Shown piece after piece: positions 1 to 64,000 of a stretch of 64,000 bases of DNA (within the stretch, counting starts at the first letter, position 1; each line of letters begins with the position of its first letter). The position numbers and the translations under genes were made by a program. The notes below the pieces were generated by a model that had not been told where the DNA came from, ran no database searches, and saw only the letters and a list, made by a program, of their open reading frames with translations. Source of the stretch: Squalus acanthias (Eukaryota); the NCBI GenBank assembly GCA_030390025.1, contig CM059432.1, forward strand, positions 70,682,001 to 70,746,000, in the 5' to 3' direction.

Positions 1-394
1 GCACTGACCAAGATGAACCCTAGAACTTCCTTGCACTATGCCTCAGTATTACATCAAGCTGTGCATTACCAATAACCCATTTGTACTAAATTGCATGGTA
101 TCAAAACCATTTAGATGGCTACATCCTTGGACATGTGTTTAAGTGACCATGTGCTACAGAAACTAAACAGAATAGGTTATGTAGATCACAGGAATGAGAA
201 AAGATTAACATTAATGGTCAAGTTTAACTGTCCCCTTCCTCCCCACCCAAAACTGACTATACTTTGAGAGAACAAGTCACTTGGCACTGTGACTGCACCT
301 GTGAACAAATAGATTACAAATAATCAACTATTCTCCACCTTTTCATTTTACTTCCGATATCAAAAGGCAGCAACATAATAGTCTTAAATATTAC

Positions 395-560
395 CTTCAC
401 TTTGTGTTGCTCAGCAGTGAACTCTTCTTTTGAAACATATTTATATTGAACCTCTTCCAAAGCACATTTATATGCATGTCGTCTGATTGATTCCTTGTAC
501 ATGTGGAGTTTGCTGTCTAATTGTTCTTCATAGATCTCCTTTAGTTCTTCAAAACGCTCA
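395..560 (-). CDS. KIF20-like coiled-coil exon ([26 protein letters not shown]...HKVK)
   Basis: cag acceptor and gtaata donor; phase-2 start matches the previous exon. Confidence 0.88.
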
Positions 561-3500
561 CTGTAGTGGGTGAACAAAACATCAACATGTACAATTTTAT
601 CTAAAAAAAATTGACAAAACACTGAACATGGCAGATGCTCTCAATGCAGAAAAGTGTGAGGCGATACATTTTGGTAGGAAGAATGAGGAGAGAAACTACA
701 AGCTAAATGGTACAAATTTAAAGGGGGGGGGGGGGGGCGCAAAGAGGGAGAGACCAGAGTGTGTGTCTGCACAAACCTTTGAAGGTAGCAGGACAGGTTA
801 ATAATGCAGTTAATAAAGCATATGGGATCCTGGGCTTTATAAATAGAGGCAGAGAGTACAAAAGCCAGGAAGTTATGCTAAACCTATATAAAATGCTAGT
901 TCAGCCTGAGCTGGAGTATTGTGTCCAATTCTGGGCGACACACTTTAGGAAGAATGTGAAAGCTTTGGTGAGGTTACGGAAGAGATTTACTAGAATGGTT
1001 CCAGTTATGAGGGATTACAGTTATGTGGATAGACTGGAGAAACTGGGAAGGAGAAGAGGAGATTTGATAGAGGTGTTTAAAATCATGAAGGGTTTAGATA
1101 TAGTAAATAAAGAGAAACAGTTTCCAATGGCTGAAAGGTCAATAACCAGAAGACATAGATTGAAGGGGATCAGCAAAAGAACCAGAAGAGACATGAGGAA
1201 AAACTGTCTCTCCCCACCCCCCACCCTACGAGTGGTTAGGATTTGGAATGCACTGCCCGATAGGGTGGTGGAAACCAATTCAATAGCAGCCTTCAAAAAG
1301 GGAATTTGATAAATACTTGAAGGAGAAAAAAATTGCAGGGATATGGGGGCGGAGGGGGAAGAAAGAAAGAGTGGGACTAACTGAATTGCTCTTCAAAAGA
1401 GCTGGTGCCAACTAAAATGGCCTTCTTCTGTGCTGTACTATTCTATGATTCAATGATTTGCATGCAGAACTTAAATACATCTTCCACTAGATTGAACCAA
1501 TGGCTGTAGAGACTTTGCTTTCCTTACAGGGGGGGAAAATAGAAACTACAGTTGTACCACTCAGTATTTGCAATTACCAAGTCTCTACTGAATTCAAGCA
1601 CCATATTACCAAAGCGTTTCATTAGCCTAGTACCCTTAAAAAAAGAGAAAAATGCAGAAATAGAAGGACCATAATAGGTGATTTTAAGCATCCAAAGATA
1701 GATTGCTACTTACATTTATTTTTACCCCAAAGAATGAGGATTTTTTTAAAATTAAATAAATGTGTCCAAGATTGTTTTTTGGTTCAGCAGGTTGAGTGCT
1801 GGCTCTAGTTCTAGGAAATGAAATGGGGCATAAGGGAACATCTAAGAAACAGCAGCCATAACATAATTAGGTTCAATATAAATAGACTGTTCACTATCTC
1901 TTCAAAAAGATAAAAAGGTACTTATTGGAGAGGGAAGAAAACTGCAACAAGATGAATAAAAAGGAACCAGACAAAATAAAATGGAAACAAAAACTGTCAG
2001 ATAAAAATAGTGGACAAAAAGAAAACTTTAAATAGGTAATGATTACGGTACGGTACAGACTAAACATAGTCCCACAAGAAAAAAAATACACAGCAAAAGC
2101 TAGAGATCCCCGAATGAAACTTTAGTATGACAAATCTAGGGCTAATAACAAAATAAAAAGCTCTCATTTTATACTTGACGATTACTTTGCCTCAGTTTTT
2201 ACAAGAGTGCAATTGGGGGAATGATGGATACAAGAGGAGCAATTATTTAAAATAATAGATAAGAAATAGTTACTAGAACTCAAGTGGAATAGTCACTGGG
2301 TCCTGTCCTGTTGATATGCATCCGAGAATGCCGAAGGAAGATAGAGGGGAAATAACAGAGGCTCTGACCAATAGAAAAGGATCAGACTACAATTTTTCAA
2401 AACATCAAAGCACTAAAGGAGATGGGGTAAACCAAATAATTATAGACCAGTCAGCCTAGCATCAGTGGACAACCTTCTCTATGCCATAAATACAGGATAA
2501 AAATCACTTAGAAAGACATGGGTTCAGTCAGTCAGCATGAATTTGTAAAAGGCAAGTCATGTCTGACCAATTTAATAGTAGTCATTGGAGAAATAACTAA
2601 CGATAAAGGAAATGCAGTGGATGCGGTGTATATAGATTTTTAAAGGGTTAACAATATGCCATATAGAAGGTTGTTTGATAAAATTATTAAAATGTGACAG
2701 CACCGGTAGGAGAGTCAGCCATGGCTCAGTTGGTAGCACCCTCACCTCCGAGTCAGAAGGTTGTGGGTTCAGAGACTTGAGCACAAAAATCTAGGCTGAC
2801 ACTCCAGTGCAGTGCTGAGGGAGTGCTGCACTGTCAGAGCTGCCATCTTTTGGATGAGACGTTAAACCGAAGCCCTGTCTGCCCTCAGGTGGATGTAAAA
2901 GATCCCATGGCACTATTTCAAAGAAGAGCAGGGGAGTTATCCCTGGTGTCCTGGCCAATAATTATCCCTCAATCAACATCACTAAAACAGATTATCTGGT
3001 TATGATCACATTGCTGATTGTGGGAGCTTGCTGTGTGCAAATTGGCTGTCGCGTTTCCTACATTACAACAGTGACTGCACTTCAAAAAGTATTTTATTGG
3101 CTGCAATGTGCTTTGGGACGTCTGGTGGTTGTGAAAGGTACTATATAAATGCAAGTCTTTCTTTCTAGGAAGTTAGCTACAGGAACAGAGAGAGACGGAG
3201 TGATGGTTGATTGATGTTGGACTGGAGGATGTAAACAATAGCATTCTCTAGGGGTCAGTTTTAGGAACACTGCTCTTTGCAGTATGTGAAAGTGATCTGT
3301 ATATGGTAACAATATCAAAAAATGCAGAGGACAAAGATAGGGAGCAAGGCTGACTAAAGAGGACTGCAATCAACTTCAGGATGACAAATTAGATTAGATT
3401 AGGCAGATAAATGTTGGATGAAGATTGAGAGAGAAGTGCAAGGAGGTACATTTTAGGAAGGAAAATGAATAATTAAATGGCAAGACTTTTAAAAGGAAGG

Positions 3501-6500
3501 ACAAATCCAAAAGCATCCTATATGTTTAGGTTTTAGTTTAAAAGGAATGGAATAGCAGAGAGACTTAGGGGGCGGGGGTGCAGCTCAAGATACACAAAAC
3601 TTTAAGACTGGAGTACAATTCAGAGAGCTGCTTTAAAAAAAAAGCATATGGGATACTAGGTTTTACAAATAGGGTTTAAAGTACAAAACCAAAGTAGTAA
3701 TGCTACACCTTTCAAACATTGGTTCGGCCACAGTTAGAATTCCATCCCCAGTTTGGGCATTCTATTTTTCTAAACATGTCAAAGAGGGTACAAAATAGAT
3801 TTACTAGGATGACACCAGGGACAACAGGTTTTAGTACAAGAAATTAGGTTTCTTTTCACTAGCATAGAGAAGGTTAAATGGAGATCAGATATGGGTAGAA
3901 TTGAGAGGGGTTTTGCTAATAAAAAAAAGAAAAATTATTCCCACCGGTCACTGAGTTGGTAACTAGAAGGCATGATTTAAAGATAAATCACCAAAAGAAT
4001 GAAGGGGAGATTACGAAAATAAAATGCTCAACTACTCTTTAAACTACTGACAAATCCAAAATCATCCTACATGTTTAGGCTTTAGTTTACAGTGTTATAT
4101 AGAGCCATGTGCGAAGAATCCCAACCAGTAATTTACCCCTTGGGCTTCACAAATAAACCTGGCTTACTGAAAATCAACAATACCCTGTGGGTCTGTCTGG
4201 CTCAGTTATCAGATTACCAAGTCCACCACAAACACTTCCATGTTCACTTGGCATATCAGAGCACAGTCAACCTCAAAAAGGGCCATACTCAACATCCTTC
4301 AACAACCCTCATCAAAAAAGGACAACAATTTTCAAAGTTACTGCCTGGGCAGTAATCTGGCAGAACACATCATCCACCAGTTACAGAATCTACCCAATTT
4401 TCATTCCAATGATTTCAAAGGAATGAAAATCTGGCAAGTTTTTTTTATTATATAAAAAGGACAGGTGATCTGCTCTGCCAGATTACCACCCAGGCGGTGA
4501 AGGCAAAAACTACCTCAGATGACACAGACAACAAATTGCATTTATACAGTATCTTTAACAAAAGAACTCCCAAGGCACACCACAGATCGGCACAAGGAAA
4601 ACACATGCTGAGCCAAAGACTTGATTGAAGAGTTGGATGTTTAAGAAGGTTGTTTTTTAAAAAGAAAGGAGGGAGCTGGAGAGGTTTAATGAGGGAAACC
4701 CAACAGCAAGACCCAGGTGGCTGAATGTTCAGTTACCAAGGATGGTGGGAAAGGGGTGGGGGGGGGGGGAAGGAAAGAGAGAGAAAGGAGGAACAAAGTG
4801 TGAAAAAGATACAGGGCTAGAGGATATTGCAGAGAGAAGGTGAGGAACGCCCATTTAGGGATTTAACCAGGAAGATGAGGATTTTATTATTTAATGCCTT
4901 GGGGACAGGAGCCAAATGTAGGCCAGCAAGGGCAAAGGTGATGGGTGATCAACAGGATGCACGCAGTAGAGTTTTACACAAGTTGAAGCTTATGGATAAT
5001 GGAGCAAGGACAGTGAGCAAAGGGTGCGTTGGAGTAGTTCAGTCCAAGGTTGAAGACAACATGCACGAGTGTTTCAAAGTCAAAAGAGACAGAGGTACAT
5101 TGAAGGATAGTAAATGTTCGAGGTGACGCAAGCAGGTCTTTGTGGTAGAGAGAATATCTAACCTAAAATTAAGTTCAAGGTCAAATAGGATGCCAAAGTC
5201 ATGAATGATCTGGTTGAGCCCAAGACAATGGCCAGGGAGGAGGATGGAATCAATAGCAAGAGTGTTTGTGACAAGGGCGGAGACATTAGCTTCTGTCTTT
5301 CCAATGTTGAGTTGGAGGAAGTTCCACCTCATTCAAGACTGGATGTTAGAAAAGTAGCTTGATAGCATAGAAGTAATAATCATTTATTTGCAAGCACCTT
5401 TTTAAACATAGAAAACCATCCCAAGAAGTTTTACAGAAGCATAATCAGACAATCAACACTAAGAGAAAGGATGAGATAGTGGGAGAGATGACTGAAAGCT
5501 TGGTCAAAGAGGTGGGTTTTAAGGAGACTCTTTAAAAAAAAGAGGGGATTCCAGAGCTTGAGGTCTAGATGGCTGAAGACACAGCTGCCAATAGTGAGAT
5601 TTACAAAAGTTATTTATTTTTTTATTTTTAGACTTGACAATGATGGTTGGAATTATAAAGCATCACCAGCATGCAAAGTGCATAGGCCACCAGATAGTAT
5701 AGTTAGTGAGCATAAGAACATAAGAAATAGGAGCAGGAGTAGGCCAATCGGCCCCTCGACCCTGCTCCGCCATTCAATAAGATCATGGCTGATCTGATCC
5801 TAACCTCAAATCTAAAGAACACAAGAAGTAGGAGCAGGACCCGGCCACTCAGCCCCTGGGCCCACTCCGCCACCCACAGGGCCCTGACCGATCCGAACTC
5901 AGCCTCATGTCCAATTTCCTGCCTGCTCACCGTAACCCCCAATTCCCTTTACCTCTAGGAAACTATCTATTTCGGTTTTAAATTTATTTAATGATGTAGC
6001 TTCCACAGCTTCCTGGGGCAGCAAATTCCACAGACCTACTACCCTCTGAGTGAAGAAGTTTCTCCTCATCTCAGTTTTGAAAGAGCAGCCCCTTATTCTA
6101 AGATTATGCCCCCTAGTTCTAGTTTCACCCATCCTTGGGAACATCCTTACCGCATCCACCCGATCAAGCCCCTTCACAATCTTATATGTTTCAATAAGAT
6201 CGCCGCTCATTCTTCTGAACTCCAATGAGTAGAGTCCCAATCTACTCAACCTCTCCTCATATGTCCAGCATGATTCAAAGACATAGGACATAGTTTGTTC
6301 TTGTCCGCAAGGACATTTGTTATCACCAAGACGACCCCATAGGTGAAAATTTAAGATGCACTGCCCCTGTTCAGATCAAAAACGATTGAGAATCACCCAA
6401 CTATGACATGGCCAGCTGAATCCTAGTTAACTGTCTGTTGTTTCGGACATGATATGGTGATTTATAGGAACATCTGCTGTCCACTCTTCATGCCAGCAAG

Positions 6501-9500
6501 TTGGTAAGGTAAAATTAAATGAATCAGGAAAGGTTAACCATGTTGGGTGTCTCAAAGAAAGACGCAGTGTTGATGGATAGAACGAATCAGTGAATTGGCA
6601 ACATGATTTTGTCATGAAGTCTATTCATTAATTTTGCTACTGCATCTAAATGTTGAAGATGTTGAGGAGGTATGTACCAAAGGACTGGTAATGATGGGAG
6701 AGGAATAGGGCATAACAAGGCAAATAACAGCCTGTAGTTGAGTATCCACCAGCTTAGTGTGCATTCGGTGACCCCCAAACAGAAGTGAAATATTCTGTAA
6801 CTGAATCGCAGTGTACAAGAGCAGATGAACGTAAAGTGGAGGCATTTGCTCCCCAGGGAGAGCCAGCAAGTTTGGCGATTCAGCTATTGCAGGTTTTAAT
6901 TTTCTCAGCAGTTTTCAGTAGATGGTTAGTGACTGATCAAGGGTGATGCCCAGGTAAACAGGGTGAGCATCATGTTTAAGAAGTTGACCATTTAGGACGA
7001 TAGCAAGTTCATGAGGCACTAGCACTGTGCAAGTGAAAGATGGGAGGATACAGTCTTTATGGCAATCCAACAATTGCTGTCCTAAGTTTCAAGAGTTTTC
7101 TAATCAATTATACAAGACATCTGCCTTCAGCATGTTAGAAGGACCTACACAGGACAGTCTATGATGTGCCAGCCACCTTAATGTTCTAAACCCAATGTTA
7201 CATATTAGGCTTACTTGTAACCAACAGGTCATTGGAGAGATTATGGCAAATAAATGTGCGCACCAGAAGGCTGAATTTCCCACCTAGAGAGGGTGCTCTG
7301 TGACCAAGGCTGAGCCCTTCGTTCCTGCAACAATTTCCCTCTCTTGCCACAAATCCATCCTGTGGCTTGGATCTGAACCTTGCACATGTGTAGAAAAAAA
7401 AAAGCCCTTCTGTTGCATTCCTAGGGGTATTGTACCATGAAGAGGAATGATTTGGACTTGAGCTTGTGGCATTCCTGTACTGGAACTCTTGAAAAGACCA
7501 AAGTGCCTTTTTCTGCTCATTAGTTCAGTTTTAAAGGACCTTTTCCAGGATAAAGTTAGTATCCATCAGGATCCGCAGGCACAATACAATTGTGACAGAT
7601 GACTCCCATGTTTCTCCACTCAATAACGATCCCTTGAACCATGAAAAGCCACAATAATGGCATCTGGGGCACCCACCATTATGGATCAATAGTAGCTCAG
7701 TGTTAAAGTCATGGGTTGAAGCCCCAGTCCAGGAATTGAGCACATAATCTAGGTTGACACTTCAGTGCAGTACTGAGAGTGTGCTGCATTGGCAAAGGTG
7801 ACGCATTAAACCAATAGGCCCTATCTGCCTATTCTTCAGGTGGATGTAAAAGATCCCATGGCACTATTCAAAGAAGAGCAGCAGAGTTATTCCAGTGTCC
7901 TGGCCAACATTTATACCTCAATTAAAACGGAGATAATCTTTTATCTCATTGCTTTTTGTGAAACCTTGCCTTGCACAAATTGGCTGTTATACTTGCCCAC
8001 ACTTCAGAAGTAATTTATTGCCGATGAAGCACTTGGGACATCCTGAGAATATGAAAATTGTTATACAATGCAAGTTCTTCCTTCTTTACCTATTGTTTAA
8101 GGTAGTGAGCCCACCAACACAGTATCTGTGAAACTGAATGTCCCAATTCTTCAGATACTTCAAAAGCATCCCTTATAATGGGTTTCCATTATAAGCCTCA
8201 GTTATATCCAAGGAGAATATCAGTCACACCAGACACTGGTAATGTAGCCTGTTACCAAACAGATTTAGTCAGTTATTTCACAGAAATAAGCAGCAGCAGC
8301 CAAACACAAAACCTTTGAACGCATTCATGAGAGGTTGAACACACAAACCAGTCAGTTGAGTCCCTTTGAATAGCTTTCTTTACCAATAACACTAAATAGA
8401 AAGGGAGTAGCCATCCCATCCCTATCGACTAGTTATCTCAACATTACATAAGCAGCCCCATCAATGGCGTAATCGTACTGCTTCAGTATCTGTGGCATCC
8501 ATGTCAAACATCAACTAACTTAGCAAGTCAAAGTGCCCAATCCTTATTCCCATAAAATCTTTTGAAATAGTCTTTGTTGAGACAAAATCTGCAAGACAAG
8601 TCACTTCACCAAGACTGAACTGCAAGTTCCACAACAAATACATAAAAGTATACCTATGGCTACCTATGTTTGACAAGTGTTGACTTTGCCATGGCTATCC
8701 TCATTAAATTAAAGTTGTTTAATAGGCTAGTGATGCATATTATGGGTATATTCAATTAGGACCACATGTCTATTTGTAATTAACAGTACTGGCTTTAATT
8801 GTAATATAATTCATGCAAAGCTAAAAGAATAGAAACCAGTTTCCCTCCGAGTTGTAGAAGTCATTTTGAGGATGGCAGCTTTCTTAAAAGAACCTGCTTT
8901 TAAAGTTAAGAAATTCAGCAGAGACAACTCAAACCAAGGACAAAAATGCCCCATTTCCATCAGAACTTAAACTCCTCACTATGCAAATGTGGGACACATC
9001 TCCACTAAAATATTATAACTAAGAAGGTATTTATAAGATGCCATTTATTTTCTCACCTATTGGGTATTTTTGGATAGTATCCACAAATGTGTCAAATACC
9101 AAACCAGAAAAGAATTTTCCAGAACAGCTAGTAACATGTTTGGTTCATTTATCCTAATCTGCAATCTAAATACCATTAAAATTACCTCCAAACTTCTTCT
9201 GAACGCAGTAGTTGATGAAACATAGCCTCTCCCATCTCTTTACGAACCCGAATTTCCAAAACCAGTTTGTGCTGTCTTTCAGCAATCAGTTTTTGTTTTA
9301 GGTTTTCTATCGTGCCCAATAATTCCTGAGTAAGAAAACAGAAAAATCTATAGTATGAACAGTGTCCAGGTGAAGATCAGCATACAAATTAGAATCATCC
9401 AACTGATACATTACATACATTTCAGCTTCTGAATAAATTTCAAAAAGTAATGGATGGATATAAAGCACTTGGAACATCCCAAGTACATCAGGCTTTATAT

Positions 9501-12500
9501 AAATGGAAGTTCTTCTTTCAGAATTGCTTTTCTCGCTCATCCCCCTCCAATTTTCCCTTCACCCATCATTCTAGGATCCATTTTAGTAAAATTTCTCCAA
9601 TAAAACTAGAATTTCTTTGGATTGTACAAAAGCTTTTCTTTTATTCTCTTTAAAGTCTAAATGTATCCATAGATAGTTAATGACCAATTGCTAAATGTAT
9701 TCTCAAGTAATAAAATTTTCTCTCTTCCCCAGTTTTATTTTTGCAATACCGTACTCGGTTTTCTCCTTGATACTTTAAATTCAGTTCTGATGCCTGGTTT
9801 AATACATGCCTATTGCAAACTCAAATCCAAATAACTACAGCTACATTACTACAGGGACGACACCTCAAAAGAACTTTTTTTTAAAATTCGTTCCTGGGAT
9901 GTGGGCGTCGCTGGCAAGGCCAGCATTTATTGCCCATCCCTAATTGCCCTTGAGAAGGTGGTGGTGAGCCACCTTCTTGAACCACTGCAGTCCTTGTGGA
10001 GAAGGTACTCCCACAGTGCTGTTAGGGAGGGAGTTCCAGAATTTTGACCCAGCGACAATGAAGGAACGGCGATATATTTCCAAGTCAGGATGGTGTGTAA
10101 CTTGGAGGGGAACTTGCAGGTGATGGGGTTCCCATGAGCCTGCTGCCCTTGTCGTTCTAGGTGATCGAGGTCGCGGGTTTGGGAGGTGCTGTTGAAGAAG
10201 CCTTGGCAAGTTGCTCCAGTGCATCTTGTAGATGGTATACACTGCAGCCACGATGTGCCGGTGGTGGAGGGAGTGAATGTTTAAGGTGGTGGATGGGGTG
10301 CCAATCAAGTGGGCTGCTTTGTCCTGGATGCTGTTGAGCTTCTTGAGTGTTGTTGGAGCTGCACTCATCCAGGCAAGTGGAGAGTATTCCATCACATTCC
10401 TGACTTGTGCCTTGAAGATGGTGGATTGGCTGTAAGTGCTTTGGGACAACCGGAGGTCATGAAAGGTGTTATGAATACAAGTCTCTCTTTTATTTAATTG
10501 CTATATATTTTAATTCCTCTATTATCAAGACTTGCTACTAAATACTTATCCATGCACAATTTTTCTTCAAGGGTTACCCCATTAACATGCTGCAGACAGC
10601 ATCAGTCTATAATCCTCAATATTCCATTAATTTCCAGAAAATTAAAAGTTGTTTATAGTTAGTACAGTCTGTTTTATACACAAGCTCAAATGGAGCTGAA
10701 GAGAATTTTAAACATTACTTCATGGCCCAAGGTGCTAACATCCAGCTCTTCATTTTCCTGCTCCTCTTCATCTTTAATTAGTAGATCTTCAGAAAAGCAA
10801 TTTTCAGCAGAGAGTGTTTCATAGAGATCAGTGCATACCATCATACTGGCATTGCTCCCATTTATTGGATCAATAAGTTGCAGGTTTACTTTTGGGTGAA
10901 TGATCTGAACAATCTGAAAAACAGGAGAGTTTCTATAAACAGGTTACTTGAACATGTGTTCACAACTTCCTATTTTTTAGCAAGAATTATAAATGTGCTA
11001 GAAGTATCTTCATAGAAACATTTATAAACCAGCCATCAAAATTGGGAAATTAAGCAGAATATTGCAGAGCTTTTCTACAAGTAAACATTTAAATTGTAAA
11101 CTGTTGCCAGTGATTTTTGAAATTTGCCAAATTACAGTTGGTCAGAATATAATCTCTGCAAATGACAGACTTTTAATACCAAAGGTAATGATTTAAGTTT
11201 TGAATAACAGTATGGAAACAAGCAAATAATAAATATTCTACTAATTTATTTGAACTGAAATGTTATGTACAATTTTGAGTTTATTACATTTGTGTGTGAC
11301 TTTTGTGAATTTCTTTAGGTGGTCAAGAAAATTTCTAAAATAGGAACGAATATTTCATCCTCTCAAAATCCATGATAATGTTGACAACAACTTATAAGAA
11401 CATAAGAAATAGGAGCAGGAATAGGCCACTTGGCCCCTCGAGCCTGCTCCACCATTCAATAAGATCATGGCTGATCTTGGGCTCAAAGCCACTTCCCCGC
11501 CCACTCCCCATAACACTTCACTCCCTTATCTTGCAAAAATCTGTCTATCTCCACTTTAAATGTATTTAATGACCCAGCCTCCACAGCTCTCTGGGGCAGA
11601 GAATTCCACAGATTTATGACCCTCAGAGACGAAATTCCTCCTCATCTTAAAAGGAAAGAGGCGGAGGGGTTTAGCGAGGGAATTCCGAGCTTAGGGCCTA
11701 GGCAATAGATGGCACGGCCACCAATGGTGGAGCGATTAAAATTGGGAATGCTCAGGAGGCCAGAATTAGAGTGTAGATATCGGAGGGTTATAGGGCTGGA
11801 GGAAATTACAGAGATAGGGAGGGATTTGAAAACAAGTAGGTCAGCGAGCACAGGGGTGATAGATGAATGGGACTTGGTGCGAGTTAGGACACGGGCAGCA
11901 GAGTTTTGGATGACCAAGTTTACCGAGGGTAGAATGTGGGAGGCCGGCCAACAGTGTGTTGGAATAGTCAAGTCTAGAGGTAACAAAGGCATGGGTGAGG
12001 GTTTCAGCAGCAGATGAGCTGAGGTAAGGGCAGAGTCCAGCGATGCTCCGGAGGTGGAAATAGGCTGTCTTAGTGATGGTGCGGATATGTGGTCGTAAGC
12101 TCATCTCGGGGTCAAATATGACACCAAGGTTGAGAACAGTCTGGTTCAGCCTCAGGCCAGTTGGCAGGGAGAAGAATGGAGTCAGTGGCGGGGACCGAAG
12201 ACACTGGCTTCGGTCTTCCCAATATTTAGTTGGAGTAAATTTCTGCTTATCCAGTACTGGATGTCGGACAAGCTATCTGATAATTTAGAAACAGTGGAGG
12301 GGTCAAGTGAGGTGGTGGTGAGGTAGAGCTGGGTGTCATCGGTGTACATGTGGAAACTGACACTGTTTTCAGATGATTTCACTGAGGTGCAGCATGTAGA
12401 TGAGAAATAGGAGGGGCCCAAGGATATAGATCCTTGGGGGACACCAGAGATAATTGTGCAGGAGCGGGAAGAGAAGCCATTGCAAGAGATTCATTAGCTA

Positions 12501-15500
12501 AGATTAGATAGATAAGAATGGAACCAGACAAGTGCAGTCCCACTCAGCTGGATGATGGTGGAGAGGTGTTAAGAGGAGGATGGAGTGGTCAACCATGTCA
12601 AAAGCTGCAGACAGATCGAGAAGGAAGGGGGATAGTTTGTCACAGTCACACAGGATGTCATTTGTGCCTTTGACAAAAGCCATTTTCAGTACTGTGCAGG
12701 GACGGAAACCTGATTGGAGGGATTCAAACACGGAGTTGTGGGAAAGATGGACACGGATTTGGGAGGCAACAACACGTTCAAGGACTTGAGAGGAAAGGGA
12801 GGTTGGAGATGGGGTGGTAGTTTGCAAGGATGGAGGGGTCAAGGGTTTTTTTTTTTTTTAAAAAGAGGGGTGATGACGGCAGATTTGAAGGAGAGGGGGA
12901 CAGTGCCTAAGGAGAGGGAACCATTAACAATATCAGCCAACATGGGAGCCAGGAAGGGAAGTTGGGTGGTCAGCAGTTTAGTGGGAATAGGGTCGAGGGA
13001 GCAGGCAAGACAAAAAGCAATGAATGATACCTTACCTGCTTAGCAATTGCTGAAAATTTCATTACATGAAGAGTCTCGTCATACATGGAAGCACACTGGT
13101 TTATATTAATAATCATACAAGCTTTGCCCTTGCCACAAAAGAAAGCTTGAAAGAGACGCGTCAACTTGCTTTCTCGGAAAGGAACAACAATCTGTTTCAG
13201 TCTAGTAGCCAAAAGATAGGTCATGTTAGAAATGGTAATGTTAGAAATAGTACACAAAGAAGATTTCAGCGTTCAAATCCTTCCATTGCAAATACCAGGA
13301 CTTTTCCCAAAATAAAAATTGAAAGTGAAAAACAAATGCAAGAAATTTGCTACCTATAGAGTATGATCTTGGAATTCAGGAAGTATTTCACTGGGAACAA
13401 TTAGGCAATAAGCATTCAATATTTAATGAAATTAATAAAATTAGTTTCAATATATTTAAAATGTAATTGAAAACATTAATTTGGGAGTATGCAAGTTATA
13501 TGGGCAACTCCATATTTAGTCCTACTAAAGTCCACACACGTTTGGTTTAGATCATTAACGTCCATTTTGAAAGGAAGCACTTTTCACAACATAGTAGTAT
13601 CTGTTTGTGCAATATCCATCACAAAATGGATTGACATTTACCAAATTTTCTAAAGCATTGGCAAAGTTCTCAGGAAAAAAAATGCTATCTACACAAATTA
13701 GAACACAGCTATAAAATCACCCTGTGACAGGGAGAATACAACAAGGTTAATTTTTCACTTTCCCCAAATAAAAGGTGTTGCTATGGAAACACACATGGGT
13801 TCTAGCTATGCCTGCCTTTTCATGTGATATGTGGAACATTCTTTATTCCAGTCCTACTCAGGTTCCCTCCCTCACCTCTTTTTTCAGTACATTGATGACT
13901 TTATTGGTGCAGCTTCCTGCTCTCGCCCCAAACTGGAAAATTTCCACCTTTCGATCATTGACCTGAAATGTTAACTACTCTGTTTCTCTCTCTCTCTCCA
14001 CAGGTGCTGCCTGACTTGCTGAGTATTTCCAGCATTTTCTGTATTTATCATAAGCCCATCAGAGAGCTCGAAGCTTTGGATGCGCAAATTTGAACCATCA
14101 TCCATAACTGCAGAACATTCATTAGTCCTACACAAAATAAAAACACTAATCTGCTGTTCTGATGCAGCTAAAAATTATACACGACTAGGATTCACAATTC
14201 TTAAAATCCAATATTTTTCACTCACTAAATTTATCCAAACGATCTAATTTATTTCATTACTTACTTATTCTGCTGCTTCTGCCGGAGTGCAGAAATACAT
14301 TTGCCAAGGATAAGGAGAGAATTATTGATGTTTCCTGCCTCTTTCAGTCGATCTCCAAAAGTTTGTGCTTTATCACAACGCTCTGACCCAGCTAAATCGC
14401 ACAAGGATAGCCTATAGTCAGCAAAAATATAAATTCTAAGCCATTGACGAAAGTATATTTCCACTTTAAAGTAAAATATTGCCAAAGCTATGAACTGATC
14501 TGTTAAGTGCCAGCTGTGGCTCAGTGGTAGCCCTCTTGCCTCAGAAAGAAGGTTGTGGGTTCAAGCCCCACCCTGGAGCACAAAATCTAGGCCAACACTT
14601 GGGCCACCTTTCGGATGAGACATTAAACCGAGGCCCCGTCTGCCCTCTCAGGTGGGCGTAAAAGATCCCATGGCACTACTTTGAAGAGCAGGGCAGTTCT
14701 CCCCGGTGTCCTGGCCAATATTTATCCCTCAACGACCATCAGCAAAACAGATTATCTGGTCATTTATCTCATTGCTGATTGTATGACCCTGCTGTGCACA
14801 AATTGGCTGCCACGTTTCCTACATCACAACAATGACTACACTTCAAAAGTACTGTACTTAATTGGCAAAGCGCTTTAGGACGTCCCAACATCACGAAAGG
14901 TACTATATAAATGCAAGATCTTTCTTTTCTTTAACTTCTAGTTGTATCGCCTTCACTTTCCAGCTGAAGACTGTTCTTAAACAGGACCTATTTGTTGTGA
15001 TTGTTCTCCTTAGAGCAGAAGTCAAGGGGAGACCCAATAGAGGTATTCAAAGTTAGGAGGGGTTTTGATAGAGCAAGTAGGGAGAAACTGTTTCCTCTGG
15101 CAAGTGGGTGGGTAACCAGAGGTCATGGATTTAAAATAATTGGCAAAAGAACTAGAGGGGAAATGAGGAAAAAAATTGTTCCACAGAGGGTTGTTAAGAT
15201 CTGGAATGCACAACCTGAAAAAGTGTAGAAGCAGATTCCATAGGAACTTCCAAAAGCCAATTAGGCACGTACTTGAAGGAGGACTAATTTACAGTTATGG
15301 GGTAGAAGCTTGGGTGTGGTCTAAATTGGACAGCTCTTTCAAAGAGCAGACAGACATGATGGGCTGAATGGACTCCTCCTGTGCTGCAAGGTTCTATAAT
15401 TTCTACATTCCTCATCTTAGTTGACAGAAAAAGATTAAATGCTAGCCCTTTGAGCTTTTCATCAAACAAAACTTGCTAATGTGATGCCTTGGCATAGAAC

Positions 15501-18500
15501 AGCATACAAATTCAAGACTGCAGGTTTAGTTTCAGCTTCAATTTACAAAGGTACGATTGCAATAAGATGTGAAAATTGAATAATTGGCATTATTGCTTAG
15601 TTAAAAAAAACTGGTAACTCACTCAGAAGTCCTGATAACATGGGGCTTGTCTTCACCAATTATTTCCATCAGTCGAATGGAGAATATGCTGTGACTGTAA
15701 GAAGGTAGTTTCAGACTAACCATATTTAATTTTAGGTATAAAAGTATTTTGATTTTAAGATTCAAAATTTTAACATGGAATTAATTTTGGCAAATCAAAC
15801 AAAATCTTAGGTTTACTGATTGATAACCAACCAATTACTTCAATCTAAGGTAGTAACATTCAGAATTGCACACATACCTTCGGCTGGACTGTTGGTTTAT
15901 TTTGGTGGAAGCCAAGCTTCGATTTTTATTTCCTATTTTTAGGAATCTGAAAGCTTCATCTGAGCTAGTAATGTTGATCCACTTTAGATCTGAAATATTC
16001 AGAACAATTCAAACACAAACTTTAACCAGAATAAATATAATTACAGTCACTGGAAACAGTAAACATTCATACATTGCTGCTTTTCTTTGAATAGAAATCT
16101 GGCCAAAGAGATAGTTTTATCATTTTACTTTTCCAATCTTACTCTTCTCCTGAAAGGATCAACTCCTGCTGGAGTACAGTTCCTTGAGAGCTGTCAGCCC
16201 TCCAGTAATTCAGCCAAGTGGGTATGTTTAATTTGAGCCAGATAGCCAATGTTATTTGACTATGAAGGACATCAGTTAAGCTTGATCCTCAAAAGAAAAA
16301 ATTAGATATTCAAAATTGCACACTTTCCAGCAAGAGTCAGATAGCAATTCAGAGCAGGAACCCTGCCCAAATTTCCTTTCCCAGCCCTGATGCAAGTGCA
16401 TTTCAATTCCATGTCAAAGGCTACATGTTCAAATTCTGGACGTCTGGTGAGAACCTTGATGACACTCCATTGTTGAAGGTGCTAAACCGAGGCCCCATTC
16501 TACCTGTTCAGATTAAAGATCCCATGGCACTATTCGAAGAACAAGAAGTTCTCCCAGTGTCTTAATCAACATCTACCCCTCAGCCAATGCCACCATAAAC
16601 AGATCATTCATCTTAATGCTGTTTGTGGGACTTTTGAGAAAAATGTCTGCATTATTTACCTACATTAATAAGTAGTCATTCGATTGGGAATCAAACCTTG
16701 AACCATCTTGTCTGTATGGTTTAGTACTATATGATGGTCTTTACCCACCAGGTCCTCAGGGAAGACGATTTTAAACACATTTCATGTTAAAAAGAATTTA
16801 TAAAGTACTAAATCTTAGTTATACAACAGCTCATTACGATTAGGCTGCACCTTTAATGTAACTATTTCCTTTCTGATCTTCACAGACTCGCAGGTTTTGA
16901 CGTTTCTGGCCTTTTAAAGTTGGTATGGCATCCAATAGGTCATACACATATTCATTGTAAATCTCACAAAATGAAACCCATACTGAATATCTCAGTGGTC
17001 CTTGATCAGTGAGGCCTGTATCAGATGCTGTCGAGATGACTTCAGAATGCTTTTCTGTCAAAAAAATTTTGAAATAAAGATTAGATCTTCTAAACCTCAA
17101 GTACTCCCAAACAACTACTACAGTAGAGATTACAGGAAATTAGGCTTCTACCAATGTTAACAACAACAACTTGTATTTATATAGCACCTTTAACGTAGTA
17201 AAACATCCCAAGGCGCTGCACAGGAGTATTAGAAGACAAAAAATTTGTCACCGTGTCACAAAGATAAATTAGGACAGGTGACCAAAAGCTTGTTCAAAGA
17301 GGTAGGTTTTAAGGAACGTCTTAAAGGAGGAAAGAGAGGTAGCAAGGCGGAGAGGTTTAGGCAGGGAATTCCAGAGCTTAGGGCCTAGGCAACAGAAGGC
17401 ACAGTGAACAATGGTTGAGCGATTATAATCAGGGATCCTCAAGAGGGCAGAATTAGAGGAGCGCAGATATCTCAGGGGGTTGTGGGGCTGAAGGAGGTTA
17501 CAGAGATAGGGAGGGGCAAGGCCATGGAGGGATTTGAAAACAAGGGTGAGAATTTTGAAATTGAGGCGCTGCTTAACCGGGAGCCAATGTAGATCAGTGA
17601 GCACAGGGGTGATGGGCGAATGGGACTTGGTGCGAGTTAGGACACAGGCAACAAAGTTTTGGATGACCTCAAGTTTATGTAGGGTAGAATGTGGGAGGCC
17701 AGACAGGAGTGCGTTGGAATAGTCAAGTCTAGAGGTAACAAAGGCATGGATGAGGGTGTCAGCAGCGGATGAGCTGAAGCAAGGGCAGAGACAAGCGATG
17801 TTATGGAGGTGGAAGTAGGCGGTCTTTGCTATGCTGCGGATATGTGGTCGGAAGCTCATTTCAGGGTCAAATATGACACCAAGGTTGCGAACAGTGTGGT
17901 TCAGCCTCAGCCAGATGTTAGGGAGAGGGATGGAGTCAGTGGCTAGGGAATATAGTAATATATATGCTTAACCATATAGTATACTATATGGTTAAGCATA
18001 TAGTAAAAGGCTGTTATGGCTTTGAAAGTGAAAGGCTGAGTCACTAATGCAAGTTCCAATCTAGACTGGGATAGAGTCTTGCTAGTCTTTCATAGGACAT
18101 GGTGGCAGAGTGGGGGGAAACAAAATAGTACCATTCCTGATTCATTGAAATCTGTCCATCTAAAATCACTAACTTGCAGCAGTGAACAACATCTTCAGCT
18201 GAAAGTGTTGGATAACAAGGCAGTGGGAGACATCAACACCTCTAAATAACTTTTCAATAGGTTTCAATATCCCCTGATAAATGCACTATTGATCAACTTG
18301 GGAAAGAGAAGGAAAGGATATTTAAGAGTACCCAATGCAAAAGTTATTTTTGATTGCCCTACCCACCTGAAATTGCTTTCAGTTTAAAGCTGGACCAAAC
18401 ATATGGCAGGTGGGGAACTTCCAGTTCCAGTCTGCTCCTTTTCAGATTTTAAAAATTTAAGTTCACAATGGTTTTAGTAAGCCCTGGGGATGGCAAACTG

Positions 18501-21500
18501 TACAAATTTTCAGTGCAACACCACCGTGTGCAATTGGAAAATTTCCATTACTGCAAAGAGATGTGTTAGCACAGAAAAAGCCAGTCAATTCTTATCAATG
18601 CTGAATTGAAACCCATCAGGTGCTGAATTTGCATCATCCTATTTTTCTGCTTTCTCCCCATACCTATATTCTTAAATAATGATCTAGTACCTTTCTGAAT
18701 GCCATAATTGACAAGCATTGATCACTACTTGTGAAAAACATTCCAATAATATGAAAAAGTTTATTCTAATCTAGTGTTTCTCAAGATTATAGCCTTTTGT
18801 TTTTCCTACCAATTTATATTTATTGTGTCTATTCCTTTTATCATTTTGAATAACCCTATCAAATGTCCCAATTTTCTCAGTTCAAGAATACAGCCCCAGT
18901 TTTTTCATCTTTCTTCATAACTCAGACCCTCATCTCTGGTATCACCCTGATAAATATTGTCTGTAGTTTCTGGAGACACAGTTTAAAATGTGGTCTAGCT
19001 ATATTATACAGTATGCAATTCCTCAATATAAACTCCAAAATCCCATTTGGCTCCTTAATGCAGCTTTTAGGATTAAAAAAATGCTGTCCACCCACTTGTG
19101 TATCTGCACACCTAATCCCTTTTACTCCCCCACTGCATTCAGACATTTACCCATTTAAACTATATTTCCAATCTTTATTCTGGTTCTTAAAAATTGTATT
19201 TTTTTTTTATTCATTCATGGGATGTGAGCTACGCTGGCAAGGCCAGCATTTATTGCTCATCCCTAATTTCCCTAGAGAAGGTGGTGGTGAGCCACGTTCT
19301 TGACCCGCTGCAGTCCATGTGGTGAAGGTACTCCCACAGTGCTCTTAGGTAGGGAGCTCCAGGGTTTTGACCCAGCGATGAAGAAGGAACAGTGATATAC
19401 TTCCAAGTCAGGATGGTGTGCGACTTGAGAGGTGGTGGGGTGCACATGTTCCTGCTGCCCTTGTCCTTTTAGGTGGTAGAGGTCGCAGGTTTTGGAGGTG
19501 CTGTCAAAGAAGCCTTAGCAAGTTGCTGCAGTGCATCTTATAAATGGTACACACTGCAGCTATGTTGTCCATGGTGGAGGAAGTGAATGTTTAAGGTAGT
19601 GGATGGGGTGCTGATCAAGTGGATTGCTTTGTCCTGGATGGTGTCGAGCTTCTTGAGTGTTGTTGGAGCTGCACTCATCCAGGCAAGTGGAGAGAGTATT
19701 CCATCACACTCCTGACTTGTGCCTTGTAGATGGTAGAAAGGCTTTGGGGAGTCACTCACTGCAAAATTCCAAACCTCTCACCTGCTCTTGTAGCCATAGT
19801 ATTTATGTGGCTGGCCCAGTTAAGTTTCTGGTCAACGGTGACCCCCAGGATGTTGATGGTAGGGGACTCAATGATGGCAATGCCATTGTATGTCAAGGGG
19901 CAGTGGTTTTGTTGGAGATGGTCATTGCCTGGCACTTGTATGGCATGAATGTTACCTGCTACTTATAAGCCCAAGCTTGGATTTTGTCCAGGTCTTGCTG
20001 CATGCGGCTTCATTATCTGAGGAATTGTGAATGGAACTGAACACTGCAATCATCAGTGAACACCCCCACTTCTAACTTTATGATGTAGGAAAGGTCATTG
20101 ATGAAGCAACTGAAGATGTTTGGGTCTAGGACACTGCCCTGACTATTCACACTTCTGTATTAAACTGCATCTGACCATTCTCCTGTAATTTTCAGCATTC
20201 TTCTGGCAGTTTTCTATTCAGAGTTGGATCAGCAAACTTTGAGACAAGTAGCCAGCCAGTGCTCCATCATCTGAGAAATGTTCATTTAGTACAGCCTTTC
20301 AACCATCTCTATCCATACGACCACTTTCCCCTTTATGCCAATGGCCCCAATTTTCTCAACCAATTTCTTAAATGGGACTATCATCAAATGCTTTTTGAAG
20401 TTCATAAAAACTATATCTATTGTATTGCCCCCAGTCTATACTTCACATTCTCTCAACAGGTTTCATCAGGTTAGTCAAACATGACCTAGCAGAAAATCAC
20501 AAACCAGCATGCCTGGGCTAGTTCTCTGAAAGAACTATCCAAGTTCCATTCCCCTGCCCTTTCAAATTTTTTATGATCCAATTCCCTTTTAAAAGCCATT
20601 ATGGATTCTCCTTCCACTACAGCTTCTGGTAGGCTGTGTCCTAATAACCATCCATGTTTAAAAAGAAACTTAGAAGCTCTCCACCTTGTTCTTTTCGTAA
20701 CCTTTAAATTTATGTCCTCTAGTTAATGATGCACTAACTAGTGGAAATAGTTATCCCTCCCATTCAAAACCCTTCATAATTTTGAACACCTCAGATATCC
20801 TAGCTCCTCTAACCTTTGCTGCTCTACTGAAAAGAGCCCAAGTTTCTGTAATAATTCTTCATAACTAAATCCTCATTCCTAATAGCACATTATTTAATTC
20901 TATACCTCACAGAATTTAGGAAAGATGTCAAGTACAACAGTGGCCTAACTGGTGAGTTGTATAGGTTTAGCCTTGCCTCTTTGCTTTTACTCAATGCCTC
21001 CAACTATAAATCCTTGGGATCCCATTTGCACTTTTTTTTTAAAAAAAAGCTTCAATACAGCATTCCAATAAAATAAATGTATCTGAACCCCAAGTCTCTC
21101 TGCTCCTCTACTTTTCAAGTTTTATGCTTCACAAATCCATGTTGATCCATCTCTATTCAGTCTATGCCCTTTTAGCATTCATTTATCTCCAATTATAGTC
21201 TGTAGTCATTTCCTACTACTAACACAAGGGTAACCAAATATCAGATTGGGCATACCTCTTTCCCCCTTTTCAAACAGAGGTACAATATTTGCTACCCTCC
21301 AGTCCTGTGGCATAGCTCCTGTCTCTAATGATTCTTTTATTCCACTTCAAAAAGTTCTTCATTGGCTGTAAAGTGCTTTGGGACGTCCGGTGATCGTGAA
21401 AGGCACATATAAATGCAAGTCTTTCTTTTCTTTTATTAAAAAGAATGTTTAGTTCATCCACTAATTCCTAACTAACCTCTTTCAGAATAAGTACCATTTG

Positions 21501-24500
21501 GTCCTGGATTCGTTTTTTTTAAGCACTCAGCCCCTTAATATTTCTTATACATGCATACGTCAATTGGTTGCCCTTCTACTTCCTCATCCACAAGTTTTTG
21601 AGGACTTAACCCTTCACTTGCCTCCAATACTGAAACAAAGCATTAATCAGATAATGCTGCCATTTCCTTATCTACCACAATAATCTCAAATTCTAAAATT
21701 ATTAATTCTAACATATCTTCTACCCCCAAATTCTACAGTCTATGATGGGTATGAGTCAACTCAAAAATCATTTAGTGCTTAATTGTGCAAAATAAATCCT
21801 TTTGACAAAACAGTTGTATGTATGTGCATCAAATCCTTCCATGTAGAATAGGCTCTGTTACGATAATAAAAAGATACCTAGCTGATCGAAGGCTACAGAG
21901 ACTGCCGGAGTGATGGAGCTTGGCTGTGCCAGATCCTTTTGGCTGCTGCTGATGGTGGTCATCCTCAAAGGACGACATTCTGTCTCCTTGAAGAAAAAGT
22001 AGATGCTAATTCCAATATTCATTTGTATTCCTGAAATATGCAGGGCATATAGCACTAAACCAATCCAATGGTTCTGTCCCGATAATCATAGCTAACCCAG
22101 TTTAAAAAAGGAGATTATGTTAAAATATCAAAAATGTAATATAAAATAAATGAGATGCATACAAGATCCACATAGTGCACCCGTAGCAATCAATTTGAAA
22201 CTTAACCTATTTGAGCAAACATCACTACAGGACTCTCTACCAGAGAACTGCATATTTATTGGGAAGTGAAACTAGCAACTCTGGACTATATCATACCACA
22301 GTAATGTGTTCAAGTTTAATTTGTATTTGAGACACAAAACATTGCATTAATCCATACATGAAAAACAGGTAATGGTAGTATAATCAATATTGAACCCCCT
22401 ATTAAAGGAGGAAATAGCCTTGTAAACACAAGTTCATTCTGTTCTATTGTAACATTGGGAACATTGGCACTAGAATCAACAGCATTAAGAGAAGTACATC
22501 AATTAGTGTTTTTGAATAGTCCCAGTTATACTTCTCTCCCAGTGAAATCTCCTTAGCATTGGAAAAAAAAAGACTAAATTCTCATGTCACCAATAAGAGA
22601 ATACATTATCTAAATCTATTCTACAGGAATTTTATAATAAAACAGGCAAAATAGGTGAGTTATGGTCATTTCCACTTGTGGAATGTAAATGCTACACTAC
22701 AGGTTTTCATAATACATCACATCAGCTCTAATTATAATTTGGCACCATCTGCAAAAGACCTGATTTAATAAAAATTAGATAAAATTTGATTTATAACTTT
22801 TGCTTTAGTTCATGTACATTTCAGTAGGACACAATACAAAATTAATTGATTTAGAAAGAAAATTTATGAATATTACTACTTTCCAAAAATAAAGAGTTTC
22901 ATAACATAAATCAGTGTTCATTTCTAGAATCATATCACCTCTCTCAGCGTGGAAAAGACTGCAGCCTTGATAGCTTCTTCTTGCCAGGTTTGGTGACTGT
23001 CCAGTTTTAACACCTCATCACCGATATGTGGCTTTAAATCCATCTTTTGATATTGTCTGCCTTTTAGGTGATCAAACAGCATGTCCAGTGACCTTGGCAA
23101 GATACCACCATCTTTAGCAGTACCTATGGTTGACCAAGAGCATCAGTATCTGAAGGGGGTAATAACTTTCCACATTTTACAAATAGGTGAGCAAGTCATG
23201 ACTTCAATTTCTGAAAGTCTTAAAATTAGAAATTGGAATGTATTTAAATATTAAATTACTGGCTGCAGAAATTGAAGTACTGCACACTTTAATTTTTAGT
23301 AACTTTAGAAAGGTTCAGACTTCAATTTTAGTTTTCACACCTAGACCTTAAAATCATCGAGGTTCACTTGTCTTCTCTCCTGCAGTTTACCATTTGTGCA
23401 AGTTATATGCAAAGGTTACTTTTGGAAATACTGGATAAGTTGTCAATGAAATCAAGCTACTTCACCAGATGATCAGGATAGGAAAATCCCCCCTGGATAT
23501 TGTATTAGTATGCTAACAACAGTACATGGATTTACCTAGGATAAATTTAAGATAATGTATATAGTTAATCTAAAATTAGAAATATAGGGGGAGAAATTCA
23601 GTATCGCCCCATTTGGGGCGCAATTATCGGCCGGGCGCAAAGATTAGCGCCTGGCGCTAACTATCGCCACCAACTGCAAACTTGACTTTTATCGCCCCTG
23701 GAGGTGATTGGAGTGCTAAAATCAGGCGCTTCACACCTGTCTTAAGGCGCAAAGGCCGAGGAGCGAGGCGCTACCTCAGAGCGCTGGCAAAGCTCATGTG
23801 ATGTCAGTCAGCAATGGAACACACACACAATGGCGCGGGCCAGTTCTTAAAGGGGAGGGTTGATCTTGCTTTCCATCCACATCCTGCTCATTGCAGCCTT
23901 GAATCTCGGCCTGGAGAGACCTGCACATCAAATCTGCTGGAATGAACAATGGAGAGTACCAGGGAAAGAGCTCAGAATGCAGCCCCCACAGTCTCTTCTA
24001 AATTGATACAAGGAAGGGCAAATCAAAATGAACCTGCAAAGTGCTGCTCAGTACCCAAAACTCCTTCACACAGCGTTGAATCTCTCCAGAAGTCTCTCTC
24101 TCTCTCTCTGAAAGCGTGGTTCAAAAATGTCACCAACAATAAAAGGCAGGAAGCTGTCGCCTTTAAATAGCGCTCCCCCAGTCCCTTCCTGACTGCAAAA
24201 CGCTCCCCTCAACCTATCGTTGCTAGCGGCAGGCGGTAAGGCAGGGGGCGCCACTCAATATCCGCTCCAGGGCGATACCGGGGCGTTGTGCACTCGACTG
24301 ACGTCAAGATCAGCCAGCGCAGGAGATCGTGGCGATAGTGTTTAGCGCCGCCGCAAAATATCTAGTTAATTTCACGAGCGGCGCAAACATCGCCGCGCCC
24401 GGGCGCTAGTTGCTTTGCGCCCCATTAGCGCCCTCTTAAGGCGCAACCAACTGAATTTTTCCCCCATATAGTTAAACAAAAAGGGAGTGCATCACAAAAG

Positions 24501-26104
24501 ATACAAATGGCTGTGATCTATTGACCGGCCAATGGGATGCAAGTCATGTGTCAGACAATTAGTTGGTTATTGTTTGGATCCACTCAAACCATAATTTTCA
24601 GAGTTTCTGGAATTTTTGGGGGGTACCTTGCCTTCATGACCAAGGTCAGAACAGGAGGACAAGTAGCAGAATGGATAGCAAGCCGGCTACAAAACAGATC
24701 GGGTTAAAGTTAGTTACTCAGACTGGCAAAAAGATGCGAAGTAGTATTCCACAAGGATCGGTGCTGGGACTACTGTTCTTCACCATTTACATAAACAATT
24801 TGGACTCGGGAATTGGAAGTATAATTTCAAAATTTACAGACACCAGTAGAATGATACCAGAACTGAGAGTTGTGTGTCTAAATTGTTAAGTTCCAACTAT
24901 CAAATATTTCAAACTAGGGGACAAACATCTTAATGCAATTGACAAAGAGCAAGCTAATCATCCAATATAAATATAGAAAATGTATTTTTTTTGTGCATGA
25001 GCTTTGTTTTGGCACACAATTTGAAATGATACTTCAATGGGGAGTTTCCCTTAGAAGGCAGTCTACAACCAGCAGAGACACCGAGCTAGTTTAACTCTAG
25101 AAATGGTCAATCACATGAAGTGAACATCCATTTAAGGTTCAAAGATAGTTCGGAGAAGTATCTATTACTTTGACACAGCAAGAATAGCAAAGTTTGCAAT
25201 TACTGTAAATACACTATTATGGAATACTGTTAATTTACCTATTCTTTATTAAATTATGTTTGGCTTATAGCCCGAGTTTTGGTCCAAGAGTGTATAGTCA
25301 ATCTGCCTACTGAAAGCAAGTAGAAGCATGTTGCAGTCGATGACACATTCTGGTAAGCTAACTCTAGATCATAGGGGAACAAGGTCTGCTTACAGAAGTA
25401 GTTAGTGATGTTGAACCAGAATAGAATATCCAGCACAGAATCCAAAAATGTAATCATAACTTATTTAATTAATGGAACAAAAGTTCTAGATTTCAATACT
25501 GAAAAGCCTCTGACAAGGCCAGAGGAAATCTTTGATTACAATCTACATCCAACTTAATCTAGATATGTATTACACTACCATAGTCATGGAGGAACTGAAC
25601 AGTTTTATCTTCTTGGAAGTTTTACCCATGGTTTGAGTTGGACATAGTCAACAATAGGGCAAATTGTACATGGCCTTTTGAATACAACAAGCTCATAACC
25701 AGTGACAATTCTTCTTTGGTATATTTTTATCTCTTTCTTCTCCCTCGAACTCCATACCTTGAATAGTGTAGGTCTTCCCAGCATTTGTAACTCCATAGGT
25801 AAACACCAAACTGTTTCGCCCTTGGAGGTATTGTTTAACCAGATCTTTTACTGTGCCGTCAAAGAATTCTTTCTGACTGGTTTCCTGCCCAAAGATCTAA
25901 CAAAAGATGATAAAAGAACTGGGAAGGAATGTTACATACTTCTAAATTATGACCAATGCAGTACAATGAGCAGAACCCAAGTATCCAAAAATATCTAGAA
26001 CCACAACTATAAAGGAAAGACTGAACAGACTAGGGCTCTTTTCTCTAGAAGAGAGCAGACAGAGAGGTGACCAGATAGAGGTCTTTAAAATTATGAAGGG
26101 GTTT

Positions 26105-26150
<46 letters not shown>

Positions 26151-29100
26151 CTTCCACTTAAGTCCAAAACTAGGGGCCATAAATACAAGAAAGTTATTAA
26201 TAAATCCAATAAGGAATTCAGGAAAAACTTCTTTACTCAGTGGTGAGAATGTAGAACTCACTGACACACACAGGAATGGTTGAGGTGAATGGAAGGATAT
26301 GTTGATGGGGTTAGATGAAGCAAGTTGGGAGGAGACTTGTTTGGAGCATAAACACCAGCATAGACCTGTTGGGCCAAATGGCCTGTTTCTGCACTAAATT
26401 TTATATAAATATATGCATTTTAGCAATTTTATTCCCTCTTTCATTTTATGCAAAGGTTGCAATTTACAAACAAAGCAAATTCAGTACAAATAATCCTTCA
26501 ATGTATTTTATTCAGGCATTTAGGGGTTTGAGCAAGGAAATACAAAAGTAAACAAGCACATTTGTAACTATAAATAGTAATTATGGACCATTAAAAAAAA
26601 TATAGGCAAAGGACACTTTCTGGATGAAAAAAATGCAAATGATGGAAAACTAAGACAAAACAAAAAAGCCAATGTGGGCAAAAGTTTATTTTCAGTAGAA
26701 GAAACAGATTTAATTCTGAACAATTAAAACAATTCAGAAAATTTGCTTTGTGAAATATATCTTCAGAACTGCTGTGGAGTACTCAAGGGAAGAGGAGAGG
26801 GTATATTACAGAATTGTTTAAAAAGTCAAAAGCAAATTTTGTAAATTGACAACCACTTTCAAAATGAAACAGGACAAGTCAGGATGCAAACACACCAATT
26901 ACAGCTCAGAAGTAGTCAAGAGCAGTTTCTAGCAATCACGATTACTAATATATAATAAAAAGGTGTTACTCACCTGAGAAAATGTAAACTTATGGACAGC
27001 TTGTCCAATGCCTCTTTCATTATTCTTCATAGTGGTTGAATGCTTAGGTGCTGCCAACACAACAGTTTCCGAATCTTCTATTATTACACAGTCCTGAAGC
27101 ACACATGAAGATTGCAAAATCAATAAGGTTCGTGCCAAGCTCACAAAACAGCATCAGTACTAGAGATGACAGATATGATCTCAGTGCAACAAATAGGAGT
27201 ACAACTAGCTTGCATCCAATGGGCTGGAAATATCCAAGAGAGTAGACCCGATTAATATAATTCTAATATAGCAATCAATCTCTATCAATGAGTCTACAAC
27301 AGACCCAGACATGAGGCATGGAAAACCCCCAGTGGTGGAGAGCTTTGGGAACCATAAGTCCAAAGTTATCTGTTCCTCCAGAGCATACTACACTTACCAC
27401 ACGTCATGTCTCAAATTACTCAGATATTAGATCCCAAAATATTACTTTCTGAAAGAAATCTATCTAATTTACATTTGAATGAATCAATACTAACTGCTTC
27501 CCCCGTCATCCTAGGGAAGCCTGTTCCATAGATTGACCACGCTGAAATATTAGCCCTAATATTTGCGGGTAGGGTGTGGGAGAGCCTGGTAGTGCAGGAG
27601 AAACCTGGCAAGGCCGGGCAAGCAGAGGTGTGGCCCAATTTCACAGCAGCACCTCTATCATTTTTTTTCTTCCATTTCCTGCCCAGCAACTGGCAAATTG
27701 ACAGGCTGGGGACGGTCCCCACCAATCAGGAGGGAGCGAGCGATTGGGGCGTGAGTGAGCCTCAGATCGGGAATGGGGGGGTGGGGGGGGGGCGCAGGAG
27801 GGAGGGAGCGAGCGGATTTGCGAATGGAACTGAACACTGCAATCATCAGCGAATATCCTCACTTCTGACCTTATGATGGATTGAAATTCATTGAAGTAGC
27901 CGATGATGGTTGGGGCTAGGACACTGCCCTGAGGAACTCCTGCAGCGATGTCCTGGAGCTGAGATGATTGACCTCCAACAACCACAACCATCTTTCTTTG
28001 TGCAAGGTATGACTTCAGCCAGTGGAGAGTTTTCCCCCCGATCCCCATTGACTTCAATTTTACTAGGGCTCCTTGGTGCCACACTTGGTCAAATGTTGCC
28101 ATAAATTCAAGTCACACTCAACTCACCTCTGGAATTCAGCTCCTTTATCCATGTTTGGACCAAGGCTGTAATGCGGTCTGGAGCCAAGTGGTCTGGGCGG
28201 AGCCCAAACTGAGCATCAGTGATCAGGTTATTGCTGAGTGATCAGGTTATTGCGGTGTACCGCATTATAGCACTTTTGACAACACCGTCTCTCACTTTGC
28301 TGATGATGGAGAGTAGGCTGATGGGGCGTTAATTGTAGCCCGTGTAACTTGAGTTTTCCGGGTATCCATTCGCGTGTGCATTTTGGCTGCCACTCTGGAC
28401 CCGAGCTGATCACCTATTTCCACTTTTTTTCCTCCCCCTTCTGCTTTTCTCTCTACCCCTTCTTGACCGCTCTCTCCAGTCATTATGCCTCCTTTCATTT
28501 CTCCTGTCTCAGGTACTCTGCCCTACCAAATCCCTATCCTAACTGTTCATTACTCTTCGACCTTCCTACTCTCCTGCCGCTGTCACAGGCTTGACTTCCT
28601 CTTATATAAGCCTACAGCTTCCCTCTGTGCCTCCCTTGGCATTCTCCAAAGAGCCCATCAAGGCACTCGTCGCTGCCTCCTCACGAGCAGCAACCCCAAC
28701 TGTCCCATCCTACTCTCTCCCAAACCACCCAACTTCCTGTTCTGGCTCCCATGTTAGCTCATGTTGTTAACAGTTCTCTCTCCTCAGGTACAGCGCCCGT
28801 TCCTTCAAATCTGCTGTCATCATCCTCTCTTCAAAAAAAGCCCTTGACCCCTCCGTCCTTGCAAACTACTGCCCCATCTGTTGTTTTTAAACAGTCTTCT
28901 GTTGTTCAGTTGAGTAGTAAAGAATTCAGTCTTATGGCTACAATCACTTTATTTTTCCTACTTGAACATAAAAAACAATCTAAAAGCAGAGTATAACTTC
29001 TTCAGAGTATAGCGCAGTTTACAAGCAGGGTTTCGTCTGCGGTTCCGAGTATAGGCATGCACTCTAAAAGGTTTCTCTCTTCTCAACATAACAAAAGCTT

Positions 29101-32100
29101 CTTTCTTTATACACTATTTTCTTTCTCAAACTGGAAGTGGCCTGGCTTTATTTGGTAGTCTCCATTCAAATGCACCGTCCTTCAGCCGATTATTACGCAC
29201 AGAAGTTTACATTTCTCATACAGTCGTTTACGTTCAACGTACTGCCCTTCAACCGATTTGTACTTCAACATCCCCTTGCAGAGGTTGCAATGGTATGTGG
29301 TGAGAGGTTTACAGTATGGTAATACTATAAATATCCCAAGGCCTTACTTCAATCTTGAACACTGGCTGTTGCTAAATGAAATCTGTATCTCTCTCTCTAA
29401 TGCTGCCAACCACCTTTTTTACCCTATATTGAATAAACTAAACATGAACATCTTTCAGAAGCTGAATTAACGGAGTTCCATATGCCAACACCATCTCCAA
29501 CCTCCCCTTCCTCTCCAAAGTCCTTGAACGTGTTGTCGCCTCCAAAATCCGTGCCCATCTTTCCCAGAACTCCATGTTGAATCCCTCCAATCAGTTTTCC
29601 GCCCCTGCCACAGTGCCAAAACGGCTCTTATCAAAGTCACAAATTACATCTTATTTGACTGTGACAAAGGTAAACTATCCTTCCTCGTCTTTCTTGACTG
29701 GTCTGCAGCATTTGACACAGTTGACCACTCCATCCTACTCCAACACCTCTCCACCGTCGTCCAGCTGGGTGGGACTGCACTCGCCTAGTTCCATTCTTAT
29801 CTATCTAATCGTAGCCAGAGAATTACCTGCAACGGCTTCTCTTCCCGCTCCCGCATTGTTAGCTCTGGTGTCCAAGGATCTTGCCTTGGCCCCCTCCTAT
29901 TTCTCATCTAACATGCTGCCCCTCAGCGACATCATCCGAAAACACAGCGTCAGTTTCCACATGTACGGTGACGACACCCAGCTCTACCTCACCACTACCT
30001 CCACGGTCTCTAAATTGTCAAATTACTTGTCAGACATCCAAAACTGGATGAGCAGAAATTTCCTCCAATTAAATATTGGGAAGACCAAAGCCATTGTCTT
30101 TGGTCCCCGCTACAAACCCCATTCCCTAGCCACCAACGCCATCCCTCTCCCTAGCATCAGTCTGAGGTTGAACCAGACTGTTCGCAACCTCGGTATCATA
30201 TTTGACCCTGAAATGAGCTTCCAACCACATATCAGCGCCATAACCAAGCCCGCCTATTTCCACCCCCGTAACATCGCCCATCTCCACCCCTGTATCAGCT
30301 CATCTTCTGCTGAAACCCTCATATGTTTTTGTTACCTCAAGACTTGACTATTCCTGGCTGGCCTCCTACATTCTACCCTACGTAAACTTGATGTTATCCA
30401 AAACTCTGCTGCCCGTATCCTAACTCCCACCAAGTCCCATTCACCCAGCACCTCTGTGCTGGCTGACCTACAGTGGCTGCCAGTTAAGCAATGCCTCGAT
30501 TTTAAAATTCTCATCCATGTTTTCAAATCCCTCCATTGGAGCAGGGGTAGGCCATACGGCCCTGGTCCACCATTCAAGATCATGGCTGATCTTCGACCTC
30601 AGCTCTACTTCCCCACCCAATCCTTATATCCCATAGTGTCCAAAAATCTATCGATCTCAGCCTTAAATATATTCAACAACTGAGCATCCACAGCCCTCTG
30701 GGGTAGAGAATTCCAAAGATTCACCACCCTCTGAGTGAAGAAATTCCTCCTCCTCAGTCCTAAATAGCCGACCCCTTATCTTGAGACTATACCCCTAGTT
30801 CTAGACTCTCCAGCCGGGGAAAACAGATTCTCAGCATCTCTGTCAAGCCCTCTCAGAATCTTATACGTTTCAAGGAGATCACCTCATTCTTCTAAACTCC
30901 AGAGAGTATAGGCCCATTCTACTCAATCTCTCCTCATAGGACAAACCCTTCATCCCAGGAATCAATCTAGTGAACCTTTGTTGCACTGCCTCTAAAAGGC
31001 AAGTATATCCTTCCTTCGGTTCGGAGCCCAAAACTGTGCACAGTACTCCAGGTGTGGTCTCACCAAAGCCCTGTACAATTGCAGCAAGACTTCCTTACTA
31101 TTGTACTCCAAACCCCCTTGCAATAAAGGCCAACATACTATTTGCCTTCCCAGTTGCTTGCTGCACCTGTATATTAACTTTGTGTTTCGTGTACAAGGAC
31201 ACTCAACACCAACATTTAATAGTTTCTCACCAGTTTAAAAAAAAACTGTTTCTCTATTCTTCCTACCAAGTGAATAACCTCCCATTATACTCCAGCCAAT
31301 TAGGGGTAAATATTAGTCGCAGACTCTTGCGTGGGAAGCACGTGCCCAAACTAAAATTACACACACTCACACGCACCTTTCTTAACCCTAGAGACTTGAC
31401 TATTCCAACACACTCCTGGCTGGCCTCCCACGTTCTACCCTCCACAAACTTGGTCATCCAAAACTCTGCTGCCTGTGTCCTAACTTGCACCAAGTCCCGT
31501 TCACCCATCACCCCTGTGCTCGCTGGCCTACATTGGCGCCCTAAGTGCTAGAATTCCCTCCCTAAACTTCTCCACCTCTCTTCCCCCTTTAAGACGCGCC
31601 ATAGAACCTACCTCTTCTGCCCCAATATCTCCATATGTGGCTTGGTGTCAAATTTTGTTTGAGAATGCCCCTGTGAACACCTTGGGACTTTTTACTACAT
31701 TAAAAGGCACTATATAAATGCAAGTTGTTGTTGATATATAAATAATGCCTAGCAATTTGTTGAACCAGCTTGTACTAGAAGAGTGGTTCTGTAATCTCAG
31801 CAGAGAGCTAATGCTTGCAGGGGTTATGGGTCAGAGAAGCAGGGCTACAATGTTGTTGCTCTATATCCAACCCACACTCCCTGTAAATGTGGCTTCAATG
31901 TGGAGTGCAGAATCACCCTTTATTTCCTTACAGAGGCCCTTCCTGTAAACTTATTCTACAATTTTATTCGTCCTTCTGGGAAAAAGACCCATCTGGCTTC
32001 CCTTCAGTCTTCCCCAATTTAACCTAATCACGACACTTATAGTCAAATATTTAGGGTTATTACTCATGGATGTGACAAATGTTCTACTCAGTGACCAGAA

Positions 32101-35100
32101 TTGCAAGTTAAATCCTGTATTTAAATTTAGGGGATTGGACAACATTAAAAACAAAAAAACTCAAGTTATTTGAATCTTCATTAAGCAATGCCACTAATTC
32201 ATTCCAATGTATTCATCCCCCCCCCCCCTAGAAAGTTACTGTTGCAATAAAGGCCACCATTTTCATCTTGCTAAGTTTTAATTGATTAAATTGATAACAC
32301 CCTTGCAGCAAACAGACTCAACTTATTCAAGTAAGGAATCCCAAATACAATTATCTGCAACATCGCATTCCAAATTTAAAAAAAAGTGCACCCAGGGTTC
32401 ATCTTCCACATACATTAGGACAAATTTGTATCAATAAAAGGAGATAATTTTCCATGAATCTTCCAAAAACAATGTAGTTTTCCACATGGCATGTCAGCAG
32501 AGGAGGAAATAATCTTATATAGCATCTTTTACAACCTCAAGATGTCCAAGCACTTCATGCAATATGTGGGTAGAACAAATGAAGGACAGAAACACGAGTT
32601 GCTAGTTCATGTGCTTGCTTTACTAGGCCAGAGTGAATTGAGCATGCTCATACTAAAACATGTGACAAAAAGAGTACACTACTTTCCCCTTAAAAAATGT
32701 ATTCCCCTCTCAAATACAACAAAACTATGGTCCCACCTTTCCCAGCATTACATGTACCACAACAAAAATTTCTGGCATTTTTTTTTTCTTTTAAGTGAAC
32801 TACAAATCCAGTTTAATAACAGGTTTGCGGAGTCTTCCTGATCTCTCTACAAGTGGTTTTGGTGTGGAACCAATTTTCGGGCTGTTTTGTTTTGGTTCAA
32901 AACTCAAAAGAAGTAGGTACCACCACTCTGTTTCCCCACTTGATACAACCTTGCTCACAAGAAAATTCAGTACGACGGTTATGGAATGGTTTCAACTCTG
33001 TATCCAGACACGGATCAGTCCATCCATTCAAGGTGTTTTCATACACTATCTTCAGTACGGAGCCCTTTTGAGTCTCATCTGCAATCTCAGTTGCATTCAC
33101 GGGAAAGTCTTTGTCAACTGCACCTAGCGTGAAAATAGCACTTTCACTCCCAACACGAGTCCTCATGTGGCAACCTGGACAAGGCATCTGCGATTGCATT
33201 CTGCTTTGAAGTGCGATATTCAATCGTGTAGTCATAGTGACAACAACACTGCCCAACATTGCATTCTTGATGCGGCCATTGCAGGGATGGCAGATTTGGG
33301 CCCCAATATTGCTAGGGGCGGTTTGTGATCGTTATCATGGCAAATTTTCTGCCGATCAGGAACTGTTGGAATTTCTTGATTCCAAACACTTCCTTTTCAA
33401 TTTGCACCTAGTTTCTTTCGCTCTTTGAGGGTTCGCGATGCAAACACGATTGGTTTCTCTTGGCAGTCATCCATTACGTGGCTTATGACAGCTCCCACAC
33501 CATAGCTAGAAGCATCGCACGCTAACTTAAGCGCATGCTTTGTGTTCTAGTGCACAAGTAGAGCATCGCTAGAGAGACTTCGCTTACAAGCGCCTTAAGC
33601 GTCCTGTTGTGCTTTCATCCACTTCCACTGGACATCCTTCTTGAGGAGCTCATGCAATGGAGCCAACATAGTCTCTAACTCAGGTAAGAAACGTGCGTAG
33701 TACTGGACCATTCCAAGGAATAATCTTAACTCAGACACGTTCTGTGGCTTTGGAGCATTGATGACAGCATCAACCTTTTCTTTAACTGGTTGCAAGTCAT
33801 TTGCATCAACTTTCAGACCAAGGTACTCAATCTCGGGCTGCACAAAAGCACATTTGCTCCTTTTCAATTTGACATTGTGGGAATTCAACCTTTGAAGCAC
33901 TAAACTTAACACTTCTAGATTTTCTTCCTTGCTGCAATCAGCACATCGCCTTGATTGCATAAGCAATTTGGAACTCCTTGCAAAATTTTATCCATCGTAG
34001 CCTGGAAGATTTTGGGGGAGGACTTTACACCATACGGCAGCTTGGTGTATGAGTACAGTCCCTTGTCTGTGTGGATAGTGAGATACTGTTGACTCTCTGT
34101 CAACATTCAGCTGAACATGAGCATTCGACAGGTCAAGCTCAGAGAAAACCTTTGACCCAGAGAGTGCTGCATACAAATCTTGGGATGTAGGCAACGGGAA
34201 CTGCTCATAGTAACTTTGTAGTCACCACACAAGCATACAGTTTTGACTGCTTTGGGCACTACCACAATCGGGGTAGCCCATTCACTTTGGTCAGTTTTTA
34301 TTAGCACTCCATTCTCAGTTTCTCTAGCTCTTCATCCACCTGACATTTAAACGCATAGGGGACCGGCCTTGCCTTGCAATAGACAGGCTTTCCATTGGAC
34401 TTGATGCGGATGTGCACATCATACCCAGTGATGCCCTCAACTGTCTGAGAACATGCTTTTATACATGTGTCAGCTGTGGCTCAGTGGGTAGCACTCTCGC
34501 CTCTTGAGTCAGAAGGTTGTGGTTCAAGTCCCACTCCAGGGACTTGAGCACAAAAAAAAAAAAAATCTAGGCTGACACTCCAGTACAGTGCTGAGGGAGT
34601 GCTGCACTGTTGGATGTGACTTTAAACCGAGGCCCTGTCTGCTCTCTCAGGTGGACGTAAAAGATCCCATGGCACTCTTTCGAAGAAGAGCAGGGGAGTT
34701 ATCCCTGGTGGCCTGGCCAATATTTATCCCTCAATCAACATAACAAAAAATGATTATCTGGTCATTATCACATTGCCGTTTGTGGGAGCTTGCTGTGCGC
34801 AAATTGGCTGCCGCATTTCCCACATTACTCCAAAAGTACTTCATTGGCTGTAAAGCGCTTGGAGACATCCGGTGGTCGTGAAAGGCACTATATAAATGCA
34901 AGTCTTTCTTTTTCTTTCTTTTTTGTTCAGCATTGTGTCGAGTCGCTTCTTTGAAGCATCTACACTGAAGATGTTTTTCCAGTCTAGTTTGAACTTTCTC
35001 AGCTAGTCTTTGCCCATGAGGGTTGGCCTGTTGTAGCCCACTACAATAATAGGCAGCTTTACTGACTGGCCATTGTACTGAACTGTACATTCCATTTGTC

Positions 35101-37422
35101 CACATCTCTAAGATTTCTCCAGAATAGGTTTTTAACTCTACAGTGGTATTTGATTAAACTTACTCTCATATGTGTCCTTACTCATGATAGAACAGTCTGC
35201 CGCCGTGTCAATACACATCAATATATTGCTCGTTGATCAAAAGTTTTGTACGGAAGTCTTTCTCACGACTGCTGGTGTTGCAGTTAGTGGCATAGATACT
35301 GTAGATGCCTAGTTCGACATCAGGTGTGTTTACTTCAATATTGTGAATTCCTCCCTTTTGCATTGCCACTAGAATGGTTCTTACTTCCTGCTTTAGATCT
35401 AGCTCTGCAAGCTGGTGAAATATGGCCTTGCTTCTGACAGTGAAAACACTTTGCATTTCTGTATTGGCAGGACTGTGGTGAGTGATTTCCATTTCAGCGA
35501 TAACAATTCACTGAACTGCTCTCACTGACATGCTTTTGACTTGGTCTTGCAACTTTAGGTTCGGCGGTGGTTTTGTGACAGTATACCTCAGCTGCACTTA
35601 TCACTCGAGTTGGATGGAGCTCCCTAGCATTCTTAGACTCCATCTCCATAGATAGGGCAATTTTGCATGCTATGTCAAACGTTAAGTTAGGAGTGTTCAG
35701 TAACTTGGACTGTGTGCACTCATCCACCAGTCCACACACAAACTTATCCCGCAATGCACGATCCGAAAATGTGCAGAAGTTACAATGCAAGGACAGCTTC
35801 TTAAGAGCGACAATGTACTCACTGATGGTTTCACTTTGTGGTACCAAACTTATAGCGCTCTGCTATTTTTAACGGCTTTAGGTTGAAATGGTCCTCGAGT
35901 TTCTCGACAATGTCTTCAAACAGCACATTCTTCGCATTTCCTGGCGTGAGTAGGTTTGTCAATGTTCCGTAGACATCTGGCTCCATCTCAGTTAGAAAAA
36001 TTGCTTTTTTCCTTTCACGAATTACTTTATTTTGAGCATGAACATTCTCATCTGCACCTTCGGTCTCAATAATGTCATTGGCCCTAAAGAAAAAAAATCT
36101 CCATCCGCTCTATGTAAGAACTGAATGGTTTGCAAGCTCGGTCATATATGCCAAGGCTTCCGATGAATCCCATAGGTGCGGCCACGATTGTCCCAATTCT
36201 GTTGAACAATGACTCAGCAAGCTACCTGTGCACCATAGAATCAACGCCGCTGTTGCTGTGTGTACATATATGCAAAGGTGAGGCACAGACAATTCTGCAT
36301 CAGCATTAACAGTAAAACATCTCAAAAAATCAGTTTAGGTGTCACAAATTCACCTTAAATTTTTTCCACATAAAGGCTGAACATAGTGTCCTTCCATGAT
36401 CCCTAAAAATGGCTTTGGGATCCCATTCTCGTCACCAAAAATGTAATATATGTGGGTAGAACAAATGAAGGACAGAGACACTAGTTAATGTGCTTGCTTT
36501 ACTAGACTAGAGCATGCTCATATTAAACCATGTGACAAACCATTACACTTCACAACCAATTAATTACTTTTGAAGGGAAGTAACCGTTATATAGGTAAAG
36601 ACTGCAGCCAATTTAGCACATAGCAAGGTCCCACAAACAATAATAGTGCCAAGGGATGTTTTACATCCACTGGAGTGTTCTAATCCTGGAGTGAGCCTTG
36701 AATCGAAGACATTCTGGTCAGTGGCAAGAGTACTACCACTGAACTAAGATGATCCTTTAATACTGCATATTCTGTGCTGCAATAAAGCTCTTTTTTTAAT
36801 AAAAAAGTGTTGCCCAGATGCAGCTTCATGGATCTATGCTCAAAATAATTCCAAAATTGCTCATCTTAATAGTACTAAAATGTAGTAACCTCGGCAGCAG
36901 TTAGCTTCAGAATTCTTGATGGAGGATAATTACGCAAAAAAAAGATCAGAAAATTAATGAACAGCCAACCTATCAATCTCGACAGGGAGATGAATTATAT
37001 TGAAAGGTCTTTATTCAAATAATTTAAATTAGATAAAGATAAATCACATTTGACTACACATCCTGAAACAAATAATTTCACATGTTGATTGCATTTTGCT
37101 AACCTTGCATTCGTTATTTGCCAATTCCGCTTTTAAAAATGGCCTCACTCTCAGATACACCTTCAGATGTTGATCCTCAGCAATAGGTAAACTGCCTTTT
37201 ACCTGACTGTGGGCCTGTTCGGGTTAAGCACAACAGTAGGTCAAACACTAACTGGGGGCAGTTCAAGTGAAGCAATATCCTAAACTAAAACAGTGAAGGA
37301 CCAACCTTCAAACATTGTGGAGCGGAGAACTCATCTGATAAATCACACGGCGGCTGCTCTTGAGTTGGTGCTTCTTGTCGTTCAGGGAACATGGAACATG
37401 GATCTTCAGTCAGAGAGAACAT
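395..37422 (-). CDS. Kinesin-6 family motor, KIF20A-like (MKLP2-like); spliced gene with 14 coding exons in the window, 3' end beyond position 1
   Basis: Exons 37422-37306, 37214-37104, 27093-26974, 25896-25758, 23123-22939, 21986-21878, 17054-16851, 15989-15878, 15694-15623, 14411-14265, 13201-13036, 10913-10719, 9325-9186 and 560-395 all have GT-AG boundaries with compatible phases (1983 nt, 661 codons, no stop). Motifs: KVYLRVRP, P-loop GVTNAGKT, switch I NQQSSRSH, switch [22 protein letters not shown], then coiled coil. Confidence 0.93.
620..1450 (+). mobile_element. CR1 LINE 3' fragment
   Basis: LEYCVQFW..., [19 protein letters not shown] motifs and ATTCTATG-like tail. Confidence 0.9.
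2160..4010 (+). mobile_element. Degraded CR1 LINE interrupted by a SINE
   Basis: RT remnants ([23 protein letters not shown]) continuing after the SINE. Confidence 0.75.
2713..3165 (+). mobile_element. tRNA-headed DeuSINE (SacSINE1-like)
   Basis: A-box TGGCTCAGTTGG, Deu-domain AAAGATCCCATGGCACTATT...CCTGGCCAAT, and L2-like tail. Confidence 0.85.
4325..4515. mobile_element. Foldback (hairpin) MITE
   Basis: Outer inverted repeat of about 37 bp (4338-4374 vs 4464-4500) and inner perfect 11-bp pair ATTTTCATTCC/GGAATGAAAAT. Confidence 0.6.
4535..5600 (-). mobile_element. Old L2 fragments
   Basis: ORF 5039-5332 ([11 protein letters not shown]) and degenerate L2 tails. Confidence 0.7.
5711..6265 (-). 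mobile_element. CR1 LINE 3' end with a duplicated tail
   Basis: ORF 5905-6291 ([27 protein letters not shown]); (TTCTTATG)n tail. Confidence 0.9.
6266..7070 (-). mobile_element. Ingi/Vingi-like LINE 3' fragment
   Basis: Remnants [21 protein letters not shown] and a C-terminal zinc knuckle [16 protein letters not shown]. Confidence 0.6.
9186..9325 (-). CDS. KIF20-like coiled-coil exon ([46 protein letters not shown])
   Basis: Resembles the post-motor coiled coil of KIF20A; 140 nt; ends in phase 2. Confidence 0.9.
9880..10425 (-). mobile_element. CR1/L2-group LINE 3' end (third family; also near 19200-20140, 27820-28370, 39865-40295 and 41140-42005)
   Basis: [31 protein letters not shown] and GVPQGSVL motifs repeated across the listed copies; exact clade uncertain. 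Confidence 0.8.
10719..10913 (-). CDS. KIF20-like neck/linker exon (IVQIIHPK...[11 protein letters not shown])
   Basis: ttttcag/gtaatg boundaries; 65 open codons, phase 0-0, acidic stretch. Confidence 0.85.
11645..13005 (-). mobile_element. L2 LINE fragment
   Basis: [22 protein letters not shown] and [12 protein letters not shown] motifs. Confidence 0.9.
13036..13201 (-). CDS. KIF20-like exon ([18 protein letters not shown]...FSAIAKQ)
   Basis: [10 protein letters not shown] motif; end of motor domain; 166 nt. Confidence 0.96.
13765..14045 (+). mobile_element. Penelope-like RT fragment fused to a Penelope 3' tail
   Basis: [19 protein letters not shown] and YIDD remnants; tail matches 43028-43099. 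Confidence 0.7.
14265..14411 (-). CDS. KIF20-like exon ([12 protein letters not shown]...[26 protein letters not shown])
   Basis: Switch II DLAGSER and helix 4; 147 nt. Confidence 0.96.
14507..14930 (+). mobile_element. DeuSINE copy
   Basis: Same family as 2713-3165. Confidence 0.85.
15623..15694 (-). CDS. KIF20-like exon ([24 protein letters not shown])
   Basis: HSIFSIR motif; cag/gtgagt boundaries; 72 nt. Confidence 0.93.
15878..15989 (-). CDS. KIF20-like exon ([20 protein letters not shown]...NQQSSRS)
   Basis: Switch I motif; cag/gtatgt boundaries; 112 nt. Confidence 0.95.
16851..17054 (-). CDS. KIF20-like exon (...[19 protein letters not shown]...[10 protein letters not shown])
   Basis: [13 protein letters not shown] kinesin motif; 204 nt. 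Confidence 0.95.
17159..17950 (-). mobile_element. L2 LINE 3' end
   Basis: ORF 17269-17859 ([21 protein letters not shown]); (GTT)n tail. Confidence 0.92.
17961..18002. repeat. Perfect 42-bp spacerless palindrome
   Basis: TATATGCTTAACCATATAGTATACTATATGGTTAAGCATATA equals its own reverse complement. Confidence 0.95.
21878..21986 (-). CDS. KIF20-like loop-6 insert exon ([11 protein letters not shown]...AFDQL)
   Basis: Polypyrimidine-aag acceptor and gtatct donor; 109 nt restores phase 0 to phase 1 between flanking exons. Confidence 0.8.
22939..23123 (-). CDS. KIF20-like exon ([17 protein letters not shown]...FSTLRE)
   Basis: GILPRSL motif; 185 nt; phases match neighbours. Confidence 0.93.
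23587..24465. mobile_element. Non-autonomous Harbinger-type element (MITE), GC- and CpG-rich
   Basis: TIRs GGGGGAGAAATTCAGT and ACTGAATTTTTCCCCC; 3-bp flanks ATA/ATA; repeated subterminal GCGC motifs. Confidence 0.8.
25758..25896 (-). CDS. KIF20-like P-loop exon ([12 protein letters not shown]...[14 protein letters not shown])
   Basis: Walker A GVTNAGKT; tag/gtatgg boundaries; 139 nt; not in the ORF track. Confidence 0.95.
26110..26147 (+). repeat. (GA)n microsatellite inside a CR1 fragment (about 26000-26400)
   Basis: About 19 GA units read directly. Confidence 0.95.
26974..27093 (-). CDS. KIF20-like exon ([10 protein letters not shown]...VHKFTFSQ)
   Basis: FTFSQ motif; cag/gtgagt boundaries; 120 nt. 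Confidence 0.93.
28879..29490 (+). mobile_element. Solo LTR (612 bp) inserted into an L2 element
   Basis: TGTTG...CAACA termini; perfect 5-bp TSD CCATC (28874-28878 and 29491-29495); L2 sequence is continuous across it; TATAAATA at 29326 and AATAAA at 29432. Confidence 0.85.
30540..31280 (-). mobile_element. CR1 3' fragment nested in L2
   Basis: Same family as 38355-38880; L2 resumes after 31390. Confidence 0.8.
32558..36547 (-). mobile_element. Decayed Gypsy/Ty3 LTR retrotransposon with both LTRs; integrase deleted
   Basis: TG...CA LTRs at 36442-36547 and 32558-32678; 5-bp TSD CTTCA; PBS at 36437-36420 resembling the tRNA-Ser(GCU) 3' end; PPT AAGGGGAAAGTAG; gag ([12 protein letters not shown] knuckle), protease (IDTAAD), RT ([13 protein letters not shown]) and RNase H ([12 protein letters not shown]) remnants with stops and frameshifts. 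Confidence 0.93.
34468..34920 (+). mobile_element. DeuSINE copy nested in the Gypsy pol region
   Basis: Full-length, with A and B boxes (GGTTCAAGTCC). Confidence 0.88.
37104..37214 (-). CDS. KIF20-like exon (AHSQ...[22 protein letters not shown])
   Basis: Kinesin beta1 motif KVYLRVRP; ag/gt boundaries; 111 nt. Confidence 0.92.
37306..37422 (-). CDS. KIF20-like first coding exon (MFSLTEDP...[13 protein letters not shown])
   Basis: Acceptor AG at 37429-37428, ATG at 37422, donor GT at 37305; 39 codons, in phase with the next exon across a 91-nt intron. Confidence 0.75.
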
Positions 37423-37899
37423 GATTTCTAGAATCCCCCCAGAGGGAAAAACAAAAATTATTAAACAAGTAGAAGTCTGTTTGGCATAAACCTATAGCAA
37501 AGTGATTGAGTGTCTGCATCCCCAATGAACTTGAATCATTTAAACACACTCAGTGGGCTGAACGGCCCTCAGTTTTGGGCGCGGACTGAGTGCCTCCAAT
37601 GGCCTGTGGCTGTGCTGGAACATCCCAGTTGAAGTTTAGAGTCACATTTCCTTAGCACCAAATCAATGGCAGGTCACAGGTAACCGAGCACACGGAATTA
37701 ATCGTCAAAAATGCGGAAAGTTTTGCAAGTTTGTTCAGAAAGAGTTCAGAATGTTAGAGTGTAAACAACTAAAAAAAATATCAGTCAAACTCAGCGGCGC
37801 TTTAACTTGGAGACAATTGTTGGTGCTTCACTATCACCGAACTTTTGGGGGAAAAAAGTGAATTTTTTCCTCAACCTTTAACACGACACAAAGTGAAAA

Positions 37900-38116
37900 A
37901 ACCCAATTAGTCCGTACTCACTGCATAGAAGGGTTTAAACACGACCAATAGTATTCTACCGCGGTCTTACTAGACAAAAATCTTTTCAAAAGACATTTTT
38001 TCCTTTAAATTGGGAGCCATCGGCACCTGTTGGTGACGTCACATTAATTTATTCTTAAAGGAACCGTTCCTCTTAAAGAAACAGAAAAAAATCTCCTTTG
38101 TAACAATTGCCGTTGC
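37900..38116 (-). promoter_or_regulatory. Putative G2/M-type promoter and short non-coding exon 1 of the KIF20-like gene
   Basis: Donor GTGAGT at 37921; CHR TTTGAA (37990-37985) and variant TTTAAA (38004-38009); CCAAT boxes near 37945 and 38009-38013; CRE palindrome TGACGTCA (38034-38041); MYB-like AACNG sites near 38065 and 38112. Confidence 0.6.
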
Positions 38117-38354
38117 AAAATAGACCAAGAAGCCAAATCCTAAAAATGAACTTAGAATATAAACACATATAAAAATATATGGTGATATTGGAAGGTGTAG
38201 TTCATTTGCAATAATGTGCATAACCTCTTTGTTACGCTAATAAACAATCTCTGAAATTACCAGTTGAAAGATTAAACTGCACAACAGATTGTTGCTTTTT
38301 ACGACTTTTTCATGTTCATTTCAAAAATATGAATTTGACTCAATGTTAATGTTA

Positions 38355-38880
38355 CATAGAAACATAGAAGATAGGAGCAGGAGTAGGCCATTCGGCCCCT
38401 CGAGCCTGCTCCGCCATTTACTGAGATCATGGCTGATCATCCAAATTCAGTACCCTGTCCCTGCTTTCTCCCCATATCCCTTGGTCCCTTTAGCCTTAAG
38501 AAATATATCTAACTACTTCTTGAATATATTTAATGAATTGGCCTCAACTGCCTTCTGTGGTAGAGAATTCCACAGGTTCACCACTCTCTGGGTGAAGAAA
38601 TTCCTCCTCATCTCAGTCCTAAATGGCTTACCCCTTATCCTTAGACTGTGACCCCTGGTTCTGGACTCCCCCGCCATCGGGAACATCCTTTCTGCATCTA
38701 GTCTGTCTAGTCCTGTTAGAAGTTTATTAGTTTCAATGAGATCCCCTCTCATTCTTCTAAACTCTAGCGAATACAAGCCCATATGTCCCAATCTCTCTTC
38801 ATACGTCATTCCTGCCATCCCAGGTATCAGTCTGGTGAATCTTCGCTGCACTCCCTCCATGGCAAGAACATCCTTCCTCA
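38355..38880 (-). mobile_element. CR1 LINE 3' fragment
   Basis: ORF 38513-38860 has CR1 ORF2 C-terminal motifs; tail repeat present. Confidence 0.9.
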
Positions 38881-39095
38881 GATGCAGTTAGATGCAGTCA
38901 ACTTCCTTGATCAGTGAGTTGTAGTCTACACATCATATCACAGGCCAGAGGGGTTAATCTTTGTTTCAGTATTCTAATGTTTAATGTTATTTCAACAATA
39001 CTTTCAACTTTTAAACACAAAATCAGGAAGATAGGGTGTTTTAAATGTACATCATCTGGGTTTGAATATTTGACACGATAGATGTAAAACATATT

Positions 39096-39600
39096 GGGCC
39101 AGAATTTGTTGTCAAAATAACAGTGAGGTTAATGGCCCTCACCGTTATTTATGCGCAAATGGTACAGCAATTTTAGGCGAGGGACAGATGTGCAGTTAAA
39201 ATCTTCCTGCAGGTATTAATAGTTGTTGGAGATTTTTTAAATGCAAAATTTAAATTTAAAATTTTTTTTACTTTTCCTTTCTGTCTCTTTTTTTCTCTCA
39301 CTTCTTAACCCAAACTTAATTTCCCTCTCTTTATTTCTCTTTCTGTACCTGATTTGACATTGAATTCACTCACTCTAATTTACACTTCCTTCTCAGTCCT
39401 TGCTCTGTTTATTTCACAATCCTTCAATCTGATTGGTTAAGGCCCTGTTCACTCAGGATCCAGATGCCCTGTTTCCCTCATTGTGACGTTATCAGCTCAC
39501 ACTTTCAACAACTTGTCATGCAAAAAATTAAAAACATAAACGTACACAGGCATGTCTAACTACTTGCAGATGCCCTTAGATACCCTGTAAATTATTGCCC
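39096..39600. mobile_element. Older Harbinger-like MITE
   Basis: Imperfect TIRs GGGCCAGAATTT and AAATTATTGCCC; 3-bp TSD ATT/ATT. Confidence 0.6.
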
Positions 39601-40679
39601 ATTCAGTTTGTATCTGGTTCAAAGTATCTTTAACTTTATTGATTTCTGATCAAAGGTAAGCAGCCTTGTTCTGCAGCTGAAATGGCATTAGCTGGCATTC
39701 TGAAAACTGGTTTACTATGGTCAAAAGATATATTATAGTAAAACAGGCAACATATCCTATTCTGCTAGACCAGCATTGGAAATTGAAATGGACTAATAAC
39801 ATCTTATTTATCATTTCAAGCTCCATTTTATTATTCCTCAACATTCTTTATGGCCTCATGAAGTTTTTTTTAATATTCGTTCCTGGGATGTGGGCGGTCG
39901 CTGGCAAGGCCAGCATTTATTACCCATCCCTAATTGCCCTTGAGAAGGTGGTAGTGAGCCGCCTTCTTGAACCACTGCATTCCGTGTGGTGAAGGTGCTC
40001 CCACAGTGCTGTTAGGGAGGGAGTTCCAGGATTTTGATGCAGCGACGATGAAGGAACGGCGATATACTTCCGAGTCAGTGTGTGACTTGGAGGGGAACTT
40101 GGAGGTGGTGGTGTTCCCATGCACCTGCTGCCTTTGTCCTTCTAGGCCATAGAGGTCAAGGGTTTGGGAGGTGCTGCCAAAGAAGCCTTGGCGAGTTGCT
40201 GCAGTGCATCTTGTAGATGGTAAACACTGCAGCCACGGTATGCCGGTGATGGAGGGAGTGAATGTTTAAGGTGGTGGATGGGGTGCTAATCAAGTAAAAC
40301 AACAACTATTATATTTTTGAAACATAAATTATGAAAAAAAATGAAAAGATTAAACAAACATATGGAAAGCAAAGACTATATATTTTTAACATTTTTTGTA
40401 AGACTAAAACTAAAATGTGACACTAATTTGGGAGCAAAGGACAAGACTAAAATAAAGGCTAAATTTCTTCTGAAAACTATCAGTAAAACTAAAACTTTAA
40501 AGTCCAGAGGCAAGATGGCAAACCAAAATTAAAGTTATTTCTAAGTAAAACAGGACTATCAGAAATTTGATTTTTTAAATAAAAATCCGATCTTCAAGAA
40601 AAAATAAATACAAGATTCTGTGAAATAAAATTTAGCTACCTGGAAGCACACATTAAAAACCCAAACATTTTTTGATTTA

Positions 40680-41130
40680 AGAACATAAGAAATAGGAGCA
40701 GGAGTAGGCCATTTGGCCCTTCGAGCCTGCTCTGCCATTCAATAAGATCATGGCTGATCTTCTACCTCAACTCCACCTTCCTGTACTATCCCCATATCTC
40801 TTGATTTCCTTAGTACCCAAAAATTTATTGCCTCTGTCCTGAATATACTCAACGACTGAGCATCCACAGCCTTCTGGGGTAGAGAAGTCCAAAGATTCCC
40901 AACCCTTTGAGTGAAGAAATTTCTCCTCATCTCAGTCCCCCCTTATTCTGAGACTGTGGCCCCTAGTTCTAGACTCCCCAGCCAGGGGAAACATCCTCCC
41001 AGCATCTACCCCGTCAAGCCCCTTAAGAATTGAATGAGATCACCTCTCATTCTTCTAGACCCTAGAGAATATAGGCCTTGTCTACTCAATCTCTTCTCAT
41101 AGGTCAATCCCCCCATCTCAGGAATCAGTC
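40680..41130 (-). mobile_element. CR1 LINE 3' fragment
   Basis: [10 protein letters not shown] motif and tail. Confidence 0.85.
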
Positions 41131-42150
41131 TAGATTTGTTTTCAGGGTGTGGGCAACACTGGCAAGGCCACATTTCTTCCACTCTTAGTTGTCCTGAGAA
41201 TGTGGTGGGTTTTTTCCTTGAATTTCCACAGTCCTTGCAGTGATAGTACTCCTACAGTGGTGTTAGTCAGGGATTTCTATAATTTTGAGCCAGCAGCGAT
41301 GAAGAGATGCCAGTATGCCTCCAAATCAGCTTGGTGTGCGACTTGGAGGAGAACTTGTATGTGATGGTGTTCCTATGATATTGCTGCTCAGGTCTTTCTT
41401 GGTGGTAGAGGCTGTGGGGCTCAGAAGAGCTGTTTGAAGTAAGCTAGGCGAGTTGCTGCAGTGCATCCTATATATACGTATTACAGCTATAATGCGGCCG
41501 TCGTAGATATTGAGTTCAGTGGCAGAAATGCCAATCAAGCAGACTGCTTTGTCCTATATGGTGTTAGAAGTCCATGAATGTCGATGCAGCTGCACCCATC
41601 CAGGCAAATGATAAGTATTCCATCAAACTTCTGACTTGAACCTTGTACATAGAATTACATAGAACCTACAGCATAGAAACAGGCCATTTGGCCCAGCTGG
41701 CCATGCTGGTGTTTATACTCCATATGAGCCTCCTCCCAATCTAATTACCTCTTCCCACCCTGCCCCCATATTCCTCTATTCCCAGACGATATAGAGACTT
41801 TGAGGGGTCGGGATGTAAGCAATTTGTTATGAAATACTCAGTCTCTGCCCTGCTCGTAGCTATAGTATTGATATGGCTGGTCAAGTTAACCTTCTGTTGA
41901 GTGGTGACCCCCAGGGTGTTGATTGCGGGAGACACAGTGATGGTGATGCCGTTGACAGTCAGCGGGAGGTGGTTGGGCCTTATCCTGTTGGAGATGGTCA
42001 ATGACTGCCCCTTATTGCAGATGAACTTTCATTTCTGCCAGCTAAACATTGGAATGAACAAAGGTATTGTCTTTGCCCCTGCCACAAACCCTATACCCTT
42101 GCCACTTCCCTGGCGACTGTCTCAGGCTGAACCAGACTGTTTACAACCTT

Positions 42151-43099
42151 ACAATAGCCCTTGACTGTGTCCATTCCATTTCCTGCACCTCTGCTCTCAC
42201 CCCTTCCCCTCCCTCCCGGAACCACGATAGGGTTCCCCTTGTCCTCACCTTTCACCCCACCAGCCTCCACATTCAATGGATCATCCTCTGCCATTTCCGC
42301 CACCTCCAACGTGATCTCACCACCAAACGCATCTTCCCCTCACCTCCCCTTTCAGCATTCACTCCGCGACACCCTGGTCCACTCCTCAATCACCCCCAAC
42401 AGCCCTTCCCCTTCGCCCGGCACCTTCCCGTGCAAGTGCAGGAGATGCAACACATGCCCTTATACCTCCTCCCTTCCCACTGTCCAGGGCCCCAAACACC
42501 CCTTCCAGGTGAAACAGCGATTTACTTGTACTTCTTGCAATTTAGTATACTGTATTCGCTGCTCACGATGCGGTCTCCTCTACATTGGGGAGACCAAACG
42601 CAGATTGGGCGACCGCTTTGCGGAACACCTCCGTTCAGTCCGTAAGGGTGACCCCGAGCTTCCGGTCGCCTGTCACTTTAATTCTCCGCTCCACTCCCAC
42701 TCTGAGCTCTCTGTCCTCGGCCTCTTACACTGTCCCAATGAAGCTCAATGTAAGCTCAAGGAACAGCACCTCATCTTTCGATGAGGTACTTTACAGCCTT
42801 CTGGACTCAACATTGAGTTCAACAATTTCAGACTATAACCCCTGCCCCCATTTTTCAGGCTGTTGATGATTCTGCCATCCCCATTTGCAACATTTAATCT
42901 CTCCTGCCTCCTACCCTAGCACAAACTATTCCTTCAATTCCTTCCTCCCCTCCCCCTTTCCCTGCCTCTGTACCTGCTTAAAATCTGTTACATCTCTAAC
43001 CTTTTCCAGTTCTGATGAAGGGTCACAGACCTGAAACGTTAACTCTGTTTCTCTCTCCACGGATGCTGCCTGGCCTGCTGAGTGCTTCCAGCATTTTGT
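42151..43099 (+). mobile_element. 5'-truncated Penelope-like retroelement with GIY-YIG endonuclease and hammerhead-bearing 3' end
   Basis: ORF 42161-42784 has C..C..C and LVYCIRC..CGLLYIGET.R.L..RF.EH; 13-bp TSD TGTTTACA(A/G)CCTT at 42138-42150 and 43100-43112; interrupts an L2. Confidence 0.9.
43008..43044 (+). ncRNA. Minimal type I hammerhead ribozyme motif
   Basis: AGTT-CTGATGA-A-GGGTC-ACA-GACCT-GAAA-CG-TT-AACT; stems I and II pair; palindromic AACGTT replaces stem III. Confidence 0.75.
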
Positions 43100-43724
43100 T
43101 GTTTACAGCCTTGGTAGCCTCGTCTACCCGAGCTGAGCTTTCAACCCCCTATCCTCTCCATCATAAAGATCACCTACTTACACATCTATAACATCACCCA
43201 CCTCTGCCCCTACCTCAGCCAATCTGCTGCTGGAATCCTCATCCATGCCTTTGTCATATTTAAACAACTGTTTCAATGCTTTCTCTCATCCTCCATAAAC
43301 TTCAGCTCATCCAAAATTCTGCTGCCCATATCTTATATGGTCATGGGTGAAACTGCTATGATGGTTAAGCCAAGGACAGTGCCTTGAGGAATTCTGGCAG
43401 TAATGTCCTGAACACTGCAATAGTTTGCCTCCAAGAACCACAAGCATATTACTATATGTCAGGCCTAATTCCAGCCACTGGATGTTTTTCCACTGACCTG
43501 TTTTGCTAATCCTCCTTAGTCAAATGCTGCCTTGAGGTTGAGGGCAGCTACTCTCACCTCTCCTCCCAATTCCTAGATATCTTCTCAGGTAACAAAGGTT
43601 TGTTTTCATTATGGACTTTCCACTTTGTACTTGAAATATCACTGTAGAATCCATAATAGGCAAAGTAAAAAAAAAAGGCCTCCATAATTTGCCACGCCAC
43701 ATAATGCTAAGGTTCTTTAAAACT

Positions 43725-44910
43725 GAATTTATCCCTCCTCATCCTTCTTGACTTGTCTGCAGCCTTTGACACGATTGACCACTCTATCCTTCTCCAACGC
43801 CTCTCCACTGTCGTCCAGCTGGGTGGGACTGCACTCACCAGGTTCCATTCTTATCTATCGAATCGTAGCCAGAGAATCACCTGCAATGGCTTCTCTTCCC
43901 GCTCCCACATTGTTACCTCTGGTGTCCCCCAAGGATCTATCCTTGACCCCTCCTATTTCTCATCTACATGCTGCCCCTTGGCAACAGCATCCGAAAATAC
44001 AGTACGCTGATGACACGCAGCTCTACCTCACCACTTCTCTTGATGCCTCCACGGTCTCTAAATTGTCAGACTGCTTGTCCGACATCCAGTTCTGGATGAG
44101 CAGAAATTTTCTCCAATTAAATATTGGGAAGACCGAAGCCATTGTCACAAACTCCGTTCCCTAGCCAGACTCCATCCCTCTCCCTAACATCTGTCTGAGG
44201 CTGAACCACACTGTTCGCAACCTTGGTGTCATATTTGACCCTGAAATGAGCTTCCGACTACATATCCGCGGCATAACTAAGTCCACCTCCGTAACATCGT
44301 CCGTCTCCACCCTTGCCTCAGCTCATCCACTGCTGAAACCCTCATCCATGCCTTTGTTACCTCTAGACTTGACTGTTCCAACGCAATCCTGGCTGGCCTC
44401 CCACATTCTACCCTACATAAACTTGAGGTTATCCAAAGTTCAGCTACCCGTGTCCTAACTCGCACCAAGTCCCGTTCACCCATCACCCATGTGCTCGCTG
44501 ACCTATACTGGCTCCCGGTTAAGCAACACCTCGATTTCAAAATTCTCATCCTTGTTTTCAAATCCCTCCATGGCCTTGCCCCTTCCTATCTCTGCAATCT
44601 CCTCCACCCCCCGCAAGATATCTGCACTCCTCTAATTCTGCCCTCTTGAGCATCTCTGATTATAATTGTTCAACTATTGGTGGCCGTGCCTTCTGTTGCC
44701 TAGGCCCTAAACTCTGGAATTCCCTGCCTAAACCTCTCTGCCTCTTTCCTCCTTTAAGAAGTTCCTTAAAACCTACCTCATTGACCAAGCTTTTGGTCAC
44801 CTGCCCTAATTTCTCATGTCGCTCAGTGTCAAATTTTTTGTCTGACAATACTCCTGTGAAGCACCTTGAGATGTTTTACGTTAAAGGCACTATATAAATA
44901 CAAGCTGTTG
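43725..44910 (+). mobile_element. L2 LINE 3' half
   Basis: [24 protein letters not shown] motifs and 3' tail. Confidence 0.9.
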
Positions 44911-45514
44911 TCGATTATAAAGGTGGAAGTAGAAATGCAGGAAAATCCATGAAGTTATTTCTAGTAGCTCCAAGACTGACATGACTTTATACCTTAGGAG
45001 TAGCAAATAAGGTAATGGATATTATTTAAGCATTTAATTCATCAAGAATCTGCCTGATAAGAATGAGTGTCAAGACAGCAGCCCTCTATGCTATCATCTT
45101 TATTACACCTACACCCTCCATCAAACAATGGCATATATTGATCAAAATGAATTGTACCAGAGGATGTGCAATGAGAATGACACCAGTGTCAGAAGCAATT
45201 TGGCAGGAGATGGTATTAGTAAAGTTGACGTACAGAAACGGAAGTCAAAGCCTTTAGCAATTGTATGAAATAGCATGAGTGTAAAATCCTTACTATATGT
45301 AAGCATAGATACAATGTGCTCCAGTCTATTGAAGGATGGAGTGGATCACACATTCAGTGTGCCAAAATGAATTGGATGATGAAACATATTGAGGTGGTTT
45401 CATACCTGCCAAAAAAGGAATGTGCAGGGCTGTCAGTGTTGGTTGGGCCAGGTTCCACTTATTAGTTGGAGTGTTAAGCTGAGGCCTTAAGCAAGTCAAA
45501 GGGAAACTAATTTT

Positions 45515-45905
45515 TTTTTATTCATTCATGGGAGGTGGACATCACCAGCAAGGCCAGCATTTATTGCCCATTCCGAATTGCCCTGGAGAAGGTGGTGGTG
45601 AGCCACCTTCTTGAATACAACTGAGTGGCTTGCTAGGCCATTTCAGCAGGCAGTTAAGATTCAACCACAATGCTGTGGGTTTGGAGTCACATATAGGCCA
45701 GTCCGGGTAAGGACAGCAGATTTCCTTCCCAGAGGACATTAGTGAACCAGATGGGTTTTTACAGCAATCTGGTTGTTTCATAGTCACCATTACTGATACT
45801 AGCCTTTTTTAAATTCTAGATTTAATTATTTTGAATTTAAATTCCCCAGCTGCTGTGGTGAGATTTGAACTCTGGATCATTAGTCCAGTAACAACCGCTA
45901 TGTTA
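45515..45905 (-). mobile_element. Second tRNA-derived SINE family, with a 3' tail shared with the 9880-type LINE
   Basis: Head has B-box-like GAGTTCAAATC; 3' ~90 nt matches 9888-9981. Confidence 0.7.
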
Positions 45906-47225
45906 CTGTACATAGAATCTACAGCACAGAAACCAGCCTTTTGGACCAACTGGCTATGCTAGTATTTATACACTACACAAGCCTCCTCCTACTCCAATTA
46001 CTTCTTCCCACCCTACCCCCACATCCCTCTATTCCCAGATGATGAGACACTTGAGGGGTCAGGCATAAACCAGTGCTATGCACCTATCTTGACCAATGTC
46101 TGACTGCAATGTCTCTTCCTCTCTAGAATTTGTGCCGTTTGAAATTTGAACTGCAGTGAAGTCTGAATACGAATTTAGGTAAATGAGGACACACCAAAAA
46201 ACATCCTATTCTGACTCTTGGCAACATTTGTTTCCCCAGTTGTAATAATTTGGTCTGATAAGTACATGGTTGTATAAGCAGTAATTCTGTCACATTTCTG
46301 ACCAGTTCTAGTGCTTAAAATTACTGGAATCAATATGCAGTTTGATCTGTTTAAGATATCCACAAAAGCAGGGACACAATATTCTCTAGTCAAGTGTAGT
46401 TATGGCATTGACCAGTGCTGCCCACAGGGATTACCATAGCTATAGATATGACCTTACCAGGTGTTTATTAAATTGCATTTTTCCATTACATTTTATTTTG
46501 AGAGATAGTAAGGTACCTGGAGCTGGTACAAACACCAACACTACAACCAAAAAAAAATGGAGATAGCAACTAATTTGATGTGAACTACACATGATGGGCA
46601 CTCTGGTTGTGCCAGAAGAGAACGAGATCCCATCCGTTTACCTTTGTAGCATATGGTCGATAGAGGTTGGAGTTTAGATTCAATGGGAAATGTAATCATC
46701 TGTAATAGAACTGAATTTTGTATTTGTAATTATACCCAACTACATCCAAGGCTGAGATTTTTTTTTTTATAAAAAGAATTGATGATAAAGCTAAAGAAAT
46801 ATTTTGCTTTGAAAAGTTTAGGTATTATCCCAAACCAGTTAGTATGATTGACAACATACAATAAATATGGGGAAGAACCAGGTTTGGCAGCAGCTTGGCA
46901 ACATATCTTTCACCTCATTCACTCTGGAAGTAACCCATAGATATCTTGACTTAATTCAATGGGAGTTTTACTCGAGCCTTTAACGTTTGGGTGGCTACAG
47001 TGCATCTGTCATTTCACATCTTGATGGGCTTGCAATGCAGTGACTTGAATACTTGCAACTGTACATGAGTTATATTATTGCTGAATTAACCCCGCAGTAT
47101 AAACACTTGAGGGGACAAATTCCGTTACAAAAGTGAGGTTTCACTGAAAGCCTATTTGGACTTTAATATCCTTCTAAAATTAATAAATTTAATTAGAAAA
47201 AAGCACTATAGGATTTTAAGTTTCT

Positions 47226-47231
47226 TTTATT
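47226..47231 (-). terminator. RPS20 polyadenylation signal
   Basis: AATAAA 16 nt after the stop codon. Confidence 0.85.
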
Positions 47232-47247
47232 GTATTTCCATAGACAT

Positions 47248-52050
<4,803 letters not shown>

Positions 52051-52172
52051 GGTAACTTCCTGACCGACTTATCCGTCGACTCTTTCGGTTGGGATTTTGA
52101 AAGTGAACGAACAGCGGTGAGTCAGGAACACGCGAGCAGCCCTCAGCTCCGCACGAGCCCGCAGTCACAGCT

Positions 52173-52270
52173 AAAGAGGAAGCGGCGGGGCCTCGGCGGC
52201 GCTTAAATCCAGCTCGGGCAAACGCCCCGGAAGGAAACAACTTCTTGTTTTTGGGGGCGGGGCGGGGTGG
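52173..52270 (-). promoter_or_regulatory. RPS20 core promoter: TCT/5'TOP initiator, ETS (GABP-like) site and GC boxes within a CpG island (about 51720-52320)
   Basis: CTTCCTCTTT at 52182-52173; AT-rich TTTAA about 25-30 nt upstream; CCGGAA at 52227-52232; GGGGCGGGGCGGGG near 52254-52267. Confidence 0.85.
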
Positions 52271-52340
52271 GCTGGGCCGCCAGCTCAGAGAGCGCAAATC
52301 ACGGTGCCCGCAGCGGCGGGGTGACTCTTTCTTCATCATT

Positions 52341-52990
52341 GGCAATTGCCTATTAAAAAGTCAACCATTAGGGGGCACAAACAAATAACGACTGTAACTT
52401 AAAACAAATTAAAAGGAACCTTAACGAATTTAATTAAAATTTTGTTCCAGGGGTGACTTTATTTCAGGCAGTTGCCTAATTAAGTTTCAGCATTGGTTGT
52501 GCCCCCCCCCTCCATTTTAAAGGGACACAACCAATAAGGACTGTAACTTAAAAAACAAAAGAAAAGGAAACTTAACAAATCAAATTAAAATTCTATTCCC
52601 GGGGGTGATGATGCACTCCAGTCCCTGTGGTGCCCAGCGGGCGCAGATGGCCTCGAACATGCCGGCTGACACCGCGTGCTCCATCTCCAGGGCCACCCGG
52701 GCACGAACGAAGAGAGGCAGGCAGTCGGGCCGAACGACCGCCCGCTGCCTGGACCTGTCGATGGCCTCCTTGACCAGTCCCAGGAGCAGTCCCACGAGGA
52801 GATCCTCTGACTTGCCCGCTTCCCCCCCCCCCCCCCCCCCCCGCTACGCACCGGGTGACCAAAGATCAGGAGCGTGGGACTGACATGCAGCCAAAAATCA
52901 AGGAGCAGCCCCTTCAAACAGTGGAAGAGGGGCTGCAACCTCTCACACTCTATATAAACGTGGAAAACGAACTCCTCCAGGCTCCGCGGT
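52341..52990 (-). mobile_element. Tx1/L1-clade LINE 3' ends, two tandem copies (52467-52990 and 52341-52457)
   Basis: ORF2 C-terminal remnant FHVYIECERLQPLF...SPTLLIFGHPV...LLLGL.K.AI.RSR...RWAPQGLECII; the second short copy repeats the 3'UTR. Confidence 0.75.
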
Positions 52991-54621
52991 GGGGTGGCCC
53001 AGCCCGGCATCTTACTGAACAATGATACTAAATCTGGTGTCAAATCTGCACAAGCACATTCGTGAAAAGGCATGTTTGCAAAAGTTAATGCAAGAATAGT
53101 TGACAAAATGATCAGGGATCCACTGTTACCACTGCATGTGTATCCTTTCACTGGATCCGCTCCGGGCCTCGTGCAATTGCATGGGTGCTGCGGTCCGAAT
53201 GCTGCTTCGGCTCCTACTCACCCAAGCTTAGGGCGAGATTTCAGTTTGCCAGCAGTAGCCCTGATGTGTCAACTTGAGCCAAAACACGCTACAGACATAT
53301 GTTCCAACCTAGAAAATCAGCAAAAGCTGACAACTCAAAAATGGGACTGACTATGAGCAGGGCCTCTGCTTTAAAGGTGACTGAAGTAGTTAAATTCTGC
53401 TTTTCTTATATGGAATTCCAGGATTTTTAACGTGTTTCATATTCTGCAATTCGGTTAATTTTCTATGAAAGCTGAAACCCAATGGTCTTGCCTATGACAG
53501 GTGAAAACAAGTAGTTACAGAGTACAGTGAACATGAGCGTGATACAACTAAAGCTGCAGGCATATCCAATAATCCCAGCACCATTATTGCATTTACAAAA
53601 TTGCATTTTTTTACAGTTCTGATTTAGAAATGTCAGCCTTTGCTCAGTGGTAATACCTTTGCTCTGAGTCAATGTTTATGAGAGAGTTGAGCATATGATC
53701 TTGGCTGACACTTCAGTACAGTACTGAGGGAGTGCTGCATTCTCAGAAGTGCCATCCATTGGATGAGATGTTAAACTGAGGCCCTGTCTGCTCTCAAGTG
53801 CATTTAAAAGATCCCATGGCACTATTCAAAGAAGACCACTAAAGTTCTCCTGGTAGTTGAATGGTGAGAAGTTAACCTGGGAGCTTATAGTCAGCCATTT
53901 ATACAGGATAAACCTACTTGGTCATATTAATCTATATGTGCAATTATATATAGAAGCAGAAAAGAATAGCAAGATACAAAACGGTATAATACTTAAAAAT
54001 CAAAAAGCTAGAATCAATTCACAGGAGATTAATATACCCTTTTAGAAAGGTACTTAAAATATTTGACAAGTAACAAGATTTTTGGATGACACAGTCAGGT
54101 TTGTCTCTTTAATAAAGATGTAGCATGTGGAAGATGTAAGTTCCAGTTTACCCACAGAGTGTGAATTATTTTTGTCATAACTGAAAACTAGTGGTCAGTG
54201 CCATGGCTATATACCATGGTGCCTTTTTCATGTTGCACATGCTGTACGTTTCTGCTTATATGTATAACTGCACATGTAGTTATAAGCAATGTTTGAAGTA
54301 AACAAAAAGAAATGGTCACAATCTTTACACCTGGAGGTGACTTGCTGATGATTGGAAATTGCAGCTTCCTCCATACGTTTCCCTAGACTGGATTTCATAC
54401 TTCGTAATGAAATTTCCTAATGGCTCAATAATCTGTCAAGATCAACTACAGACTTCTGGCATCAATGGGAATTCATTTTATCAGCTAACTATTTTCCTTA
54501 AGCATTGATTGCTATTTTGTAATTTAGTAGCCATGATGCGGAGATGCCGGTGTTGGACTGGGGTGGACAAATGTGAGAAGTCGCACAACTCCAGGTTATA
54601 GTCCAACAGCTTTATTTGAAA

Positions 54622-54658
54622 TCACAAGCTTTCGGAGCGCTGCTCCTTCGTCAGGTGA
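54622..54658 (-). ncRNA. Minimal hammerhead ribozyme motif
   Basis: TCAC-CTGACGA-A-GGAGC-AGC-GCTCC-GAAA-GC-TT-GTGA. Confidence 0.75.
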
Positions 54659-55564
54659 AGTGAAGAGATGCATATAGGCACAGCATATATAGTCAGAGAA
54701 CACTGCCAGATGATTAGTTAATCTTTCCAACTGCCCTTTATCACACCTCGGCAGAGAGATAATCACGGCAATCAAAGGTGTGGATGGTGTCCAAACAGGT
54801 CAGTCAGGAAAACATTACATCAAAGACAATGTGGCAGATGCTGGGGTCTGTATGGAAAACAAAAAACTTTTTTTGCTGGAAATCACAGCAGGTCCGGCCG
54901 CATCTGTGTAGAGAGAACAAGCCAACGACGACTCGAGTCTGGATGACTCTACATCAGGTGGGGTTACATGTAGCGTGACATGAACCCAAGATCCCGGTTG
55001 AGGCCGTCCTCATGGGTGCTGAACTTGGCTATCAGTTTCTGCTCGACGATTTTGCGTTGTCGTGTGTCTCGAAGGCCGCCTTGGAGAACGCTTACCCGAA
55101 GATCGGAGGCTGAATGTCCTTGACTGCTGAAGTGTTCCCCGACTGGGAGGGAACACTCCTGCCTGGCGATTGTTGCGCGGTGTCCGTTCATACGTTGTCG
55201 CAGTGTCTGCATGGTCTCGCCGATGTACCATGCTCCGGGGCATCCTTTCCTGCAATGTATGAGGTAGACAACGTTGGCCGAGTCACATGAGTATGTACCA
55301 TGTACCTGGTGGGTGGTGTCCTCACGTGTGATGATGGTATCTGTGTTGATGATCTGGCATGTCTTGCAGAGGTTGCCGTGGCAGGGTTGTGTGGTGTCAT
55401 GGTCGCTGTTCTCCTGAAAGCTGGGTTTGGACACCATCCACACCCTTGATTGCCGTGATTATCTCTCTTCCGAGGTGTGATAAAGGGCAGTTGGAAAGAT
55501 TAACTGTAATCATCTGGCAGTGTTCTCTGACTATATATGCTGTGCCTATATGCATCTCTTCACT

Positions 55565-55601
55565 TCACCTGACGAAGGAGCAGCACTCTGAAAGCTTGTG
55601 A
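55565..55601 (+). ncRNA. Minimal hammerhead motif, inverted pLTR copy with stem II decayed
   Basis: TCAC-CTGACGA-A-GGAGCAGCACTCT-GAAA-GCTT-GTGA. Confidence 0.6.
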
Positions 55602-56819
55602 TTTCAAATAAAGCTGTTGGACTATAACCTGGTGTTGTGCGACTTCTCACATTTGTAATTTAGTGGCAGTCTTCATTTCAGATCAAATGATGTAAAAAAT
55701 TAAGTAAAGAAAAATGTCCCTATTTGTCAAATAATTATGCATATTTAAAATAATGAATTGGAAGTAGCTATCTAAAACTTCAAATGCCCTTTTTAGTCAA
55801 TTGTTTCTAAATTGTTCATGTAGTGTTTCACTAGGGCATTGACTAACGTTTCATGCAATCCCCTTGCCTTGTTAGGATTCAAATCTCCCAGGAAAATATA
55901 GCCATTACCAAGTAGGCTACCTGTGTTGAGTTGGAGATTATCTCAAATTTAGTCCTACAAAGCTAAAAATTACTTTTGCTGATATTAACAGACAGACGAT
56001 TAATATATTCGTCTGATATTCCTCTGCTATATTTATGGCGGCATTAACCTGTTTAAAATAAATGGGTTAATACCTGTACTAAAATAGCAGACAAATGAAT
56101 GTTAGCAGATAAACACACATTGTGTTAGTGTATCATCACCAACAGTAATGTTGAGCCTAAAGGAACCTCAGGGTGGTCAGTCCAAGATGGGATTCATCTC
56201 TAGCTCCAAGTGGATTACATCCACTGTACCTGCTGGATGAGTTAATAGGCTCCAAGTTTTGCGATCCAGTACTCAGTGTTCCATCTAAACTAACCCATTG
56301 CAGCTAGCATTACATGAACGCCTAATGGTTCTATTGCAGTTCCTGACGGATTGGCTATTTCCGCAGAAATTCAAAGAACAAAAGTAACAGCTTTCAGTTC
56401 CATTCAGTTTTTTGAGATACTATAATTCAATGGAAATTACTGTATGTTGAATTCACTATTAATGTGCTGATCATACTTTATCCTGCCCATTGTGATATAA
56501 TTAACCTGCACATTATGCATCACAGAAGAACCTTTTTATTGTGTGTATGATACCTCCGATAGTGGGAACTTCTGTTGCTGCTGTAAACAAGCTTCCTGAA
56601 AATGTTTTATATACTTTTATGAATACTAGACTGACAACTTCAGTTATATACATACTTTTCAATACTTAAAAGTAGCTTTCATGAAAAATAGAAAATGGCC
56701 CTAAAAATGTATAGAAGTCCTGAAGTGTGTACACTACTAACTTACTGATCAACACAGACCAACATATTAGACACAATGTTGGACTTATGTTTTGAAAAGC
56801 TGCCATCTTCCTTACCTCT

Positions 56820-58925
56820 CATAGGAACAGGAGTAGGCCAGTTAGCCCCTCAAGCCTGTTCTGCCATTCAATTAGATCACGGCTGATCTGTTTGTTAATT
56901 CCATCTATCAGCCTTGGTTCCATAATCCTTAATACCCTTACCTAACAAAAATCTATCAATCTCAGTATTGAAATTTTCAATTGACCTAGCTTCAACAGCT
57001 TTTTGGGGTAGAGAGTTCCAGATTTTCACTATCCTTTGTGTGAAGAAGTGCTTTCTGATATCACCCTTGAACGGCCTAGCTCTAATTTTAAGGTTATGTC
57101 TCCTTGTTATGGACTCTCACACCAGAGGAAATAGTTTCTATCTACCCTATCAATTCCTTTAATCATCTTAAATATCACAATTAGATTATCCCTTAATCTT
57201 CTAAACTCAAGGGAATACAAGCCTACTCTATGCAATCTGTCCTCATAATTTAACCCTTTTAGCCCCAGTAACATTCTGGTGAATCTACGTTGCACCCCCT
57301 CCAAGGCCAGTATATCCTTCCTGAGGTGCGGTGCCCAGAACTGAATGCAGTACTCCAGCTGGGGTCTAATCAGAGCTCTGTACAGCTGTAACATAACTTC
57401 TATCCCTTTGTATTCTAGCCCTCTTGAGATAAAGGCCTTTTAAATAATTTTTTGTTCCTCTCCACTAGCTTTTAGTGATTTCTGTACATGGACCCCTAAA
57501 TCTCTCTGCTCATCCACAGTTCCTAGCCTCTCGCCATTTAGAAAATACTCTGATCTATCTTTCTTGGGTCCAAAGTGGATGACCTCACATTTTCCCACAC
57601 TAAAAGAAAGACTTGCATTTATATTGCGCCTTTCACGACCACCGGACGTCCCAAAGTGCTTTACAGCCAATGAAGTACTTTTTGAAGTGTAGTCACTGTT
57701 GTAATGTAGGAAATGCGGCAGCCAATTTGCGCACAGCAAGCTCCCACAAACAGCAATCTGATAATGACCAGATAATTTGTTTTAGTGATGTTGATTGACC
57801 GATAAATATTGGCTGGGACACCGGGGATAACTCCCCTACTCTTCTTCAAAATAGTGCCATAGGATCTTTTTCGTCCATCTGAAAGACGGCACCTCCGACA
57901 GTGCAGCACTCCCTCAGTACTGCACTGGAGTGTCAGCCTAGATTTTTATGCTCCAGTCTCTGGAGTGGGACTTGAACCCACAACCTTCTGACTCAGAGGC
58001 AAGGGTGCTACCAACTGAGCCATGGCTGACACATTAAATGCCATCTGCCACAGTTTTGGCCACTCATCTAATCTATCAATGTCCCTTTGCAACTTTCTGC
58101 TATGCATAGTTGTGGCCATATTATAAAAAAGATATAGAGGCATTGGAAAAGGTGCAAAAAAGATTCACAAGGATGATACCAGAACTGAGAGAATATACTT
58201 ATCAGGAAAGCTAAATAAGCTGGGGCTCTTTATTCTAGAAAACAGAAGGCTGAGGAGTGACTTTATGGAGGTCTTTAAGATAATGAAAGGGTTTAGTAGC
58301 GTATATGTAGAGAAAATGTTTCCACTTGTGGGGAATCCAAAATTAAAGGTCATAAATATAAGATAATCACTAATAAATCCAATAGGGAATTCAGGAGAAA
58401 TGTCTTTACCCAAAGAGTGGTAAGAATGTGGAACATTCTACCATTAGGTGTAGTTGAGGCTAATAGCATAAATGCATTTAATCTAGACAATCACATGAGG
58501 GAGAAAGGAATAGAAGGATATGCTGATAGGGTTAGATGAAGTATGGTGGGAGGAGGCCCGTGTGGAGTATAAATGCCAGCATAGACCTGTTGGGCCGAAT
58601 GGTCTGTTTCTGTGCTGTACACTCAATGTAACTCAATCTATCCTATTTACCTAACTTAGTGTCGTCAGCTCGCTATTCCTTCATCCAAGTCATTTATAAA
58701 TATAATGAAAAGCTGAGGCCCAGTACAAATCTCTGGGGGACACCACTAGTCACATCCTGCCAATTTGAGTACATACCCATTATCCCTACTCTCTATCTCC
58801 TACCTCCTAACCAATTTCCTATCCAAGCCAATAGATTGCCGCCAATTCCATGCAGTCTCATTTTTGTTAACAGTCTCTTATGTGGAACCTTGTCGAATGC
58901 CTTGTGGAAGTCCATTTAAATAACA
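56820..58925. mobile_element. Cluster of CR1 fragments (minus 56820-58100 with nested SINE, plus 58140-58620, minus 58660-58925)
   Basis: CR1 ORF2 motifs in ORFs 57107-57394 and 57440-57739 and in flanking sequence. Confidence 0.8.
57603..58030 (-). mobile_element. DeuSINE copy nested in CR1 (older or partial copies near 7690-8085, 16420-16670, 21340-21430, 47727-47990, 49385-49795 and 53635-53855)
   Basis: Reverse complement of the 2713 family; CR1 is continuous across it. Confidence 0.85.
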
Positions 58926-59474
58926 TCTCAATTCACGAGTGGCAGGTTCTCCTTGAATAAATATTAATTACAATTGCTCATTGCAAGAAAACAGATATAC
59001 ATACAAATATTCGCACTCTTGCTTAACATTGTAATCTGTATTGTAGACCAGATGCCTGCATCCTCAAAATATTCTGTGTCACAAGATAGTTACAGATAAG
59101 AAGACCATTTAGCTCATCTTATTTCTGCCATCCAGAGAACTCATAAGTCCTTTCATTTCAACATCCTGTTGTCTCTTTAAAGATTCCAGGACTTTTGCTT
59201 CCACTACTCTATTTGGAAATGTATTCCGTACGTTCCTCACTCTCTGTGAAGAAGGATTTCTTGACATCAGTCCTAAATTTACCTTTTACTAGTTTTAATC
59301 TGTATCCCCTTGCTCTACTCTGGAAATTCAATTTAAAGTCAATTTCTGGATTTACATTCTTCCATTCCCCTATTTCTTATACCTCTATATAATTACCTCT
59401 CAGATGCTTCCTTTCCAGGATGAAAATCCCAAATCTCCCCTATCTTTCCTCATAGTTCAGCCTTTTGACACTAT

Positions 59475-62400
59475 GGGCTCGATTTTGCCAAGCATGAGGA
59501 GGCGGGTTTGGAGGCGTGCGAGGTGGTAAAATCACCAAAAATGGTGGGCGGGCCCGATCCTGCCTCCATCCTGCTTCCGAGCAATTTTCCCAAATGCGTG
59601 TTTTCTGACCCCCTTTCCATCCCGCCTCCAAGAGGCGGGATAGGCCCTTAAGGCCCATAACAGCCCCTTAATTGCCTCTATTATCCCATTTTCAGAGGCC
59701 TTTCTGATTGTTAGACATTTTCCCCATCCTCCACGCCTCCTCTGGAACATGGCAGGTAATCCTGGCAGCCTCACAATTGGATTGCTTACTAACAGCTGCA
59801 GCTTCGCCATTACAAAGGAGTTTTCACCGATGATCATTTGCAGGTGGCAGAACTTTGTTGTCTCAGGTCTGGGCGAGCTTGTAGCAGGCCTACTCATTGT
59901 TGTGGAAGTTTGGAGCCTGACACCCATCTCCAGTGTGACCTCCTGGGAAACCCCTCTCCCCACCTTGACTGAGCGCTTCCTCAACTGAGGCATATACCAG
60001 AAGCATGGCGACCATTTAATTCCTTTCCTCCTGGACGAAGACCATCCACGGCAGCAGCAGAACCATGAACAACAGCAGCACCAACAGCAGGAGCATCAGC
60101 AGGAGAGCCAAGCTGCTAGTCACCCCCCTGAAGCTGCACAGGCCAGAAGGCACCGGCGCGCAACAACATTGGTGCCCGGGATGCAAGGGATGCACTCATC
60201 TTGGCCAGATTTGGTGAGCCTGCACAATCAAACACCTTTGTCTCGCACCTTCTTACCAGAGCATCCACAATGGACAAGAACCTGTGGATTCCTATCACTC
60301 TGACCACCATACTGACAATTGCAAGGCGCCCTAAGCCCTCAATGTGAGAGTCCCATTTGCGAAATGACACAGGCCACAACTTCAACAGTTTGCCATCAAA
60401 TCTGTTTATAATATAATGACAATGAAGGCTGGTCCAAATACATTACATCACAGCACCCAAGTGACTACCCTTGTGACTACTTGTGCTTTATCTTCCTCTT
60501 ACACGTGCTCCTACGTGGTGCTTCCCCTGTGGCTTCAGCAGATGTGGAGGCCCCTTGCTCACTTTCTTGCTGCTCCTGTCTCGATGCCTTTAGCGGCCGC
60601 CCTCTGGGGTGGCAAACCTGTGCGGGCTCGGCAACAGTCTGCTGCTCCTGCGGCTGTGCAGGGGCTGAGACGCCCATCTCAGTTGGGTGAGGACTCGGGT
60701 GGGGCTCTGACTGAGGGCTCTGCAGTGGCTTGGTCATGTGAGCGCTTGGAGAGGAGCCCCCCACTTCCTTGTTCTCTGCCACCAATATCCCTCTCATGGG
60801 TCAGCCCCACTTCAGAGCTAGCAAGTGGCTTGACAGCACCTTGCTGCACTGCAGGGGGGACATGAGGACCCGTTTCTGTACTGGGAGTCCATCGCTCCTC
60901 AAGAGATGTCATTCTAGTCTGAACAATTACCATGTTTTCCATACCCTGGCGACTAAGCTCCTCCATGGCCGTAGCCATCCTCTCCTCTACGGTAGCCAGC
61001 CTTACCACGGAGTTAGCCATCCTTTCCACGGAGGTTGCCATCCTTTACGCGGTGATGTGTTCATGCGCCAATGCTTCCACAAAGGCTCTGCTCATGTTCG
61101 CGATGGACTCCTCCATTCGCTCCACACTCACAGCGACCCTGGAGACAAAACGTGTCAGAGACTCCTGCACCTGTTCCTGGAGTTCCAGCACCGCTCTCCT
61201 TCTGGATGGACCCAGAGGCACAGGGTCGACATGCAGCTGAGCTGAGCTGGCAGAGTCCTGTGCCCTCCGACGAAGACTCTCCACTGCTGACCCTGTCTCC
61301 ACAATGTGCTGATGCTCACTTGTGAGCTGTGATGCACCAGGTGCCAATACTACTCTATGCCGCGAAGGTCCCACCAAGGTGTGAGTGTCTGCGCTGGTGC
61401 TGGGTGCGATGAATTCTGCTGACGCTGCACCCTCAGAGGTTGCAGCTTCCTCTGAGGAGTCTGGAAGCTCAGGCTCTTCCTCCTAGACAGTGGGGACGTG
61501 GGCTTTCGATGGTCCTGTAGGGGAGTAAAGGAAAGAGTTAGAGATGTGAGGTCAAGGTTACATGCACATTGAATAGTGCAGATGATCATAAGTCAATCTG
61601 TTAGAGCATCAGATTCATTATCAGTGACTCATGCAATGTCAATGAGAGACATGCCAAACTATTCTGTCACCAGCTTGCTGTGATGCGCCCGTCTGTCCAT
61701 CCCCCACTTGGGTATCGTCCTCGATCCCAGCGATTTCCAGGGCTGCCTCCTCCCAGGGGGTGAGCTGGGCTACTGAGGGTGGCCCTCCTCCTGTCATGGC
61801 TCTTTCCCTCTTATTGTGGGCTCTCTTTTCCTGCAGTGAGGGACACAAGTGGAGTTTGAGTGAGAATGAAGAAGTGAGTGTAGAGAATCCATAGCATAGA
61901 TGCTTAGAAGGATACAAAGGACCCTCCCTGTGTGTTGTAAGTTGTTGTTGTCATTGCATCACAGTGATGGGGAGTGTGAGGGCTGCATGGTCGAATAGTT
62001 AAGTGAATGTGACCATAGAGAGAGGGGGAATGGGTAAGGGTGCAGGGATGTAAGTGTCAAGTGGGATGTGGAGGAAGAGGTTGGCAAAGCAGAGTGCTGG
62101 TGAGGAGAGGCGATGGGGATCAGATTGAGGGTGATGGGAAAGTCATACTCACTTTTCCTGTGCGGAGAAGGTCATGAAACCTCCTCCTGCATTGCAGCCA
62201 GGTTCTGCAGCTCATTGAAATGGAGTTGACCTCCTCGGCCACTTGCAGCCACACAGCTTTTGTCTGCTGGGGTGGCTTTTTTCTCCCTGAGGAAGGCAAC
62301 AGCACCTCCTTATTACATCTGGCTCCGTGCACCAGAGCTTGGAGGGAGGGCTCATCAAACCGAGGTGCACACTTTTGCTTGATCATTGACATTGTCGGGA

Positions 62401-62672
62401 AATCAACTCCTTCATACAATTTGCAGAGCCTTTGCAGTCTCCAGAAGAAGTCATGCTGCTTGCAGGTCTTAAATCCAGCAGCGTTGATGACGTCATTAGA
62501 GGTGACTTTCTGTATGAAAAGACTCATTGGGCCAGGGGTTCCCACACGCAGGAAATCAATTGCCCAATTAGGGGAAAATCCCACTTTTTCAACACTTCAC
62601 TTTGGAGTCGGGGTCCTGACACGATTTCCACCTGACACGCCCCAGCCCGCCCACACTGACAAAATCCAGCCC
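59475..62672. mobile_element. PIF/Harbinger DNA transposon, internally deleted, inserted in a CR1 fragment
   Basis: TIRs GGGCTCGATTTTGCCA and TGACAAAATCCAGCCC; flanks TAT/TAA (3-bp TSD, one mismatch); convergent Myb/SANT gene and transposase remnant. Confidence 0.88.
60477..62392 (-). pseudogene. Harbinger Myb/SANT-like DNA-binding protein gene, 3 exons, lightly disabled
   Basis: Exon 62392-62153 (APRFDEPSL...W..VAEEVN...RTW.QCRRRFHDL), exon 61830-61671 (EKRAHN.RE...TGGG) and exon from 61514; in-frame stops at 61485-61483 and 61047-61045; one frameshift near 60700-60800; basic C-terminus RRSTCKRKIKHK. Confidence 0.85.
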
Positions 62673-63767
62673 TAAGGATCAGTCTTGTGGTTTTTTTTCT
62701 CCACTGCCTCTAGTGCATGAAAGACTTGTGTCTTGGTGACTAGAACTGGTCACTGTACACAGGGGCGCAGTTTGAACCAGCTATAATTTGTAGGCAGGAA
62801 TTTTACATTTCCCACTTCTCTTAACACAGGTGATGAGAGCCAATTGCAATTGTTTCTGCTGGTGATAGTGTCACTTGTAATGGATAGAAGGCCCTCCTCA
62901 TGAGTTCAGGGACCAACATTGGTTCCAGTAACACAAATTAACTATGTATGTGACTCATGATTTTTATGTCCCTGTAATGTCAATCCTCCCACTCCTGGGG
63001 AGGTTATGGAGAGATCTCAGTGAAATGGATGAAGTAGGACAAGAGTGAGACCCTTTCATTAGCAAATGTTTGTAATCCCAAACAGTTTGTGTAACTTGCC
63101 TTCAAGTACCCATATTTAAATATTTGGGGTTTCAAGCAGTGGCAAAAAATGTGGAATGCCGTCCCTTTCAACCTATGGACACAAGACAGAAACTATCAGG
63201 ATTACCATCAGCTCTTAAGTTAATTACTTGGTATCTATGCTTCCCAATGGGTTCCCACAAATCTTTAGGGCCTTGAATCGATTTTTTATTAGTTATTTAT
63301 GGGCAGTGAGGTAAGCAGGTTTCAATTTACCAATAATCTCCCGAATACTGGAGGAATATTTAGAGAAAGCGATTTTATGTTGATTGGGCTGAATTTTCTT
63401 ATACGTTACTGTCCAATCTTGGACAGTTTTAGAATGGCTGGAAGAGGAAAATGGGGTGGTGACATGTTCTGCCAAGTTCCTGTCTCTTACAATGCTGTAA
63501 ACACTTTCTTCCAAAAAGATGAGTGCTGGAAGAGGGTCAGCAGGATGAACTGGCAATCGAGGTCTACTACAGGAAGAATTTACACTGGAGAACCCTTTGT
63601 CAACTGCAAGACATCTACAGGCAGATATAATAACAGACACTTTTCCTGAGTTAACTGTGGCCACTGCAACAACAGTCATAGCTCCATGTTTCCCTTTCCA
63701 GAAAAGCTAAATCATTCAAAGAGAGAGACTTGGCTCTCATCTGCAACTTCCATGCCTATTATTTCTA

Positions 63768-63900
63768 ATGATGTGGAGATGCCGGCGTTGGACTGGGGTG
63801 GACAAAAATGAGAAGTCGCACAATACCAGGTTATAGTCCAACAGATTTATTTAATTTTACAAGCTTTCGGAGCTATCGCTCCTTCGTCAGGTAAGTTAGC
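63768..63900 (-). mobile_element. Penelope-like pseudo-LTR 3' end, same family as the 54.5-kb copy
   Basis: Closely similar to 54532-54660, including the tail and hammerhead. Confidence 0.85.
63857..63894 (-). ncRNA. Minimal hammerhead ribozyme motif
   Basis: TTAC-CTGACGA-A-GGAGC-GATA-GCTCC-GAAA-GC-TT-GTAA. Confidence 0.75.
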
Positions 63901-64000
63901 AATGAGAGAATCTCCCAGAATTCACAATTTAAACCCAGACAAAATCTATTCACATTATTCGCTACAACAAAGAGCACAGCCAAGACAATGAGATGTGTCC

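Follow-up and report, generated by a model that had tools for sequence, protein, structure and literature searches.

A conserved hairpin with a predicted C-loop in the RPS20 leader of Squalus acanthias, a candidate protein-read regulatory element

RPS20 gene and its transcript

The window analysed is a stretch of 64,000 nucleotides of Squalus acanthias DNA, to which all coordinates refer. The ribosomal protein (RP) gene RPS20 is located on the minus strand, and the hairpin under study lies within exon 1 of this single-copy gene. The gene is organized as follows.

52227..52237, minus strand: upstream promoter site of GABP/ETS type (TTCC-TTCCGG), corresponding to the GABP site that lies upstream of human and mouse rpS20 (PMC554972, supplement 3, p. 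23)
52203..52208, minus strand: TATA-like box, preceding the predicted start by 30 nt
52173..52179, minus strand: TCT initiator / TOP motif, sequence-based, with the predicted +1 C at 52178
52051..52178, minus strand: RPS20 5′UTR, 128 nt, free of upstream ATGs and poorly conserved over its first 50 nt
52048..52050, minus strand: RPS20 start codon, the final three bases of exon 1
50946..52047, minus strand: intron 1, 1102 nt, GT-AG
50846..50945, minus strand: exon 2, joined to exon 1 in spliced contigs
50157..50220, minus strand: snoRNA U54 in intron 2 (Rfam RF01277, 59.2 bits)
50008..50081, minus strand: exon 3
47248..47430, minus strand: exon 4, coding part to the TAA (PF00338, E 1.9e-15)

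The coding sequence of 360 nt is distributed over four exons and encodes 119 amino acids. A paralogue or retrocopy was rejected because the genome of the same species (3.7 Gb) gave a single DNA match to the leader and a single protein match. An upstream open reading frame or N-terminal extension was rejected as well, since an upstream ATG is absent and in-frame stops lie upstream. The TOP motif (a cap C followed by a pyrimidine run) at 52178, called with the TCT/TOP consensus, occupies the same alignment position as the human and mouse starts, and transcription is predicted to begin here. The 128-nt 5′UTR of the original prediction agrees with this TCT motif and with the TATA-like box at -30; its start remains a predicted one, as the contigs extend only to 52164. 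Mouse Rps20 is termed a canonical TOP mRNA in excerpts of the literature, and S20 is entered as TATA +/+ in Table 1 of PMC554972. In Table 2 of PMC1933418, which gives lengths only, the RPS20 leader measures 98 nt in sole cDNA, longer than any other available for the 40S proteins of that species, and in halibut, where it ranks second, it measures 97 nt.

Evidence for transcripts was taken from the spliced joint in contigs. Spliced contigs join 52047 to 50944 in 4/4 runs (organisms B, C, E and G, from four studies) and cover the whole hairpin, and in a fifth organism (F) the contig passes from exon 1 into exon 2 sequence. Thus, the hairpin is present in the mature mRNA. The normal intron 1 splice was the only one in the contigs (4/4 runs); retention of intron 1 leads to a stop after 65 codons.

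A second GGUGAGG occurs in intron 1 at 52029-52023 of the minus strand (+19 to +25, 19 nt after the donor). Its use as a donor, which is absent from the contigs, would shift the frame and give a stop after 9 codons. It is absent from the short printed stretch of the human and mouse intron, and organism H does not align here. Two repeats were also observed around the gene. The first is a tandem duplication of about 150 nt upstream of the promoter (52317-52604), 83-92% alike in the aligned parts, which carries short inverted repeats, possibly MITE-like ends. The second is a high-copy SINE-like repeat in intron 1 (51612-51725), present in hundreds of contigs in two runs.

Predicted structure of the leader hairpin

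52057..52128, minus strand: whole predicted hairpin (h1-h72, where h is the position in the 72-mer and h1 = 52128)
52120..52127, minus strand: 5′ strand of the basal helix (h2-h9), pairing with 52065-52058 (h64-h71), 8 bp, invariant
52106..52113, minus strand: 5′ strand of the middle helix (h16-h23), pairing with 52077-52070 (h52-h59), carrying pair-preserving fish/mammal changes
52078..52105, minus strand: apical extension, made up of a loop and a weak helix of 5 bp that has two registers; mammals have a 5-nt loop instead
52113..52117, minus strand: long strand CCGCU (h12-h16) of the predicted C-loop, with the short strand AAG at 52070-52068 (h59-h61) (PMC4551918)

The hairpin sequence quoted in the original prediction was found exactly at 52128-52057 of the minus strand. 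Its end lies 6 nt from the ATG (52050-52048), as had been read from the sequence, and 9 nt from the intron 1 donor. The minimum free energy (MFE) was -23.0 kcal/mol, with z of -2.76 and -2.90 in two shuffle tests in which 2/200 and 12/2000 dinucleotide shuffles folded as well; the opposite strand was not significant (z -1.0). A z of -2.76 or lower was reached by 10 of 320 sampled 72-nt windows, and the fold strength by itself is unremarkable. The proposed fold of three helices was recovered in part. The hairpin and its basal and middle helices stand. The MFE structure adds the pairs h11-62 and h12-61, which split the first internal loop into 1x1 and 3x1 loops, and the apical 5-bp helix is ambiguous, its two registers being 0.3 kcal apart (-22.7 for the earlier register plus the two extra pairs, -23.0 for the MFE register). 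In the spliced-mRNA context, pair probabilities were 0.79-1.0 in the basal helix, 0.69 for h11-62 with h12-61, and 0.81-0.98 in the middle helix. Pre-mRNA folds are dominated by a 16-bp helix of the upstream flank and 5′ arm with intron positions +4..+19. This helix was rejected as functional, since its partners are not conserved in human, mouse or organism H, and it was regarded as a GC-rich fold particular to this species.

The Rfam search that had been proposed fits the hairpin to no family at gathering score. Over the whole window, snoU54 was the sole match, and at 51900-52300 with E<=10 seven weak matches were obtained, all of them well short of the gathering score and centred elsewhere than on the hairpin. 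Moreover, the consensus features of the K-turn (tandem G-A), the IRE (C-bulge and CAGUGN loop) and the sarcin-ricin motif (AGUA/GAA strands) are absent from the predicted structure.

The 3x1 loop of the MFE structure, CCGCU*AAG, is invariant in fish, human and mouse. As described in PMC4551918, the core of a C-loop consists of five plus two bases, in which the pairs C2/A6 and C4/G7 cross, and 0-2 further bases are bulged. CCGCU*AAG fits the sequence pattern, with a 3 x (0-2) loop, C at position 2, A/C at position 4, U-A closing and a Watson-Crick pair 1-7. In supplement material of the same paper, the natural variants of IL_3V2F_100, a 23S instance, include CCGCU*AAG 677 times; JAR3D accepts this sequence (score 47.76) and RMDetect does not. 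CCGCU*AUG has an edit distance of 0 to a solved instance (PMC4551918). A loop of the C-loop pattern was found in the MFE structure of 38/3000 shuffles and 9/888 tiles; with about five motif types considered, the corrected chance of such a match is several percent. The invariant internal loop is therefore best described as a predicted C-loop, known from its sequence match to natural variants. [quoted passage not shown] It differs from the rRNA C-loops in that it is located in an mRNA, its 3D contacts are predicted, and its flanking helices are unrelated to the rRNA of the same species.

Conservation of the hairpin

Human and mouse were compared by eye using the rpS20 alignment printed in PMC554972 (supplement 3, p. 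23), with pairing read from the alignment. Two blocks are identical in fish, human and mouse.

52108..52127, minus strand: 5′ invariant block (h2-h21), 20 nt
52056..52070, minus strand: 3′ invariant block (h59-h73), 15 nt

The statement in the original prediction that human RPS20 shares the basal-stem and internal-loop sequence and differs apically agrees with this alignment (PMC554972). The mammalian apical part is a 5-nt loop closed by h22-54, h23-53 and h24-52. Human and mouse differ at 3/51 hairpin positions, and all three lie within the 5-nt loop (P 0.0005 for random placement), whereas their UTRs align poorly over the first 50 nt. Between fish and mammals there are four differences in the alignable arms, and the eight-pair middle helix is preserved. 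The pair h17-58 changes from G-U to G-C (at h58), h19-56 changes from U-G to U-A (at h56), and h22 and h54 change jointly, which shifts a 1-nt bulge and keeps eight pairs (a register slip). Every basal and middle helix pair is kept in human and mouse as judged by eye. The pattern thus comprises two one-sided changes and one register slip, with 0 two-sided changes among three lineages only. Both one-sided changes are transitions, and their joint chance is about 0.1-0.4 by our own estimate. The basal helix is uninformative about pairing because it never varies. The change pattern suggests that pairing is maintained, short of proof. With regard to the deeply conserved RNA structure proposed originally, the identical arms, the loop-confined or pair-preserving changes and the C-loop match speak for it, and three lineages are too few to give the proposed covariation test any power.

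The distance from hairpin to AUG is not conserved (6 nt in fish, 17 nt in human and 14 nt in mouse, counted by eye). The distance from the start is near-constant (+51, +57 and +50, respectively), and the block spacing differs by 22 nt between fish and mammals. Exon 1 of RPS19 and RPS17 in the same genome shares runs of at most about 6 nt with human (2/2 comparable genes), and in RPS19 exon 1 human and mouse are identical. Of the three control genes, RPS16 was left out, its exon 1 not being located. During these comparisons, an RPS16-like frame with an intronless coding part and an apparent splice acceptor a few bases before the ATG was observed (locus L028, G000:C25:7834670-7835068); it may be an expressed retrogene with an acquired 5′ exon. 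RPS17 intron 1 carries ATCCGCCGCCATCC (about 7300-7325 of locus L041), which is absent from RPS20. This element resembles the YY1-type downstream motif of mammalian RP genes. The RPS19 exons match G000:C257 and G000:C777 with equal scores, as a haplotig or a recent duplication would.

In closer relatives, exon 1 showed 0 differences in three runs and 1 unlisted difference in each of two. These related organisms were found through shared words, which biases toward identity. In organism H DNA, 0 differences were listed in 52067-52128 (62 nt) vs 12 in 52129-52243 (115 nt; Fisher P 0.009), a comparison in which 3 of 15 differences are unlisted near piece ends, since those within about 30 nt of the ends are not listed. 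The apical extension (52078-52105, loop included) is unchanged in all compared relatives, and the organism H flanks diverge by about 10%. The extension may be a lineage-specific addition, or its constancy may be an effect of run selection. An intron 1 patch at 51840-51940, which includes a short GC hairpin, is alignable in organism H, though 51941-52035 is replaced. Matches to an 18-nt pattern at 20 metagenome loci were rejected as orthologues (0/20 RPS20), and two-arm hairpin patterns gave 0 matches in viral contigs and 0 in genome contigs.

Complementarity to the intron 1 donor

52115..52121, minus strand: anti-donor segment CUCACCG (h8-h14), which overlaps the C-loop and is complementary to the donor sequence UG|GUGAG of fish, human and mouse

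The 5′ arm is thus complementary to a donor lying 9-20 nt downstream. The arm-donor duplex was calculated at -11.1 kcal/mol vs -8.6 kcal/mol for U1 of the same genome, and pairing as good was found in 15/3199 tiles. Shuffled arms equalled the donor pairing (n=5000) in 1.8% of cases when free, 6.4% with AP-1 fixed and 1.3% with the basal strand fixed. The complementarity is at a chance level of 1-6%, and it was noticed post hoc. Furthermore, GUGAGG is a common donor, also used by RPS20 exon 3 and RPS19 exon 1. For these two reasons the complementarity is the weakest leg of the interpretation. The 3′ arm contains GGUCAGG, one mismatch from the donor GGUGAGG. In nested folds, the CUCACC-donor helix has about 1-2% probability. 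About 7 kcal/mol is needed to open the upper basal pairs, and a pseudoknot could, by a rough estimate, be near-isoenergetic with the hairpin. The hairpin and the arm-donor state are mutually exclusive because the anti-donor segment overlaps the C-loop.

A splice-site switch maintained since the split of cartilaginous and bony fish is conceivable, and we regard it as improbable. The invariant bases would form either the C-loop hairpin or a U1 mimic that hides the donor in a pseudoknot, and free uS10 or an assembly partner would choose between the two. In such a switch, ACUCACCG, vs U1's ACUUACCU, would be tuned to the intron 1 donor at -2 and +3. It would mean that the supply of RPS20, and with it the release of U54 snoRNA from the intron, follows 40S assembly.

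Proposed function and alternative explanations

The RPS20 leader hairpin is very probably a real RNA structure, and it is likely to be a protein-read regulatory element. An action on intron 1 splicing is less than probable, and uS10 as its ligand, proposed by analogy, is doubtful, although surplus uS10 would be the leading candidate. As a whole, we tentatively read the conserved C-loop hairpin as a candidate protein site that would lower RPS20 output, likeliest via slower removal of intron 1. We hypothesize that the hairpin would fold first during transcription and that the C-loop would offer a fixed 3D surface for the protein. The bound protein beside the donor, or an exchange of the arm onto the donor, would hinder productive use of U1, and the outcome would be RNA that retains intron 1 and carries an early stop. 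Since the hairpin is still present after splicing, at a nearly fixed distance of 50-57 nt from the cap, scanning could be slowed by this complex as well, as it is by the yeast RPL30 element. A ligand that stabilizes the hairpin would free the donor and not hide it, which counts against this explanation.

Mimicry of rRNA is common, not obligatory, in RP autoregulation. When the arms were compared with 18S of the same species, 611/1000 and 744/1000 shuffles matched as well, and no copy of the C-loop with its flanks was found in its 18S/28S. Mimicry through the longest 5′-arm match to 18S (7 nt at 1201, near a head helix contacted by uS10) was rejected as chance level. Splicing feedback is reported in the consulted passages of a review for S9, S13, S14, S26, L3, L4, L10a, L12, L30 and L32, and RPS20 autoregulation was not found in the passages of two reviews on RP feedback.

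Among the alternatives, the best surviving is a real hairpin that acts in the cytoplasm only, where it would adjust how the TOP mRNA is scanned or how stable it is, and whose reader is not uS10 but another factor (a helicase, an RNA-binding protein, another RP or the 40S); we consider it somewhat unlikely. Scanning generally proceeds through a naked hairpin of -23 kcal/mol placed 50 nt from the cap, which counts against it. It is consistent with the retention of the hairpin in spliced transcripts of five organisms, with the high pair probabilities in the mRNA context, and with the near-constant distance from the start (+51, +57, +50) when the AUG/donor distance varies from 6 to 17 nt. The failure to find rRNA mimicry for uS10 in 18S/28S of the same species also favours it. 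However, it leaves the donor complementarity unexplained, and most of the metazoan RP feedback in the review passages acts on splicing.

Alternatively, the blocks may be downstream promoter DNA elements (AP-1, ETS/GABP or other sites) with an incidental fold, as the original prediction allowed. Two perfect motifs are present.

52118..52124, minus strand: AP-1-like heptamer TGACTCA
52056..52062, minus strand: ETS-like CAGGAAG

Exon 1 lies within a CpG-rich promoter, the position of the 5′ block relative to the start is nearly fixed, and the 22-nt difference in block spacing equals about two DNA turns. According to PMC554972, exon 1 conservation is general among human and mouse RP genes, and human and mouse S20 lack the downstream YY1 motif. 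The motif was not found in 51900-52320 either, so a substitute is possible. Nevertheless, the AP-1 and ETS cores span only 14/35 invariant bases, and with the cores fixed, 7/2000 shuffles fold as well and 203/5000 arm pairs bind as well. The C-loop explains the fixed unpaired bases, and the transcription factor motifs (h5-11, h67-73) do not. DNA sites also predict neither the block edges at helix ends nor the pairing-preserving changes nor a C-loop. The 5′ TTCC that an inverted second ETS site needs is absent in human and mouse, and a stem derived from two inverted ETS sites was rejected on the ground that this TTCC is not kept in mammals. The motifs are present, and their coverage and the shuffles weaken the view that they suffice. 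An exclusive DNA role has a low probability in our view; RNA-structure and DNA-site roles may coexist.

That the fold arose by chance and has no function, in a first exon that is rich in GC and evolves slowly, is very improbable: 10/320 windows fold as well and human-mouse identity can be total in an RP exon 1 (rpS19), yet 20 + 15 nt are identical to mammals, in contrast to the diverged 5′ half of the same leader and to the diverged first exons of RPS19 and RPS17.

Relation to known elements and significance

Returning to the protein-read hairpin, the nearest likeness is yeast RPL30 (old L32), described in PMC5640933 as a structured 5′ RNA of an RP transcript beside the intron 1 donor, with an internal-loop module and retained after splicing. 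Action on both splicing and translation is proposed there (PMC5640933). The RPL30 fold includes splice-site bases and has a purine-rich loop, whereas the RPS20 hairpin is wholly exonic and C-loop-like, with a putative ligand. The purine-rich loop of RPL30 is a K-turn. Elements of metazoan RP splicing feedback are mostly intronic, unlike the exonic RPS20 hairpin. In the review passages, those of RPS13, RPS26, RPS9, RPL3, RPL10A and RPL12 resemble it as conserved non-coding elements near an early intron, with unproductive splicing to a premature stop; RPS20 is absent from the listing in those passages. The fungal rps20 motif, as described by Li and Breaker (2017), is likewise a conserved structure tied to the gene of the same protein. 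It is set apart by its description (3′UTR, three stems, Saccharomycetes only), and homology is unsupported. Hyperconserved vertebrate 5′UTRs also combine extreme conservation with a link to alternative structures (bioRxiv 10.1101/2020.06.29.165878, main text). They are defined by an overlap of at least 250 nt with conserved elements, whereas the RPS20 element has about 50-70 nt, and Rps20 is unnamed in that main text.

In the sources searched, the hairpin is undescribed, a weak negative as prime-sign spellings may escape and subscription journals are mostly uncovered. RPS20 gave 0 matches in the main text of bioRxiv 10.64898/2026.10.24.761493 and 10.1101/2020.06.29.165878, whose supplementary candidate lists may include it. 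There was no match for rps20 in the supplements consulted of PMC11685710 (8 files), PMC7072992, PMC11310781 and PMC2413145. In the part consulted of PMC12632453, the motif occurs solely as a qPCR primer.

The hairpin is probably an undescribed element of a vertebrate RP mRNA, with protein-binding feedback as its likely role. Genome-wide screens such as EvoFold may already have picked up the RPS20 locus. Post-transcriptional balancing of single-copy vertebrate RP genes is, to our knowledge, known for only some. RPS20 variants are reportedly found in familial colorectal cancer, and dosage of the human gene is relevant. The element has about 50 nt, with blocks identical from cartilaginous fish to mammals and a recognisable predicted 3D module, beside the first donor. 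It defines an exact and cheap set of mutations with which a putative feedback on uS10 can be probed. It would add a C-loop to a vertebrate mRNA leader, and its bases are places where non-coding patient variants merit attention.
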